Shown here: piece after piece, positions 1-64,000 of the stretch | Numbering within the stretch: the stretch's first letter is position 1 | How the letters are laid out: each line of letters begins with the position of its first letter | From: a virus | Lineage: Duplodnaviria > Heunggongvirae > Uroviricota > Caudoviricetes | Reading direction: 5' to 3' (one strand) | DNA length: 64,000 bases | IMG/VR virus record: IMGVR_UViG_3300003310_000099 | Location: 234,295-298,294 of that record | The notes under the pieces: generated by a model | Told to the model about the DNA's origin: nothing | Databases searched by the model: none | Seen by the model: only the letters and a program-made list of their open reading frames with translations | Translations under genes and position numbers: made by a program

Positions 1-15
1 GCAAAGGAGGATTAC

Positions 16-309
16 ATGGTAGTCCAAGATGAAAAAATGCTGGCTTGTTTTGTCAATTCTGAGCAACCACCGCTCAAAGTAAAACACCTGTGTTATTACA
101 CTACACCGAACATTGAGAGTGATAAGATTAACCTCATGGAAGTGTATGAGGCACATTATCCGCATCCTGAAGCGCCAGATGATGCTATTATCCATCTTAC
201 CACAACTAGACTGGTTAAGACACTAAGGCGTTCTGATTATGATTGTGCCCATGTCGTTCTGATGGAAGCACAACAGAAAGCGTGCCGATACATCGAAGTG
301 AGGGGATAA
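16..309 (+). CDS. hypothetical protein
   Basis: ORF with SD GGAGG upstream. Confidence 0.7.
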   Translation: MVVQDEKMLACFVNSEQPPLKVKHLCYYTTPNIESDKINLMEVYEAHYPHPEAPDDAIIHLTTTRLVKTLRRSDYDCAHVVLMEAQQKACRYIEVRG

Positions 310-310
310 A

Positions 311-502
311 ATGATTAAGATTTCTAATCCTGGTAGCGTGGTTTATCCAAATAAGTTCAAGCCTGGTGATAAGGCGAAGGTGCTTAAAGCGGTTGAATTC
401 TGCGATGGCACCCGCCACACCAAGGGTCAAATTGTTCCCGTTACAGAACGCAACGTATCCTATTTCAATGTGTTTCATCAAGATCATGAATTGGAGAATT
501 AA
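311..502 (+). CDS. hypothetical protein
   Basis: coupled ORF. Confidence 0.65.
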   Translation: MIKISNPGSVVYPNKFKPGDKAKVLKAVEFCDGTRHTKGQIVPVTERNVSYFNVFHQDHELEN

Positions 503-932
503 ATGGGCGTTGACTGCAAGATTCTGCTTCCCCACAATGTTCAAGTAAATGATGTTGCTGATATTATCGGCGTTGCGGCTGGTCTTAAAACCAGTCGCCG
601 TCCTTTGAATCACAATGATGCTTGGTCGCTTGAAGTCCACGGCGTTGGCGTCAAGCCCTCAATCGTTCTGACTCTTGCTGACATTCAAATCACTGCACCA
701 GATGGCACTTTTTTGGTTGGTTGATTTCTTCGGTGGTCGTATGGACTATCAAGATTGCGATGATTCATACGAAGATTATACCAAGTGGCCTAAGTCCAGT
801 CGTCACAATCGTCCTCAAGATGGCAAGCCTTGGCAGAACTTCCAGAAGCGTATGGAAGCAGTCAAGCCTCTAACCAAGGAAGAACTTGAAACTTTCGATT
901 GTTTTGCTGCATACAAACGAAAGGATATGTAA
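503..932 (+). pseudogene. probable frameshifted gene (503-724 + 675-932)
   Basis: overlapping ORFs switch frame near T6 run at ~709-714; second ORF lacks a good start. Confidence 0.4.
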
Positions 933-1201
933 TGCGTCCACCTAATGCAAAAAGTGTGCAGGAAGCTGTTGAACAGCTAAAAGAGGCTGAAAGTCTCTTT
1001 CTGTATGCTCGTAAAGGCATGGGAATGTACAATCCAAAGGATGCTTGGGAGAATTTCAGGGCACATTGCCAACAGTTATCCCAATGGATCGAACATGGAC
1101 GTGGCGTTACCGAAGAAATGAAACCTGAATTAGTCAAGACGCTATTTGCGTCTGAAAAAATTCTAGGGGATAATGATAAATACGATCCGCGTAAACATTG
1201 A
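932..1201 (+). CDS. hypothetical protein
   Basis: TAATG-coupled start. Confidence 0.65.
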   Translation: MRPPNAKSVQEAVEQLKEAESLFLYARKGMGMYNPKDAWENFRAHCQQLSQWIEHGRGVTEEMKPELVKTLFASEKILGDNDKYDPRKH

Positions 1202-1237
1202 AGTCCTGATGGTTGTTCATTGTAGGAGGTTTCATTG

Positions 1238-1576
1238 ATGAAAAAGGCTTTCTTTATCTATACTTCTGACGAAGACGGCTGCGTTGGTTTTAAGTGTGCT
1301 TTGGAAATTCCTGAAAGTATTCACACATATGAAGATGCAATTAATCATCTGCATCCTATTCTTGCCAGTCCAGAGTTCGTCAAGGATTTGATTGAAGGTG
1401 ATGCTCTGGATGATGATTTGTTCATGGGGCATAAGTTCAAGCTTACCTATTGCGGGTATCGCAACTATAATTTGGAATATGAATTCCAATACTGTGGCGA
1501 TGAAGAAATTGATGAAGATGAATTGTATCCAACACAGATTCACTACAAGGACATGGATTTCATTACCATTTGGTGA
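1238..1576 (+). CDS. acidic hypothetical protein
   Basis: SD AGGAGG. Confidence 0.7.
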   Translation: MKKAFFIYTSDEDGCVGFKCALEIPESIHTYEDAINHLHPILASPEFVKDLIEGDALDDDLFMGHKFKLTYCGYRNYNLEYEFQYCGDEEIDEDELYPTQIHYKDMDFITIW

Positions 1577-1578
1577 TT

Positions 1579-1848
1579 ATGGACCAATTATTTGAAAAAG
1601 CTTTGTATCTCGCCAATGATTTGAGTGGGATTAACAACACTGGCATGGCTTCTGTCAGAGTCCAGTGGCATCCTTATGAATGTCATTGGGAAGGCGAAGC
1701 TAATTGGAGTTGTAATACTCGGCTGGTAGCTCATGGTGACAGTCCAACCGATGCTGTTCTAGCATTGATTGATCTATTAGAAGATGAAAAAGAGCAAAAG
1801 GGTTGGCGTGAGTTATCGAAGCAATCCTTGAAAGATTGGGCTAATTAA
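1579..1848 (+). CDS. hypothetical protein
   Basis: ORF in operon. Confidence 0.65.
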   Translation: MDQLFEKALYLANDLSGINNTGMASVRVQWHPYECHWEGEANWSCNTRLVAHGDSPTDAVLALIDLLEDEKEQKGWRELSKQSLKDWAN

Positions 1849-1927
1849 TGTACACTTATAGGCTTTACAATAAAGATACAAAGGCATTAAGTGTAAAGAG
1901 ACTCAGAACGTCGTAGAGATTTAGAAA

Positions 1928-2140
1928 ATGAAAGAAATCATTATTGGACTTGTTGCCTTCATCATAGGTATGACATTTTATGTCAGCTATAATCGTCCCT
2001 ATTACGAAATGCGTGGTGTATTAGTAGTCGAATGGCGTCCTTTGGGGGTTGGGTTTTCTTACACTTGGAGCGGCCCTGGTTTCTGCGAAAATTATCCGCC
2101 TGAGTGGAACATTTACCGTGGTACAGTGAGGTTCAAATGA
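1928..2140 (+). CDS. small membrane protein
   Basis: N-terminal hydrophobic helix. Confidence 0.6.
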   Translation: MKEIIIGLVAFIIGMTFYVSYNRPYYEMRGVLVVEWRPLGVGFSYTWSGPGFCENYPPEWNIYRGTVRFK

Positions 2141-3066
2141 TCGTTCTCATTATGGGCTACAATGCTGCTGGCAAAAGCACTTTGGTTGAAAACTATACCA
2201 AAGATGGTTTTCATCGTGTAAACCGTGATGAACTTGGCGGCAAACTCGACAATCTTCCCCTAATCGTTGCCGATCTGCATAAGAAAGGCACAAAGAAGTT
2301 CGTATTAGACAATACTTATGCGGATATTGAGAGCCGTAAGAGTATTATTGAATGCGCAAAGAAACTCAAGCTGCCCATCAAGTGTGTGCTGCTTGACACC
2401 AGTTTCGAGGATGCTCAATTCAATGCCTGTACGCGGATGGTCCGTAAGGTTGGCAGGTTGATGGACCCCGAAGATTTCAAAACGTGCAAAGACCCTAATT
2501 TATTCCCTCCTGTTGCTTTATTTTCCTATAAAAAGCGTTTTCAGAAGCCCACTACTGCCGAAGGGTTTGAATCGGTAGAGAAGGTGCCATTTGTTCGCAA
2601 GAAAGACCCAAAGTATTGCAATAAGGCTCTTATTTTGGATTATGATGATTGTTTAAGGGTGTCGAAAACTGAACAAGGCTATCCTATTAAACCATCAGAT
2701 TTGAAGATTTTACCAGGACGTAAAGAAAAGCTTGCTGAATACGTCAAAAATGGCTATAGGTTGTTAGGAGCTTCTAATCAATCTGGTATTGCTAAGGGCA
2801 TCCTTACTGTTCAGCAAGCTGTGGATTGTTTTGAAGAAACTAACCGTTTATTGGGTCATAATATTGACTATTTTTTCTGTAGACATTCCATACCTCCTGT
2901 TGTATGCTATTGTCGGAAGCCACAGGTAGGAATTTTTGTGCATTTTCGAGAAAAATATTTTCTTGATCCAGCACAATGTATTTTTGTAGGCGATCAAAAA
3001 ACCGATGAAACCTTTGCGGTCAGATGTGGAATGAAATTTTATTACGCAAATGAATTTTTTCAATAG
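2137..3066 (+). CDS. polynucleotide kinase/phosphatase (P-loop kinase + HAD IIIA phosphatase)
   Basis: GYNAAGKST P-loop, VNRDEL, VLDNT; HAD motifs LDYDD, SNQSGI, CRKP, FVGD. Confidence 0.85.
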   Translation: MIVLIMGYNAAGKSTLVENYTKDGFHRVNRDELGGKLDNLPLIVADLHKKGTKKFVLDNTYADIESRKSIIECAKKLKLPIKCVLLDTSFEDAQFNACTRMVRKVGRLMDPEDFKTCKDPNLFPPVALFSYKKRFQKPTTAEGFESVEKVPFVRKKDPKYCNKALILDYDDCLRVSKTEQGYPIKPSDLKILPGRKEKLAEYVKNGYRLLGASNQSGIAKGILTVQQAVDCFEETNRLLGHNIDYFFCRHSIPPVVCYCRKPQVGIFVHFREKYFLDPAQCIFVGDQKTDETFAVRCGMKFYYANEFFQ

Positions 3067-3067
3067 T

Positions 3068-3928
3068 ATGTCTAATTTTATAGTTAAGTGCAACCAATGT
3101 AATGGTGAAATTGATGTTAAGACAAAGGCTAGGCTTGATAAGATTAAAAAACAATCTTATCTGTGTAAGATTTGTATTATAGAAAATAAAAGTAGGATTT
3201 GTCCAAAATGTAATGGTAAGATATTATATCAATCGCCGTATTCTAAAAGACAAGCAGAGGTTAAAAATTCTATATGTAAAAAATGTTGTTCCAATCAAAT
3301 ACCCAATATTTTTACAGATAATCAAAAAGAATTCATTGATGGTTTGTTGTTAGGTGATGCGAGCATTGTATACCCAAGTAAAAATTCTATTTATCCCAGA
3401 TTGACTTTATCCAGAAAAGCAGAGGATAAGGATTATTTATTTTGGCAATATGATGTATTCAGAGATTTTTATACTGATACTGGACCCACACCTAAGAACT
3501 TTTTTGACTATAGAACTGGAAAAACATATTTTCAATATCATTTACAAAGCAAAAGTGGTGAAGTTTTTACTGAGTATTATAAAAAGTGGTATCCAAATAA
3601 AAAGAAGATTATTCCAAGGGACTTAAAACTTACTCCGACAACATTGCTGGTTTGGTTTTTGGATGATGGAACAATTATTCGTGTCTCTGATGCCAACCTA
3701 ACACTTTGGTTAGCCACCAATGGATTTTGCGAAGAGGATGTTCGCTTTCTTGGCGAAGCTCTGCAAGCCTATTTTGGTCAAGGTTTTCATGTATATGGCA
3801 ATAGTAATAGAGGATACAAAATTAAATGCTCTACAGAATCAACGTTAAAATTTATTAAAGCCATCGACCCTGTTTTTCCAAATTGCATGAAGAGAAAAAG
3901 AACATGGGAATGGCGACCAACAAACTGA
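3068..3928 (+). CDS. LAGLIDADG homing endonuclease with N-terminal Cys fingers
   Basis: IDGLLLGDAS and LLVWFLDDG motifs, LATNGF; CxxC pairs; AT-rich. Confidence 0.85.
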   Translation: MSNFIVKCNQCNGEIDVKTKARLDKIKKQSYLCKICIIENKSRICPKCNGKILYQSPYSKRQAEVKNSICKKCCSNQIPNIFTDNQKEFIDGLLLGDASIVYPSKNSIYPRLTLSRKAEDKDYLFWQYDVFRDFYTDTGPTPKNFFDYRTGKTYFQYHLQSKSGEVFTEYYKKWYPNKKKIIPRDLKLTPTTLLVWFLDDGTIIRVSDANLTLWLATNGFCEEDVRFLGEALQAYFGQGFHVYGNSNRGYKIKCSTESTLKFIKAIDPVFPNCMKRKRTWEWRPTN

Positions 3929-3982
3929 TTCTACCTTTCCACCAGATGCGGATTTGTTTTTGCTAAGGATTTTTTTAAGTAA
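3912..3982 (+). pseudogene. degenerate displaced copy of the PNKP 3' end
   Basis: GDQQTDSTF/TRCG/FVFAKDFFK* aligns with PNKP GDQKTDETFAVRCGMKFYYANEFFQ* (2989-3066). Confidence 0.8.
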
Positions 3983-4461
3983 TGGAAATTTTCAAACCTG
4001 TCATCGGGCTTTATGCTTGGGGAACTTGGTGGGATAATCAAGCAGGAACCAACATTGAGTTTGGTAATCCATCAATGGTGGTGCATAAAGAAAAACTGCA
4101 CAGTAAAGGGCCATCCGCTGGCAAAAGAAGTCGATGGGTTCAAATTAAAGGTGAATGCGGCTTACATTTATGGCTGACTTCATGGACTATCATGGAGGAT
4201 AATGACGTAGCTGCCACGATTGATTCTCCATATGAAGGTAATTTCAATTCAATTAAGGCCGCTTTGCATAGGTTAGAAGGCAAGAAGTTAGAATCTATTG
4301 ATATAGATTCTAATGCTACCACCACATTTAGTTTTGATTTAGGTGGAAAGTTGATATGCAAAAGATTTGACGAGTGGAAGTCCGATGAAGAGTTGTGGTG
4401 CTTGCGTACTCCTGGCAAATTTCATGTCTGTTACGCAGATGGAAGCATACGAACCAGTTAA
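3982..4461 (+). CDS. hypothetical protein
   Basis: 159 aa ORF. Confidence 0.7.
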   Translation: MEIFKPVIGLYAWGTWWDNQAGTNIEFGNPSMVVHKEKLHSKGPSAGKRSRWVQIKGECGLHLWLTSWTIMEDNDVAATIDSPYEGNFNSIKAALHRLEGKKLESIDIDSNATTTFSFDLGGKLICKRFDEWKSDEELWCLRTPGKFHVCYADGSIRTS

Positions 4462-4716
4462 ATGAATAAGAAATCTATCATTCCTTTGTATGATCGTAAA
4501 ATTTATTGGAATATACTTAAAGACTGTGCAGCTATGTTCGGCATGAGTAAAAAAGACATTAATGCACAAGTCAAAAAGTTAAAATCAGAATTGTTTAACG
4601 ATGATTTATTTTATCACCATGAACCACTATATTGGGCAGCAAGTTGGGCTGGAATAGATAATCCAGACGATTATCATACCCAATATAGAGAAATACAGAA
4701 AAAATATTATGGATGA
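4462..4716 (+). CDS. hypothetical protein
   Basis: coupled ORF. Confidence 0.65.
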   Translation: MNKKSIIPLYDRKIYWNILKDCAAMFGMSKKDINAQVKKLKSELFNDDLFYHHEPLYWAASWAGIDNPDDYHTQYREIQKKYYG

Positions 4717-4725
4717 CATGGACAC

Positions 4726-4983
4726 ATGAAAAATCGCATTGCAGACATTTTGGACATATCCAAAATGACGGACGAACAAAAAAAGCAACAGGAAGAGGAC
4801 TTCCTAGCCAAGTCCTATATTTGCGATAAGTGTAGAAACTTACATATGTCCAGTGAAAACCTGGATGGCAATGTCTGCTTTCCACCAATGGGCGATCATC
4901 ATTGCGATGGCATTTTGCGTAAAGCAAGAAGCCTGGATGATGTATTTGGACCAGCAACAAAGGAAGAGAATCGAAATGAGTGA
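4726..4983 (+). CDS. hypothetical protein (Cys-containing)
   Basis: ORF, CxxC. Confidence 0.6.
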   Translation: MKNRIADILDISKMTDEQKKQQEEDFLAKSYICDKCRNLHMSSENLDGNVCFPPMGDHHCDGILRKARSLDDVFGPATKEENRNE

Positions 4984-5500
4984 AGAAATCCTACGTCGCT
5001 GGTATAAGGCTCATAAGACGGCGGAAGAGAATCCTAAACTTCTCCTGCGTAACGTCGGTGTCAAAGAATGTACTCGCATTAGCAAACTTTGCGGCGACCG
5101 CATGAAAGAATGCGCTGCGGCGGATGAAGAACTTCTAAAGGTAGAAGGCATTCCTCTCGTCAATCTATTCAAGGAAGCTACCGCCAATCGACCAAAATGT
5201 GGATGTACTTTAGGTGCATTTCGTGGTAGTTATCACCCTGAATGCTGGTGTAGGCTCAAGGAATGGTTTGCATATAGAGACGCTTTGATGGTTTTCATTT
5301 TTGAGAATTACATCAGAGATACGGAATACATGCAGGAGTATCGGCTTGCAGAAAGATTGCAGGCAGAAGATATCGGTGAGAATTTGTTAAGAAGAATGAA
5401 TCATTGGCCTGCATTGAGTGATACTTTGGAAGCAATGTCTCATCAAGATTATGCCGATCTTGAGGAAGAAATAGTCTCGATGATAGAGAGGAGTTTATAA
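4976..5500 (+). CDS. hypothetical protein
   Basis: start moved to ATG 4976. Confidence 0.65.
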   Translation: MSEEILRRWYKAHKTAEENPKLLLRNVGVKECTRISKLCGDRMKECAAADEELLKVEGIPLVNLFKEATANRPKCGCTLGAFRGSYHPECWCRLKEWFAYRDALMVFIFENYIRDTEYMQEYRLAERLQAEDIGENLLRRMNHWPALSDTLEAMSHQDYADLEEEIVSMIERSL

Positions 5501-5683
5501 ATGGACTTTTTCACAAGCTGCGGTCATTGTGGGTTCATGCACAGTGGCGTTTGCCCAAGAATCAAATCTATAGAATACTATGAAAATGGCATGATTAAGA
5601 AAATTGAGTATCATGGTCCTAATGAGCAACAGATGCCTCAGTACGATGATGAAGACGTACATGATGGCGTGCTACCTTTTTAG
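5501..5683 (+). CDS. small Cys/His protein
   Basis: CGHC..H...CP; SD AGGAG. Confidence 0.6.
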   Translation: MDFFTSCGHCGFMHSGVCPRIKSIEYYENGMIKKIEYHGPNEQQMPQYDDEDVHDGVLPF

Positions 5684-5684
5684 C

Positions 5685-5712
5685 TTTACAGATGCTGTTT
5701 TTGTAGTAGACT
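5685..5712 (+). promoter_or_regulatory. sigma70-type promoter
   Basis: TTTACA-N16-TAGACT. Confidence 0.5.
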
Positions 5713-5720
5713 AGGAGTGT

Positions 5721-5906
5721 ATGATGCCTCGTAGAGTCTTCTATGTGGATATTTCTAACCTTCTGGATCGGTGGTTTTTCTTCACTGACCTTGATAACTT
5801 CATGGGTTTTTTTAGTAAATCCAAAACCCGTCCAATTCCAGAAGTGGTAAAAGAATGGAATGACAAGTACGCAAAGCATCCAAAACAGTATGTTTTTTGT
5901 AGGTGA
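5721..5906 (+). CDS. hypothetical protein
   Basis: SD AGGAG. Confidence 0.55.
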   Translation: MMPRRVFYVDISNLLDRWFFFTDLDNFMGFFSKSKTRPIPEVVKEWNDKYAKHPKQYVFCR

Positions 5907-5909
5907 AAC

Positions 5910-6113
5910 ATGGAATGCGATGAATTCCTTTACATTATTCGAAATCACAGCCCGCAGGATATCGTTCAAGCAGAGCGAATCATGATGATTTGCCACTTGA
6001 AGGAATGTGAATCTTGTGCGAAGCTTATTGGCGAACAAATCAAATTGCATGGTGTAGTAAATGACGATGAAATTAAGAGATTGTCAGCAATGGATAGAGA
6101 GGTGGTGAACTAA
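5910..6113 (+). CDS. hypothetical protein
   Basis: ORF, HxxxCxxC. Confidence 0.6.
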   Translation: MECDEFLYIIRNHSPQDIVQAERIMMICHLKECESCAKLIGEQIKLHGVVNDDEIKRLSAMDREVVN

Positions 6114-6409
6114 TGGCTACTGTGGTTATGCAACGATGGCTAGAGAGTGAACGTGGTTGGAGCATAAGAGACGACGGAGTAAGTCTGCACCTAAGCGAAA
6201 AAGATCGTGTAGCTTATTGCAAACAATATTGGGCTGATGAAAAGAAAAGGAATACAACAGGTGAAGTGCCTGATGAGTATTCCAGGGAAGATGGCAGTCC
6301 AGTCTTGATTGATTTGGATAAGCGTAGTAAACTCTACAAGGATTTGGTGAAGTCCAAGCATGGTATTCGAGTTTACGGAGCATCCAAATGGCTAAAACAA
6401 TCAGTGTAG
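6113..6409 (+). CDS. hypothetical protein
   Basis: coupled ORF. Confidence 0.7.
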   Translation: MATVVMQRWLESERGWSIRDDGVSLHLSEKDRVAYCKQYWADEKKRNTTGEVPDEYSREDGSPVLIDLDKRSKLYKDLVKSKHGIRVYGASKWLKQSV

Positions 6410-6588
6410 ACTCAAAACAATTTGAAATGCTTTTCCAGCAGACTTTGGACAAACTGGAATTAGCGGCACTGAATGCTAATAAGCATAATTTTAACCCTGA
6501 AAGTCAAGCTATTCGTGACTTGCATCGGGCGTTCCACTATTATGTTCACGAATTGAAAAGGAATCTGGAAGATGCACCAGCAGGTTAA
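6388..6588 (+). CDS. hypothetical protein
   Basis: ORF. Confidence 0.55.
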   Translation: MAKTISVDSKQFEMLFQQTLDKLELAALNANKHNFNPESQAIRDLHRAFHYYVHELKRNLEDAPAG

Positions 6589-6598
6589 TATATAGTGC

Positions 6599-6823
6599 AT
6601 GATTACATTTACAACATGGCTAGAACGACGTGAAGGCGTTGGGTCTAAAATCTTGGCATTAGCACTGCCAATGGGTTCAGCAATAGCAGGTGGCGCAGCT
6701 GGTTTAGCTGCGGGTGGACCAGCAGGAGTATTACCAGGATGGCTTCTTGGTAAAAAATTAGGGGTCAAAGGTTCTGAAAAGCTTTTCCCACAAAGCACAG
6801 CAGAACTGATGAAAAAGAAATGA
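6599..6823 (+). CDS. putative late/head-internal protein with glycine zipper
   Basis: ATATATA 4 nt before ATG; MITFTTWLERRE; GSAIAGGAAGLAAGG. Confidence 0.6.
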   Translation: MITFTTWLERREGVGSKILALALPMGSAIAGGAAGLAAGGPAGVLPGWLLGKKLGVKGSEKLFPQSTAELMKKK

Positions 6824-7003
6824 CCGAAGAAGACATTGCTAAGATCAAGGAAATCCTTTTAGAAGAGATTGTAAGTAAGCTTACGATTTCATTAAGTCAA
6901 GAGGGTGACAACTATGGTGGTCCAGGTGGCTCTCTTAGTGTCTGTCTAAGATACGATGGTCAAATAATTGGGCAAGATTCAGTTTCTTATTAGGAGTTAA
7001 ACA

Positions 7004-7198
7004 ATGAGAACTGCACAATTTGAAGGCAATATCCCGATGGCATTTTCTCTTGAGGATGCAGTAGCTAATTCTCTTATTGAGAAGGCCACTGAGCATTCCA
7101 AGAAAACAAAGAAGACCGCATCCAGTTTTGTCAACGAAGTATTAAAGTTGGCACTCAAAAACCAGGATATTCTTAATGCGGTGGAGAATGGAAACTGA
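7004..7198 (+). CDS. hypothetical protein
   Basis: SD AGGAG. Confidence 0.6.
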   Translation: MRTAQFEGNIPMAFSLEDAVANSLIEKATEHSKKTKKTASSFVNEVLKLALKNQDILNAVENGN

Positions 7199-7415
7199 AA
7201 TTTTAGATTCCAAAGTGGTTTGTACCATATTGGAAGTGGTAATAGACGATTATCTAAAGGCTGACACCTTTTATAATCGTCTATTTAACCATAAAAAGAT
7301 CGCAGAAGCCAAGAAAGAATTGTTCAAAGTTTACCAAATGGCCTGTTCACAATTAAACCTGAAATATAACTCAGAACTACAAGAGTTAGTGGAAGGTATC
7401 GAGGAGGTTTTGTAA
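7188..7415 (+). CDS. hypothetical protein
   Basis: ORF. Confidence 0.6.
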   Translation: METEILDSKVVCTILEVVIDDYLKADTFYNRLFNHKKIAEAKKELFKVYQMACSQLNLKYNSELQELVEGIEEVL

Positions 7416-7785
7416 ATGTGTGAGAATTGCAAGAAGCAACGTAATGTTGTTGCTTGTTCCGTCTGTGGCAAGAAGACTTGCGACCGTTGTGGGCTTAATG
7501 TGATTCATGAAAACGGTCCTTGGGTATGCGTCGGTGGTGGAAAGTGTCACTTCATCGCTCGTCAGCAACCTTTGGTGAAGAAATGATGCTTAAAATCATG
7601 CAACCAGCATACATTCCTATTTCACAGGAATTGTATGCGGTTATAGAAAAGTATTTCTCCAAGAACAGGCGGTATTGTTGTCAGGATATTCAGGAAGCAA
7701 CCGAACCTGGGACTAAATTATCCGACGAAGCAGACCAGTTGCGCGCCCAATACGGGCAGTTTTACTTCACGTTATATGATGAATA

Positions 7786-8052
7786 ATGGATAAGCGGAAA
7801 AAAGATAAAGTATGTCCTAAATGCCACGTCTCTGGGTTTATCCACGATGGCTGGACATGCACTGGTCGCCCTCACTTCACCTGCCAAGGTTGCAAATCCG
7901 ACTGGACTTGTGGTAATAAGGACGGCAAACCTTATTACGATAATGCTTTAAGCCATCCAGACAAAATCATCATTCTAGGCTGGACGCAGGAAGATTACGA
8001 TTGTTATAATCTCAGTGTTGAGAATGGGGTTGTTCGTTTTGAGAGAAAGTAA
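7786..8052 (+). CDS. zinc-ribbon protein
   Basis: CPKC...CQGC. Confidence 0.6.
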   Translation: MDKRKKDKVCPKCHVSGFIHDGWTCTGRPHFTCQGCKSDWTCGNKDGKPYYDNALSHPDKIIILGWTQEDYDCYNLSVENGVVRFERK

Positions 8053-8132
8053 TGGGATTAAGCAAATTACCCATTGGCACACCCATCAGGAGGGTAAAAA
8101 CAGAACCTAAAGGTTCTGGTGCCTTTTCCTGA

Positions 8133-8396
8133 ATGGCTCATTCATTCGGGCGTACAGTTAGTGCGCCTAAACACATGAAGAATGAAGTGGGCGACGGTCC
8201 CTCTGGCATTTGTGTATTACTTCATTGTCAGTGCATGAACCAAAAAATGAGCAAAATGCACAAACCTTGGTATAAGGGCGAATATGAGATTCTAACAGAG
8301 AAAGAATACCAAATGTTAGTGCGATATCATGATGAAACATGCAACGTTCTCAAAGAGACAGAATGTCAAATGTTGGTAAGGTATAAAAATGCTTAA
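8133..8396 (+). CDS. hypothetical protein with C-terminal duplication
   Basis: QMLVRY twice. Confidence 0.55.
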   Translation: MAHSFGRTVSAPKHMKNEVGDGPSGICVLLHCQCMNQKMSKMHKPWYKGEYEILTEKEYQMLVRYHDETCNVLKETECQMLVRYKNA

Positions 8397-8697
8397 AGAA
8401 ATAACAACGACTGTGGAAGTATGTGATGTTTGTGAAAAATATCCAATGCGTTATCGTTGTCAAGGATGTTCTAAATCAGTTTGTCATAATTGCGTCAATG
8501 ATTTCACTCAGTTTCAACGTAGAGTCAGAACTAGTAGTTTGTATACAATAAAATTTTGCCCTGAGTGTATTAAAGTGGAAACACCTTTAATTAAACAGCT
8601 TCAAAGGATTAGTGATTTAAGCAAGGAGTGGTGGGCTTTGTGTGAAAAGTATGATAAATTAGCAGAAGAAGCTGAGTATGGTATTGAGGTTGATTAA
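8389..8697 (+). CDS. zinc-finger protein
   Basis: four CxxC pairs. Confidence 0.65.
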   Translation: MLKEITTTVEVCDVCEKYPMRYRCQGCSKSVCHNCVNDFTQFQRRVRTSSLYTIKFCPECIKVETPLIKQLQRISDLSKEWWALCEKYDKLAEEAEYGIEVD

Positions 8698-9035
8698 TGC
8701 ACCCTACACCCCGAAAGCCTATGCGAACCTTGGAAGGTGCCATAGGTAAAAAGCCTTGTGAGATTAAACTGCAAAGTATATTGCAGGAGTTGGGGGATCG
8801 TGTAGCAGTCAACAAAGTATTCGGCACACTATTAGATTTTCGTGAAGGTTTGAAACAAATTGGACATATCCCCGACAAGAAATGGCGTGGGCGTTGCTGG
8901 ATAGAACTTAAAGATAAAACCGCTCAACGATTTACTAATTTATATAAGACTTATGGCTGGCCTGAGACATTATACACTCATGCTTTATGTTGTATGACAG
9001 CTTATTTTAGAGAAACATGGAATAATGACAAATGA
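8697..9035 (+). CDS. hypothetical protein
   Basis: coupled ORF. Confidence 0.6.
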   Translation: MHPTPRKPMRTLEGAIGKKPCEIKLQSILQELGDRVAVNKVFGTLLDFREGLKQIGHIPDKKWRGRCWIELKDKTAQRFTNLYKTYGWPETLYTHALCCMTAYFRETWNNDK

Positions 9036-9209
9036 CCCCTTTTATTATACTATATTTAGCAATTGGGTTTTTAATTGCCGCCAATGCCCTTAAATTACTC
9101 GATGGACTTCCAACCTGGGCTAAGGTTGCTGCATTTACATTTGACTTATTTCTCTGGCCCATGCATCTTTTAATCAGTGTACTTATAATTTTAGTAGCTA
9201 GGAGATAAT

Positions 9210-9641
9210 ATGAGAAAGTTTTTTGCTTGTGTGTTAGTTGTGCTTGCTCTGCTCAATTGCAGTTGTGGTGTATTCGTTGCTGAGCGTATGATGGACAAAA
9301 TGACCGAAATGATGGAGAAGATGGCTGAGCTTCAATTGAAGATTGAAAAAGAACGGCGTGCCCAAATCTACACCATTGAAGGTGTAGTAGCAAAAGTAGA
9401 AATGCTTACAGTAGAAAGAGAACTGGAAGCTGCCAAAGAGATGGATAAAGAACTTAAAGCAGAGAAAAATATAAAGATCAATACGAAAAGGACTTATAAG
9501 GTTTACAATGTCATTTTTGAAGATGGTAGGGAAAAGGAATTTAGTGCTGTGCCTTCCAAGCCATTAGAGGCTGGTGTTGCCTATATTATCACCTACAATG
9601 GCATGAACGAGATTACTGAAATTAAGAAGGTACAACCATGA
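9210..9641 (+). CDS. putative lipoprotein/exported protein
   Basis: signal-like N-terminus ending in Cys; SD AGGAG. Confidence 0.6.
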   Translation: MRKFFACVLVVLALLNCSCGVFVAERMMDKMTEMMEKMAELQLKIEKERRAQIYTIEGVVAKVEMLTVERELEAAKEMDKELKAEKNIKINTKRTYKVYNVIFEDGREKEFSAVPSKPLEAGVAYIITYNGMNEITEIKKVQP

Positions 9642-9922
9642 AATGGAAAGTATATGAACCGACTCCTGGCCCGCCTTTAATGAACTGTAAAGGCGTCAGC
9701 TATATGGGTTATGGGATAAAACGCAATGGTCAGTTCCTTGATAAAGAAGATGACATTAAGGATGGCGATACGTTTGCTATACTTGGTGGAGAGGATTGGA
9801 TTGTAGAAAATAATAAGCGTTGGGGTAGGAACGGCACAACTTATTGTGCTTTAGAGTTTGCTAAAGACGACAGGAAATGTTGGGTGGCGGCTGGTTTCTG
9901 GTACTGCCCACAGAAAGCTTAG
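9638..9922 (+). CDS. hypothetical protein
   Basis: stop TAG lies within the repeat element. Confidence 0.65.
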   Translation: MKWKVYEPTPGPPLMNCKGVSYMGYGIKRNGQFLDKEDDIKDGDTFAILGGEDWIVENNKRWGRNGTTYCALEFAKDDRKCWVAAGFWYCPQKA

Positions 9923-9933
9923 CTGTACCGAGG
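9918..9933 (+). promoter_or_regulatory. CTTAGCTGTAC element copy 1
   Basis: exact 11-mer core. Confidence 0.8.
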
Positions 9934-10078
9934 GAGTTGAAATGAGACAGTTCATGTTTGGTTTGGTGGCGGGTCTTTTTATTGGCAGCGGAGTAACTTA
10001 CATCGTTGCTGATTATTATTGGCCTACAGTAAAAATCAGAGTTCAGAGTGGTCCTAATCCATTCTATGGAAGGTAAAA

Positions 10079-10612
10079 ATGAGTATTGTTGAAAATGCTG
10101 AGAAGATTGCACGCAAGGCTCACGAAGGACAGCTTCGTAAGTGGAGTGCTAACGTCCCCTATATCGTTCACCCGATTGGGGTTGCGGAAAAGGTTAAGAG
10201 TCTTTCTAATGTCGATGATATCGACATTGCAGCAGCACTTTTGCATGATGTTCTTGAAGATTGTGGGGAACATTGGGCATCCGTTATCGAGGAAGAAGTT
10301 GGTCGTGAAGTTCTTGACCTTGTGCGAGAATTAACGTTCCCCACCGAAGGCGAAGAGTGGGCTGGACGTTCGCGGGCTGAAAAGAATGTCATTCGTTTCG
10401 CACAAATGGAGCGAATGAGTTCCAAAGCCAAGAAGATCAAGATGGTTGACCGTTGGTATAATCTGAATGATATGAAGAATGCACCTTACAAGCTTATCAA
10501 GAAGACTGTTGATGAGTCTTGGAAGCTCCTTGAAATCTGCGGTGCCGCAGACAAGGAAATGGCAAAGGATTTGGAAGAGGCTATCAAGAATCTGGAAAGG
10601 CGGCTCAACTAA
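10079..10612 (+). CDS. HD-domain hydrolase, SpoT/Mesh1-like
   Basis: AHEGQLRK..PYIVHP, AALLHDVLED, IKMVDRWYN. Confidence 0.85.
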   Translation: MSIVENAEKIARKAHEGQLRKWSANVPYIVHPIGVAEKVKSLSNVDDIDIAAALLHDVLEDCGEHWASVIEEEVGREVLDLVRELTFPTEGEEWAGRSRAEKNVIRFAQMERMSSKAKKIKMVDRWYNLNDMKNAPYKLIKKTVDESWKLLEICGAADKEMAKDLEEAIKNLERRLN

Positions 10613-10953
10613 TGTATCACGAATTCCGAAACACGAATCGTAGCGGTTGGAAGTACACTTACACTGGTAAGGAATTACTTCCTTTTGCCAAGCTCTGTCT
10701 TGCCAACTACTACAAGGCAGAGTCTCAGGCGCGGGCAGAAATGTCCAAGCTGATTCAGGATATGCGTCGTAATCAGGATGATCCTGCACTGGTTCAGTGC
10801 CGTAAGGACATTGAATCTAATGGGTCTATGCGGGAAGAGTTGATGGTGTTCGTGCATGAGTTCACTCGTCAACCCGACCGTGAATATTATCTTGCTTTGG
10901 GCGATGTGGTATTCTTCGGGATGCTGGATACTCCAGAGGAGTTGATGAAGTAA
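10612..10953 (+). CDS. hypothetical protein
   Basis: coupled ORF. Confidence 0.7.
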   Translation: MYHEFRNTNRSGWKYTYTGKELLPFAKLCLANYYKAESQARAEMSKLIQDMRRNQDDPALVQCRKDIESNGSMREELMVFVHEFTRQPDREYYLALGDVVFFGMLDTPEELMK

Positions 10954-11108
10954 TGGAAGCCTCATTTTTAATGGCTATAATGACAATAGCATTGTCGTTG
11001 GTAGTTTTCAAAATGTTGGGGCTAATTTCAAAAGTTCTGAAAAAGAAGCCATCCCTTTATCAAGGGATTCCAGTCGAGTATTTGGAAAAATACCCGTTGA
11101 ACTGAAAG

Positions 11109-11124
11109 CTTAGCTGTACCTAGT
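11109..11124 (+). promoter_or_regulatory. CTTAGCTGTAC element copy 2
   Basis: exact core. Confidence 0.8.
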
Positions 11125-11126
11125 GG

Positions 11127-11155
11127 TTTACAAGTGTTGTTTTTCGTGGTAAAGT
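11127..11155 (+). promoter_or_regulatory. sigma70-type promoter
   Basis: TTTACA-N17-TAAAGT with TG extension. Confidence 0.55.
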
Positions 11156-11175
11156 AATACAAGGGAGGTTCTATT

Positions 11176-11481
11176 ATGGACAGTGATCTGTTGCAGTATC
11201 TTCGTAAGGGTAGTCAGCGAGTGCGGGCTGGTGTTCTGCTTGCCCGCAAGGTCAAGAAGAACAAGAAGGTCAAGGTGCTTGTCGGCTGGAGTAAGTGCAA
11301 GCTTACCGTCGATAAGTTCGACCCTGTTCGCGGCAAGGAAATTGCTGAAGCCCGTATTCAGCTTCGTCTGGAAGGCGATAATCGTAAGGTCAAGGTGCCG
11401 CATTCCATCAAGGCAAAGGTGGATGAATTCGTGCAGCGTGCGAAGCGGTATTACAAGACTGAGAACGTCAAGGTGGTCTAA
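11176..11481 (+). CDS. basic phage protein
   Basis: SD GGAGG; GWSKC...DKFD. Confidence 0.7.
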   Translation: MDSDLLQYLRKGSQRVRAGVLLARKVKKNKKVKVLVGWSKCKLTVDKFDPVRGKEIAEARIQLRLEGDNRKVKVPHSIKAKVDEFVQRAKRYYKTENVKVV

Positions 11482-11484
11482 AAT

Positions 11485-11598
11485 TAACCTTGTGCATATT
11501 CTGCTGGTGCAAGCCCAGAGTCGTGAAACTATCCTTGCCTTACGGCAGGCGATAAGCTAGTCTATATGGCGCGAAAGCCAAGAATATGCACAAGGTTA
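11485..11598 (+). ncRNA. candidate structured RNA (multi-way junction)
   Basis: perfect 18-bp closing inverted repeat enclosing 3-4 hairpins. Confidence 0.6.
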
Positions 11599-11869
11599 GC
11601 ACTTATGAAAAAAGCTAGATTTGTTTTGGATTACTGAGGCTTAAATGCTCGCCTTACAGTTCGTAAGGTATTGCCATTTTTATTTTCCCATGCGGCTGCT
11701 GTATTCGATAGTGAACCAGCAGTTAGAAAAGCAATACAGGCAATAAGCAACGATGAGCATTATGGAAAGCCCGTTCCCCCTAGAGAGGTTTGGTTTGTTT
11801 TAGAGAAAATTCGCGGTGATTTGAAAGATAAAAATATAGAATTCTTAGTACCGTCACCAGAAGAAACGC

Positions 11870-12148
11870 ATGGAACATGGGGATTGGCAAGCTAATCAGG
11901 AACTTAAAATGTACCCTAAAAAGTCAAAGAAAATTGAAATTGAACTGCCAGAAGAACCGCCTTCTGGCGGCTATGCTGCTTGTCCTAGCGGTGATAATGA
12001 CTACGATGATGCAATGAAAGAATGGCAGAAAAATGTAAATGCCGTTATTCTTGCTGCTATTCCCCGTGGCTATAATCTCAAGTCGTGTGAAACCAAAAAG
12101 GTTCAGATTGTGCGTCACTATGCCACAATCGTTGTGGAGGAACAGTAA
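11870..12148 (+). CDS. hypothetical protein
   Basis: ORF; start may be 11909. Confidence 0.6.
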   Translation: MEHGDWQANQELKMYPKKSKKIEIELPEEPPSGGYAACPSGDNDYDDAMKEWQKNVNAVILAAIPRGYNLKSCETKKVQIVRHYATIVVEEQ

Positions 12149-12432
12149 TGGAAAGACCATTGCATCGTGAGGTGTATGTATTTAATGCGGAAGACAACGG
12201 TGGCGAGTCATTGACTCTTACTACTGATTATTTTGATAATGGCGATGCCGCACATGGTCTGCCTGATGGTATCTTCACAAACCAAAAGCTAACTCTTATG
12301 AGTTATGGTAATTCTGCAAGTTTTGAACTTTGCGGAACCGTTCTCACCCCTGAAAATCTTCGGGAACTGGCTGATATTCTTGAAAATGGTGAGAAGTTGG
12401 CACTGAGCAAGGTAGTAAAGGTGGTTAAGTAA
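12148..12432 (+). CDS. hypothetical protein
   Basis: coupled ORF. Confidence 0.7.
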   Translation: MERPLHREVYVFNAEDNGGESLTLTTDYFDNGDAAHGLPDGIFTNQKLTLMSYGNSASFELCGTVLTPENLRELADILENGEKLALSKVVKVVK

Positions 12433-12758
12433 TGGAGTGGTTTTGGCTTGGCATAACCTCAATCATATATGTAATTTGCGCCTATTTGACTTATAAAGAA
12501 GAATGGCGCAATGAGTCTTGGTACTTACCAATCTGTTTCTTTTTCGGCACAACTTTAGTTGTTATCTGGTATATGGTTATCAAATATATCGGTGATAAAG
12601 ACCGAATATATTTCTTTAGCCTATGCTGGGATGCAGTTATGGTTGCCGTATACTATGTCCTACCAGTTTTGGTGTTCGGAGTTAAATTGGACAGGTACGG
12701 CATTGGTGGATTGTGTCTGATGATTGCTGGTTTAGTTTTACTCAAGGTGAAGCACTAG
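12432..12758 (+). CDS. 4-TM membrane protein, SMR/DMT-like
   Basis: four hydrophobic segments; C-terminal GLCLMIAGLVLL. Confidence 0.6.
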   Translation: MEWFWLGITSIIYVICAYLTYKEEWRNESWYLPICFFFGTTLVVIWYMVIKYIGDKDRIYFFSLCWDAVMVAVYYVLPVLVFGVKLDRYGIGGLCLMIAGLVLLKVKH

Positions 12759-12922
12759 ATTTTTTAATGGAGAAGACTAATGGAAGACCATGAGAAGTGG
12801 TTGCAAGAAAATGAAGAAGCTCGAAAACTAGTTGAGCTAGGCTTATCCCAAGCGAAGGCGGGACAATTTGCAGAGAACCCACCAGACTTGGAAAAGGATT
12901 TAGAAGATTTGGAAGAGTAAAC

Positions 12923-12938
12923 CTTAGCTGTACCGAGT
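12923..12938 (+). promoter_or_regulatory. element copy 3 (ATG at +21)
   Basis: CTTAGCTGTACCGAGT-AAACC-ATG. Confidence 0.85.
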
Positions 12939-12943
12939 AAACC

Positions 12944-13153
12944 ATGAATGACTGGACTTTCGACAAAATCAGTGAAACCTGGCTTTGCGGTAAAGAAAGC
13001 TGTGGTTGTGGCGTATACAATGATGGTAAAGGCTGGGAAGGCAACGTGTCATGCTCAGACCTTATTGTAGGCATTGGTCCATTTACCACGAAGGAAGAGG
13101 CAATGACTGAATGCCTAAAACAATTAGAGGAATTAAAGGTGCGAAATGGTTGA
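12944..13153 (+). CDS. hypothetical protein (leaderless)
   Basis: ATG at +21 of element. Confidence 0.65.
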   Translation: MNDWTFDKISETWLCGKESCGCGVYNDGKGWEGNVSCSDLIVGIGPFTTKEEAMTECLKQLEELKVRNG

Positions 13154-13412
13154 GTTATATGATGCTCATTACGAAATGGATTTGGGATGTGGCGGCGATA
13201 TTTGGCATTTAAGAGGCAATGTAGTCAACCATCCTAATTTCCCAGATTGGGATAGTGTTGGTCCTTCAACTCCAGTTGAGTTCGATGAAGCCACTGACAC
13301 CATGAAAACTGCAAGTGGCAAGACATACAAGATTATGTCTTATATCAACAAAGCAAGCGTCGTTGAGCAAATCAAGAAGGATATTGCAAAGAAAGGATAT
13401 GAAGTACACTAA
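13146..13412 (+). CDS. hypothetical phage protein
   Basis: ORF, LRGNVVNHPNF. Confidence 0.65.
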   Translation: MVELYDAHYEMDLGCGGDIWHLRGNVVNHPNFPDWDSVGPSTPVEFDEATDTMKTASGKTYKIMSYINKASVVEQIKKDIAKKGYEVH

Positions 13413-13690
13413 TGGCTAAATTTGCTATCTTTATGGTCTGTATGCTTGTCATGTTTTACGAGGGTCTTGGACTCCATCTGATGTGGGGTTGGTATATTAC
13501 CAAGGTTTTTGGTGGTATTCAACCTGGAATCGTCGCGTGTATTGGCTTGTCGATGATCGTTAGCATGGTTAAGCCATCGCCAGTGCCAGATGATATGGAT
13601 ACGGAGAAGGTTTTGTTTGTACTTCTTAATTCCGTGTTCCGTGTCACTTTCATGCTGATTGTTGGGTATATTCTCCATTTTTGGATTTGA
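13412..13690 (+). CDS. membrane protein
   Basis: three hydrophobic segments. Confidence 0.65.
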   Translation: MAKFAIFMVCMLVMFYEGLGLHLMWGWYITKVFGGIQPGIVACIGLSMIVSMVKPSPVPDDMDTEKVLFVLLNSVFRVTFMLIVGYILHFWI

Positions 13691-13851
13691 AAAATGATTT
13701 ACTTGGCAATTGTCATAGTTCTTGTTGCATTAAGTTTATATAATTGTTATAATCGGTATAAGAGGCTAGAATGGGCTTCTTATACCGATGGCTTTTATAA
13801 GGGCTTTTGGCAACTGCTGTTATATGTATTTTTACTAGGATTAGTGATAGG

Positions 13852-15222
13852 ATGGGGGATTTCAAGGTGAGATTTGGCAATCAACCCAAATCCAACAAAA
13901 TGAAGAAGAAGGAACTTCAAGAAAAGAAGTTCCGTGCAGAACAGCAACAGGCGGCTGTGCCTAAACCACCTGTTGTTTATGTTTTGAAGACGAAGGTACG
14001 CAATCTCTCGAAAGCCATTGAGGAAATTTTTGAAGGGAAGAAGGATTTCCCCTACACCGAAAACAAAATCCATAACATTAAGAATGCCGTAGGCAGTCTT
14101 AATAGAGATGAAGGACTTAAACGAATTCTTCTACATTTTGTCGATCAGAAGGTAGAATTCGCTGAGAAGGGCCATGTAAATAATTATTATGGTCATCGTG
14201 AAAACGTCAAAACTCCATTAAACGCTCTAATTAACCTCTCAAAATATCTTCATAAAGCTATTCGTCCTATTGAGGATTGGGAATCTCCCAGCCACAATAC
14301 TGCTCGCTGTATTGCCAGTTTTGCACGTCATTTGTACGCAAAATACTACGTTCCATCTTTTATGGATGAAGTTTGGTACAATGAAGGACTGGCACATCAA
14401 GTTTGGTTTCTTCACATTGGCTCAGGACAGAATATCAGAACTGCACAGGGTTTGCCTGTTCCATTGACCAAGAAAGAAGCCCATTTCTTTATGCAGGCTC
14501 CCAAGGACATTGGGCCATTAAACGCTATTCGTTACGGTCAAATTATCAATATGGGTGGCAATGAGGCTTTCGTTCGCCAAATCCTCAAAACCAGAATTGC
14601 CAATGATTTCGATATTGAGAGAAATAAGTTTTATCAGAGCATTTTCGTTTGGTTTATGGCAAATCCGATGTTGGACACTTGCCATTATGCGCCTATTCTT
14701 GACTATATTCACAATCAGAAATATGTTGGGTATCGGCTCAATGAACAGGGGATGATGGTTCCCCGTCAGCCCAATTTCTGTATGAAGGGGCGTGAGCCAG
14801 AATCATTATTGAGACAGGTTGAGGCTTGGCACAAGCAGACTGGCAAGGAAAGCCGTGGGAATAATTTCCCTGAATGGGCAGCTTGTGGACGTAAGGGTTT
14901 GTATCATAAGACCAATGATACTCTTCACACGATTCGTGAAATTTGCACTCAAAAGGAATTGATTGAAGAGGGTCGCAAGATGCACCATTGCGTTGCTTCT
15001 TATGCAGGAAGTTGCGCCCGTGGGGATATCTCTATTTGGTCCTACGAAGTCATGGATATTAACGGATTGAATAAGAGATTAACTCTGGAAGTTAGTAATC
15101 GTGAAGCTGTAATTCGTCAGGCTCGCGGCAAATATAATGCAATGGCTACTGCTAGTGATATGCATTTTGTCAAACTTTGGGCTAGGGAAGCTGGTATTGG
15201 CATTTCAAAATACATAATTTAA
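13852..15222 (+). CDS. PcfJ-like domain protein
   Basis: ELIEEGRKMHHCVASY, LTLEV, QARGKYN; start uncertain (13852-13900). Confidence 0.8.
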   Translation: MGDFKVRFGNQPKSNKMKKKELQEKKFRAEQQQAAVPKPPVVYVLKTKVRNLSKAIEEIFEGKKDFPYTENKIHNIKNAVGSLNRDEGLKRILLHFVDQKVEFAEKGHVNNYYGHRENVKTPLNALINLSKYLHKAIRPIEDWESPSHNTARCIASFARHLYAKYYVPSFMDEVWYNEGLAHQVWFLHIGSGQNIRTAQGLPVPLTKKEAHFFMQAPKDIGPLNAIRYGQIINMGGNEAFVRQILKTRIANDFDIERNKFYQSIFVWFMANPMLDTCHYAPILDYIHNQKYVGYRLNEQGMMVPRQPNFCMKGREPESLLRQVEAWHKQTGKESRGNNFPEWAACGRKGLYHKTNDTLHTIREICTQKELIEEGRKMHHCVASYAGSCARGDISIWSYEVMDINGLNKRLTLEVSNREAVIRQARGKYNAMATASDMHFVKLWAREAGIGISKYII

Positions 15223-15237
15223 CCATATATAATCTAT

Positions 15238-16128
15238 ATGGCTAAACCAGAATTTTTTAGAGGCACACCACCAAGTAGTGCATTTGGTAAAGAAATCCCT
15301 TGTCAGGGTCGTATTACAGGCACAGCTGGGAAGCCCGTCTATCAAGACAACCAAACTAATTTAACATCTTTATATTGGACGCCATTTTATGGTGAGAGTA
15401 TAGGTCTGTATAACGGCAGCACTTGGGATGTTATTACATTTACAGAAACTTCTGTATCAGTTCCTGGCACAACAGATACGAACTACGATTTATTTGCTTA
15501 TAATAATTCTGGAACATTAGCTTTAACAACAGCCGCTTGGTTTAATGACAGTACCAGAAATGACCCAATTGACTATACTGATGGCATTCCGCTTCTTATA
15601 TCTGATAAAACAAGACGTTATTTAGGATCATTTAGGACGACTGCATCTAGTGGGGAGACAGAGGACAGCAAGGCCAAGAGACTTGTGTGGAATTATTATA
15701 ACCGTAGGCAGGTAATTGGATTCCGTCCAAGTTTTACAGCTAGTTGGACTAGCAGTGGTAATGGTTCTTGGGCTGCAATGGACAGTGGTGCTTCTGAGTG
15801 GAGATTCGACTGGATACAAGGCGTCAATGAAGACAACATGAACGCGAGAGCATATTGTGGTTGTGGCCAAGGTGCCCAATTCGCCATTGCATTGAACGGA
15901 ACTAGCCCAAATGGTCAGTACACTACAATTGGTGGCCATAATGTATCAGGAATTATAAACTGCTCTTGTGAGTATTCAAACTTTATAGGTATTTTCGGTA
16001 GTTACAACTATTTGCAGGTAGTGCAAACTTCATACAGTGGCAGTTCGGCTACATTTTATGGCCTTAATACCACAGGTAGCGGCACATTGGGTAATAATAG
16101 TGGATTTGTTACTGTTTCTTGGCGTTAA
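15238..16128 (+). CDS. putative virion structural/tail-associated protein
   Basis: Thr/Ser/Gly/Asn-rich; late-type ATATATA upstream. Confidence 0.6.
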   Translation: MAKPEFFRGTPPSSAFGKEIPCQGRITGTAGKPVYQDNQTNLTSLYWTPFYGESIGLYNGSTWDVITFTETSVSVPGTTDTNYDLFAYNNSGTLALTTAAWFNDSTRNDPIDYTDGIPLLISDKTRRYLGSFRTTASSGETEDSKAKRLVWNYYNRRQVIGFRPSFTASWTSSGNGSWAAMDSGASEWRFDWIQGVNEDNMNARAYCGCGQGAQFAIALNGTSPNGQYTTIGGHNVSGIINCSCEYSNFIGIFGSYNYLQVVQTSYSGSSATFYGLNTTGSGTLGNNSGFVTVSWR

Positions 16129-16838
16129 GTTACCAATAAACAAACTGCTTGGCTAGATGCTGAAGCAATACAATATATTAAGTTTGAATTGTTTACTGGA
16201 ACAAGTACAGCTTCACCAGCTAATAATTCAAAACCAGTTGATGATGTAACACCAGATGAATTGCCAACATAAATTATTCCAGTATTGGTACTTTTGGCTT
16301 TAACAAGCACGCCTTTTGTGGATGTGTTAGACGCTAATTGTACGGCTGAAGTGCCAACAGATGTTTGGTTATGAGCGAAACTGGTGCCGATTTCATTATA
16401 GAGATTAGTTCTTAATGAAGTGTTTGAATTATCGGCACATGCGTTAGAAGTAGCACTACTTCCTGTAAGAGAATTGGCCCATTCTGAGACTTGTGAAATT
16501 TCTGCACGGGCTGTTATGGCACTTCCAGTGCTACCGTGTGTCCAAACAACTCTAATATATTGGACTGGTGCCATAAGCTGGAAGGATATGGACTTGACCT
16601 CATTGTTACCAGTTCCACCTGTAAAGGTGTAAAAATCATAGAAATTACTATTATCTGCGCTGCTTTGCACTGTAGCAGATGCGGGCACAGCAGGACCAGT
16701 AGCACCATTGGTGAGCTTTAAGTAAATGTGTTTTACACCTGTTGTGGTGGTATCCTGCGAGGATGAGGTTGTTGGGCCACCTCCTGCGGTTAAGGATATA
16801 TTATTAGAAATAACAGCGGTAGTTTTAGTCCATGCCAT
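16125..16838 (-). CDS. putative virion structural protein
   Basis: Thr/Ser-rich beta-type sequence; TATAAATA 4 nt before ATG. Confidence 0.65.
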   Translation of the reverse strand: MAWTKTTAVISNNISLTAGGGPTTSSSQDTTTTGVKHIYLKLTNGATGPAVPASATVQSSADNSNFYDFYTFTGGTGNNEVKSISFQLMAPVQYIRVVWTHGSTGSAITARAEISQVSEWANSLTGSSATSNACADNSNTSLRTNLYNEIGTSFAHNQTSVGTSAVQLASNTSTKGVLVKAKSTNTGIIYVGNSSGVTSSTGFELLAGEAVLVPVNNSNLIYCIASASSQAVCLLVT

Positions 16839-16842
16839 ACTT

Positions 16843-16850
16843 TATTTATA
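16843..16850 (-). promoter_or_regulatory. T4-like late promoter
   Basis: exact TATAAATA. Confidence 0.65.
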
Positions 16851-17487
16851 CATTCGGCTGATTATTTTTAGGCTTTTGTAGTGGACCTTCCTCTTCAATG
16901 AAATCCACTGCGTTCATTAAATTTTCAATTGGTGGGTTTGTTCCCAAGAAGTTAATTAAACTTAATAAAAATTCTCCCTTATGAAGTCGAATCCTTTCAT
17001 AGCTTATTAATAGAATTGGCATCTCCTCTTCATTTGCTTTAATTATGAAATCTAAGAATAATTGTTCGTGGTGAGTTTTAATTTTAAGTCCATGAATAGC
17101 ATCAGGCACTACATTAAGTCTTACTTCTGTAAGTGCTGAAGCTAAGTGGTCACGGATTATATAAATCCAAAATGGATTCCTGAGCAATTTGTACCAAAGA
17201 GGAAGATTTACACCACACTGCGGGATTTTCCATGACCATACTGGATTTATGTCTCTCTTATCTATTTGTGTCTTAACTTCATTCAGATTAATTGGCTGTG
17301 CTAAAACAGTTTTCCTAAATTCAACGTCTTCGGACAATTCTCCAGTTTTTGTTAGATTACCACCTAGCATATCAACAACTTTGGCTGTCATGCTGGTCCC
17401 ACCTCTACCCTGCCCAATAATACAGTAGGTTCGGTGTTCTGGCATTATTTTTGGTAAGTTAAATACGGCGGTAGAAAAACGAGGCAA
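16846..17487 (-). CDS. sulfotransferase-like P-loop protein
   Basis: IIGQGRGGTS, WKIP, IIRD, ISYE. Confidence 0.65.
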   Translation of the reverse strand: MPRFSTAVFNLPKIMPEHRTYCIIGQGRGGTSMTAKVVDMLGGNLTKTGELSEDVEFRKTVLAQPINLNEVKTQIDKRDINPVWSWKIPQCGVNLPLWYKLLRNPFWIYIIRDHLASALTEVRLNVVPDAIHGLKIKTHHEQLFLDFIIKANEEEMPILLISYERIRLHKGEFLLSLINFLGTNPPIENLMNAVDFIEEEGPLQKPKNNQPNV

Positions 17488-17524
17488 ATGACTCCTTTCA
17501 TCATAAGTTTCTCTGTAGTATATA

Positions 17525-18331
17525 TCATTTATTATTCAATTTAGAGAGAAGCTCGCCAACGGTGATTAACGGTGAAGGCTTTTCAAATTTATCAGGCTCC
17601 GCAGGACACATATTACATATAGATTCATTTTTCTGAGAAACAAATTGCTCAAGTTCTTGGTCCGTTGCTGTATGTTCTAATGGTTTATATGCCAGATAAC
17701 GGTCCCATTTAGGAGATATATTTGGCCATCGTTTTTTTTGAAGTTGCAGATAAGCAATTGTAGAACATTTGTATAATTTGCCATCTAAAATTTGCAGGCA
17801 ATGTTTGCATGGGCAGATGTTCCAGCTATCTTCAGGTCGATTATTTTCGTATGGGAGTACATCTGGCCCATAGCCTTGATAGCGACGTGTCCAATTCTCA
17901 AAACTGTCTCTTATCGCATGAGGGATTGTATTAGAATTCAAATAAGCTATAACTTTATCCCAAGTAATGTTAAATTCAGGAGAGTTACTATGTCTGCTTA
18001 CAATTAGATTAATATTTAGTTCACTAATTATTGTTCCTAGATTTGGGAAATTGGGTAGTAAAAATCCATTTGTTACGAGTTCGATGCTGTTTTTCCAGTG
18101 CTTTCTGGCAACCCTTAAAAAGTCTTCGATGCGGGGATTAAGTAGTGGCTCGCCACCTAATACAGAGAACCTTATTGGATTCAGTCTATTGCTCCACAGG
18201 CTCATTTGTTCGTCGGCATATTCTGGAGTAACTAAGCCTTTGTGTGCATTATTTGAGAAATGGCTACAGCTTTCACATGTAAAGTTGCAAGCATGAGCAG
18301 CGTGTATTTCGATTCTTGTAACATTGACCAT
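17525..18331 (-). CDS. radical SAM protein with C-terminal Cys cluster
   Basis: CNFTCESC, GGEP, VTNG, GKLYKC, CNMC. Confidence 0.9.
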   Translation of the reverse strand: MVNVTRIEIHAAHACNFTCESCSHFSNNAHKGLVTPEYADEQMSLWSNRLNPIRFSVLGGEPLLNPRIEDFLRVARKHWKNSIELVTNGFLLPNFPNLGTIISELNINLIVSRHSNSPEFNITWDKVIAYLNSNTIPHAIRDSFENWTRRYQGYGPDVLPYENNRPEDSWNICPCKHCLQILDGKLYKCSTIAYLQLQKKRWPNISPKWDRYLAYKPLEHTATDQELEQFVSQKNESICNMCPAEPDKFEKPSPLITVGELLSKLNNK

Positions 18332-18356
18332 TTACTTATATAGTATGTAGCGATAG

Positions 18357-18372
18357 CTTAGCTGTACCAAGT
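18357..18372 (+). promoter_or_regulatory. element copy 4
   Basis: exact core. Confidence 0.8.
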
Positions 18373-18374
18373 GC

Positions 18375-18403
18375 TTTACAAACCCCAATTTTCGTGGTAG
18401 AAT
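18375..18403 (+). promoter_or_regulatory. sigma70-type promoter
   Basis: TTTACA-N17-TAGAAT with TG extension. Confidence 0.65.
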
Positions 18404-18419
18404 GCTCAGAGGGTAACTC

Positions 18420-18614
18420 ATGTATAGGGAAAATCTTCTCGGCGTGAAACGGACCATCAAAGTCTGGAATATCATCAAGGTTTCTGGATTCTTGTTCTGC
18501 CTCAAAAAAACCTTCACTGTGGAAGGCTACGATGAACATGGTCATGTGCTAATATATCTCCCAGAGATTCATCCGCATCACCTGGAAGGTGTTGATTTTA
18601 GGAATCAAGAATAA
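18420..18614 (+). CDS. hypothetical protein
   Basis: ORF after promoters. Confidence 0.6.
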   Translation: MYRENLLGVKRTIKVWNIIKVSGFLFCLKKTFTVEGYDEHGHVLIYLPEIHPHHLEGVDFRNQE

Positions 18615-19228
18615 TGGAACTTACAGACATTGAATACTTTAGAGCAACTTATGGCTTGCGTGAATGCGATGTACAGCTAATTCCTTACGGTTCAAGGGTA
18701 TATGGAACGCACAGTGAATCGTCTGATTACGATTACATTGGGCTTGTGCCACCGAAGCGAATGGTGGATACTGGCACCGAATATCGTTGGAATTCGCTAA
18801 ACGTCCACATTTACAACCGTTACGACTTCCAAAAGCAACTGGAACGACATAAAATCCATGCTCTGGAAGCGTATTACATGCCTGATGGCATTGTGGCCAA
18901 GGATTTCAAGTTTGAGTTGCATTTGCCTACATTACGAGAAGTAATCTCGGAAAAGGCATCGCACAGTTTTGTGAAGGCAAAGAAGAAGATCGACAAGGAA
19001 AATGATTTCTATGTCGGTTGGAAAAGCTTATTCCATTCTTTGCGAATTCTGAATTTTGGAATTCAGATTGCAGGTAAGGGTAAGATTTACGATTATTCGG
19101 CTGCGAATAATCACTGGTTTGATATCAGGGATGCACAGCAATATAATTGGGAATACTTCAAGGATAAGTACCAACCAATTTATAATGCTTTGGCAACGGA
19201 GTTCAGGAAGCTGGCTCCAAAGGAGTGA
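18614..19228 (+). CDS. Pol-beta superfamily nucleotidyltransferase
   Basis: YGSRVYGT...SDYD. Confidence 0.85.
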   Translation: MELTDIEYFRATYGLRECDVQLIPYGSRVYGTHSESSDYDYIGLVPPKRMVDTGTEYRWNSLNVHIYNRYDFQKQLERHKIHALEAYYMPDGIVAKDFKFELHLPTLREVISEKASHSFVKAKKKIDKENDFYVGWKSLFHSLRILNFGIQIAGKGKIYDYSAANNHWFDIRDAQQYNWEYFKDKYQPIYNALATEFRKLAPKE

Positions 19229-19231
19229 AAA

Positions 19232-19462
19232 ATGGAAAATACACTTTTAGAAAAACTGCTACATGCAGTTGACGAAGCTATCCTCTATCGGACAGAGGGT
19301 AAGCTGAACGACTTGAAGAAGGTTCGTGAAGAAATTCGTCGTAAGAACGAATTGATTGCACTGACCCTCAATGCTTTTCGTTCAGAGAACATTGACCAAG
19401 ACAAGTATCGTGAGTTGTTTCTGTTGGAAGGAAGTTTGGATAAGTGGGGGCAAAACCGATGA
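19232..19462 (+). CDS. hypothetical protein
   Basis: SD AAGGAG. Confidence 0.65.
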   Translation: MENTLLEKLLHAVDEAILYRTEGKLNDLKKVREEIRRKNELIALTLNAFRSENIDQDKYRELFLLEGSLDKWGQNR

Positions 19463-19548
19463 TTACCAATATGTTGGATAAGGATGTGCTTTTTAATGAT
19501 AAGGAATGTCTAATGGGTTAGAAGGTCGAATCGTAAAGGACTAAGAAA

Positions 19549-19731
19549 ATGGCACTAGAACTACAAATAGCCATATTAATTGTGGCTGGTGTTGTCGGCA
19601 GTTTCTTAATCGGGTTGGGAGCTTATCTTGGATTGAAAGATTCCAATAACCCAACTGGATTTCTTTTTGGGCTTGGCGGTTTAGGTCTAATCGTATTTGC
19701 TATTCTAGCCGTGATTGGTAAGATCAAATAG
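19549..19731 (+). CDS. 2-TM membrane protein
   Basis: two hydrophobic helices; stop abuts element. Confidence 0.65.
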   Translation: MALELQIAILIVAGVVGSFLIGLGAYLGLKDSNNPTGFLFGLGGLGLIVFAILAVIGKIK

Positions 19732-19747
19732 CTTAGCTGTACCGAGT
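19732..19747 (+). promoter_or_regulatory. element copy 5 (ATG at +21)
   Basis: exact core. Confidence 0.85.
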
Positions 19748-19752
19748 AGTCC

Positions 19753-19926
19753 ATGATTACCTACAACCAAATTAAGAATCTGCCGAACAATCATCCTCTG
19801 GTCGAACAGTTTAAGCGAGAACTGCAAGACTTTGAGATGTATGAAAAGCGTATTGGCGACAATAATCCATTGGCGGATGAAGAATCCAAGGCTTATTTCG
19901 ACCGTTATATTGCGGGGGACCGATGA
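19753..19926 (+). CDS. 57-aa protein (leaderless; not in ORF track)
   Basis: MITYNQIKNL...; ATGA-coupled to next gene. Confidence 0.7.
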   Translation: MITYNQIKNLPNNHPLVEQFKRELQDFEMYEKRIGDNNPLADEESKAYFDRYIAGDR

Positions 19927-20183
19927 CGCCACATGATTTTCGCACAGTCGCTCATGACATGTGGACTAAGATTGCTTGGACTGATGAAGAATTACTTCAA
20001 GCACTCAAGGTCCACTACTGTCTTCTAGCTTATTTCTGTGAGCGTGGCGAAGGAATGATTTCTTTCGCTCTCCAAATGGAATTGAGTGCATTGGAGGGCT
20101 ATGCCAACGCCAGGAAGTGGAAGTGCAGTAATGATGGCACTAATACTTGGCAAATTAGGCGAAAAGATGGGACGCTTGCATGA
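19923..20183 (+). CDS. hypothetical protein
   Basis: coupled ORF. Confidence 0.65.
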   Translation: MTPHDFRTVAHDMWTKIAWTDEELLQALKVHYCLLAYFCERGEGMISFALQMELSALEGYANARKWKCSNDGTNTWQIRRKDGTLA

Positions 20184-20380
20184 TAAATATATACATGGTT
20201 GAATACATGGATAAGAGTGCTGGTATTGGTAAGCAGTTCTATTACGATGACCAGAGACTTGAGTTAGTTGGGCAAGATGAAATGCACGTTCCTTATTTTG
20301 CCCCGATCAATGACAAGAGTAAGAGATTTACGCTGCCCGATGGTGAACATATCGCACAACAGTTGATGTGCGGGGAATAG
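20180..20380 (+). CDS. hypothetical protein
   Basis: coupled ORF. Confidence 0.6.
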   Translation: MINIYMVEYMDKSAGIGKQFYYDDQRLELVGQDEMHVPYFAPINDKSKRFTLPDGEHIAQQLMCGE

Positions 20381-20389
20381 GAGTTTGCC

Positions 20390-20929
20390 TTGACTGAGAA
20401 CGTTAATGGAATGCAAGCTGCGGTTAATCAAAATCCTTTCGATACTGTAACCCGTTTAGTTTATGCTGATGCTCTTGAAGAAGCTGGCAATTGGAAAGAA
20501 TCCTGTTATCAGCGCAGGTTTGCTCAACGACTTGAAAAGCCATTAACCGATAAGCAAATTGAACAGCTTGAGGCTGATTTGAAGCGGGCTAATGGCAAGC
20601 GACGTGAACGCACCTTGAGTCTTGAAAATTGCATTAATTGTGCAAGGCGTGCATTGCTTGACGATGAGCGTTGGTCTTATGTTGCGGGCGGTACTGTGGC
20701 CAATGCTTATGGATATCGCAGTTATCAAACGGTTTGCGTTGCTGCGGTTCGTTCTAATGGCACGGTCAGGATTGGTGTTGCAGTGACTAGCGGCACTAAG
20801 GGGTCTAGTCCTACCACTCCTGTATGCGGTCTTAACAAGAATGCTGACAAAAAGGCTTTTCGTGCCTGGGCTGATAATAAGGATTCTGCGTTCACTATCA
20901 TAAGGTGCAGTCGTTCTAGTGGAGGATAA
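20390..20929 (+). CDS. TIGR02996-domain protein
   Basis: NPFDTVTRLVYADALEEAG. Confidence 0.75.
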   Translation: MTENVNGMQAAVNQNPFDTVTRLVYADALEEAGNWKESCYQRRFAQRLEKPLTDKQIEQLEADLKRANGKRRERTLSLENCINCARRALLDDERWSYVAGGTVANAYGYRSYQTVCVAAVRSNGTVRIGVAVTSGTKGSSPTTPVCGLNKNADKKAFRAWADNKDSAFTIIRCSRSSGG

Positions 20930-20931
20930 TC

Positions 20932-21336
20932 ATGTCCATTAAGTATGATTCAAAGACGAAGCGAGTCAAGCAGCAGATTTCTACCCTGAGCATGTACAAC
21001 TTTGAGGGAGAATTCTCCAAGGCTATCAAATATCTTCAAGATGAATTTAAGTCATTGAAAAAGAGTTATTCTAAACCTACCAAGGTAGTGGAATATAACT
21101 ATAATGGCGGTGCATACGCCGATGGCACTAGGGAAAAGAAAGTTTCCTTTGACAAGTTCTTTATCGAAGAAGGCCAAGATTATGAAGGTGATAAGGAACT
21201 GCAAATTTGGGGCGAGCGTGACATTCTTCCCGAAGAAATGGAAGGTTTGAAAGAAAAGGAGAAGAAGGAGGAAGAAGCTCGTACCGAATGGAAGCGTAAG
21301 CAATTTGAGGCTCTTAAAAAGGAATTTGGCGAATGA
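20932..21336 (+). CDS. hypothetical protein
   Basis: SD GGAGG. Confidence 0.7.
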   Translation: MSIKYDSKTKRVKQQISTLSMYNFEGEFSKAIKYLQDEFKSLKKSYSKPTKVVEYNYNGGAYADGTREKKVSFDKFFIEEGQDYEGDKELQIWGERDILPEEMEGLKEKEKKEEEARTEWKRKQFEALKKEFGE

Positions 21337-21578
21337 TAATGCCTTTTGATTGGGCAGTTTTGACTATCGAAGAAGCCAAGCTGCTCATGGAATATATTGA
21401 GAAGTCTACGGCGACGAAGACCCAACCGAAGTATTATGAAAAGATACAGAGGCTGGGTATGTTGCCTATTTATGAAAAACTGCGAGAGTTCGTAGAATTA
21501 AATAGCCATTATCAGGGTCTGCGAACCCTTAACATTGGCGACTTGGCAACCTTAACGGACCCCTGGAATGATGAGTGA
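21333..21578 (+). CDS. hypothetical protein
   Basis: coupled ORF. Confidence 0.6.
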   Translation: MIMPFDWAVLTIEEAKLLMEYIEKSTATKTQPKYYEKIQRLGMLPIYEKLREFVELNSHYQGLRTLNIGDLATLTDPWNDE

Positions 21579-21864
21579 TATCAAAATAATTAGCAGTGTA
21601 TTAGAAGGTGTAATGCTTCGCCCAAGCATGTACATTGGCCAACTGCATCTGGACCGTTTCCAATGTTTTATTTGCGGCTATATCTGTGGCAGTAACAATG
21701 ACTGCCAAGAATGGTATGATTTTGGTGAATGGATAATGAAAAAGTATCGTATTGCTCATTCGTCCATTGGGCCTTGTGGTGTGGTTGCTGAAAGGTTTGG
21801 CTGGAAAAAGCGTGGCTTGAAAGAACTTGTCCGCTTATGGAATGAATACAAGTGCAAAAAGTAG
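21568..21864 (+). CDS. hypothetical protein
   Basis: RPSMYIG motif. Confidence 0.65.
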   Translation: MMSDIKIISSVLEGVMLRPSMYIGQLHLDRFQCFICGYICGSNNDCQEWYDFGEWIMKKYRIAHSSIGPCGVVAERFGWKKRGLKELVRLWNEYKCKK

Positions 21865-22406
21865 CAATTTTAGGTCTAGCTGGTGATCCTCCTCATAACG
21901 GGCATAAAGCAGTCATGCAGCTTGCCTCTCGTTATGTGGATGAAGTTTGGCTCATGCCATGCTATTTACATAAATTCAAAACCCCCATTGCATCACCAGA
22001 AGATCGTTTGGCAATGTGCAGTTTGGTAGGCAAGACTAGCAATTACGAAATCAATCATAAGTTCTACGGCTATACCTTTGATATTGTCAACAATCTCAAA
22101 AAGGATATGCCTTATGATTTTAGTTTTGTAATTGGGCAGGACAATGCAGACCATATTAATACTTGGTGTAACTGGCAGGAACTAATTAAGCTGGTCCGAT
22201 TCATTGTAATACCTAGAGGCAACACGAAGCCATTGCAGGATTGGTATTTGAAGGATGGTCATATTTTCGCAGATGGAGTTGACGGACAGAATTGTAGTAG
22301 TACCAAGATCAGAGAGTTGATTAAGAAGAATAAATATGAAGAGGCAGGGGTTTATTTAGACCCTAATGTATTGCAATACATAAAGGATAAAGAGCTATAT
22401 GTCTGA
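21852..22406 (+). CDS. nadD: nicotinate/nicotinamide mononucleotide adenylyltransferase
   Basis: DPPHNGH, VIGQDN, SSTKIR. Confidence 0.85.
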   Translation: MQKVAILGLAGDPPHNGHKAVMQLASRYVDEVWLMPCYLHKFKTPIASPEDRLAMCSLVGKTSNYEINHKFYGYTFDIVNNLKKDMPYDFSFVIGQDNADHINTWCNWQELIKLVRFIVIPRGNTKPLQDWYLKDGHIFADGVDGQNCSSTKIRELIKKNKYEEAGVYLDPNVLQYIKDKELYV

Positions 22407-22656
22407 ACGTACAACAGCTAGATTACTCCGACGTGAAGGAATAAGGATTATGGATGAAAAGGTAGCAATAGCGGCATATAAGCCGAGATGTGTATGTTTG
22501 TTTTGTGCGAAGAGTGTTCCATTAGAGAAGACTGAGGAAGCATTTGCCCAGCATGAACCGAATTGCGAATGGGTGAAACATACTCGTACTAATTGGGAGA
22601 ATTGGAATGGACGTAAACGAGATGACGCCAACGCAGCTACGGGAACTGGCTGCTAA
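22399..22656 (+). CDS. hypothetical protein
   Basis: CLFC...HEPNC. Confidence 0.5.
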   Translation: MSERTTARLLRREGIRIMDEKVAIAAYKPRCVCLFCAKSVPLEKTEEAFAQHEPNCEWVKHTRTNWENWNGRKRDDANAATGTGC

Positions 22657-22968
22657 AAAGGAAAAAGAGGCTTCTGAGCGAATAAGCCATGTTGGTTATT
22701 TGAAAATGGATTTGTTTGATTTTGATGCACCAACTGGTCTTGATTCTTATGGCGAAACTAGGTATAGATTTTGTTTAAAACCAAAGAACAAAGAGACAGA
22801 CTTATCAAACAGTTTGAAGAAAAATTTGCGTTGGTAATGGACAAAGGTACAAAATTTGTCCGTTATGCTGAATGTGGCTCTTGGTGGGATACCGTGAATT
22901 ATGGCGTAGAAAATATGAGTGACGAGTGGGCTGGAATTTATTTGGAAAACATTGAGGAGTGCAAATGA
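22607..22968 (+). CDS. two overlapping ORFs possibly joined by -1 frameshift
   Basis: T TTA AAA heptamer at 22774-22780 in the correct frame. Confidence 0.45.
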
Positions 22969-23465
22969 GCCTGGACTATACCACCTATCTTGGTCCTTAT
23001 CTCCAGTGTAAAGTCAGCAAAACTGACTCTATGACCACTCGTAGAACCTGCACTAACAGTGCTTGCCCAAACCAGAACGGTCACATGAACAGCAAATTCT
23101 GCTATGAATGTGGTTCACCGATTGGCGATGTGGGATTCATTGTGAAAGCAAATAAAGTGGATTCTGGTGATATTCGAGAAGCAATCCATAATGATATGTG
23201 TCCTCCAGGTGGAGAATATTTTTACAAATTATCAAGGGATCAAGGAATCGACATTTGGATTGGTAATCTTTATCGCACCAAAAATTCTCGCCCATTTAGC
23301 TTTGATAGGGAAGAATCACAGCTAATTCCTATTGGTGCTGGTGTGATGAAGGGCGAGATTGATGAGTTTGTTGCTCAGTACGCCAAACAAATTGAGGTGA
23401 TTGAAAAGGCGTATGGAAAGGATAATGTAGAGTTGAAATGGGGTTTAATTCATTATATTTGTTGA
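22965..23465 (+). CDS. zinc-ribbon-containing protein
   Basis: C..C / FCYECG. Confidence 0.7.
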   Translation: MSLDYTTYLGPYLQCKVSKTDSMTTRRTCTNSACPNQNGHMNSKFCYECGSPIGDVGFIVKANKVDSGDIREAIHNDMCPPGGEYFYKLSRDQGIDIWIGNLYRTKNSRPFSFDREESQLIPIGAGVMKGEIDEFVAQYAKQIEVIEKAYGKDNVELKWGLIHYIC

Positions 23466-23581
23466 GGCAAACATGTTTGAAAAATTTTTGTATTACTATG
23501 TTGTTGGGATGTTTTGGATTTTGTTTTTCTCGCCACTTATTGTACTTGTTCTAATGTTGACTCGGTTGTTTTAAGGACATT

Positions 23582-24085
23582 ATGAAAGTAGCTTATTTTG
23601 TATTGGGTCCAGAGTCTAGTGGCACCCGCATGTTGACCGAAGCATTCATTAAATCTGGATGCTACGGCGACTGTGGCATAGACCAAAAAATGGATGATAT
23701 GAATTTCTCCGAAAGCTTAATTGTTTTTAGGAGAAGTTTGCCACATGGGGGCATCTGGCCCAACCTCCGTTACATAATTGAAAAGATGAAAAATGCTGGT
23801 TATAGAATTCATCCAATAATGATTTTGAGAGATAAGTTCTATACAGTTAAGTCCCAAGTCAAAAACCAGCATGTTGCCAATGAGATAGAGGCAAAAGACA
23901 ACATTCGTTTTGCAATAGAATACGCATATAGAAATCTGGCTGCGGTAGGATTGACTCCTACAGTTGTGTTGTATGAGATATTTGTTAAATACCCTGAAGT
24001 AAGGGAATTGATTTTTAAGTCTTTTGGGTTAATGCCGCCAATCATGGAATTCCATGATGGTAATTTGCAATATCAAGGAGTTTAG
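23582..24085 (+). CDS. sulfotransferase-like P-loop protein
   Basis: VLGPESSGTRML, ILRD, LYE. Confidence 0.6.
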   Translation: MKVAYFVLGPESSGTRMLTEAFIKSGCYGDCGIDQKMDDMNFSESLIVFRRSLPHGGIWPNLRYIIEKMKNAGYRIHPIMILRDKFYTVKSQVKNQHVANEIEAKDNIRFAIEYAYRNLAAVGLTPTVVLYEIFVKYPEVRELIFKSFGLMPPIMEFHDGNLQYQGV

Positions 24086-24087
24086 TA

Positions 24088-24429
24088 ATGATTACTCTGG
24101 CATGGGCAACCAAACGTCTGTTGATGGCTGAAATCTGCAATGAGGATGAAGGTGGCGTTACACCCGCTACCATTAGCTCTGCACTTGAAAGTGTGCGGTC
24201 GGGCTATGATCCAGCCCCCGAAGAAGAATTCGATATGAAGAAAGTCGAGGCTCAATTAACAGAATTGCTTGATGAGTTTCCTAATGGTCTTGCTAGTGAT
24301 TTTTTAGTTAAGGCGGATTGGGATATGCGATTTGAAATTGCACAGCGTAGGGAACGAATGAAGAGACGTGCTGCCAAAAGCTTAGCTGTACCGAGTGATG
24401 AGTTGGAACCTTCAAATCAGGGGGAATAA
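24088..24429 (+). CDS. hypothetical protein
   Basis: C-terminus reads through element (LAVPS). Confidence 0.65.
   Translation: MITLAWATKRLLMAEICNEDEGGVTPATISSALESVRSGYDPAPEEEFDMKKVEAQLTELLDEFPNGLASDFLVKADWDMRFEIAQRRERMKRRAAKSLAVPSDELEPSNQGE
24381..24396 (+). promoter_or_regulatory. element copy 6
   Basis: exact core. Confidence 0.8.
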
Positions 24430-24432
24430 ACT

Positions 24433-25287
24433 ATGCGTCGTGGTTGCAATGGCGGCTGGCTTGGTGAAAATAAAGAAAAGCCTCATGAGGGCAGCTTCAT
24501 GGGGGTGAATTTAGGGGCTTCATTCTGTGCCGAGCATGAATGGGGCGTCAAGCGACTAAATCAATGCCTTGGTATCAATAGTGATAGTAAAGTCATGGGC
24601 ATTAAGCGTTACCATGTCGGCAAGGTTGCGGAAGGTGTTATTACCTTGATGGAAGAACCCAACGATGTGGCACTCATTATTGAGGAACCTTCGTCTTGGA
24701 ATAAGCGGGACAAGATTGACAACGTGAGTAGGGAACTCACTTTTTCTTCGTACTCCAAGACTCCTGATTTCGCTACTGCTTGGGACGAAAAGAGCCTTGG
24801 TATTCGTGTCAAGGGTGAAAAGAACATTAAGAAGTTGAAGCGAGTACATGAAGCTTTATTGAACAATGATGCGGCTGTTTGGTTGGGGGGTGGTCATGTT
24901 TTCGAGAATGCTGGTCTTGTGATCGGTATTGTCAGTTTGATCCCCAAGGAAATGAAAGATACGATGAAGGCCGCTCACGAAGATCGAAAAAAGCTTGAGG
25001 ATGCTTCGGAGAAGTGCGGCATCAAGCAGCGTATTGATGAAATTAATAACAATTTCAGCAAGGAACATCCTGGTTGTTATGATACTCCGCTTGGTTATTT
25101 TGCTTTAAGTCCGTCTTGGAAGCGGAGCGACATGAAGACTAAGCATCCAGTGATGTACTGGTTGAATCCACGGCATCAGGACAAGGTGAACTATGGTTGG
25201 TTCACCGTCGAACAGCTTGAGCAGTGGATTGAAGGCAAGGGACCGATCCCCATGACTAAGAAACAGATGAATGAAAGGCGACGATGA
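24433..25287 (+). CDS. hypothetical phage protein
   Basis: 284 aa ORF. Confidence 0.75.
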   Translation: MRRGCNGGWLGENKEKPHEGSFMGVNLGASFCAEHEWGVKRLNQCLGINSDSKVMGIKRYHVGKVAEGVITLMEEPNDVALIIEEPSSWNKRDKIDNVSRELTFSSYSKTPDFATAWDEKSLGIRVKGEKNIKKLKRVHEALLNNDAAVWLGGGHVFENAGLVIGIVSLIPKEMKDTMKAAHEDRKKLEDASEKCGIKQRIDEINNNFSKEHPGCYDTPLGYFALSPSWKRSDMKTKHPVMYWLNPRHQDKVNYGWFTVEQLEQWIEGKGPIPMTKKQMNERRR

Positions 25288-25464
25288 GTTATTATTCAAC
25301 TGCTGACGCAAAGTACAAGAGTGCTTGTGACCATATAAAAGAAGCGATTAGAGATTTGTCTGCCATTGTGGTTGATGAAGTGGATGGCTACAGCGACCAC
25401 AATGACTTCCATGTTATAGAAGCTTTGCAGGAACTAATCGCAATTAAGAAAAAGCTCGAATAAC

Positions 25465-25480
25465 CTTAGCTGTACCGAGT
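25465..25480 (+). promoter_or_regulatory. element copy 7
   Basis: exact core; AGGAGG begins at +21. Confidence 0.85.
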
Positions 25481-25496
25481 GATGCAGGAGGAACCA

Positions 25497-25823
25497 ATGC
25501 CTGATTTTAACATCGAAGCTTTTTACCACTGTATCACTGCTGAACGCTTCCGTACAGAAGTTAAGGGCAGCAAAGGCAATTACACCGTAGAGTTTGGTCC
25601 GTCACAGGGTCGATATGAATACGATTACACTTGTAATTGCCAAGCGTTTAAGTTTGGTAAAGGCAAGCCATGTAAACACATCGAGGAAGTAATTGATTCT
25701 GGCAAACGTTGCGGCTGGATGCAAGTAATTGATGGCGGTATACCGCTTGAACCCCTGTGCGATGGGCACAAGGTATGTCCAAGGTGTGGTAGTGACGTAA
25801 GTGTTGCACGGCACGCAGTTTAA
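25497..25823 (+). CDS. SWIM zinc-finger protein
   Basis: YTCNC...PCKH; CPRC. Confidence 0.8.
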   Translation: MPDFNIEAFYHCITAERFRTEVKGSKGNYTVEFGPSQGRYEYDYTCNCQAFKFGKGKPCKHIEEVIDSGKRCGWMQVIDGGIPLEPLCDGHKVCPRCGSDVSVARHAV

Positions 25824-25833
25824 GGAGAATAAA

Positions 25834-26121
25834 GTGGAAGTAGAATATAAAAGCTATAGGTACGGTAAAGAATCTGTGGAAGTAGAAAGCGTCCAGGCTT
25901 TCCTTCATGACCAGATTCTTTATAAAGAAGAATACAGTGGTGGGCGTGAAAGGGTGCGACTTGAAGCTCAGCCTGAATTGGTCTGTGCTGCTTTGGGTCG
26001 TTTGGTGAATCGGCTTTTGGACAAGGGTGTTCTCAACCTGGAAGATTTGCATTTCATTGCTGATACGGGTTGGTCGATGAAGGATTTGAAGTTGAAGCCC
26101 GAAGAAAAGGACGAATCGTGA
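25834..26121 (+). CDS. hypothetical protein
   Basis: GTG start after AAGGAG. Confidence 0.6.
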   Translation: MEVEYKSYRYGKESVEVESVQAFLHDQILYKEEYSGGRERVRLEAQPELVCAALGRLVNRLLDKGVLNLEDLHFIADTGWSMKDLKLKPEEKDES

Positions 26122-26228
26122 GGCGCTAATTACTGTAGTTTACAGCCCCGTTCGTTTTGATTAGTGAAAACCAAGGGTCGTGAGGCGAATAATTACAATT
26201 AGTTTACAGCCCCGCCCTTGGTTTTCAT
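26108..26228 (+). ncRNA. tandem duplicated structured RNA motif
   Basis: two copies of TCGTGAGGCG..TAATTAC..TAGTTTACAGCCCCG, each closed by a different stem. Confidence 0.6.
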
Positions 26229-26246
26229 AATTTTCATGGAGTTGAA

Positions 26247-26726
26247 ATGAAATATGCACTGATTGACCTTGGCCCACCGCAAGGTCCAGTCTATTCCACT
26301 GCTTACCTTCACACACCTAAAGGCAACTTTATGGTGAAAGGTAATCATTTTATAATTACCAATCATTTGGCAAGTGATGATTTTCCACCTTTTTTTGGTA
26401 AGATTTTGATTCATCGCCATAAGCGTGCAGGGTCACTTTGTAATCTTATTAGTAAAGGTGTGAGGCTCAGCGTTAAACGAGAAGGTAAACGGGCATATTA
26501 CTTCTTTGAAAGTGAAGATGGTGGTTTTCTTTTTAAGAAAACCAGGCGTTTACCAAACAAGTGGATTAATTGTATTGAGCCTGATGTAAAGACTCATCTT
26601 CTGGTATCGGCGGATTACCTGGAGGAAAAAGGTCTTATTATCGGTGCTGAGTTCATTAGGCGTAAAGTTGAAGCGATGCCTGGGCATCCCAAGATTTATC
26701 AAACTTGTCCTCTTAGGAGAGTTTAA
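26247..26726 (+). CDS. hypothetical protein with TIGR02996-like C-terminal motif
   Basis: LLVSADYLEEKG. Confidence 0.6.
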   Translation: MKYALIDLGPPQGPVYSTAYLHTPKGNFMVKGNHFIITNHLASDDFPPFFGKILIHRHKRAGSLCNLISKGVRLSVKREGKRAYYFFESEDGGFLFKKTRRLPNKWINCIEPDVKTHLLVSADYLEEKGLIIGAEFIRRKVEAMPGHPKIYQTCPLRRV

Positions 26727-26971
26727 TGTACAATTCCGTTGAGGAAATCATTGAAGATTGTAAGAATAAGGGTATTGCTTCATGGGGGGATTATTACATT
26801 GAGCATAAGCGGGATACCCTGTTCGAGCAAGGTTATACAAAGCTTTACAAATATGCTCATCCCGATTCGTTGAGCATGAATCATCTTATTGACAGGGGCG
26901 ATCTTGAAGAATTGGCTTGGGATTTGATGCTTTACAATGAGCCTGTTGAAACTGTATGGGGTAATTTCTAA
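26726..26971 (+). CDS. hypothetical protein
   Basis: coupled ORF. Confidence 0.6.
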   Translation: MYNSVEEIIEDCKNKGIASWGDYYIEHKRDTLFEQGYTKLYKYAHPDSLSMNHLIDRGDLEELAWDLMLYNEPVETVWGNF

Positions 26972-26978
26972 ATAAACT

Positions 26979-27158
26979 ATGAGACGAGCAGAAATTAAAA
27001 CTAAAACTGTTACACAAAGCAATGATGCACATTGCCACAATCCACGGTCTAACGGGCATAAAAACCGTAAATCAATCAGGCGAAATAGCTCCAAGAGGCT
27101 AAGGCAATTAGTAAAACGGGATACCTTAGCTGTACTGAGTCAGGTACAGGAGAACTAA
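26979..27158 (+). CDS. small basic protein (59 aa; not in ORF track)
   Basis: CTAAATA-AACT-ATG; Arg/Lys-rich. Confidence 0.5.
   Translation: MRRAEIKTKTVTQSNDAHCHNPRSNGHKNRKSIRRNSSKRLRQLVKRDTLAVLSQVQEN
27125..27140 (+). promoter_or_regulatory. element copy 8
   Basis: CTTAGCTGTACTGAGT. Confidence 0.8.
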
Positions 27159-27160
27159 AA

Positions 27161-27541
27161 ATGCACTCGACCAATTACACTTACGAAGACGAAAAGAACA
27201 ATCGTGTTCTGGAAATTGATGTTCGGTATTCCCCGATTCCGTATACGCCTGCCCGATTGACGGCAGACCCTTACTATTCTGAGCCTGCTGATGGCGGGTA
27301 TTGCGAAGATTTCGATTTCAAGGTAATTCGTTGTACCACTTATGACGATGATGGGAATATCGTTAAGGATGATTTCACCAAGGAAGAGTTGAATCTTCTG
27401 ACGGCTGAATTTGATGAGATTTTCAATAACGATCAGAAGTTGCAGGAGCAAATCAACGACATTTGCATGGAAGCATCTGAGCGTGATTATGACGATGAAG
27501 GTTCCTGTTATGATGACGACGATTACGGGTGGCTTCCATGA
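27161..27541 (+). CDS. highly acidic protein
   Basis: Asp/Glu-rich; SD AGGAG. Confidence 0.7.
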   Translation: MHSTNYTYEDEKNNRVLEIDVRYSPIPYTPARLTADPYYSEPADGGYCEDFDFKVIRCTTYDDDGNIVKDDFTKEELNLLTAEFDEIFNNDQKLQEQINDICMEASERDYDDEGSCYDDDDYGWLP

Positions 27542-27756
27542 TCGTAAAAATTCAGCCTATTGAGCAATGGACTGGTCAAACCTACGAAGATAAGGCAGTC
27601 TATCTCGATGTGCCAGATAGCGTTGATGTAGATATTATTACATTAAATGATCCAAACATATTTTACTATGGGGAGAATGCTGACCTCTTAATCCAAGAGC
27701 TAATACGTCTAGGTTCAAAAGTCATAGACTGCCCTATCAAGGTGATTCATGTGTAA
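27538..27756 (+). CDS. hypothetical protein
   Basis: ATGA-coupled. Confidence 0.6.
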   Translation: MIVKIQPIEQWTGQTYEDKAVYLDVPDSVDVDIITLNDPNIFYYGENADLLIQELIRLGSKVIDCPIKVIHV

Positions 27757-27917
27757 AAAAAGTACGTCGAATTACACTCGTAGACATTGGCTCCACAAGG
27801 CATACTTGGTTGGATTTGATGCAGGTGTTAAAAAGAATGATGAGTGTCCGTATTGTTGCGGCACCAAAGAGTGGGAATGGTGGTGGGCTGGTTGGGGGGA
27901 AGGAGTTTTAGCTTAAA

Positions 27918-28109
27918 ATGGAAAACGACCGTTATATTCCGTGTCAGTGTTGCAGGCAGCGACTCAAGGATTGGAATTGGTATATCTGCAATGAATGCAG
28001 TTTCCGTGTATGCCCAAGCTGTCTTAGTCGGCATCGTGGGCCTTATGGCAACGGTGGTATGAAATGCTCACAGTGCGATTATGGCAGACTTCGCCAGGAG
28101 CGAAACTAA
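27918..28109 (+). CDS. zinc-finger protein
   Basis: four CxxC pairs. Confidence 0.65.
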   Translation: MENDRYIPCQCCRQRLKDWNWYICNECSFRVCPSCLSRHRGPYGNGGMKCSQCDYGRLRQERN

Positions 28110-28309
28110 TGAATCTTGCACCTAATGAAACGCTTAACAAGCTTATGAAAATGCCTTCTCAGGCGTTTACGGTTGAGGAACTCAAGTATCTTATTACTTT
28201 GAGTTATCCGTATCCTATTGGCTTTGAGAAGAATTTAGAGAGGATTTACAACCGACTTAGGGAAGTACCGCCAGAAGCTGGTGGTTTAGCAGGGGGCTAT
28301 TTGCAGTAA
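28109..28309 (+). CDS. hypothetical protein
   Basis: TAATG-coupled. Confidence 0.6.
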   Translation: MNLAPNETLNKLMKMPSQAFTVEELKYLITLSYPYPIGFEKNLERIYNRLREVPPEAGGLAGGYLQ

Positions 28310-28515
28310 TGGACGCTATTAAGAAAAATCTGACTGATATTCTGAATGAAATGGAAGTCCCTGCCATGAGGCGGGAGTTAAATATCCAGAACTTAAAGTG
28401 GTTGGCTCGTAATCTCCACTTTAAGAACAAGGATAAGGATAGTTTTCCTTCGGCAATTCATTTTATTACGACTTTGTTATGGATGCAAGGTGAACAATCG
28501 GTAACTATTGAATAA
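28309..28515 (+). CDS. hypothetical protein, paralogous to C-terminal domain of 45493-46335
   Basis: MEVPA..WLARNL..FPSAIH. Confidence 0.7.
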   Translation: MDAIKKNLTDILNEMEVPAMRRELNIQNLKWLARNLHFKNKDKDSFPSAIHFITTLLWMQGEQSVTIE

Positions 28516-28542
28516 AATCAGATCAGATTTTATATATAAAGT

Positions 28543-29214
28543 ATGAAATCTTTTGCTGAATATGTGGAAATGAGAGAGGGTGTATTAAGCCAAGTGCGTG
28601 GCTATTTTAACAAAGGCAATCAAGCGAATAATAAACTAGAATTGGATGCTAGGAACGCATTAAAAGCTGTAATTAAAAATCTTGCAAATTCTAGTGACCC
28701 TAAGTTAAAATATCTTTATAGTGGCGGCTATGCTCATGAATTATACAAGATTCGCCAATTTATAATAGCAAATAGGACGCAACCACAGGCTCAGCAACAA
28801 CCACAGCAGACCCAAGAGAGTATTGGTCAGGCTATTGGTAATTGGGCTGGTCAAGGTGGATTACTTGGTGCTGCATGGAACAAAATGACCCGTTCAAAAG
28901 AAATGGTGCAGCACAACGAACTTGAAAATAAAGCAATTAAGGCTTTGCAGGCTCTTGCAGACCGAGTAAATTACGAAAAAGGGGAATTGTATTACAGTGG
29001 TTACGGCTCAAGAATACAGTGGTACGTTAATTGGTTGAAAAAGGCACAGGCATTTAATAATACAAATATGGGCGTTCCTGATGAATCCCCACCAGAGGAT
29101 TATATCTCTTATCGTAGGGTTCAAAACCCTCAGCTTAGAAGTAAGCGAGTATCTGCACCTGGACAACAATTACCTGGCCAACAACAGACTCCAAGATCAG
29201 GCCGTTGGGCTTAA
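28543..29214 (+). CDS. putative head-internal protein with internal duplication
   Basis: TATATATA 4 nt before ATG; MKSFAEYVEMRE. Confidence 0.65.
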   Translation: MKSFAEYVEMREGVLSQVRGYFNKGNQANNKLELDARNALKAVIKNLANSSDPKLKYLYSGGYAHELYKIRQFIIANRTQPQAQQQPQQTQESIGQAIGNWAGQGGLLGAAWNKMTRSKEMVQHNELENKAIKALQALADRVNYEKGELYYSGYGSRIQWYVNWLKKAQAFNNTNMGVPDESPPEDYISYRRVQNPQLRSKRVSAPGQQLPGQQQTPRSGRWA

Positions 29215-29217
29215 AAG

Positions 29218-29233
29218 CTTAGCTGTACCTAGA
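29218..29233 (+). promoter_or_regulatory. element copy 9
   Basis: exact core. Confidence 0.8.
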
Positions 29234-29253
29234 GTTTAGCAAAGGAGATTCTT

Positions 29254-29484
29254 ATGCACTTCGTAGCTGAATTCTGGTGGTTGTGGCTTATTCTTTCTGT
29301 TGTCACGTTGCTCTATGGTGGCTACAATCAAGTTAGCCGCATGAAGGGCATGATGCGAGGTGACATTGATAACTTCTCAAAGGGGTTATTTGCTCTTTTC
29401 GTTGCAGCAATTCTACATTTTGGTTTCCTTGTCCTATTGGTGACTGCTATCGTGCTTCATGTCATCGACTACGCAAAGAACTAA
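29254..29484 (+). CDS. 2-TM membrane protein
   Basis: SD AAGGAG. Confidence 0.7.
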   Translation: MHFVAEFWWLWLILSVVTLLYGGYNQVSRMKGMMRGDIDNFSKGLFALFVAAILHFGFLVLLVTAIVLHVIDYAKN

Positions 29485-29493
29485 GGAGAAAAA

Positions 29494-29925
29494 ATGACGC
29501 CTCTTCAAATGATTGATGAATTCCAGTGTCCAGGCTGCATTCATGGTGTTAATACCACTGAATGCGAAAAGTTTGAAAAGCGTGATGATGGCACTCTTGC
29601 TTGTAAGAACCATCGTCCTTCAACTTTTATTGGTGGAATTGGTCGCATTGCATTGGGCTTGCCAAAGGGGTTTAACCGTTGCGGTACTATGGAATGGCCT
29701 GAAACCCCGCATTGTTTTATCCGTCTTTATGAAAAGCCCAAAGACCGAACAGAGTATAACAAGTTTAACATGCCTGTTTGGGCGATGGAAAAGGATGGAT
29801 TTCTTTTCGTCCGTTGTTATTCTCCAAGGGTTAATTGGACTTTTGTTGATGTAATTCAGGGCGGCAAGCTGGAACACGCTCCAGGGGCTTTGAATGTTGC
29901 CGAATTCATTGATGATATGGATTAG
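29494..29925 (+). CDS. hypothetical Cys-containing protein
   Basis: SD AAGGAG. Confidence 0.7.
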   Translation: MTPLQMIDEFQCPGCIHGVNTTECEKFEKRDDGTLACKNHRPSTFIGGIGRIALGLPKGFNRCGTMEWPETPHCFIRLYEKPKDRTEYNKFNMPVWAMEKDGFLFVRCYSPRVNWTFVDVIQGGKLEHAPGALNVAEFIDDMD

Positions 29926-29933
29926 GAGAATTT

Positions 29934-30356
29934 ATGAAAGTTTTGATGTACGGCAATCGTAAGGAAGACCCATCTTATTGGGATATTAGCACTCCTGAAA
30001 AGGAAGAGGCTGGTTTCCGCTGCTTGTTTCGTCATTTAGATGAAAATTGGCAGATGTTTCAGTATGCTGCCGACGACAACGAATACACCGTCAAGCAGCT
30101 AAAAGAGCTAGAAGAACTTGAAATCCTTTTGAAAGATGGTAAAGTTCCTAAGCTTTTCATCGAAGAGTCCAAGAAGAGTCTTGCTGAATTGCCAAGGGTT
30201 CGCAATCAAGTTGCTCGCCAACAGGAGGAGCTTGAATTAGCGCAGAAAGCCAAAACTGGTGACATTAAAGCTATTAAGTGGCTGTTGCGTTCTATTCAAG
30301 GCAGTGAGTACGCTGATTGGTCGATCATTGAAGTGATGAATCCGTTGGAGGGGTAA
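29934..30356 (+). CDS. hypothetical protein
   Basis: SD AGGAG. Confidence 0.7.
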   Translation: MKVLMYGNRKEDPSYWDISTPEKEEAGFRCLFRHLDENWQMFQYAADDNEYTVKQLKELEELEILLKDGKVPKLFIEESKKSLAELPRVRNQVARQQEELELAQKAKTGDIKAIKWLLRSIQGSEYADWSIIEVMNPLEG

Positions 30357-30357
30357 G

Positions 30358-31302
30358 ATGCCTAACTGCTTAGTTTGCCATAAACCTATTGTAAAACGGG
30401 TACATAGGCCAGCAAAATACATGCAGAAGTATTGTGGCATTGCATGTAGAGACGAAGCAGCAAGCATTATTAGCATTCAGCCTTGTAAAGTATGCAAAAA
30501 GCCATTTAAGAAGCGTAGAAAGGGCACTGTATGCTGCTCTGTTGAATGTTTTAATGCTAACAAAAAAGGAACGATGGACAAGGATGTTCTGATTGAGGCG
30601 ATGCTTCAATGTCGTTTTGGTGGCTGGCCAAATTGGACCAATATATCTAAAAAACTTAAATGTTCTCATCGTTTTGCAGTTAAAATGGCAAAACATTATG
30701 GTTTAATTGATAAAAAGCGTCGGGGGCCAATTGTCGATGGTGTCTTTCTGCCTATTCCTAAAAAACCGCCAGAACCAATTAATCCAGAATTAACCTCAAA
30801 GGAAACTCTGGAGCGGACATTGATTGAGAACAGACGGGTTGACAACAATGGTTGTTGGTTGTGGACTAAACGGCTCGATTTTCGTGGTTATGGCGTCATG
30901 CACCTGCCAAGACCTTATGAAGATGAGTATTTGGTAAAATTCATCAGTTTGTACATTTGGAAAGACATTCCACTAGAAAAGAGAAAATTTGTTTTTCATA
31001 AGTGTAATGTGCGTCACTGTTTCAATCCAGACCATCTAATTCCTTGTGAAACTAGATTGGAATTGGCTAAATTGTTCACCAAATATGGCAGAAATAAGTT
31101 GCCAATTGGTGTAAAGCATGTAAGATGGACGCTTGATTTACCGACTGCTCTTGATATTAGGGATGCTATCATCCACGGCGAAACTAACAAGCAAATTGTT
31201 AAAAGATTTGGCATCAAGTCTCAAATTGTACAGAATATCAGGATGCGAAGGACTTGGAAATATATTTGGAAACTGAAACACGAATACTTGGAGGCGAAAT
31301 GA
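30358..31302 (+). CDS. HNH homing endonuclease with N-terminal Cys fingers
   Basis: GCWLW..RGYG, HKCNVRHCFNPDHL, C-terminal HTH-like segment. Confidence 0.85.
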   Translation: MPNCLVCHKPIVKRVHRPAKYMQKYCGIACRDEAASIISIQPCKVCKKPFKKRRKGTVCCSVECFNANKKGTMDKDVLIEAMLQCRFGGWPNWTNISKKLKCSHRFAVKMAKHYGLIDKKRRGPIVDGVFLPIPKKPPEPINPELTSKETLERTLIENRRVDNNGCWLWTKRLDFRGYGVMHLPRPYEDEYLVKFISLYIWKDIPLEKRKFVFHKCNVRHCFNPDHLIPCETRLELAKLFTKYGRNKLPIGVKHVRWTLDLPTALDIRDAIIHGETNKQIVKRFGIKSQIVQNIRMRRTWKYIWKLKHEYLEAK

Positions 31303-31496
31303 TTGTTTTATCAGAACACTCGCACACTGGCTCTTATAGCGATTTCTCTTTTGTTGAGAGAACTTGCTTTTTTGAGGATTTGAACGTCGTACTCAAAGTG
31401 ACAAGATACGATAGTGGGATTATTAATTACAATCCTTATGGGAACGCAGCTAACTTTGCCAAGGCACAGGAAATCTATGAGCGATTGTGTAAATAA
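31299..31496 (+). CDS. hypothetical protein
   Basis: ATGA-coupled. Confidence 0.55.
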   Translation: MIVLSEHSHTGSYSDFSFVERTCFFEDLNVVLKVTRYDSGIINYNPYGNAANFAKAQEIYERLCK

Positions 31497-31601
31497 AGTA
31501 TGGACAAAATTAAAGCATGGATGCTCGGCTTAGCTATAAAAGCCACTTTGGTTTGGAGATTCTTTGTCGAGTTAGTTAAAGCTGTCTTCGGCGTCAAATA
31601 G

Positions 31602-31617
31602 CTTAGCTGTACCGAGT
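31602..31617 (+). promoter_or_regulatory. element copy 10
   Basis: exact core; GGAGG begins at +21. Confidence 0.85.
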
Positions 31618-31634
31618 AGTGTGGAGGTGCAAAA

Positions 31635-31889
31635 ATGACTAAAGCATTTGACGAACACGGTGAACTTTCTAACCGTTATAAGGATTTGTGGGCCAAGAAG
31701 AATCTGATTAGCCATAAGCTAATCAGCAATATGTCATTCGACAATGACGATGCCAAGTGGAAGGTTTTGGATGAAATTAGTGACGAACTTGAACAGGTGA
31801 GTCACATGTTCATTGACCTTTTGGCGGAACACTTACAGATTCCGCCTAATGTCTTTACTGAAGTTAAGAAGAAGTCTAAGTGTTCGTAG
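31635..31889 (+). CDS. hypothetical protein
   Basis: SD GGAGG. Confidence 0.7.
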   Translation: MTKAFDEHGELSNRYKDLWAKKNLISHKLISNMSFDNDDAKWKVLDEISDELEQVSHMFIDLLAEHLQIPPNVFTEVKKKSKCS

Positions 31890-32457
31890 TAAGCTGGCAC
31901 ATGTCTGGGAATAAATCTCGGCATGTGGCAGCTTTTTTAGGCACTATACCTTTTCTCCTAGCTTCGGCTTTGTCTCTTTGGCTAGGAATTTCTTTGCGGA
32001 AAGTTGTTCTTAATCTGTCTTCTTCGGCAGCATATTCTTGTAATTTAGCTGTAAGCCATGCTCTGTTGGCTATCATAGCGTCTCGAATATGCTCTGGTCT
32101 GAGTAAGTTTTCAATTACTTCTTGGACCATATTGAATGAGTCGTGGGCGCGGGCACAACGGTCTTTTAATTTGAGGCAACCAACATCCTGATCCCTTAAT
32201 TTATCGTTTTCCTCTTCATAAGTGGTGAATTGGTGTCTTATCATCTTGACAAATTCAGTGCCATTGAAGGGACGTGGGGTGAATCTATTGGCGGCATGAC
32301 CAGCTTGCATAGAGTCATAGATGCCCTTGGCCAATATGTCTTTTTTCTCCTGGGGCAATGCGTGAATTAGACCAGTAGTATATAAAGAATTCCACAATGG
32401 GTATGCAGACCTGTATTTTAATGCACCCTCATTTAACAACCACTCTTTGAAGTTCAT
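31876..32457 (-). CDS. putative late/head-internal protein
   Basis: ACTAAATA 4 nt before ATG; MNFKEWLLNE. Confidence 0.7.
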   Translation of the reverse strand: MNFKEWLLNEGALKYRSAYPLWNSLYTTGLIHALPQEKKDILAKGIYDSMQAGHAANRFTPRPFNGTEFVKMIRHQFTTYEEENDKLRDQDVGCLKLKDRCARAHDSFNMVQEVIENLLRPEHIRDAMIANRAWLTAKLQEYAAEEDRLRTTFRKEIPSQRDKAEARRKGIVPKKAATCRDLFPDMCQLTTNT

Positions 32458-32484
32458 GCTTTATTTAGTGGGCAAGGATTAAAA

Positions 32485-33003
32485 ATGATTAAGCCTATCC
32501 ATGCAAAAAAGCATTATAAACCCGATTTGGGTGATTTAGTCTGGGATTTCGATGGCGATAAAGTATCCAGATACTTGGTCGATGAAGAGGGTCCAGGCAC
32601 CGATAAAATCATTCCTCTTGCTTGCGCTCATCCTAATCCTTTGGTTGCGTGCAAGATGTTTGACATTGATATTGCACCAATTAAGCTGCAATATGAGTGT
32701 CCTTATACCAAATACGCTCATTTTTCTTTACTTCCTACTGCGTTGCTTATCAATGGTGACGTGCAGGTGTATAAGAATGTCCAGCACCATTCCCCCGATT
32801 ACCTTTTAGATTGGGAATGGCATAAGCAAATGTATCCGAAAGACTTACTAGGTCTTTCTCAAATTCAAAAGATTATGCTGGGTAGTGGGTATACAAACAT
32901 GACCCATTTTAATGATGGCAGCGGGAGTATTGTGGCTCGCAGAGTCATGCTTGATAATGGGGATGCGTTACTGGTTCATTTCCATGAATGGTACAATAAG
33001 TAA
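32485..33003 (+). CDS. hypothetical protein
   Basis: 172 aa ORF. Confidence 0.7.
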   Translation: MIKPIHAKKHYKPDLGDLVWDFDGDKVSRYLVDEEGPGTDKIIPLACAHPNPLVACKMFDIDIAPIKLQYECPYTKYAHFSLLPTALLINGDVQVYKNVQHHSPDYLLDWEWHKQMYPKDLLGLSQIQKIMLGSGYTNMTHFNDGSGSIVARRVMLDNGDALLVHFHEWYNK

Positions 33004-33012
33004 GGAGATTAA

Positions 33013-33285
33013 ATGTTAATTCTCAACAGTACCAGAAAGCCCCGTGAACGGTATCGTATTGTTAATGGCGGCATGGGCTATTACAAAGACCCACAGGATA
33101 GCCCAAATTACAAATACCATATCGCCATTGGTATCGACCGTGGCAATGGCTACCAAGGCTCAATGTCAATTGAATATTTTCTCAAAGAGGAAAAGCCACC
33201 TTTACTCGCAAGAGTGAATTTGATAAAATTTCTTAAAGCCGAAGGGTATGAATCCTGGCTCAAAAGAAAGGGAATCAAATGTTAG
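33013..33285 (+). CDS. hypothetical protein
   Basis: SD AAGGAG. Confidence 0.65.
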   Translation: MLILNSTRKPRERYRIVNGGMGYYKDPQDSPNYKYHIAIGIDRGNGYQGSMSIEYFLKEEKPPLLARVNLIKFLKAEGYESWLKRKGIKC

Positions 33286-33557
33286 GTTGTTTACTTACTT
33301 TAGTCGCAATTATCTGTCCTAGAATTCTTATGATCTTTATTTTGCTTGCCACTAATTGGTTTAGCAGAGCTTATGATACATTTATCTGGCCATTCCTTGG
33401 CTTTATGTTCATGCCTTACACCACTTTAGCGTATATGGCAGCTATGCTTAACAACAATCATAGCGTTGATGGCTGGTGGGTTGTATTATTAGTATTCGCT
33501 ATTTTTAGTGATCTTACTACTGGTGGTTACGAAGTAAACAAAAGGACAAACAAATGA
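33279..33557 (+). CDS. membrane protein
   Basis: PRI..WPFLG..MPYTTL; three TM segments. Confidence 0.7.
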   Translation: MLGCLLTLVAIICPRILMIFILLATNWFSRAYDTFIWPFLGFMFMPYTTLAYMAAMLNNNHSVDGWWVVLLVFAIFSDLTTGGYEVNKRTNK

Positions 33558-33799
33558 ACGCAACTCCTGAGTTTTGGACACCGCAAGAGCTTACAGACAA
33601 AGAACTTAACGACATTTGTTCATGGCTTATGGCCTGGCAACGTGCATGTGTCAGTAGTGATTGTTTGGCTAGTGACTTCACTGAGGATGGGCAACTTTTG
33701 CCGAGTCAGAAACTTGACCCTAATTTCAAGACTGCAATGAATCATGTGCAGTCTTTAATACGGCACATCAGGGCTAAAAAGCTTAGCTGTACCGAGTAA
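33554..33799 (+). CDS. hypothetical protein ending in element-encoded LSCTE
   Basis: coupled ORF. Confidence 0.6.
   Translation: MNATPEFWTPQELTDKELNDICSWLMAWQRACVSSDCLASDFTEDGQLLPSQKLDPNFKTAMNHVQSLIRHIRAKKLSCTE
33782..33797 (+). promoter_or_regulatory. element copy 11
   Basis: exact core; AAGGAG begins at +21. Confidence 0.85.
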
Positions 33800-33815
33800 A
33801 CAAAGGAGCCAAAAA

Positions 33816-34112
33816 ATGACTGATGAAATTTTCCTGGTTTACGAAAATGCGGATTCTACCGAAGGTAGAGGTCCAATGATTATTGTCTCTGATTCTGGGT
33901 TCTTTCTTAGTGAGAAAGAAGCCTGGGATTTTGCCGATACTGTTCCTGGTATTATGGGGCAAAAACCGCCAAGCGGTAGCTGGCGTAAAGAACAGTATCC
34001 TGATGTTGAAGTGCGGAAATTCCTCCGACATAATTGCGACAAAGCCAAACAAAAAGTCAGTTTGCAGAAGCAGATTGCAGACCTACAACGCCAACTGAAA
34101 GCGATTTCCTAA
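33816..34112 (+). CDS. hypothetical phage protein
   Basis: NADSTEGRGP. Confidence 0.7.
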   Translation: MTDEIFLVYENADSTEGRGPMIIVSDSGFFLSEKEAWDFADTVPGIMGQKPPSGSWRKEQYPDVEVRKFLRHNCDKAKQKVSLQKQIADLQRQLKAIS

Positions 34113-34113
34113 T

Positions 34114-34470
34114 ATGTTAAGAAATGACGGCAAATACGAAATCTTCATCCTTGAAGCCAAAAAGGATAATGATTGGTTTCGTATTAGTTTTGATGGTGGA
34201 TTTAAGTACGGCAAGCGTTGGTACGCAGACGGCAGTGGTAAGGAATATGAACCTTACGAGAGTTTTAGTGCCAGTGGTAAGTGTTGGCAAGAGACTGGAG
34301 TACATGGCACTTACGATGTAGAACAGGCAATTAAACTTTACTTTATCCTCATGGAAAACAATCCTGATTATATGTTCAGGGTGGTTAAGAAGACTATTTG
34401 GCAGGATAGTGAAGTTTTATGGTGTGGCAAGAAATTTCACGGAACAGCGTGTCGAGCGACAGATGGGTAA
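34114..34470 (+). CDS. hypothetical protein
   Basis: ORF. Confidence 0.65.
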   Translation: MLRNDGKYEIFILEAKKDNDWFRISFDGGFKYGKRWYADGSGKEYEPYESFSASGKCWQETGVHGTYDVEQAIKLYFILMENNPDYMFRVVKKTIWQDSEVLWCGKKFHGTACRATDG

Positions 34471-34480
34471 AGGAATATAA

Positions 34481-34693
34481 GTGAAAACCGCATTTGCAAT
34501 TGTTCGTATTGACCATTTCCTTGGCGATGTGCCATTGGCAAATAAAATTACCGTGAAGGAAATCTTATTTGATTGGGCTAAGGCTGAGGAAGAAGTGCGA
34601 AGACTAAACCAATTAAATCATGACAAGGGCTGCGAGTATTTTGCTCAGCATACAAGACTTGAATCCGCAGCTTTACAAAACGAGAAATCGTAG
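34481..34693 (+). CDS. hypothetical protein
   Basis: GTG start with SD. Confidence 0.6.
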   Translation: MKTAFAIVRIDHFLGDVPLANKITVKEILFDWAKAEEEVRRLNQLNHDKGCEYFAQHTRLESAALQNEKS

Positions 34694-34699
34694 TAGAAT
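34672..34699 (+). promoter_or_regulatory. sigma70-type promoter
   Basis: TTTACA-N16-TAGAAT. Confidence 0.55.
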
Positions 34700-34709
34700 A
34701 GGAGGAGCG

Positions 34710-34922
34710 ATGAAACTTTTCTTGTACGATGAGAAGCATCAGCAAGTACACAGTCATCTTGACCTTGGGCCGCTTAGCGAGCGGGAAATTGAGTTGCTGG
34801 ATCAAGTCACTGTATGGCTTGAGCGTGAAGGTATCTTCAACAGGTATCATAGCATAACTGTTGCAGAATCCTACAAGCAAACCTATGAAGATGGTGAATC
34901 CCAAATCGAATTTGAGGGGTAA
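34710..34922 (+). CDS. hypothetical protein
   Basis: SD AGGAGG. Confidence 0.65.
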   Translation: MKLFLYDEKHQQVHSHLDLGPLSEREIELLDQVTVWLEREGIFNRYHSITVAESYKQTYEDGESQIEFEG

Positions 34923-35115
34923 ACATGCCACAGTTAGTTGCAGACCTGGATAATCTACAAATTCAGTGGAGTTATTCAGAACGCAAGCGGGTAGCCGACC
35001 TACTTGTTTGGAATCCTGAAATGACAGAGATTATTAAAACTGTCAGGATTCCAAACAAGGTGGCGGAAATCTTGGCTGAACACGGCATGAACTCTGGAAG
35101 TTAGGGGAGAATTAA

Positions 35116-35448
35116 ATGGCTGCTAAGAAGGATTTGTACGCAAAGGGCGAGTCTTACAAGTATCCGAGTTATTTCGGTTCCCATGCCAGCATGGTTGACG
35201 AAGAACTCACGGCTGCTCTGCAAAAGGTAATTGCAGGTGAGACTCCCGACCTGAAAGAAGATCAGCTTGCCGTTATTAACAAGTTGATTAAGCAACCAGC
35301 AGATGACCTTGTTGTTCTCCGTGACGAACACAAGGAACCTTATTCCACAAGCCGCAAGGTTTTGGATAATGGCATGGCAGACCCGAATCGCTATGCTCAA
35401 AACCGTGTGGAATATCTCTGCGCAGGCTCAGTCAAGAAGGAACAATGA
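35116..35448 (+). CDS. hypothetical phage protein
   Basis: YFGSHASMV...LDNGMADPNR. Confidence 0.7.
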   Translation: MAAKKDLYAKGESYKYPSYFGSHASMVDEELTAALQKVIAGETPDLKEDQLAVINKLIKQPADDLVVLRDEHKEPYSTSRKVLDNGMADPNRYAQNRVEYLCAGSVKKEQ

Positions 35449-35710
35449 AAACTCAGCCTCAATTGTTTGGTAATGACCCGCCAAACAAACTTGTTGGAAC
35501 AATAGCACCACAACCGCCTAAACCTCCCCAAACTCGACGGGAGGTAAAGGTGGGTTGTGGTTGCTTGAAATTAATTGTTATTACCGTAATAGCATTCCTA
35601 ATTTGGTATATGCTTAAAGGGTAATAACAATTAATTCATTTATACAAATATAAGAACCGTGGTAATAAGGGACACCCTTCCCTATAACCGCGCCTATACG
35701 CGAGGCAATA

Positions 35711-36136
35711 ATGCACGGAATTATTTGTTATTGGCGTTATGTGAAGACAAAGAACAATTACGATAAGCAATGGGTGTTGGCAGAATCATTTGCCATTGAT
35801 CTTGATGGTCGTCCGCTCACAATTCCCTCAACTGGTGGTGGTGATCGTGTTGAATGGGATAAGTGGATGAATAAAAAGGTATATGCTAATAAGGAAGCAA
35901 AAGCAGAAGACGATTACGATTGGGAACCAATCATGGGTCGTGCTGTCACAATTTGCACCCTGGAGTCTGGTGTGAGGCTACTTGACATTCATCCGCCTGA
36001 ATGGTCGGATTGGCTATCTATTTCTTTTTATGAAGAATTGTGTAAGTCCGACAAATGGGTTAAGATGCTGGAACGTGGTTTTGATATGTATTTAGGCACT
36101 GCCAAAGAAGCTCGTAAGTATTGGATCAGCAAATGA
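35711..36136 (+). CDS. hypothetical protein
   Basis: ORF. Confidence 0.65.
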   Translation: MHGIICYWRYVKTKNNYDKQWVLAESFAIDLDGRPLTIPSTGGGDRVEWDKWMNKKVYANKEAKAEDDYDWEPIMGRAVTICTLESGVRLLDIHPPEWSDWLSISFYEELCKSDKWVKMLERGFDMYLGTAKEARKYWISK

Positions 36137-36585
36137 AAAGATCGCTTCAAAACGGTAAATGGTTTGAATTAAAGTCTGAGGAAGAACATAAGCAATTGAA
36201 GGCTTATGGGTCTATTACGCCAAAAGACTATGGTTTTGCCAATGTTCAAATTGGTAAATATAATGGTCCTGGCAAATACATGCTCTTGCAATATAACCAG
36301 CGTTGTCCGCGTAACTGTTGTTATGATGATGTGAACGAATTATTGACAGTAGCAGATGTTGCTAAAGAAGCTAAGCAAGAAATGCTTAACTATGCCAAGA
36401 TTGCTCATGAAGCACAACCTATGAAGGTTTGTTTAATTCAAAAAGTAATTGAACATGATTGGGAACCTAATTTAGATTATAAAGTCCCATTTGCCGTCAG
36501 TCTGGATTCTGACCAAGCAGACCGTATTGTTGAGCAGTTGGACTATCGCTATTCTCATGTAGAGATTGACTTGCTGTTGGATTAG
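36133..36585 (+). CDS. hypothetical protein
   Basis: ATGA-coupled; stop abuts element. Confidence 0.65.
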   Translation: MKRSLQNGKWFELKSEEEHKQLKAYGSITPKDYGFANVQIGKYNGPGKYMLLQYNQRCPRNCCYDDVNELLTVADVAKEAKQEMLNYAKIAHEAQPMKVCLIQKVIEHDWEPNLDYKVPFAVSLDSDQADRIVEQLDYRYSHVEIDLLLD

Positions 36586-36601
36586 CTTAGCTGTACCGAG
36601 T
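36586..36601 (+). promoter_or_regulatory. element copy 12 (ATG at +21)
   Basis: exact core. Confidence 0.85.
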
Positions 36602-36606
36602 AAGCC

Positions 36607-36831
36607 ATGAATTGGACAAAAGAACTACCTACTGATGCAGGCTGGTACTGGAACCGCAAGAACAAGTACAAGAAGGAAAACATCTACTACGTCTGGATTT
36701 CTCTTGAAGAATCCTTGTTTAAGGACGTAAACGTATTACACTGTCGTCGTTCTGGTGAGTCACTTTTTGACAAAGAGCGTGTAGAATCTATCGGTGGCGA
36801 GTGGTACGGTCCAATCAAGGCACCCGAATAG
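36607..36831 (+). CDS. single-gene cassette protein
   Basis: WTKELPT.AGWYW; flanked by two elements. Confidence 0.75.
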   Translation: MNWTKELPTDAGWYWNRKNKYKKENIYYVWISLEESLFKDVNVLHCRRSGESLFDKERVESIGGEWYGPIKAPE

Positions 36832-36847
36832 CTTAGCTGTACCGAGT
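36832..36847 (+). promoter_or_regulatory. element copy 13
   Basis: exact core. Confidence 0.8.
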
Positions 36848-36877
36848 CAACTGTTCCTTTCAACAATCGGGGGTCAA

Positions 36878-37969
36878 ATGAAAACTCGCAGCAAGACGGT
36901 TGAATTGGTTAAGGAAGGTCATTTCGACAAAACTACGTTGAGTGGGCAGCTAGAGCGGATCATCAAAAAGGGCATTAGTCCCACGTTGCATAAGCAAGGG
37001 TGGACGTTCGTTCCGCCTGAGTTTATTGACAACATGAATATGACTATTGCCAAGATTCGTCTTTTGAAGAAGATGAAGCGTGAGCGTGAAGGCTCTGATG
37101 AAGTCTTTGCGCGTCAATCCGAAGAAGTTTTGCAGCGAATGGCAGTATTCTGTCGTGAATCCAACTGGTCCTTTAAGGACGCAGCAATTGAGAATAAGGT
37201 TTGTCCGAAACAGAATTTTGATTTCCCAATGCCCGAAGAAATCAAGCCTTATTTCGGGCACATTTATGATCGTGATGCGCATATTCGCCTGATTTATAGC
37301 TCTTTGAAGGCTGCTCAGGCGAGCGTGTTTGAACAACGCAATCATTGCCTCTTGTGGGGCAAGCCTGGATGTGGTAAAACCGAAACTGTTTTGAGTTTCG
37401 AGAAGATGGTAGGTGCCCAAAATGTAATCAAATTGGACGCTACTTCCACTACCAAGGCAGGTGCAGAGAATCTATTGCTGGAGTTGGACGTAGTACCGCC
37501 AATTCTTCTGATTGAAGAGTTGGAGAAGTGCAACCCATTGAATTTGCCGTGGTTGCTGGGCATCCTAGACCAACGTGGCGAGATTATTAAGACTAATGCA
37601 CGCATCGGCAGTCAGCGGAAGTCTGCTAAGTGTCTTTGCATTGCAACGGTTAATAATCTCCATGAATTGACGAATATGATGAGCGGTGCCTTGGCGTCCC
37701 GTTTCCAACATAAGATTTATTTTCCACGTCCCAATCGGGCGATTTTGGAAAAGATTCTTTTGCGGGAAATTGTCAAGGTGAAGGGCAATGAAGCGTGGAT
37801 CAAGCCGATTCTGGATTATGTTCTGGAAATCGAAAAGGTGAATGATCCACGTCGGGCTATCTCTTTGCTGGATGGCCGCGAGAAGTGGCTGACGAACGAG
37901 TACAAGGACGATTTGATGGCGGTGCGTGAAGCAATGCACACTGACAATGTAGAGTTGCCAGATAACTAA
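36878..37969 (+). CDS. AAA+ ATPase
   Basis: GKPGCGKT, ILLIEELEK, ATVN, ALASRF. Confidence 0.85.
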   Translation: MKTRSKTVELVKEGHFDKTTLSGQLERIIKKGISPTLHKQGWTFVPPEFIDNMNMTIAKIRLLKKMKREREGSDEVFARQSEEVLQRMAVFCRESNWSFKDAAIENKVCPKQNFDFPMPEEIKPYFGHIYDRDAHIRLIYSSLKAAQASVFEQRNHCLLWGKPGCGKTETVLSFEKMVGAQNVIKLDATSTTKAGAENLLLELDVVPPILLIEELEKCNPLNLPWLLGILDQRGEIIKTNARIGSQRKSAKCLCIATVNNLHELTNMMSGALASRFQHKIYFPRPNRAILEKILLREIVKVKGNEAWIKPILDYVLEIEKVNDPRRAISLLDGREKWLTNEYKDDLMAVREAMHTDNVELPDN

Positions 37970-37980
37970 GGAGAAAATTT

Positions 37981-38424
37981 ATGTTGGATTTCAAGGGTTT
38001 GAACAAGGCACAGGTGTTAGCGGCTCTTTACAATGCTTCCCGTCCTTTGGGTATGGGTTTTATGCACTATAACCCTACCCCGATGACCGAAGAGGAAGCT
38101 CAAAAGGAATTAGAACGCACCACCTATTTTGATTATCTTAATGGGCGTGTGATGAAGCTGAATTTGGGCAAGGATCAGGTTGACCCTTGGCTGTATGACC
38201 GTGACAATGGGGAAGGGGCTGCTCAGCGTGCCATTGATGCTGCCGCAGCAGGCAATAAGGCTGCAATCATGGCCGCACATGTGCAAGGGGTCAAGGAAGC
38301 TGCTGGCGCTGCATTAGACTCGATGAATACTCCAATGAGTATCGAGGGGCATGTTATTAACATGACCCTGAATGACGTAAAGGATGAACTTGGTCCCAAG
38401 GTGGCTAAGGCTTTGGAGAATTAA
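37981..38424 (+). CDS. hypothetical protein
   Basis: VLAALYN..FDYLNGRVMK..YDRDNG; SD AAGGAG. Confidence 0.75.
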   Translation: MLDFKGLNKAQVLAALYNASRPLGMGFMHYNPTPMTEEEAQKELERTTYFDYLNGRVMKLNLGKDQVDPWLYDRDNGEGAAQRAIDAAAAGNKAAIMAAHVQGVKEAAGAALDSMNTPMSIEGHVINMTLNDVKDELGPKVAKALEN

Positions 38425-38431
38425 AGGAAAT

Positions 38432-38607
38432 AAGCGAAGCCAACATACCGAGACGCGATGGCTAAGCGTGTAGGTCGTTGGTAGCGGGATTCATGCGTAG
38501 GACATAACCTGTTGGCCTTGCATGAGTATAGACAATTGCTTCAATCCGAAACTGTCAACAGAGACTTCGGAGAACAAGAAGCTACCGCTGATAAACGCTT
38601 CTTCTTT
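38432..38607 (+). ncRNA. candidate multi-stem structured RNA
   Basis: nested complementary segments in ORF-free gap. Confidence 0.55.
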
Positions 38608-38609
38608 AC

Positions 38610-38625
38610 CTTAGCTGTACCAAGT
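38610..38625 (+). promoter_or_regulatory. element copy 14 (ATG at +21)
   Basis: exact core. Confidence 0.85.
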
Positions 38626-38630
38626 CAAAC

Positions 38631-38918
38631 ATGAACAACCTCATCAGCGTTGAAGACATTAAGAAAATCTTAGTAGACAATTATGTTGTCTATGTTAAGT
38701 ATGTTCGCATTGGTGAAACCTATCGGTTCGCCCTTGATGCTGATTGGTTTACTCCAAAACATTCTCAGATGGTCAAGGCTGGTGAGACTGCCAAAAGTGC
38801 AGGTGGTTTCAAACTTTATCGTGATCGGCTTGAATGGGAAGTAACCTATTCACAAACTCTACATCTTGGCACTGCACCAGATGACGAAAAAAATCTGTGT
38901 GAACTATTCTACAATTAA
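38631..38918 (+). CDS. hypothetical protein (leaderless)
   Basis: ATG at +21. Confidence 0.7.
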   Translation: MNNLISVEDIKKILVDNYVVYVKYVRIGETYRFALDADWFTPKHSQMVKAGETAKSAGGFKLYRDRLEWEVTYSQTLHLGTAPDDEKNLCELFYN

Positions 38919-38926
38919 GGAATCAA

Positions 38927-39394
38927 ATGCTGCACGAATCTAAAGAGATTACGCGGGATGAAGCACGATATTTGCTTTTAACTCACCTTGCCAGTCTGGT
39001 GGATTATTGGGAGAATGAGAGTCGTGCAACCGAGTCCAAGAAGAAGTTGGAAGGCTTGCTTTTTAGCGTTTTGTCAGCTTTAGATGGTTGCTCTTGTGGT
39101 CTGCCAGGTTTCATGCTGATTCCGAGTCTGCACGAAAGCGATAAGGAATACGCAATTGAAAACCATTATGATTACTACCCGCATTTGGATAAGCTGCCAG
39201 AGGGCACTTATGACATTGGCGGTAGTCTTCACGAACAAATTCATAAATATCTGGACGGCTCGGTTGAGCGACCCAAGAATCTCCGCACGTTCAACGAGTA
39301 TGTAAACTACTGTCCCGTCCAACTAAGAGAGATGTGGTGGGATACCTTAGCTGTACCAAGTGGTGAAACTGACCAACAAACCCAGGAGAACTAA
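38927..39394 (+). CDS. hypothetical protein
   Basis: reads through element. Confidence 0.7.
   Translation: MLHESKEITRDEARYLLLTHLASLVDYWENESRATESKKKLEGLLFSVLSALDGCSCGLPGFMLIPSLHESDKEYAIENHYDYYPHLDKLPEGTYDIGGSLHEQIHKYLDGSVERPKNLRTFNEYVNYCPVQLREMWWDTLAVPSGETDQQTQEN
39346..39361 (+). promoter_or_regulatory. element copy 15
   Basis: exact core. Confidence 0.8.
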
Positions 39395-39395
39395 A

Positions 39396-39623
39396 ATGAA
39401 GGAAATGGCTGGTTGTCTGACGGTAATTTTTGGTATGATCGGTGCAGTGATCGTTCTGGCAGTCCTTATGGCTCTGCCAACGATGTGGTTGTGGAACGCC
39501 ATCGTTCCCGATATCACCAAGAATGCCGTCACGGAATTGACCTTTTTGCAGGCTCTTGGTCTGAACTTCCTCTGTGGAATTCTGTTCAAGAGCAGCGGTG
39601 TCAGTGCCTCCAAGAGCGAGTAA
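39396..39623 (+). CDS. membrane protein
   Basis: MWLWN..LTFLQALGL; SD AGGAG. Confidence 0.7.
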   Translation: MKEMAGCLTVIFGMIGAVIVLAVLMALPTMWLWNAIVPDITKNAVTELTFLQALGLNFLCGILFKSSGVSASKSE

Positions 39624-40154
39624 ACATGGACACCCCTGAATTCCTTAAAGTATTATTCAAAATATACTGCGAGGAATGCAAACAAAACCATGAACGGTAT
39701 GAATTTTGCGAGTGTCATGCTTGTATTATGAAGCATGGCACTCGTATTTCTACCTATCCACCACTTTACAAATGCGATAAATGTGGTAAAATGAATTGGT
39801 GGGAACCAAATGAAAATGAATGAAATCATCGAAGATTATATCAAGGGCATAGAGAATGTCCGTCGTCAAGCGGGTTATAATGCCGCAATTTGCGAAGAAG
39901 ATACCATGTATGGCGGTCAAACCCTTGATGAAGAAATCAAATTAGCAAAGGAAAGGCTTGAACGTGCAAAAGCTGACCTACAAGTGGAGCAAAAGGGAGA
40001 ATGATTTCATTATCAATTTCCCCCGTAAATGCGATGGTCATTTAGTTCATAGTTTCTTTGCTGGACATATCAATGGCAAAGAATTTATGGAAGAATTAGA
40101 GAAGCGTGGCTATGACCTCAAAACCCTCAAATTTGAAGTGAAGGAAAAGGAACC

Positions 40155-40487
40155 ATGCAAGGATACTTAGGCGAAACCGAACTCAAGTCCACAGATGGCA
40201 CCCCATACCAAGGCTTTGGGCCTACCGAATGGGCAATGAAGTACATTGAATTCTATGGACAGATTGACGGTGGGCACCATAAGCAATGGGTTTTAGATCA
40301 AGTCGCTCGTATCCTCAAAGGTACTCCAGTTGAATTGTCCTTGGCTAAGTGGGACAACGGACAACAAGAATACCGTTTCAATACTGGTGAACCTTCAAAA
40401 GAGTACCTGAGTTGGGTTGAGGAAATGCGTTGTCCTGACGAAGACGGCAATGCCGAATATGAGTATGATGAGGGCTGCGCACCTTGA
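40155..40487 (+). CDS. hypothetical phage protein
   Basis: YGQIDGGHHKQWVLDQ...GCAP. Confidence 0.7.
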   Translation: MQGYLGETELKSTDGTPYQGFGPTEWAMKYIEFYGQIDGGHHKQWVLDQVARILKGTPVELSLAKWDNGQQEYRFNTGEPSKEYLSWVEEMRCPDEDGNAEYEYDEGCAP

Positions 40488-41209
40488 AGCTTTATATCTC
40501 TGCCCCATTTGGTAATTATTATAGCCACCCTGACGCTATCAGTGTATTAGGAACATATACACATGAACACAGGGCTGGTTTCATTAAGAAATGGTGGCGA
40601 GTATTAAAGACCCTTCGCCCCTATCCTGGTGGCTGGATCAATAAACTAGGATTACCCAATCCTGGTATTCATGCTGCACCTAAACCGACTGAAAATACTG
40701 TAATCAGTCTGCACGCTTTTGATAAGGATGAGTGGTTTAGGGTACAGTATATTGCTTATCAATATCTTGGTTGGCGCGAGGTAGAATTAAATCTATCTTG
40801 TCCTAATGTTGCAGCATCAACTATAGATGAAGCTGTTTACGCTGCACGGTCGGCCATTCTGTTTGGAATGGATGTAACCGCTAAGTTAGGTCCAGTTAAG
40901 CCAATGCAGTTTGTAAGACCTTTATCTGAGGCTGGTGTCACTAAATTTCATTTATGCAACACGATTCCAACGCCTAATGGTGGGATTAGTGGTGCAGGAT
41001 TAAAGCCATTTAGTCTGTGGGCTGTAGAAGAAGTTCGCAAGTATTATCCTTGGGCACATATTATCGGCGGTGGTGGCATCAATAATGAGCAAGACGTTAA
41101 AGATTACATTAACGCTGGGGCTAATGATGTTGCAATCGCTGGCGCACTATTGAATCCATTTACAGCAAGAAAAAAGATTGCTAATCTGGTGGAGTGTCTA
41201 AAACCTTAG
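40484..41209 (+). CDS. pyrD: dihydroorotate dehydrogenase (class 1-like)
   Basis: NKLGLPNPG, ELNLSCPN, CNT, GGISG, IIGGGGI. Confidence 0.85.
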   Translation: MKLYISAPFGNYYSHPDAISVLGTYTHEHRAGFIKKWWRVLKTLRPYPGGWINKLGLPNPGIHAAPKPTENTVISLHAFDKDEWFRVQYIAYQYLGWREVELNLSCPNVAASTIDEAVYAARSAILFGMDVTAKLGPVKPMQFVRPLSEAGVTKFHLCNTIPTPNGGISGAGLKPFSLWAVEEVRKYYPWAHIIGGGGINNEQDVKDYINAGANDVAIAGALLNPFTARKKIANLVECLKP

Positions 41210-41220
41210 CTGTACCGATG
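41205..41220 (+). promoter_or_regulatory. element copy 16 (ATG at +21)
   Basis: exact core; supplies pyrD stop codon. Confidence 0.85.
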
Positions 41221-41225
41221 AAGTT

Positions 41226-41897
41226 ATGTTCAACCGAGCTAAGCGACTTCTGAACCTGAAAGATTATGCGAATCATATCTCACCCATTGATTGTGGTGAG
41301 ATTAACTTGCAGCCGCCATACGTTAGGCAGTATGTTCTGCGGATGATGGTTCGAGGGCTGTATGGTTCCCAGATTGTTCTCCCTGATTCGCTACTCTGGT
41401 TGAAGGATACGATTGAGTATTGCGACGGTATTCAGAAGAAGCATGGCATCCATCATCAATTCATTTACATTACAGTCCGTCATGGGCTTGTAACCAGTAC
41501 GAATGATGATACTTGGCATGTCGATGGTTTCTCAATGCGATACGAACATCTGCCAGAACAAAACTACATTTATTCCAATGTATCTGGCACTGAGATTCTA
41601 AGGCAAGGATTCGATATCCCTGATGACTTTGATCCTGAAAAGCATCATATTCATCAGTATTTTCAAGACCATGCGAAGGGCGAATCATACGCTCTGCCTG
41701 TCAATAGGCTGTTCGTAATTGATCCTTATATCGTCCATCGTAGGCCAAATGTCAGTGGCCAAAGAACTTTTGTAAGGATTTCCTTCGTCCCAATCGAAAT
41801 TGAGGACGATACTTGTGAAAAGAATCCCTTAATGCCTTCACGAACCTATAACCGTGAAGACGTTAGAAAAACTCTGCGGAGGTACGGATATGACTAA
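41226..41897 (+). CDS. 2OG-Fe(II) oxygenase-like protein
   Basis: WHVDG, distal H, RTFVRISF. Confidence 0.65.
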   Translation: MFNRAKRLLNLKDYANHISPIDCGEINLQPPYVRQYVLRMMVRGLYGSQIVLPDSLLWLKDTIEYCDGIQKKHGIHHQFIYITVRHGLVTSTNDDTWHVDGFSMRYEHLPEQNYIYSNVSGTEILRQGFDIPDDFDPEKHHIHQYFQDHAKGESYALPVNRLFVIDPYIVHRRPNVSGQRTFVRISFVPIEIEDDTCEKNPLMPSRTYNREDVRKTLRRYGYD

Positions 41898-42099
41898 GAT
41901 GCAAATTAAGCAGGCCAAAGCACTTGCGGCTCAGATTGAGAGGAAAAAGGAAGAAATCGCAAAGAATCGTGATGAATTGCGCAACATGCTTGCAGACCTT
42001 GAAGAACTTATTTGTAGTCTCGATAGCGGTATTGAAGAAATTGAAAATGGCTTGTCTTGTCTTGAAAATGGCTTGGATCATATTAGCGGGCTGCTCTAA
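41890..42099 (+). CDS. coiled-coil protein
   Basis: heptad pattern. Confidence 0.6.
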   Translation: MTKMQIKQAKALAAQIERKKEEIAKNRDELRNMLADLEELICSLDSGIEEIENGLSCLENGLDHISGLL

Positions 42100-42515
42100 T
42101 GAAGATTAGAAAGAGCTTCCTCAAGGAAGTAGAGCGGTTTGATAGCTGCAATAGGAATCCTAGCAGTCCGCAACGCACCGAATTAGGTATAGAACAGTTT
42201 TATGAGTGGGAATCTCATGGTAAGATGCCAGAGAAGCCCGACCCATATTTTACCCATTTACTTGATGGCAAAGCATGGTGGGAATGGACTCTTAATGAAA
42301 TTGCCAAAACCTATTTGACTGAGAATTGGTTTGGCTGGTATCAATATGCCAAAGATTTCATTGATGACCCCAAAGGCTTTCACCAGTTGAGACAAAGAAC
42401 GTATCAAGAACCAATCGACCCCGTTGACTTCATTTTGAAGATTGACAAGGATTTAACTTTAGAAGAGAAAAGGTACTACTGGCAAGGAATTCCCACCTTG
42501 CTCAAAACATTATGA
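42099..42515 (+). CDS. hypothetical protein
   Basis: coupled ORF. Confidence 0.65.
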   Translation: MKIRKSFLKEVERFDSCNRNPSSPQRTELGIEQFYEWESHGKMPEKPDPYFTHLLDGKAWWEWTLNEIAKTYLTENWFGWYQYAKDFIDDPKGFHQLRQRTYQEPIDPVDFILKIDKDLTLEEKRYYWQGIPTLLKTL

Positions 42516-42697
42516 AAAAATCAAAGAAAATGTATTGGATGGCATTTATTGCTGGTTTAGCCAATCTACCATTTGTATTTATGACAAGTCCAGAGAATCT
42601 TAGGAATCTCTGGTTTACTGTTCCAATGGTTGTCATGCTGTTCACTATGTTTGGTTTGGCTGTCCATGCGATGCGGCTTGAGGGCGAAGGCCGATAG
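42512..42697 (+). CDS. 2-TM membrane protein
   Basis: stop abuts element. Confidence 0.6.
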   Translation: MKKSKKMYWMAFIAGLANLPFVFMTSPENLRNLWFTVPMVVMLFTMFGLAVHAMRLEGEGR

Positions 42698-42713
42698 CTT
42701 AGCTGTACCGAGT
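42698..42713 (+). promoter_or_regulatory. element copy 17
   Basis: exact core. Confidence 0.8.
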
Positions 42714-42747
42714 GGTTTGTAACCAACAACCCAAACGGAGAACAAAT

Positions 42748-43314
42748 ATGAGCCGTGAAATTAGCAATTCCGATGACGTGATTGATAGCCGCGACGTAAT
42801 TGCCCGTATTGAGGAACTTGAGAGCGATTTTGAATCCGCTCATGATTCCGATGTACTTTCACGCATCGAAGCTCTTGAGGAAGAACTCAAGACAGCACAT
42901 GAAATGGAACTCGAAGATGCTAAGGGTGTCGAGGGCATCTTTGTTGAACCTGATTTCGACAAGTGGCTTGAAAGCAACGATGATCCCAACGCGATTGAAT
43001 TGACTGAACTCAAGGCAGTTGCTGATTTCGACACTTGGCTTGAACAGAATGAGGATGATGACGCACAGGAGTTGAAGGCTCTGCGTGCCTTGGCAGATGA
43101 AGCGGAAGGCTATGCAGACGATTGGAAGCATGGTGCGACCCTCATTCGGGAGACTTATTTCGAGGAATACTGTGAGGATTACATTAGCGACATTGGCGAT
43201 TTGCCCAAGGAAATTCCTAATTATATCGTGATTGATTGGGCAGCGACTGCTAGTAATCTCCGTGTGGATTACTCCGAAGTTGATTACGATGGTGTGTCCT
43301 ATTTGGTGAGGTAA
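42748..43314 (+). CDS. acidic ArdA-like putative antirestriction protein
   Basis: very Asp/Glu-rich; PNYIVIDWAATA..DY C-terminus. Confidence 0.55.
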   Translation: MSREISNSDDVIDSRDVIARIEELESDFESAHDSDVLSRIEALEEELKTAHEMELEDAKGVEGIFVEPDFDKWLESNDDPNAIELTELKAVADFDTWLEQNEDDDAQELKALRALADEAEGYADDWKHGATLIRETYFEEYCEDYISDIGDLPKEIPNYIVIDWAATASNLRVDYSEVDYDGVSYLVR

Positions 43315-43315
43315 A

Positions 43316-43699
43316 ATGAATACTTCTGCAAGCAAAACGAGTGTAATGCCATCTTATCACTATAAGAAAGCAGTGAAGGAAGTGAAGGCTATCCCCGACT
43401 GCAAAAAGACTTATAGTTCAGGTGGCTATTCAACTTACGAAACTCCATTGTTCTATATTCGTATTCTGGACAATGAGGAAAACGTACAGATTCAGTTGGC
43501 TGAACGTGAAACCTTCGACCGTTGGGCGAATTCAGTCAATTTTGCTGTTGAACGTAGCAAGACGCCAAAGTGTTATTACCCATTGGTTCTGCCCCAATAC
43601 CTTTGGGCAATCAAGGTGTTAAAGTCCAAACTGTTTAATTTCAACAGTTATATCGGGGCAATTGAATTGCCTTGGTTTGAGACGAAGAGGAACCGATGA
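43316..43699 (+). CDS. hypothetical protein
   Basis: ORF. Confidence 0.65.
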   Translation: MNTSASKTSVMPSYHYKKAVKEVKAIPDCKKTYSSGGYSTYETPLFYIRILDNEENVQIQLAERETFDRWANSVNFAVERSKTPKCYYPLVLPQYLWAIKVLKSKLFNFNSYIGAIELPWFETKRNR

Positions 43700-43941
43700 A
43701 ACTTGGTGAAATGTTAAGTGATATGGTGCGTTATGGGGATATTGAGGAAGCCCCTTGGCCCGAAGAGTGGCTTAAAGAAGTAAATTGGCAGACAATTTAC
43801 AAGGAAGACCCCGAACTCTATTATAGACTCAGCATTGCCGCATCCATCCTTAAATTGATGAATAAATCAGAAGGTGGAAGCTGGTCAATACACGATGATA
43901 TTGTTCGACCATTCCTAAATCAAGAGGTGAATAATGGTTAA
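43696..43941 (+). CDS. hypothetical protein
   Basis: coupled ORF. Confidence 0.6.
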   Translation: MKLGEMLSDMVRYGDIEEAPWPEEWLKEVNWQTIYKEDPELYYRLSIAASILKLMNKSEGGSWSIHDDIVRPFLNQEVNNG

Positions 43942-44224
43942 GTGGACACTTAAAGATACGATTGAATGCTACAAGCAAGGCTGGGCACCGTTCAATACGG
44001 ATTACGGCACTACTGAAATCATGGCCCTTGATGACCCTTATGGAGTAGCAAGCGACTTTGGATTTGAATTCAAAGGAACTTACTTCAAGGGAAAGAACCG
44101 AGACAGCAATGCCCTTCGCTCTGTAAAGCGCAAAGCTGCGAAGGGCAATGACCTATGCAAACGGGCGTTGCAGCTTTGTAAAAAGAATCAATTTGTAGGT
44201 GATTTGCTTCCTTTCATGGACTAG
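43934..44224 (+). CDS. hypothetical protein
   Basis: ORF. Confidence 0.6.
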   Translation: MVKWTLKDTIECYKQGWAPFNTDYGTTEIMALDDPYGVASDFGFEFKGTYFKGKNRDSNALRSVKRKAAKGNDLCKRALQLCKKNQFVGDLLPFMD

Positions 44225-44232
44225 GAGCTATT

Positions 44233-44580
44233 ATGTACGCTTTTGAACGAACCGTACTGCCCAAGGACAAGCTCGAAGGTATTACCAAATATGAAAATTC
44301 ATTTGGTAAAGATTGGGTAGAACGGTCTGTGCGGTGGACAAAGGCAGATGCCTACATTAAGGCTAACTTCGTCCGTATTGATAACGAGTCAAGCAGTAGG
44401 AGTTGTGGACGTTGTTGCGAAGAAGGCAAGATTGTTTATCGTCGCATTGATATGCAACCTATTACACAAGATGACCTATTCGCTTTTGCTCATTATGAAC
44501 TTGGCCAGGTGAATAAGATTCATGGCAAGCCAGGTGATTTGAAGGTGATGCAGGAATGGCTCTGCGACTCAGGAGATTAA
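44233..44580 (+). CDS. hypothetical protein
   Basis: SD AGGAG. Confidence 0.65.
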   Translation: MYAFERTVLPKDKLEGITKYENSFGKDWVERSVRWTKADAYIKANFVRIDNESSSRSCGRCCEEGKIVYRRIDMQPITQDDLFAFAHYELGQVNKIHGKPGDLKVMQEWLCDSGD

Positions 44581-44732
44581 ATGTATAAAGCTACAGGCCA
44601 CATTGGTTACTTCTGGAAGGGTCCAGACGTAGACCTTGGAACTTATAAATGGTTTTTCTTTGCTTGGCTTAATGCTAAGATTTGGCTGCTCGATTGGCCG
44701 CATTCAACGGCAACTATTGTAAAGGTTTGAAA

Positions 44733-44954
44733 ATGCAAATTACTCTAAAAATACCCGTCACTAACGATGAGATTAAGGAAGAAATTATGAATTTGCGGGA
44801 TGCTATTGCTCTCCGTAATTCCGAAATTCAACTATTACGGGACGCTATTGCTCATTATCAGAAGCAATGCAAGCATCCTGGTCAGAAAACTGGTTATAAT
44901 GAACGAGACGGCAATTGGGCTACCCCTTGTCCAATCTGTGGAGACTCACGATAA
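44733..44954 (+). CDS. coiled-coil + CxH/CxxC protein
   Basis: QCKH...CPIC. Confidence 0.6.
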   Translation: MQITLKIPVTNDEIKEEIMNLRDAIALRNSEIQLLRDAIAHYQKQCKHPGQKTGYNERDGNWATPCPICGDSR

Positions 44955-44963
44955 GGAGTAATA

Positions 44964-45290
44964 ATGAGCAAGTTTATGGGCGAGAAGTTTATGGCAATGA
45001 TCCGTGATTTTAAGAACGTATCAGTCTCTGAAACTCCAGGTTTCCGCACTATGAAGGCATTTTATGCCAAATTACTGAAAGTTGGATTCTCTGAGGTCGA
45101 GGCTATCAACGTAGTTTGCAACACGGAAATTGACGTAAATCAATACTTCGCTGACAATTACCTTGAAGAAACGACCGATATTTTCGCTGACTTGGCATTA
45201 AAGATCAGGAAGGAATGCAACAAAGTGAGTCCGCTGTTGTTCTCAAAGTATATTGAGTGCAATAAGCTAACCATTAAGTTTACGACTTAG
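44964..45290 (+). CDS. hypothetical protein
   Basis: SD AAGGAG. Confidence 0.65.
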   Translation: MSKFMGEKFMAMIRDFKNVSVSETPGFRTMKAFYAKLLKVGFSEVEAINVVCNTEIDVNQYFADNYLEETTDIFADLALKIRKECNKVSPLLFSKYIECNKLTIKFTT

Positions 45291-45482
45291 CCATTCGACA
45301 AATGAAAAAGATTCAGCTGTAGCTCCAGCGAGGGCGTCTTTATAACATTGCTTGCACATACCATGTGTAACTGGACGCTTATCGTTGGGGTCGGGGATGT
45401 AGCGGTTGCCAGCAGTTCCATCAGGCTTGATAAGTCTTTGCGGGTTACACCAAGCACAAACTCTTATTAAATCTTTTTCCAT
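45267..45482 (-). CDS. small zinc-binding late protein with FxEWL motif
   Basis: CATAAATA 5 nt before ATG; CAWC..HGMCKQC; FSFVEWL. Confidence 0.65.
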   Translation of the reverse strand: MEKDLIRVCAWCNPQRLIKPDGTAGNRYIPDPNDKRPVTHGMCKQCYKDALAGATAESFSFVEWLSRKLNG

Positions 45483-45492
45483 AGGTGTATTT

Positions 45493-46335
45493 ATGACAAT
45501 TAAAGAAACTCTGGTGTCGATTCGCAGGAAATATCGTCTATTGGCTGAGGCTGAATGCGAAAAGGCTTTCAATGACTACTATTGTAGCCAATTTGAAAAT
45601 GTTACGCTAGTCAAGAAAACCCCAGATTCCATTCAAATTGACGGTGATTTGGTCAGCAATATCAAAATTGACCAATACAACAATTTGAGTTGCGATACTA
45701 CGTTCATGCTGCCCGAATACCTACGCTATTTCCGCACAATCCTCAATACTCATTTTGAGAGAGAGGAACATGCGTATTATGGGCGTTTAGGCTCCCATTT
45801 CTTCATCAATTATTTTCGTCAGCATTATAAGGAAATTTGGGACGATTACCTTGAACACATGCTGTCCATTGATGACCACATGCTCAAGGAAAAGGGTGGA
45901 TTTTCATTCCGTGAATGGCTGTTGGGCCGCAATAACGACGGCAGAGGCGAATTGCGATATATTAGACCACCACTACTAAAGAATTTAGTGTCCACTAAGG
46001 AAGGTATTACATGGCATCCTTCCAAGGATAATTGCTCCATTTGTCATGGTGAAAAAGGTGGCGTAAAGGGCAATGAGAACATCATCGACGGAAAGTTAAT
46101 CTGCGATTATTGTTCAGTTGGTCTAAGTCACCCTTCACCGCCATTGGCATCGACATTAAGGCATCTTGTAAGTAAGATGGATGTGCCAGCCGAGCATAAA
46201 GATGATTTAATCTGGTTAGCCAAAAATCTGGCAACTAACAATAAGAAGCATCCAGATTTCCCAGAGGCCATTCATTTGGTGGCATCACTGCTCAAATTTA
46301 CAGGGCAAAATATTGAAATTGTCGGCAGGCCATAA
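45493..46335 (+). CDS. mosaic protein (FSFREWL + Zn finger + domain paralogous to 28309-28515)
   Basis: motifs visible in translation. Confidence 0.7.
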   Translation: MTIKETLVSIRRKYRLLAEAECEKAFNDYYCSQFENVTLVKKTPDSIQIDGDLVSNIKIDQYNNLSCDTTFMLPEYLRYFRTILNTHFEREEHAYYGRLGSHFFINYFRQHYKEIWDDYLEHMLSIDDHMLKEKGGFSFREWLLGRNNDGRGELRYIRPPLLKNLVSTKEGITWHPSKDNCSICHGEKGGVKGNENIIDGKLICDYCSVGLSHPSPPLASTLRHLVSKMDVPAEHKDDLIWLAKNLATNNKKHPDFPEAIHLVASLLKFTGQNIEIVGRP

Positions 46336-46346
46336 TATATAAATTC

Positions 46347-47326
46347 ATGATAAATGAATATGAAGCTTATGAGCCAGGTTGGGATGAAATGAATCCCGAC
46401 TCTGCCATGCACAGTTTTGGTGATGCTGACAAATTTACTGCTTTTATATGGGTTTATGATAGGAAAAGTGGTAAATCATTATTGTATTCACAACCTGGGA
46501 ATGAGTTTCATGGTACAGGCACAGGTCCAAAAGAATACGGCGGCACCGAGCTAAGAAAAGCCCTATTATTCAAAAAAAGGGATGCAGTTGCCTGTTTTGG
46601 TCGGTTTGGTGTGACCAATAAAGGTGGATTCGTCACTATTTGGAAATATCAAGAGGAAGAACCACTTACCCATTACGACCGCACTTACCAAAAAGAAGGG
46701 AATCGTGGCTTTAATTCACCAAATAAAGATGACATTAAAGTGCTTCTAAAGGGTTTAATGGCGCAGGCTCCCATGAAGGTAATTGGTAAATCCCCAGCTA
46801 AATTACCTATTACCGCCGATTATGTATTTGTTGTCGGTGGTAATGCACAGACCGTTGGCGAATTTATAGGAGATTCAGGCAAAGAACAAGACCCTCGTTG
46901 TAAAGCAATGGTGATTGATATTCAAGGTAGGCCAACACCATTAGACCAGATTCAAGCATCAATGCACATGGTTAGAGGGCAACAGCTTGCATTGCTCAGA
47001 GGCGGTTTTTGTTCTCAATATCAGGCATTAAAAAGGAATGCAGATACTGCACATTGCCAGATTCAGCATCGTCAAATAGATGATATTCAGAGTAAGTTTA
47101 AGTGCGGCGACGATCAAGATGAATACCAGAAAATGCTCAAGGCTGGTAGAGCAGATTATAAGCAGATTATAAGCAGAAATTAAGAGACATTTTCCGTTCA
47201 CCAGAAAAGATTGGTCAAGAATTCAGAACTCAGAGAGAAATAGATGCAGCATGGGATAAGCTCCAAGGTGAAGGTTTCAGTTTCAAAGAATGGCTGAATA
47301 CCTTAGCTGTACCGAGTAAGCCATGA
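46347..47326 (+). pseudogene. late gene frameshifted by 11-bp tandem duplication
   Basis: AGCAGATTATA x2 at 47150-47171; removing one unit restores ORF to FSFKEWL...*. Confidence 0.75.
47302..47317 (+). promoter_or_regulatory. element copy 18 (ATG at +21)
   Basis: exact core. Confidence 0.85.
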
Positions 47327-47523
47327 AACACCCAAACGAAAAACAGATGTTGTTCCACATGCTCGCTAGAATCGACTATAGCGGCACACTTCCAGAAGCC
47401 GAAATGGAACTAGGATACCTCTGTGGTGATTACTTTTTCCACAATTCCAAGTATTATGACAAAGCCAGAACATTGGTCAAACAACTGTGGCTTGAACTCC
47501 ATGAAATGGGTAAAGTAGCATGA
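47323..47523 (+). CDS. hypothetical protein (leaderless)
   Basis: ATG at +21. Confidence 0.65.
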   Translation: MKHPNEKQMLFHMLARIDYSGTLPEAEMELGYLCGDYFFHNSKYYDKARTLVKQLWLELHEMGKVA

Positions 47524-47971
47524 AAGAAACTCCGTGCCGATGTGGGGAATTTTTCTTTGCCCACCCACAAGGAACTTGTCGTAAATCCTCATTAGGAATA
47601 AGTCCTATGACCCAAACAGTCAAGTTTAGCTACGAAGATGGTATGGATTTGATTAACGCTCTCGAAGCATTAGCTAAAATCCTGCCCAAATATGGCGTCA
47701 AGCTTGAAATGCTTGATGGCGGTGAGGGCTATGAAGAAATCCGCCTAACTAAAATTGAAGCGACCAATGAAATACGGTAATTGCTTAATTGGACTCATTG
47801 TAATTCTATTCACTATTCAGGAACGTGGTAGAATTATCATTCAGAAGTCCAAACACGGTTTTGTCCCACATTTACTGTTCCGAACCAATAAAGGTAGATT
47901 TTATCATTACCGTTTGGTAAAAGATGTTCTGCCTCATCCCTTGTGCTATCTGGTATTTCAAGGAGAATTCC

Positions 47972-48442
47972 ATGATTATCTACGATAAGGTCCAACGATT
48001 CCATCCTGTCACTGGCAAGCCTGTTGAAAAGTGGATTCAAAAAGAAATTCGCTGTGATTACACTGGCCTAGTCCTAGACTACAACGACAATGGACCTGAA
48101 AGCTACTGTACCTATAACCTCAACTACGGCGACAACGATCCGTGCTTCGGGGCAAGTGGTGAAGAATATAAGCTAGGCCAAGATTTTAAGATTGAAGTCT
48201 TCCCCTTCATGAGCCAGGAATACCATTTCTATAGCAATGGTGGTTCCGACCTTAAAGAAGACTATGCGGAATGCCTCATGATGGAAGAAGCAATGAAGAA
48301 TTGCAATGACCCCAAGAGCGAATGGCATCGTTGCTATACTTTTGATGCTGTCTGTCGCCAAGCCCGTGTACGCACGGCTCGTAAACTTATTGAAAGCAAG
48401 GAAATCACCCCTGAACAATTGAATGAACCCTGTTTATATTAA
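47972..48442 (+). CDS. hypothetical protein
   Basis: SD AAGGAG. Confidence 0.7.
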   Translation: MIIYDKVQRFHPVTGKPVEKWIQKEIRCDYTGLVLDYNDNGPESYCTYNLNYGDNDPCFGASGEEYKLGQDFKIEVFPFMSQEYHFYSNGGSDLKEDYAECLMMEEAMKNCNDPKSEWHRCYTFDAVCRQARVRTARKLIESKEITPEQLNEPCLY

Positions 48443-48456
48443 GAGGAACACCGCTA

Positions 48457-48720
48457 ATGCGTGAAGATTTACAGTATGCAATTAATAGGGAATGGTTTGG
48501 TTCGCCCAAAGATTGTGTCCCTAAGTCTGCATTACAACAGATTTTAGATGCCAATAAGCCAAAAAAATATGGTGTACTTGGCAATGTGGAAGGTTTCAAG
48601 GGACAAATAATCCCTTGTGAAACCATCCAAGAGATTAAAACACTGGTTAATGAAGGCTTTAGAATTTATGCAATTTTCAATAAAGAAGAACTGGAACAAG
48701 TAGTCGCCAAACTATGTTAA
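48457..48720 (+). CDS. hypothetical protein
   Basis: ORF. Confidence 0.6.
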   Translation: MREDLQYAINREWFGSPKDCVPKSALQQILDANKPKKYGVLGNVEGFKGQIIPCETIQEIKTLVNEGFRIYAIFNKEELEQVVAKLC

Positions 48721-48723
48721 AGC

Positions 48724-49455
48724 ATGGATTACTTATCAATCTGTGCAATTTTCAAACAAGAAAATCCATTCCTTAAAGAATGGCTCGATTACTACGCAAC
48801 AAAGGTAGATTCATTCTACCTTTGTTGCAATGACGAAGACGACGAAGAAGCCAAAAATATCATTAAACCCTATAATGTTCACTATTATCATAAGATTGGT
48901 GAAGAATTACAGATGGGGTTTTACAATGAGGTCTTAAAAGAGGCTAAATCCAGGTGGATAGCATTCATCGACCTGGATGAATTCATAGTTAATATAGACA
49001 ACCTACCAGCTTACGAGCAATACGGTGGTTTGGTATTAAATATGATTTGCTTCGGAGCTAATGGATTAATTGAATTCCCAATATCTCAGACTCAACAACT
49101 CACAAAGCGTCTGCCCGACTATTGCGGTTGGCCAGGGCATTCGTTTATTAAAAGTATCGTAAACCCTGATAAGGTATTGAGATACGGCAATCAGCCTCAC
49201 GCACCTATTTACAAGGATTCATTTGCGGTTAATACCAAGCATGAGATTGTGACGGGGCATTTCACTACGCCAGAAGTATCGGAGATAATGAGGATCAATC
49301 ATTATTATACTCGGAGCAGGAAGTGGTGGGAGATTAAGATGAATCGGGGTCATGCGGACAACAAGAATAATAAATACTACTGGCATGATTTCCTGACTAT
49401 CGAAAAGAACGCTACGGTAGACGATTATACCTTAGCTGTACCGAGTAGTCCATGA
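48724..49455 (+). CDS. glycosyltransferase, GT-A fold (GT92/GT2-like)
   Basis: LSICAIFKQE, EWLDY, FIDLDEF, KSIV, INHYYTRS. Confidence 0.85.
   Translation: MDYLSICAIFKQENPFLKEWLDYYATKVDSFYLCCNDEDDEEAKNIIKPYNVHYYHKIGEELQMGFYNEVLKEAKSRWIAFIDLDEFIVNIDNLPAYEQYGGLVLNMICFGANGLIEFPISQTQQLTKRLPDYCGWPGHSFIKSIVNPDKVLRYGNQPHAPIYKDSFAVNTKHEIVTGHFTTPEVSEIMRINHYYTRSRKWWEIKMNRGHADNKNNKYYWHDFLTIEKNATVDDYTLAVPSSP
49431..49446 (+). promoter_or_regulatory. element copy 19 (ATG at +21)
   Basis: exact core. Confidence 0.85.
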
Positions 49456-49844
49456 ACAACACTCTTTATGAAGTCACCGATGCTTTCTTGGAAGACTATT
49501 CTCTCCCTTACCATATTAACAATGGTAGTTGTGAAGAATGGGCCAATGAAGTTTTTGACAAGCTAAAAGACACTGACCATCAGGTTGAAATTTGGGCAAC
49601 TCCGTTTGGATTTGCTGACACTACGCACGTTTTTCTGCGTATTGACGGCAAGTTCTATGATGCTGAATGCCTTTCAGGTGTCGAAGACCACATGGATTTG
49701 CCTCTGTTTAAGAATTTAATGCCGAAACGTCAGTCTGTTTGGCTGGAAGATCATAATGGCCGCAAGCCCATTGTTGAAAACAAACGGGACATGACTGATG
49801 AAGCAGTGGCAGAATATCGAAAAGAAAATGGAATTACATGGTAA
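49452..49844 (+). CDS. putative papain/transglutaminase-like Cys-His-Asp protein
   Basis: NGSCEEWA, HVFL, YDAE. Confidence 0.55.
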   Translation: MNNTLYEVTDAFLEDYSLPYHINNGSCEEWANEVFDKLKDTDHQVEIWATPFGFADTTHVFLRIDGKFYDAECLSGVEDHMDLPLFKNLMPKRQSVWLEDHNGRKPIVENKRDMTDEAVAEYRKENGITW

Positions 49845-50053
49845 TTAAAGCTAAAGACCTAAAAGTAGGCAACAAGGTGGTGGTACATGAATTTGGCCAC
49901 CGTCATGTTTATGAGTTAATTACGGTTAAGGAATATCCTAAATTGCCTGTGGGCGGTTCTGGATTCATTGCAGTTAGCACAAATGAATGGCAATGGGGTG
50001 TTCCTGGGCTGGGCGGCAATCTTGACTTGGACGAAGAAATAGAGATTGAATAA
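49838..50053 (+). CDS. hypothetical protein
   Basis: KAKDLKVG. Confidence 0.6.
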   Translation: MVIKAKDLKVGNKVVVHEFGHRHVYELITVKEYPKLPVGGSGFIAVSTNEWQWGVPGLGGNLDLDEEIEIE

Positions 50054-50361
50054 TGACAACACTATACACTTTGGTTAAAATTCATGGTGGTAAGGAAACA
50101 GTCTATATGACTGATGTTCTTCCCAAGGTGAAAGCTCGTAAGAAAGCTCTGGAGCAGAGTCAGAGGGGTCAGCGACCTAACTACTCCATTCGGCCAGCAC
50201 TACCAGAAGAATTGAAGTATCGGCGTCCACCGAGTTTCAACTTCGATCCTAGTGGGGATGCAGGTAGTGATAAATACATGCGGCGGAAGGCTGGAGCTAA
50301 AAGGATTAAGCAGAAGAATCCCCGTAACAGAATCAAACCTGAATCGGAGTCACAACCATGA
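50053..50361 (+). CDS. basic hypothetical protein
   Basis: coupled ORF. Confidence 0.6.
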   Translation: MTTLYTLVKIHGGKETVYMTDVLPKVKARKKALEQSQRGQRPNYSIRPALPEELKYRRPPSFNFDPSGDAGSDKYMRRKAGAKRIKQKNPRNRIKPESESQP

Positions 50362-50558
50362 TTTACGAATTGGTTGTATACTGTGGTTCAACCAAAGTGT
50401 TTCGTGTGCTAAATCTGTTTACAGGCACCGTCTACTCCAATACTTATGATACCTTTGAGCAGGCTTCTGCCTCCATTGAAGATGGTGTAATTCGGGCAGG
50501 CAAGGTAGTTAAACGTACTACCTTGGAAGAAATCAATTGGAAATTGGAGATATCATGA
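50358..50558 (+). CDS. hypothetical protein
   Basis: coupled ORF. Confidence 0.6.
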   Translation: MIYELVVYCGSTKVFRVLNLFTGTVYSNTYDTFEQASASIEDGVIRAGKVVKRTTLEEINWKLEIS

Positions 50559-50944
50559 TTCACTATTGTATTCAGGCTGGAACGGTCAATCGGTATTTCG
50601 ACCGTCATGACAATGACCTTTACCAATTACAAATTGGGTCTGTGAAGATTGATATTGATAAGGAAAAAGCGGAGAAGTTAGTTGTGGAGAGTTTGCCAGA
50701 AGATCAATTAGTCTGGCATATTAACCCTAAGAAGGGTGAAATCTTTTTCAATGAACTTTATCCTGAATGGTCATTAGTGCCGCATCCGATTAGCTGGGTT
50801 GCAGGCAACATCTATTATTCAAGCAAGAAAACGGCCATTACTGCACTGCGTCAGTATATTCAGCGTGAAATGAATAAGTTGGCAATGAATACGCAGGCTC
50901 AACTGAATGTCATGGGTGTTCTGCGAGATAGCTTAGGAGAATGA
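50555..50944 (+). CDS. hypothetical protein
   Basis: coupled ORF. Confidence 0.65.
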   Translation: MIHYCIQAGTVNRYFDRHDNDLYQLQIGSVKIDIDKEKAEKLVVESLPEDQLVWHINPKKGEIFFNELYPEWSLVPHPISWVAGNIYYSSKKTAITALRQYIQREMNKLAMNTQAQLNVMGVLRDSLGE

Positions 50945-51118
50945 TAATGAACCGTATTGTAAATGCAATCGCAAATGCCACTATTCCAGTTTCTTTTGAG
51001 ATTTGGGTTATTCGTAACCTAATTATAACGGCATGTGCGGTTCTCTGCATCTGTCTAAATGCAGATAGATCAATCTTTGTGGCAATGGGTGTACTCGCAA
51101 TCATCATTGCCTGGAAAG

Positions 51119-51134
51119 CTTAGCTGTACCGAGT
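51119..51134 (+). promoter_or_regulatory. element copy 20 (ATG at +21)
   Basis: exact core. Confidence 0.85.
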
Positions 51135-51139
51135 AGTCC

Positions 51140-51409
51140 ATGATTAACCAGAAAGTACAAGCCACTGTTTGGTACTACGTTCCTAACATCTATGGCGATG
51201 ACGTAGACAAAGACTTCCTTGGCGATATCATTGGCACTGTTGAATCAATTGCTCCCTACAACCCGAACATTCTGCGAATCAGGGTTGAGAAATTCAGACC
51301 GAATTTCATCAATGCTGATTGGACTGATGATCTGAGTCCTATTAAATTTGCGTGCCATTACAAAGATGGCTACCTGGAGGAATGGGATTACAATGCGCAG
51401 CGAGTATGA
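51140..51409 (+). CDS. hypothetical protein (leaderless)
   Basis: ATG at +21. Confidence 0.65.
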   Translation: MINQKVQATVWYYVPNIYGDDVDKDFLGDIIGTVESIAPYNPNILRIRVEKFRPNFINADWTDDLSPIKFACHYKDGYLEEWDYNAQRV

Positions 51410-51587
51410 AATTCTGAATGATTTGAAGCGTGTTGAATGCGAATTGTCGCCAGAAAACCTGACCTGTGATGGTGAATTGCCGCCAAGTGCCTATACTATT
51501 AGGGCAAATGAACTCTACAAAGAGCGTGCCAAGTTGGTGAGGGAACTAGGCCGAGAACCTACGGGCAAGGAACTTTGGGGGTATTAA
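51393..51587 (+). CDS. hypothetical phage protein
   Basis: LSPENLTCDGEL. Confidence 0.65.
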   Translation: MRSEYEILNDLKRVECELSPENLTCDGELPPSAYTIRANELYKERAKLVRELGREPTGKELWGY

Positions 51588-51872
51588 ATGTACATTATCC
51601 GAGTCTTTACAGGCGATGAAACCCTCACCTATAACTTCCAGAACACTTCTTGGGGTAAAGGTGGCGACGATGCACTAGGAATTGTTGTATTCCTGGGGGC
51701 GTTCAAGAAATACTACGAGAATCATAGACAACCCGCATCGGTTCGTATTATGAACGATAATGGGCTATTCTATAACCCTAAACTGAACAAGTACGTCCAT
51801 ACGGATAATTGGAAAGAAATCTCCATTCCGTTGAATGACGCCGCAGAAAAAGAGCTTAGCTGTACCGAGTGA
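51588..51872 (+). CDS. hypothetical protein ending in LSCTE
   Basis: ORF. Confidence 0.6.
   Translation: MYIIRVFTGDETLTYNFQNTSWGKGGDDALGIVVFLGAFKKYYENHRQPASVRIMNDNGLFYNPKLNKYVHTDNWKEISIPLNDAAEKELSCTE
51855..51870 (+). promoter_or_regulatory. element copy 21 (ATG at +21)
   Basis: exact core. Confidence 0.85.
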
Positions 51873-51875
51873 CTT

Positions 51876-52541
51876 ATGCACTACAAAATCCTAATTGACG
51901 AACAGAAGTTTGATACTTTCTTCAACTTTCTTCCCGAACTGGAGAAGGATGAAGTTTACTATCTTTCTCTGTTTGGTCGGCATAAGTATGCTCAGTCTAT
52001 GCCGAATCTGAGAGACAATCAGCTTGTTCGCTTCACTTCCTCCAAGGAAAACTTGAAGGAAAAAATCTTGAGGCTCCAATGCTCCATTGGTGGCTACAAA
52101 CGCGATGGCGTCGATGTTCCTCAAGAAGCCTTGGCTCTGTATATTGCGGTTAATCCCCGTAATAAGATCAAGGCGAACAAGGAATTGCTCGTTGAATTAG
52201 CCAAGTGCTTTGCGGATGGTAAGTCTGACTTTAATCCGCTCTCTTTGGCTAACACCGCAATTCATCAAGCTACCAATCGCAAGGTCTTTGTCGATTTTGA
52301 TTATGATAACATTGAGCCGCAAACTCATTTGAGCAAAATCAATGAAGTGCTGCCCAATAATGCTTACAAAATCCTCAAAACCCGTGGTGGTTTCCATCTG
52401 CTGGTTTTGATTGACAAAGCACCTAAGTCTCAGTGGTTCAAGGCTTTAGCAGCTTTGGAAGGCTGCGACGTTAAGGGCAGTAATACCATGATTCCTGTCC
52501 CTGGTTGTACTCAAGGTGGCTTCTGCCCTTACATTCAGTGA
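51876..52541 (+). CDS. putative AEP/prim-pol-like protein
   Basis: VFVDFD, KTRGGFH, distal D. Confidence 0.5.
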   Translation: MHYKILIDEQKFDTFFNFLPELEKDEVYYLSLFGRHKYAQSMPNLRDNQLVRFTSSKENLKEKILRLQCSIGGYKRDGVDVPQEALALYIAVNPRNKIKANKELLVELAKCFADGKSDFNPLSLANTAIHQATNRKVFVDFDYDNIEPQTHLSKINEVLPNNAYKILKTRGGFHLLVLIDKAPKSQWFKALAALEGCDVKGSNTMIPVPGCTQGGFCPYIQ

Positions 52542-52553
52542 GGAAACTTCTCT

Positions 52554-52745
52554 ATGAACGAAGTTGAAAAACTGGTTGAGAACTTAAAGCCGCACATTCT
52601 TAATCACGAAGGCAAGGAATGCGAATGTTGGGTTAATGTAGGCGGCAAGACATACCGTTTAACAGGCGGCGTCTCCACTTATGGTAACTTGGTGGTGTTG
52701 TTCGCCACCGAGACTGGTAAGCCTACTTTTTGCAGCATGGTCTAA
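52554..52745 (+). CDS. hypothetical protein
   Basis: ORF. Confidence 0.55.
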   Translation: MNEVEKLVENLKPHILNHEGKECECWVNVGGKTYRLTGGVSTYGNLVVLFATETGKPTFCSMV

Positions 52746-52755
52746 AGGTGTTCAA

Positions 52756-52989
52756 ATGGCAAAGCTAATCTTTCTCGAAGACATTGAACTTGAAATTGTT
52801 GAATCTTATGATGAAGACGACGATTCGTATGAATCGGTTGATGAAGTCTTCCATAAGGGTGAAGAAATCGAAGACGTGGATATCATGGATAAACACGATG
52901 ATTTCTTCAACGTGCAATTTGGGGATGGCTCTGTTGCCTTCGGCGTCCCTTACGTTGCCGTTAAGATAGAGGATGATAATGAAGAGTAA
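52756..52989 (+). CDS. very acidic small protein
   Basis: Asp/Glu-rich. Confidence 0.65.
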   Translation: MAKLIFLEDIELEIVESYDEDDDSYESVDEVFHKGEEIEDVDIMDKHDDFFNVQFGDGSVAFGVPYVAVKIEDDNEE

Positions 52990-53290
52990 GAAGCAGACAC
53001 AGAAGGAACATGCCAAACGGCGCTTTGCCGAAAGGCTGAATCTCAAATACAGTCAATATATTAACGATATGCTTTTGCACATGATCCATTCCAATCGTGC
53101 AAAAGTCGTTAAAAAGCAATCTAATCGGGTTTCAGTCTATGAAGTGACCTTTACTCCTAGACTGCAAGATAGTCTCGATGGCATTGTCAGCGAAGTGACT
53201 GTGCATATTGTATACGATAAATTCAGAAAAACCATTGTGACAGTCTCTGAACCTGGGTCTGCTTTCGATAGCGAATTGGAGGATGTTTAA
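52973..53290 (+). CDS. hypothetical protein, possible RelE-like fold
   Basis: HAKRRFAER...IVYD..TIVTV. Confidence 0.55.
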   Translation: MIMKSKKQTQKEHAKRRFAERLNLKYSQYINDMLLHMIHSNRAKVVKKQSNRVSVYEVTFTPRLQDSLDGIVSEVTVHIVYDKFRKTIVTVSEPGSAFDSELEDV

Positions 53291-53595
53291 TGGACATGGA
53301 CAAATTGTTCCTTGCTCAGACTATTCGCCATCTTCATGAAGCCTATGATAAGATGGGCGAGGCTCTGAAAGGTGCGCAGGCCGCAAAGAATGAAAAGCTT
53401 TTTGGCCTCATTTACCAGAAGCAATGGGAAATTGCGGAATTGGCGGCTACACTGATTGCTGAAACTAGACAACCGCAAATTGAATGCGATGATTGTGGTC
53501 ATAAGAATAATGACCTGATTACCAAGGGCGATCATCACGGCGGGCAAAAGACCGTTTGTCGTGATCGTAACCTATGTCACTCCAGGGGCGGATAG
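53290..53595 (+). CDS. hypothetical protein
   Basis: stop abuts element. Confidence 0.6.
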   Translation: MDMDKLFLAQTIRHLHEAYDKMGEALKGAQAAKNEKLFGLIYQKQWEIAELAATLIAETRQPQIECDDCGHKNNDLITKGDHHGGQKTVCRDRNLCHSRGG

Positions 53596-53611
53596 CTTAG
53601 CTGTACCAAGT
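53596..53611 (+). promoter_or_regulatory. element copy 22
   Basis: exact core. Confidence 0.8.
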
Positions 53612-53631
53612 ATAACTCAAGGAGCTAATAA

Positions 53632-54009
53632 ATGCACTCCGAAGAAGCCAAAGATGCCGCCCGTAAAATTGGTTTGTTCTACCTGGAAAAGAACAACAAC
53701 AATTATGAAGCAACGGAGCAGGAGATTAACAAACTCCGTATTACCAAGGTGGACGTGACCGATAATAAGGTCATTATCATCACCGAACGCCCTGGATTAC
53801 TCATTGGCAAGCGTGGTGAGAACATTGACAAGCTTACCGAAGCACTCGGTATGAATGTCCATATTATTGAGGAATTTGATCCGCTGTCTGCTTACCTAAT
53901 CCCTTACGATTACAGTGAGTATGAGCGTGAATTAGAAGATCGTTATTACGATAGTCTTGAGGAATCGGTGAAAGACCCTTATTATATGGATGAACTCAAT
54001 GATTATTAA
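53632..54009 (+). CDS. type II KH-domain protein resembling ribosomal protein S3 N-domain
   Basis: IITERPGLLIGKRGENIDKL. Confidence 0.8.
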   Translation: MHSEEAKDAARKIGLFYLEKNNNNYEATEQEINKLRITKVDVTDNKVIIITERPGLLIGKRGENIDKLTEALGMNVHIIEEFDPLSAYLIPYDYSEYERELEDRYYDSLEESVKDPYYMDELNDY

Positions 54010-54232
54010 ACAAGAATATCAGCAGACATATTCCATGAATGGCATACAGTGGTTGCCATGTGGCGCGCAAATTGCACGCTTCCAGCCAAGAGATTTCGTC
54101 TGGACCGCTGAATCACTTGAAATGTTCACAAAACTGTTTTGTGCATTCTATCCTTACAATTTGTACGAACCACTGCCGCTCTTATTGTGGCTCGCTTTGG
54201 TGCGTAGAGCAAATCTTAGCTGATTCAAAGAG

Positions 54233-54430
54233 GTGAAAATGTCAATTTTTTGGCAAGAAACCAAGGTTCCTGATGGCGTCTATGGTGGCATCCAAAGTGG
54301 TTATGAAGTCGAAATCCTGGTCAATGATAAAAGGGTGAGGTTCCATACCGAACGTGGACTAAGGGGAATAAATATCCCTGTGACCGTGACCATTAAGGAT
54401 GGAGACTTAATCCGACTCGACAAACCTTAG
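54233..54430 (+). CDS. hypothetical protein
   Basis: stop within element. Confidence 0.6.
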   Translation: MKMSIFWQETKVPDGVYGGIQSGYEVEILVNDKRVRFHTERGLRGINIPVTVTIKDGDLIRLDKP

Positions 54431-54441
54431 CTGTACCAAGT
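54426..54441 (+). promoter_or_regulatory. element copy 23
   Basis: exact core. Confidence 0.8.
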
Positions 54442-54601
54442 GATTCAAAGGGGTACAAAGTGAAAGAGATTACACTCGAAATCACCATTGAAAAGTCTCA
54501 ATGGGTTGAAACAAATGCTCTTATTCGGCGGATTCAAAAGGAACTTGAATGGCCGCTTGCAACTGGTGGCTGTTCTATCGTCTCTATTCAGGAGAAACAA
54601 C

Positions 54602-54988
54602 ATGCTGGTTTGGAAAAAGATTCTGTGGCTCCGTGAACGAGTCCGTGAACAGCAGAAGTGGATTGACCGTTGTGGCGGCAATCTTACAGGCTACATTGAA
54701 TACTATGGCGACCCTGGCGTACCTCCGTTGAAGGACGGCAAGACGCACATTCTCACTGTGCCTGAGAATAAGCAGCATTTTATTGAGAATACCCATAAGC
54801 GTGTTCCTGGGACTACTGACCAGTTTTACGCTAACCATTACGGCGACGGTGGCACCAAGATTTATGAGGCAGATTATAACCGTCTCATGCAGTGGAAACA
54901 GGAATTGAGTAAGCTTGAATCTAAAAATCCTTCTGCCAAGATGAAAGCGGATGCCAAGCTCTTGGCTATTATGGATGGTTATGTATGA
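54602..54988 (+). CDS. hypothetical phage protein
   Basis: SD AGGAG; QQKWIDRCGG..GY..IYEAD. Confidence 0.7.
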   Translation: MLVWKKILWLRERVREQQKWIDRCGGNLTGYIEYYGDPGVPPLKDGKTHILTVPENKQHFIENTHKRVPGTTDQFYANHYGDGGTKIYEADYNRLMQWKQELSKLESKNPSAKMKADAKLLAIMDGYV

Positions 54989-55287
54989 GCGAAATCAGAC
55001 TGTGGCTTGATGATGTGCGTGAAATGCCCCCAAGATATACACATTGGGCCAAAACCGCACGCCAAGCCATTGAACTTCTCGAAACTGGAGAAGTCACTGA
55101 ATGTTCACTTGACCATGATTTAGGCAATCAGGTTGAAACAGGCTATGACGTTGCTAAATGGATTGAGGAACATGCCCACAATGGCACACTTCCCATCATC
55201 CGTTGCAAAGTTCATAGCCAAAATGCCGTAGGTGCAAAGAATATCAAAATGGCTTTGCAAAGTGCCTATAGAGCATGGGGAATATGA
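54985..55287 (+). CDS. cyclic-phosphate-processing receiver domain protein
   Basis: LWLDDVR, SLDHDLG, TGYD, VHSQN. Confidence 0.8.
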   Translation: MSEIRLWLDDVREMPPRYTHWAKTARQAIELLETGEVTECSLDHDLGNQVETGYDVAKWIEEHAHNGTLPIIRCKVHSQNAVGAKNIKMALQSAYRAWGI

Positions 55288-55577
55288 TTAAACTTAAAAT
55301 GGAAAAAGACCTGACGCTCACCATCAAGGGCGTCAACTATGATGAAATGCGGTCCATTCTCACCGCCGCCAGTATTCAGCACTATGAATCTGAAAAGGAA
55401 ATTGATGCCAAAGTTCCTACTTCCAAGGAAGATTGGCTAATTGAAGTAGAAAAGGAAAATATCGCTGACGAAAAAGAGTGGGCTAAAGAACAGCGAACCA
55501 TCATTGACTCCCTATTAAGGATGATTGGCGATGAAATCAACCGACACAATAAAAAGCGAAGTAGACGCCGAAATTGA
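55284..55577 (+). CDS. hypothetical protein
   Basis: coupled ORF. Confidence 0.6.
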   Translation: MIKLKMEKDLTLTIKGVNYDEMRSILTAASIQHYESEKEIDAKVPTSKEDWLIEVEKENIADEKEWAKEQRTIIDSLLRMIGDEINRHNKKRSRRRN

Positions 55578-55764
55578 ACTCATTGATTTCCTTACATTCG
55601 ATGAACTACTTGGAAAGTTAAAGGAACACGCCAAGGAAATTCATCCAGATAAGGAATTCATACCCTTTTGGCGTCTACTTCTCCGTGGCAACGAGTTAGT
55701 GATTCGTGCAACCGTAAGCGATGGCAAGGTTGGTCCTCAAGAGCCAGTAGAGTTAGTCCGAAAC

Positions 55765-55780
55765 CTTAGCTGTACCGAGT
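55765..55780 (+). promoter_or_regulatory. element copy 24 (ATG at +21)
   Basis: exact core. Confidence 0.85.
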
Positions 55781-55785
55781 AATCC

Positions 55786-55965
55786 ATGAACACTTGCACT
55801 GGCAGCGGAAAGCTAAGCTCTGTATCAGACTTTAACGTGCTTACCAAGCACGCTAATTGTCCTGTCTGTCACCAAAAGGTACGCATCACTATACCTGATA
55901 GGAAGATGCACGCTAATCGTGCAAAATTCGCAAAGCATAGGAGGGACAATGGACGCGACAATTAA
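55786..55965 (+). CDS. 59-aa zinc-binding protein (leaderless; not in ORF track)
   Basis: CTGSG..CPVC..KH. Confidence 0.65.
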   Translation: MNTCTGSGKLSSVSDFNVLTKHANCPVCHQKVRITIPDRKMHANRAKFAKHRRDNGRDN

Positions 55966-56164
55966 CCTGGAAAAGCGTAAGCTAACTGTAGGCCAAATGG
56001 CTGAACTGTGGTCCGAAATTGATGATTGTGGCTACAAGCTGCGTAATCTGAACATTCAGACTCAGAATTCAGGGGAATTCTACAAGATCGTGGACCGTCT
56101 AGTTGAATTGCAAAAGAAACTCAAGTGGCATGAAGTGGCCGAAAAGCTTAGCTGTACGGAGTAA
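55949..56164 (+). CDS. hypothetical protein ending in LSCTE
   Basis: SD AGGAGG. Confidence 0.65.
   Translation: MDATINLEKRKLTVGQMAELWSEIDDCGYKLRNLNIQTQNSGEFYKIVDRLVELQKKLKWHEVAEKLSCTE
56147..56162 (+). promoter_or_regulatory. element copy 25 (ATG at +21)
   Basis: CTTAGCTGTACGGAGT. Confidence 0.85.
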
Positions 56165-56167
56165 AGC

Positions 56168-56629
56168 ATGAACACTTACGAAGTCACTCCTATCGCCCGT
56201 GAACTCATGAATCAGCATGGCCTTGGCCACTGGACCTTCCAGTATGATCGGGCCAAACGTCGTGCAGGTTTGTGCCAACATCGTCGGCAGACTATCTCCC
56301 TCAGTGTGAATTACGTTCATCGTAATGACATTGTGGATATCAAGGACACCATTCTTCACGAAATCGCCCATGCTCTGGTTGGCCCTGGTCATGGCCATAA
56401 TAATGTCTGGAGAGCGATGTGCGTCAAGATTGGTGCAAAGCCTCAACGGTGCTGCGGTGAGCATGTCGATATGCCCAAGGGACGTTGGCAGGCTCTTTGT
56501 CGTGGTTGTGGTAAAACCTTCCACAAGCATCGTCGTCCCAAGTATATGACTGGAACTCATTGCCGTAAGTGTGGGCCAGTCTTGGGCGCTCTGGTTTGGG
56601 GTGGTGGATATGTCGAAATACAGGGGTAG
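56168..56629 (+). CDS. SprT-like zinc metalloprotease
   Basis: RRAGLC, HEIAH, GH..W, C-terminal zinc ribbon. Confidence 0.85.
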   Translation: MNTYEVTPIARELMNQHGLGHWTFQYDRAKRRAGLCQHRRQTISLSVNYVHRNDIVDIKDTILHEIAHALVGPGHGHNNVWRAMCVKIGAKPQRCCGEHVDMPKGRWQALCRGCGKTFHKHRRPKYMTGTHCRKCGPVLGALVWGGGYVEIQG

Positions 56630-56642
56630 GCGGTGCTTAGCC

Positions 56643-56688
56643 GAGCAACTAGAGGGGCATAATGTTCTCTAGTTGCCTCGCCCCTTTA
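56643..56688 (+). terminator. hairpin/terminator
   Basis: GCAACTAGAG / CTCTAGTTGC inverted repeat. Confidence 0.55.
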
Positions 56689-56690
56689 AC

Positions 56691-56706
56691 CTTAGCTGTA
56701 CCGAGT
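56691..56706 (+). promoter_or_regulatory. element copy 26 (ATG at +21)
   Basis: exact core. Confidence 0.85.
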
Positions 56707-56711
56707 AAACT

Positions 56712-56930
56712 ATGAAACTAAATGAAAATCAACTAAACAGCCTACGCCGTAATATCGAAAAGGATATTGCAGACGCTACTGGACTTGAAATTGATAACGT
56801 CGAACAACGATGGGACCACTATCGAGCATGGTTCTCCTATGAGAACCGCAACGATAAGCTGATTCGTGGTTACATTGATTTTAAGGCCCATTTCTGTGAG
56901 AATAACCTGGAAGATTTTACTGAGGTGTAA
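56712..56930 (+). CDS. hypothetical protein (leaderless)
   Basis: ATG at +21. Confidence 0.65.
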   Translation: MKLNENQLNSLRRNIEKDIADATGLEIDNVEQRWDHYRAWFSYENRNDKLIRGYIDFKAHFCENNLEDFTEV

Positions 56931-57261
56931 AAGTGGATGAACGCCCTCACATGGTTCAAGTAATTCGCAATCAGCATCAAGGCAATACAGCAATTCTGCT
57001 TGCTTTGAATGAATTAGAATTTCATCTGTGCAGACATTACACGGAAATTCTAATTCAAAAGGAAAAAGAGTTTAATAAAGCACTCGAAATGAGGCAAACT
57101 AATGCACTTCAATGTAATCAATGATGAATACAAGGAAGAAGTTAGGGTTGCTGTTCACGATGATGAATGGAATCCTATTGAATTCTTCCGTTTTCATTCA
57201 GGGCATCCTTTGATTGGGAAGTCTGATGAACGAATCATCGCCTATTGTATGGAGAAACTCA

Positions 57262-57852
57262 ATGCCAAAAAGTAAAATTCCTGTCAGTACCCTACGCCGT
57301 GGCCTTCCCCAAATCCCTGTCAACGTAACCAATGTTACGTTAAAGGAAACCGAACGTCATGGCGACGTGAATGACCCCGAAAAGGGTAATCGTGCCGATG
57401 TTTATTTCGGCGGCACCATTACCGTCAATGGCAAGGTTCTCCCTTGTGAAGTCCACCTATTTCGAGTGGATAAGGAAGGCTGGAATAAAGGTTCATGGTA
57501 TGTCACCATGAGCGTGAATGAAAATAAGAATTGGAATGAGAACGTATCCACAAGGGATATGTTCGATGCACTGCCCGAACACTGCAAGGAATGCCATAAG
57601 GAAAGCTATGTCGGCAAGGCATTCGCAGAAGCTGTTTTCCCATTGCTCCGCAGCAAGGGGTTTAATCTGGCCCCTGGTGTCGGCTACAGAGGCCAAAACT
57701 GCGATTGGTGGATGATGGACGTTACTTGTGATAAACAAGGTGAACGAATTGCGGGTAGTCGCTCCCGTCGATTCACCTACAAGCAACGTCGCCAAGTGAC
57801 CTGTCCTATTCATGGCGAATTCATTCAAGAGACTGAGGAATCATCGCTGTGA
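57262..57852 (+). CDS. hypothetical protein
   Basis: SD GGAG. Confidence 0.7.
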   Translation: MPKSKIPVSTLRRGLPQIPVNVTNVTLKETERHGDVNDPEKGNRADVYFGGTITVNGKVLPCEVHLFRVDKEGWNKGSWYVTMSVNENKNWNENVSTRDMFDALPEHCKECHKESYVGKAFAEAVFPLLRSKGFNLAPGVGYRGQNCDWWMMDVTCDKQGERIAGSRSRRFTYKQRRQVTCPIHGEFIQETEESSL

Positions 57853-58007
57853 TTAGAATAGAAAAACGATACCCGAATCATCCTGAATCCCCTTATCTGG
57901 TCATTAACCAAAAATCACCAGATAAGGGGCAAATTATCGCAACCATCATCCCTCATACTTTCCTTGAGGATGAAGATAAAATCGCCCTGGACAAGTGGCT
58001 CAAAAAC

Positions 58008-58023
58008 CTTAGCTGTACCGAGT
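58008..58023 (+). promoter_or_regulatory. element copy 27 (ATG at +21)
   Basis: exact core. Confidence 0.85.
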
Positions 58024-58028
58024 AAAAC

Positions 58029-58262
58029 ATGAACGACAACGATTACTTCAATCTGATGCGGAAAGAAACTGCCCAAAAGTTGCTCAGTGAGACTGCCATT
58101 ATTGCAGCCGCACTGGAAGACTTGGCCAATGACCGTAATGTAAGCGAAGCACAACGAACGCTTCGTGACCACATTGATGGTAATTGGCACGCTGTTGTAG
58201 TGGGCAACTGTACATCAGTGGGCCATCTTCTATACGAAGATTGTCCTGAACAGGAGAATTAA
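58029..58262 (+). CDS. hypothetical protein (leaderless)
   Basis: ATG at +21. Confidence 0.65.
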   Translation: MNDNDYFNLMRKETAQKLLSETAIIAAALEDLANDRNVSEAQRTLRDHIDGNWHAVVVGNCTSVGHLLYEDCPEQEN

Positions 58263-58463
58263 ATGGACCTGGATGATATTCCGCAAAACGAGATTGATTT
58301 GCCAATGGGCGTTACGGAAGTTGAGTACGATACAGAAGCTGAAATGAAGGCTTTTATCGACGGGCTTCAGTTCGCTGATGACATTGACGTGAACAATAGC
58401 AATTATTTCGTGCGGAATGGCAAATTCATCGTGCGTGTTGTCGTCGGTGATTGGGACGAATAA
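58263..58463 (+). CDS. acidic small protein
   Basis: SD AGGAG. Confidence 0.65.
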   Translation: MDLDDIPQNEIDLPMGVTEVEYDTEAEMKAFIDGLQFADDIDVNNSNYFVRNGKFIVRVVVGDWDE

Positions 58464-58465
58464 AC

Positions 58466-58481
58466 CTTAGCTGTACCAAGG
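58466..58481 (+). promoter_or_regulatory. element copy 28
   Basis: exact core. Confidence 0.8.
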
Positions 58482-58489
58482 AGAATGTA

Positions 58490-58726
58490 ATGCTTGATGC
58501 AATTATGCTGATGCTACACGGTATGGGGTCAGTTGACAGTGGCGTTGAAACTGTCCTGAATGAAGACACCTACCGAGGTTTCATCAATCTGATTCAGTCA
58601 GTGTATGGCGATCATGCCGCTGACGTTGTTCTGTCTACATTCGTCAAGCGTGACGACGGTTCCTATGCGTGCGTCATGGAATCGACCGACGAAGCCTTTG
58701 AACTCTGTCTACTTGGAAAGGGCTAA
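58490..58726 (+). CDS. hypothetical protein
   Basis: ORF after element. Confidence 0.6.
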   Translation: MLDAIMLMLHGMGSVDSGVETVLNEDTYRGFINLIQSVYGDHAADVVLSTFVKRDDGSYACVMESTDEAFELCLLGKG

Positions 58727-58728
58727 AC

Positions 58729-58995
58729 ATGGATTTGCCGAAGCTGAAAGATTATGGCAATTCGCCTTCGACCCGATTCCTGAATATCGGACCCGTTACG
58801 GTCTGGTTCAGTTATGAAACGCCTATTGCGTTTCGTGTGGACGGTGGACCGCAACGAGTGCTGGACTATAAGGGCAGTCGCACCACTTTCCGCCATCTGA
58901 ATATGATTGATGGCGGCAATAAGGATGCTCGTCTGTCTCAGACTGAATTTCAGAAGCTGTGGGAAAAGGAAGTGGTGCTGAGGGCGAAAGCTTAG
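58729..58995 (+). CDS. hypothetical phage protein
   Basis: WFSYETPIAF..SRTTFRHLN. Confidence 0.7.
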   Translation: MDLPKLKDYGNSPSTRFLNIGPVTVWFSYETPIAFRVDGGPQRVLDYKGSRTTFRHLNMIDGGNKDARLSQTEFQKLWEKEVVLRAKA

Positions 58996-59006
58996 CTGTA
59001 CCAAGT
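58991..59006 (+). promoter_or_regulatory. element copy 29
   Basis: exact core; precedes non-coding cassette. Confidence 0.8.
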
Positions 59007-59011
59007 GATCT

Positions 59012-59149
59012 GAGCGGAACGTTGCTCTCCGCTATATAAGACAGAGCAACTTAGTCGGTGGTAAAGGCTTCGAGCCGTGACACTGGATGACAAAAGCCTC
59101 TGTGGTAATGAATCTGAAATCGCTGGTTTGATCCCAGCCAGAGGCGACA
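59012..59149 (+). ncRNA. candidate ncRNA: 5' pseudoknot + tRNA-like acceptor/T-arm domain
   Basis: AGCGGA/TCCGCT and GTTGCTC/GAGCAAC; GCCTCTG/CAGAGGC with GCTGG-TTTGATC-CCAGC. Confidence 0.65.
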
Positions 59150-59153
59150 AAAG

Positions 59154-59169
59154 CTTAGCTGTACCAAGT
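59154..59169 (+). promoter_or_regulatory. element copy 30
   Basis: exact core. Confidence 0.8.
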
Positions 59170-59206
59170 AGTTTGTTCCGACACTGATAACAAAGGGGAG
59201 AACAAA

Positions 59207-59920
59207 ATGGCAAAGAAGAATGACCGTCCGACGTTTGCAGTTCCTCAAGCAATTCTGCCGTCCGTTGAGCGATTCATCGCTGCAAAGCAAGTCGCTGAAA
59301 TGGCCGAAAGCCGTATGAAGGCCGAGGAAGGCATCGTCAAGGAAACCATGATTGATAGCTTTGCGGAAAGCATCGTCAAGCTGCGTTGCAAGCCCACCAA
59401 TCCGCGTATGACCATCGCCAAGGATGGTAAACCCGATATTGAGTGCTTGTTCCAAGTTCAGTCCAAGTTCTATCCCCAGGCCGCACAAGGGGATGGACCA
59501 GTCAGCGAACGCCTCAAGGCTGCTTTCGTTGCCGCTGGTGTCTCTGACGAAACCGCCGATAAGCTGCTCAAGTTTGAAGTGGCTTGTGAAGATAAAACCA
59601 CTTTGCGACCATTCAGCGAATTGATGAATGGTGCGCCCGTTGAGCAAGAATTGGCTGGTCGGGTTATGAAGCTCTTACTCGAAAACTTCACCGATCAGGA
59701 ACGCGCTTTGATCCTCCAACCAAGTGAGAAGATCGAAGTCAAGGATGGTTTCTTTGAACGCCTTGGTATGTACGTCAAGGATAAGGCGGAAGCCTTGGCT
59801 GCGATTCGGGTTATGAAGCCTGTTAGCTTTATGTCTCACATGAAGCTGGGCCTCAGTGAAACGCCGCAAGGTCGCCTCAACCGCCTCTTTGAGTACGCCA
59901 AGAGCATGATTTGTGGCTAA
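59207..59920 (+). CDS. hypothetical protein
   Basis: SD GGGGAG; followed by terminator. Confidence 0.75.
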   Translation: MAKKNDRPTFAVPQAILPSVERFIAAKQVAEMAESRMKAEEGIVKETMIDSFAESIVKLRCKPTNPRMTIAKDGKPDIECLFQVQSKFYPQAAQGDGPVSERLKAAFVAAGVSDETADKLLKFEVACEDKTTLRPFSELMNGAPVEQELAGRVMKLLLENFTDQERALILQPSEKIEVKDGFFERLGMYVKDKAEALAAIRVMKPVSFMSHMKLGLSETPQGRLNRLFEYAKSMICG

Positions 59921-59923
59921 ATT

Positions 59924-59963
59924 AAAGAGTCCAGAGCGTAAAAACCTCTGGACTCTCTTTCTT
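59924..59963 (+). terminator. intrinsic terminator
   Basis: AGAGTCCAGAG / CTCTGGACTCT followed by T-rich tail. Confidence 0.7.
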
Positions 59964-59976
59964 GCCTGAGTAAACT

Positions 59977-60447
59977 ATGAACCTAAAAGATGAAATCACC
60001 CGTATTGAACAAGAAATGGCCAATATGGTTAATAAAGCCATGAATAGGAGCAATATGAACGAAGATTACGAAGAAAACATCTTTGAAGATGACGACCTCA
60101 CTCCAGATGAGGATGGTTTACTCAATCGTGGCGAAATGACTTTGGCCGAATTTGACGATGCAAATGTCCCCGTTGATATTTGGCTTGAAGAATTGAATAA
60201 AGATAATGCCGATGATGATTTGGCCATCTATAATGCAGGCTATCGCTATTCCCTTCGCTGTGGCAATTATATGCCGCGTAAAGGTAGCGTAAGTGAAGGT
60301 GCCGTCAATGCCTTTGGCAAAGATAAAGAAACAATGCAGAAGGCAATTAACAAATACATTCTGCCTTTGTATCAGACTGCCATTAGCAAAATCACTAAGA
60401 TGGCTGAGACAGGCAACGGCGATCTGTACTATTGGAGCAACGACTAA
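59977..60447 (+). CDS. acidic hypothetical protein
   Basis: ORF; degenerate element tail upstream. Confidence 0.65.
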   Translation: MNLKDEITRIEQEMANMVNKAMNRSNMNEDYEENIFEDDDLTPDEDGLLNRGEMTLAEFDDANVPVDIWLEELNKDNADDDLAIYNAGYRYSLRCGNYMPRKGSVSEGAVNAFGKDKETMQKAINKYILPLYQTAISKITKMAETGNGDLYYWSND

Positions 60448-60450
60448 TAC

Positions 60451-60466
60451 CTTAGCTGTACTGAGT
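60451..60466 (+). promoter_or_regulatory. element copy 31 (ATG at +21)
   Basis: CTTAGCTGTACTGAGT. Confidence 0.85.
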
Positions 60467-60471
60467 AAATC

Positions 60472-60627
60472 ATGAACACCCTCGATAATTGGTTCAAAAA
60501 GATCGAAGAGTATAAGCAAAAAGCAAAGCTGGGTACTCTCACCAAGGAAGAACAAGAAGATTGGGATTTCATGGAGGAAAAGCTTGAAGATTGGCGCTCC
60601 GATTATTACGGCATGGAGAATTACTAA
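60472..60627 (+). CDS. 51-aa protein (leaderless; not in ORF track)
   Basis: TAATG-coupled to next gene. Confidence 0.65.
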   Translation: MNTLDNWFKKIEEYKQKAKLGTLTKEEQEDWDFMEEKLEDWRSDYYGMENY

Positions 60628-60833
60628 TGGACAAAGTTACGGAAGCTATGGGCTATGAAGTTGACCCACAACAAATCGAAAATGCTGTCCATGAGCATCA
60701 AAATGTCAGTACCGCACGCCTCAAACGTGAACTCAAGCGATTGGAAACTGTTTTTAACGCTAAGGGTGGACGTGGCGTAGACTTGGCCGATCAGATTGAC
60801 AACATCCGTATCGCTATCGCAGTAAGGGAGTAA
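60627..60833 (+). CDS. hypothetical protein
   Basis: coupled ORF. Confidence 0.6.
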   Translation: MDKVTEAMGYEVDPQQIENAVHEHQNVSTARLKRELKRLETVFNAKGGRGVDLADQIDNIRIAIAVRE

Positions 60834-60834
60834 A

Positions 60835-61236
60835 ATGTGGTTTCTTTATCACCTTGATAATCAAGGTATAATTTTGGACAAAGTTGACTTGGAACTGCAT
60901 CACGCCGATTGGGTAAATAACAACAATAAGGCTATTTTCCCAAAAATGGGAAAGGGCGATAGCGTAGTAGCTACCCAAAATGATATGCCTGTTGGTGTCT
61001 CTAATTGGGAAACTACCCTCTGTTGCCCAAAGTGCCTAAAGTACCACTACACATATCAGGAGTGTAAAGTGAAGAATATCGCCATTGACCCCATTGAACA
61101 AACTATCAAGTTAGGCGTCATTACGCTTGGCATTATTGCAGTGCTGGCAATCGGCAGTACCGTACTCTTTATCGTTTTGCTGATTAGCCTGTTCTCCATC
61201 CTGTTCGGCGGCATTGTCCTGGCCCTTATACCTTAG
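60835..61236 (+). CDS. membrane-anchored protein
   Basis: C-terminal TM; stop within element. Confidence 0.6.
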   Translation: MWFLYHLDNQGIILDKVDLELHHADWVNNNNKAIFPKMGKGDSVVATQNDMPVGVSNWETTLCCPKCLKYHYTYQECKVKNIAIDPIEQTIKLGVITLGIIAVLAIGSTVLFIVLLISLFSILFGGIVLALIP

Positions 61237-61247
61237 CTGTACCAAGT
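61232..61247 (+). promoter_or_regulatory. element copy 32 (ATG at +21)
   Basis: exact core. Confidence 0.85.
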
Positions 61248-61252
61248 GAACT

Positions 61253-61477
61253 ATGAAACTCAAAGTCAACGATGTTATCCTGGTTCATGGCTTCGTCATG
61301 CTCAGTGGGCTGGAAGATGGACAGAAATACCGTGTCCATTCTACCCCTGATTATTACCAAAACCCAACCTATCAGTTTACCAAAGCAAAAGGTAAAAAGG
61401 TTGTCTGCCGTCACTATGCAAGCAGTGTCGATGCCATGATTCAGGAAAATAACCTTAACCGAATTGAGGTGCTGTAA
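61253..61477 (+). CDS. hypothetical protein (leaderless)
   Basis: ATG at +21. Confidence 0.65.
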   Translation: MKLKVNDVILVHGFVMLSGLEDGQKYRVHSTPDYYQNPTYQFTKAKGKKVVCRHYASSVDAMIQENNLNRIEVL

Positions 61478-61743
61478 TGGACGAAATTTTCTTCACGGTG
61501 GTTGACCCAATCAGCGAAGGTCTGGAAAACCGTATCTATATCGACATTAACAAGGAAGATGGCTTTGCCACCGTTGCAGGCACGTCAATCGACGCTCAAC
61601 AGTTGGCCGAATTGGGCATCCTTTTGTTTGCCATTGCCAACCAGATTGGCAAGCCTGACCTCGATTCGTGCAATGAATTGCTCGATGGCTATAACATTCC
61701 TCTCCCCAAGAATGCACTCATGGAGGTTGCTACTGATGCCTAG
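61477..61743 (+). CDS. hypothetical protein
   Basis: coupled ORF. Confidence 0.6.
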   Translation: MDEIFFTVVDPISEGLENRIYIDINKEDGFATVAGTSIDAQQLAELGILLFAIANQIGKPDLDSCNELLDGYNIPLPKNALMEVATDA

Positions 61744-61963
61744 AATCTATACGTCAGCCAATGACCCCATTGACTTCTGCCGCCGCTGCTTCCCCAAGGA
61801 ATCCACGGCAAATAAACTGTACGCCAACGTAGGTGATGGTCCCGACAAGCGTGGCAATTGCTTCGATTATGACGCCGACCATCCCAATTACGAAGAAACC
61901 GATTACAAATGCTATAGCTGCCGTAAGCTGTTGACCGAAAAGGACAACTATGCTCTGTCCTAA
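61736..61963 (+). CDS. zinc-binding small protein
   Basis: CRRC..CYSC; SD GGAGG. Confidence 0.6.
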   Translation: MPRIYTSANDPIDFCRRCFPKESTANKLYANVGDGPDKRGNCFDYDADHPNYEETDYKCYSCRKLLTEKDNYALS

Positions 61964-62225
61964 TGTTACAACACAACCAGACCGCGATGAAGATGGTAAA
62001 CTTGTCTTCAAAAAGCGGCCCCATAAAATCATGGGCAAAGGTGTCGTCACTTGCACCAAATGTAATACTTCTTGGTGCTGCTGCGAATGCGCAGTCGAAT
62101 GCGATGCACTCGATCATCACTATTTTGATATGATTTATGAACATGAAGGCAAAACACCACCAGTCTACGAAGTGGTGTGCTGCAAGTGTTCGGGTAATAA
62201 ACCATCGTGGACCGACCGCGATTAA
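61950..62225 (+). CDS. Cys-rich small protein
   Basis: multiple CxxC pairs. Confidence 0.6.
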   Translation: MLCPNVTTQPDRDEDGKLVFKKRPHKIMGKGVVTCTKCNTSWCCCECAVECDALDHHYFDMIYEHEGKTPPVYEVVCCKCSGNKPSWTDRD

Positions 62226-62226
62226 C

Positions 62227-62239
62227 CTTAGCTGTACCA
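62227..62239 (+). promoter_or_regulatory. element copy 33 (truncated; ATG at +13)
   Basis: CTTAGCTGTACCA-ATG. Confidence 0.7.
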
Positions 62240-62419
62240 ATGAGAAAAGATCAACCACTGTATCGTCAATACCTGGAAGCTGTTATCAAGTCACTCCTTG
62301 CCGAACGTGAATTAAACGGCAAGGGTGATTTTGATAAGATTGAAGGCATAGATTTTCAAGGCAACTCTGCCTATTATATGCCGTACAACATTAAAGAGGC
62401 TATCAATGAAAGACTTTAA
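62240..62419 (+). CDS. hypothetical protein
   Basis: ORF after element. Confidence 0.55.
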   Translation: MRKDQPLYRQYLEAVIKSLLAERELNGKGDFDKIEGIDFQGNSAYYMPYNIKEAINERL

Positions 62420-62557
62420 TTCGGGCGAACGCTTGGCCCTGGAATGGGTGCAACAGCAGCTGGAAGACCTCCTTGATAAAAAGGATATTACCGATAAGGA
62501 AGTCAAAATCGTCTCGGAACGTATCTGCCGACGAATTGACAAAATCTGGAGCGAACA

Positions 62558-62776
62558 GTGAACGAGTTAATCTTCCAAGATGCAGTCAGTGGCCTCACCG
62601 AATACTATCCATTTTTAATGGATGAGTCACTGGTAGGCGAATTTGAATCCTGTATCAAATACCCCAATTCAGGCAATAACCAACTAGATTACCAAAACGT
62701 CAGGGATCAATTAGAAAAAATCTGCCGTAAATTTGAATATCTTTTGATCTACAAAGAAGTAAAGAGGATGCCGTGA
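62558..62776 (+). CDS. hypothetical protein
   Basis: GTGA-coupled. Confidence 0.55.
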   Translation: MNELIFQDAVSGLTEYYPFLMDESLVGEFESCIKYPNSGNNQLDYQNVRDQLEKICRKFEYLLIYKEVKRMP

Positions 62777-62936
62777 GCGAAAAACAAGAATTCAATGATG
62801 TAGTCGAAGCTATCCAGTTTAGATTGGAACAACTGAATAGCATGGGCTATAAAATGACCGATCAATTCGTTGCCCGATTGATTGCTAAATACTGCGTTGA
62901 CGTGGCACCAATCATCGTCCGAGAAGGAATTAAAGA

Positions 62937-63128
62937 ATGAAAAAAATTCACGCTGGCCTCACAATCCTACTCAAATACGGCGATGGCCATATTTGCGCAG
63001 AACATGACGAAATCTTTGCAGGTAGCGATAAAGCTACCCCCGAAACTATGTCCAAAGAAGATTTAGACGCACTTGAAGAACTCGGCTGGTCCTGGCATGA
63101 TACCGATAGCTGGCACCATTTTGTCTAA
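62937..63128 (+). CDS. small phage protein
   Basis: AEHDEI...LEELGW. Confidence 0.7.
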   Translation: MKKIHAGLTILLKYGDGHICAEHDEIFAGSDKATPETMSKEDLDALEELGWSWHDTDSWHHFV

Positions 63129-63130
63129 AC

Positions 63131-63146
63131 CTTAGCTGTACCAAGT
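63131..63146 (+). promoter_or_regulatory. element copy 34 (ATG at +21)
   Basis: exact core. Confidence 0.85.
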
Positions 63147-63151
63147 AAACC

Positions 63152-63313
63152 ATGAACCACTGCAAAAGCTGCCTCGAACCTGAAACTCAACCCGATGGTG
63201 TCATCGACCTAATCGAAGGTCTTTGTGACTATTGCCGCGAAAAACAAGAATACGGCAAAATCCTCACCCAAGACCTAATCGAATCTGGAGATTTTGACTA
63301 TGAAACTACTTAA
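63152..63313 (+). CDS. 53-aa zinc-binding protein (leaderless; not in ORF track)
   Basis: CKSC..CDYC. Confidence 0.65.
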   Translation: MNHCKSCLEPETQPDGVIDLIEGLCDYCREKQEYGKILTQDLIESGDFDYETT

Positions 63314-63361
63314 TCGCCTTACCCAACTGTCTATGCTGTGGCTGCTCTATTGGAGAAAACG

Positions 63362-63571
63362 ATGAAAAAGTATAAATATAGCATCGAATTTATTACCGAT
63401 GCCCCAATCTCCGAACGCGAACAATGCCTGCTCGCTGAAAAATTACACCAGCTTATCGTTGAAGCTGGTGCCGCAAGCGGCGAAGAAGTCTATGCAATGG
63501 CAGGCTTTGAAAAGCCTGTTGAAGTGACTGAATCAGAATTAACCCAATTCAAATTGGAGGCAGGGTACTAA
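63362..63571 (+). CDS. hypothetical protein
   Basis: SD GGAG. Confidence 0.6.
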   Translation: MKKYKYSIEFITDAPISEREQCLLAEKLHQLIVEAGAASGEEVYAMAGFEKPVEVTESELTQFKLEAGY

Positions 63572-63783
63572 TGCCACAAGTAATCGAAATCCTCGATAAT
63601 GTCATCATCGGTATCCATAAGTGCAAAACCAATGTCCAAGCCATTGACCTCTTCAAATCTATCATCAAGGAAAATATCCACGGCGCAGACCGTTGGCCCG
63701 ATGAAGATTTTAACTCCGTGGTCGGTGAAGGCTATATCATGCTCGATGGTCAAAATGGCTCCATCTGCCTTAATATGGAGTAA
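63571..63783 (+). CDS. hypothetical protein
   Basis: coupled ORF. Confidence 0.6.
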   Translation: MPQVIEILDNVIIGIHKCKTNVQAIDLFKSIIKENIHGADRWPDEDFNSVVGEGYIMLDGQNGSICLNME

Positions 63784-63786
63784 ATC

Positions 63787-64000
63787 ATGACAATGCAAGC
63801 AGTTAAGAAGAAACTGGATGAACTTAATAAGGCTATTAAAGCCTTGGAAACACCCCAGCCAAAGGTTATTAAAATGCCACTGGCCATTATGGGTGTGTTC
63901 CGTGGCGATGTGTGGTATTACCCTCCAAACAAAAAATTTGGTATCGTTTACTACACCGTCAAATCGGTTAATAAGAGGAAGAACCGAGTAGAATTCACCG
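63787..64000 (+). CDS. hypothetical protein (runs off window)
   Basis: open to window end. Confidence 0.55.
   Translation, partial: MTMQAVKKKLDELNKAIKALETPQPKVIKMPLAIMGVFRGDVWYYPPNKKFGIVYYTVKSVNKRKNRVEFT

Follow-up and report, generated by a model that had tools for sequence, protein, structure and literature searches.

A 163-bp unit between two copies of a phage promoter, within a 64,000-nt stretch of huge-phage DNA (the window), probably specifies a real and functional small RNA that ends in the acceptor and T-arm half of a tRNA. The explanation we favor, with a confidence that falls just short of even, is that a small non-coding RNA, processed as a tRNA end, is the product of this cassette, which would thus be a working gene. 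The initial annotation, made from the letters of the window and their open reading frames, had suggested a tRNA-mimicking small RNA or a processing signal at this place, and that suggestion fits the evidence presented here.

The window comprises bases 234295-298294 of a 373,404-bp IMG/VR record (41% G+C), in which ARAGORN predicts 58 tRNAs, none of them inside the window. The record is part of a 596,394-bp JGI contig, Ga0071082_100015; a 6.7-kb piece was compared and is identical to the window. The "provirus" label and 98% completeness attached to the record could be artefacts that arose when a huge phage genome was trimmed.

What drives the cassette? A 16-bp element, CTTAGCTGTACC(G/A/T)AGT, occurs 111 times on the + strand of the record and twice on the - strand. 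Since its copies lie nearly always at gene junctions, it behaves as a phage-specific promoter. Against an expectation of 0, the window contains 30 matches to the promoter 20-mer, and the 12 related contigs that we examined carry the same promoter or a one-base variant of it; in a viral contig collection, the promoter pattern gave single chance matches only. A logo of the 111 copies shows W at -4, A at -2, an invariant core from position 1 to 11, and A14, G15 and T16. Downstream of the core, position 21 is a pyrimidine in 101 copies and position 22 a purine in 105. This arrangement points to transcription starting 22 nt from the first C of the core and to many mRNAs being leaderless or near-leaderless. 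The start proposed for the cassette in the initial annotation, G59012, agrees with both preferences.

The cores that flank the cassette occupy 58991-59002 and 59154-59165 (Table 1). The TAG of the first promoter doubles as the stop codon of the upstream DUF8033 gene, while the second promoter drives the gene for a 237-aa protein. In the interval from 52 to 64 kb, no + strand terminators were found above chance; read-through is therefore expected, and RNA ends must come from processing. Among the small cassettes, one (window 56168-56629) encodes a 153-aa protein of the SprT-like metalloprotease family (PF10263, E 1.7e-11; phrog_1006).

Table 1. Positions of the cassette, its parts and neighbors, and of tRNA-shaped or otherwise folded RNAs and a tRNA enzyme in the phage and its relatives (window coordinates unless the record or a related contig is named).
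Feature	Position	Strand	Remarks
Upstream neighbor, 88-aa DUF8033-type gene	58729..58995	+	phrog_5643; PF26096 on homologues in relatives
Promoter heading the cassette	58987..59006	+	AAAG + CTTAGCTGTACC + AAGT; 111 + strand copies in the record, core invariant
Predicted transcription start	59012	+	G, position 22 counted from the first C of the core
Candidate H-type pseudoknot	59013..59050	+	S1, AGCGGA 59013-18 with TCCGCT 59028-33 (6 bp); S2, GTTGCTC 59021-27 with GAGCAAC 59044-50 (7 bp)
Second hairpin, with internal loop	59051..59090	+	Lower stem 59055-60/59081-86; upper stem GGCT/AGCC 59066-69/59073-76; apical loop 59070-72
A-rich spacer CAAAA	59091..59095	+	Precedes the expected RNase P cut (predicted at 59095/59096); invariant in L170
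Anticodon-less mini-tRNA	59096..59146	+	Partial match to RF00005; sole minihelix in the record; acceptor stem GCCTCTG 59096-102/CAGAGGC 59139-45 (7 bp); linker 59103-21; T-arm 59122-38, stem 59122-26/59134-38, loop 59127-33
3' trailer ACA and next promoter	59147..59169	+	AAAG + core 59154-65 + AAGT; trailer short, not conserved
Downstream neighbor, 237-aa gene	59207..59920	+	Directly after the cassette in both genomes that have it
tRNA-Leu(UAA)	same promoter array		54.9 bits
Mini-tmRNA, 140 nt	record 305082-305221		About 6.8 kb past the window end; Rfam 49.8 bits, above the tmRNA cut-off
Odd tRNA-like RNA, GUA anticodon loop, aberrant D region	record 305326-305409		Missed by ARAGORN; 25 bits with tRNA-Sec
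Odd tRNA-like RNA, 94 nt, "tRNA-???", T-loop AGCGTAA	record 305860-305953		Homologue in L161:5188-5260
Class-II nucleotidyltransferase, 505 aa	record 332642-334159	-	PolyA_pol head and RNA-binding domains
RNA X	L164:2991-3096; L165:560-659; L166:666-767; L170:108-225; L160:3365-3504; L168:2522-2568		Conserved folded non-coding RNA

That the 163-bp unit contains no credible ORF, as first noticed, is confirmed. Its + strand frames are limited to one of 36 codons, which begins with GTG and continues across the next promoter, and one of 14 codons, which begins with ATG. Coding potential was rejected for the latter, which has no SD and whose only change in the homologue described below is non-synonymous. 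Protein searches with the spurious antisense ORF of the cassette and for truncated copies of the 237-aa gene were both empty. The stems, hairpin, T-arm and linker originally described for the unit are all present. Folding energy of the whole 144-nt RNA is ordinary (z -0.35).

Is the resemblance to a tRNA genuine? The 7-bp acceptor stem adjoins a T-arm reading GCTGG/TTTGATC/CCAGC, with a 5-bp stem and a 7-nt loop, and 19 unpaired nt stand in place of the D and anticodon arms. The discriminator is G59146, followed by ACA. In the RNA, the T-loop UUUGAUC retains U54, U55, G57, A58 and the G53-C61 pair, with U in place of C56. Rfam and ARAGORN were among the tools proposed for checking the tRNA-like domain. 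RF00005 aligns with the mini-tRNA at 24.7 bits (E 0.0053 in E-value mode; 4227 families, 361-nt search), through the acceptor stem and T-arm only and with the D and anticodon arms deleted; this score lies below the gathering cut-off of 29, as does that of the minihelix in the homologue (26.3 bits). Rfam at gathering thresholds finds nothing across the window, and ARAGORN calls no tRNA or tmRNA at the cassette.

We scanned both strands of the 373-kb record for a 7-bp stem adjoining a 5-bp stem closed by G-C, with a loop TTNRANN and a linker of 8-35 nt. The cassette is the only site, against a mean of 0.05 in 20 shuffles; with tRNA-sized linkers the same scan yields 50 sites. The uniqueness of the minihelix and its RF00005 match together show that the tRNA half recognized in the initial annotation is real and tRNA-derived. 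Between the end of the minihelix and the extended consensus of the following promoter lie 3 nt, an arrangement also seen at the genuine tRNA genes of the array.

Several other identities were rejected. The acceptor stem is common to none of the 58 ARAGORN tRNAs, which argues against a paralogue of a phage tRNA. A tmRNA would show G3.U70 where the cassette has the pair C3-G70, and neither Rfam nor ARAGORN matches a tmRNA at the cassette. For a riboswitch-type element, Rfam in E-value mode offers the partial tRNA match only. A Y RNA was set aside given the absence of a TROVE gene (PF05731) from the 373-kb record and of the GNCGAAN0-1G motif from the cassette; SmpB and RtcB genes were likewise not found in the record. 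An antisense regulator was dismissed, as the cassette RNA has no complementarity above chance within the 373 kb.

Upstream of the minihelix, the RNA would open with a candidate pseudoknot, followed by a second hairpin capped by GGCT(TCG)AGCC (59066-76). The pseudoknot loops of 2, 0 and 10 nt are compatible with the usual H-type loop-length rules. By itself, either stem contributes about -8.3 to -9.8 kcal/mol, and a nested alternative exists in an 8-bp hairpin (59021-28/59043-50). A rough estimate gives about -14.5 kcal/mol for the pseudoknot versus -10.2 kcal/mol for the best nested fold. Perfect 6+7-bp H-type pseudoknots arise in shuffles about 1.1 times per strand per 373 kb, so the chance of one in the 89-nt leader is about 3e-4, for parameters chosen after the fact. 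Other perfect 6+7-bp candidates on the + strand lie at window 37220-37260 (record 271514) and at record 302255-302296; the latter lies in a long palindrome, for which chance mir-3149 matches were obtained as well. Formation of the pseudoknot in the cassette RNA is sterically and energetically plausible and rare by chance, and we regard it as possible, though somewhat doubtful.

A single homologue of the cassette was found. By blastn against 170 loci it was found only in L170 (Logan ERR14788461), a 1166-bp metagenome contig, where it is 95% identical over 139 nt; a search of a phage collection gave no match. Four exact 20-26-nt patterns from the cassette had 0 matches in the viral contig collection, and two patterns had 0 matches in a genome contig collection, which makes it less likely that the cassette derives from part of a host tRNA gene, as in an attP site. 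The order in L170 is RNA X (described below), promoter, cassette homologue, promoter and 237-aa gene.

Comparison of the two copies shows that the RNA body (59012-59145) differs at 6 of 134 nt and is thus 95.5% identical. The adjacent 237-aa gene has 79% DNA identity, with 22, 8 and 117 differences at codon positions 1, 2 and 3, respectively. Its third positions differ in 117 of 238 cases (49%; Fisher p 1e-21 versus the RNA body) and its 5' UTR at 8 of 37 nt, again more than the RNA body (p 0.003), while its first and second positions together (30 of 476) are similar to the RNA body. The conserved block starts a few nt past the promoter element and ends at the last acceptor pair; the discriminator and next three bases read G-ACA in the window versus A-CCU in L170.

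The six differences spare the proposed structure. In the candidate pseudoknot, S2 is invariant between these two sequences and one S1 pair goes from A-U to G.U (A59018 to G). Two bases of the apical loop at 59070-72 change from TCG to TTA, the sole changes in the second hairpin. Within the mini-tRNA, G59105 to A is the sole change across the 19-nt linker, C59133 to T falls in the T-loop, and A59142 to G makes a U.G of an acceptor U-A pair. All 38 proposed pairs are kept in both copies, both stem changes giving G.U; compensatory (double) changes between the window and L170 are absent from the 38 pairs. An exchange through the promoter repeats would have carried the flanks along, and the flanks have diverged, so we read the pattern as that of an RNA body probably under purifying selection. 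From two sequences a mosaic history is also possible, and the identity with L170 could come from more recent common ancestry of a short segment in mosaic genomes.

The promoter copy of L170 has T at the nearly invariant G15 and lacks 4 nt between the core and stem 1, and autonomous transcription of the cassette there is uncertain. As a result of the missing 4 nt, a start at promoter position 22 falls inside the 5' strand of S1 and leaves 3 of its 6 pairs. The start may be flexible, the RNA may also be supplied by read-through, or S1 may not be essential.

The interval from the DUF8033-type gene, its conserved left border, to the 237-aa gene (window 58995-59207; homologous in L160-L171) is a hypervariable slot, filled by different promoter-bounded cassettes in different phages. 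Eight related contigs carry a 113-aa-type gene, a terminator-like hairpin and RNA X in this slot, and two carry small ORFs only. This suggests, from the sequences compared, that cassettes are gained and lost by recombination at the promoter repeats. Our cassette is absent from 10 other related contigs, in which the slot is otherwise filled or skipped, and is therefore dispensable in the lineage. A full tRNA in the slot of relatives, named in the initial annotation as evidence that would count against its reading, was found in none of the related contigs. The 237-aa protein on the right has 38 homologues in metagenomes (52-93% identity); no Pfam or PHROG family was found for it, and its AlphaFold model (pLDDT 78) has no PDB fold match.

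The first element of RNA X is a hairpin, CCACTTAGCTAGTGG, similar to the promoter core. RNA X shows compensatory changes in two variable hairpins, pairing is conceivable between its loop ACGGGG and a 3' CCCCG, and no Rfam family matches it. Both RNA X and the 113-aa gene are absent from the 373-kb record.

RNA genes of the array share one layout: a promoter, a leader that often contains a hairpin, a tRNA-shaped RNA, 2-6 nt, and the next promoter. Besides a tRNA-Leu(UAA), the phage has a mini-tmRNA in which about 270 tmRNA model positions are replaced by 37-38 nt, and which also occurs in a relative (L164:1712-1849, 55.2 bits). Two odd tRNA-like genes each sit in their own promoter cassette. 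CCA is encoded in none of the phage tRNA genes. The 505-aa nucleotidyltransferase has about 150 extra N-terminal residues, and its best NCBIfam match is the CCA tRNA nucleotidyltransferase, below the equivalog cut-off.

How might the cassette work? A non-coding RNA of about 134 nt (59012-59145) would be transcribed from its own copy of the phage promoter and, with no terminators in the array, would be made both alone and within read-through transcripts. RNase P and CCA-adding enzymes are known to need no more of a tRNA than its acceptor/T-arm helix for recognition; this coaxial half, to which the 3' 51 nt of the cassette RNA correspond, is recognized by 3'-trimming enzymes too. [quoted passage not shown] On these two grounds, RNase P would cut the cassette RNA at 59095/59096, the 3' trailer before the next promoter would be trimmed, and CCA would be added by a host enzyme or by the phage's own class-II nucleotidyltransferase. 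The predicted products are a structured 5' RNA of about 84 nt, containing the pseudoknot or a hairpin and then the second hairpin, and a 51-nt minihelix. Such processing would uncouple upstream transcripts from the downstream gene. Two details speak against this scheme. The predicted RNase P site is preceded by A, where U is the preferred nucleotide, and the T-loop has U at the position at which tRNAs have C56.

Could the minihelix itself be the effector? It might serve as a decoy or sponge and capture a factor specific for the acceptor/T-arm half of tRNAs, with the 5' structures only stabilizing or delivering it. Such a factor could be, for example, a host defence toxin that attacks acceptor stems or the 3' ends of tRNAs, or an enzyme that modifies or processes tRNAs. 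Conservation of a tRNA-derived fold, the almost invariant single-stranded linker and the heavy investment of the phage in tRNA functions (58 predicted tRNAs, the mini-tmRNA and the CCA-adding-type enzyme) all agree with such a role. We nevertheless consider it unlikely: the differing discriminator and tail mean that no fixed aminoacylation-type identity is kept, no partner gene was found, the 237-aa neighbor being without family or fold match, and the cassette is missing in most relatives. Anticodon nucleases, proposed as targets in the initial annotation, are excluded, because a decoy for them does not fit an RNA that lacks an anticodon arm. In a bolder form of the idea, the cassette belongs to a repertoire of promoter-driven, tRNA-shaped, non-decoding RNAs that are swapped between slots, and its pseudoknot/mini-tRNA composite represents a new class of phage effector RNA, not a mere processing mark; we hold this to be quite unlikely. 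That its other members, in a lineage of roughly 600-kb phages, are the mini-tmRNA, both odd tRNA-like genes and, in relatives, RNA X is a similarly long shot, and it is just as speculative that the composite would, for example, inhibit or decoy a host factor recognizing the acceptor/T-arm half of tRNAs.

The conserved sequence could also lack any function of its own. The cassette would then be neutral, the remnant of a tRNA gene from which an internal deletion removed the D and anticodon arms, and near-identity with L170 would reflect a recent segment exchange. The hypervariability of the slot, the bounding repeats able to recombine, the presence of the cassette in 2 of 12 related contigs only and the T-loop that departs from consensus with U at position 56 are what one would expect of it. 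However, exchange through the repeats would carry the whole sequence between cores, yet the nucleotides just after the core and the 3' trailer have diverged around a body that has hardly changed. Moreover, all six body changes fall in loops or keep pairing, and the conserved block also spans an 84-nt leader that is not tRNA. A decayed tRNA, one of the suggestions of the initial annotation, is thus improbable, given how well the body is conserved next to a gene that differs at about half of its third codon positions. We judge equally improbable a cis-acting leader, in which read-through from the cassette promoter would let the folded RNA tune stability or translation of the 237-aa gene mRNA. 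The cassette does lie directly upstream of that gene in both genomes, with no terminator in between, and the same position in relatives holds another conserved folded RNA, RNA X. But a complete promoter and an SD dedicated to the 237-aa gene follow the cassette, that gene is expressed without the cassette in most relatives, and a tRNA-like end placed as in real tRNA genes points to cleavage and not to a continuous leader. Processing of a small RNA at a tRNA-like end is the reading that we retain.

What would such a gene mean? Selection apparently maintains in this phage a promoter-driven RNA in which a copy of only the enzyme-recognition half of a tRNA is joined to other folds. If this RNA is indeed cut and finished by tRNA-processing enzymes, tRNA mimicry would be a general phage means of defining RNA ends in terminator-free arrays; alternatively, it would be a way to engage tRNA-binding host factors. 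Large tRNA sets are a known trait of huge phages, and annotation pipelines report nothing beyond the calls of tRNA finders. If our reading is true, a layer of phage small RNAs is being missed by current annotation. The immediate impact is modest, as the phage is uncultured and two copies of the cassette are known.

Which known RNAs does the cassette resemble? Compared with canonical tRNAs (RF00005), it has the acceptor, T-stem and T-loop features but lacks the D and anticodon arms and scores below 29 bits. It shares with the tRNA-like domain of tmRNA, and with acceptor/T-arm minihelices, the stack of a 7-bp acceptor stem and a 5-bp T-stem, capped by a T-loop of 7 nt, but unlike tmRNA it has no G3.U70, tag frame or helix 2. 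Like the Y RNA YrlA, which in M. smegmatis is cleaved by RNase P and receives CCA (PMC4201824), it is a non-coding RNA that combines a tRNA-like module with other stems. It differs from YrlA in architecture and in having no D-arm mimic, no GNCGAAN0-1G motif and no nearby Ro/TROVE gene within the 373-kb record. The cassette is thus a member of none of these three classes, tRNA, tmRNA or Y RNA. An anticodon-less phage mini-tRNA has no Rfam family, and none was found in the literature searched.

In the t-elements of plant mitochondria and in mascRNA at the 3' end of vertebrate MALAT1, a tRNA-shaped, non-decoding fold terminates another RNA, and the ends are defined by the tRNA 5' and 3' processing enzymes. 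The cassette is similar in that its minihelix ends a structured RNA at a transcript boundary, here in a terminator-free array. It differs in that t-elements and mascRNA keep a cloverleaf-like shape with an anticodon-like arm, whereas the cassette has the acceptor stem, T-arm and 19-nt linker only; RF01684 (mascRNA) is not among the four Rfam matches at E up to 10. The cassette is also found in a phage, has its own promoter, and its cleavage is predicted. By analogy, it would work most like such tRNA-like processing modules. Its new features are a promoter of its own, a structured leader that is conserved and may form a pseudoknot, and its occurrence in a phage of about 600 kb with swappable tRNA-shaped RNAs.
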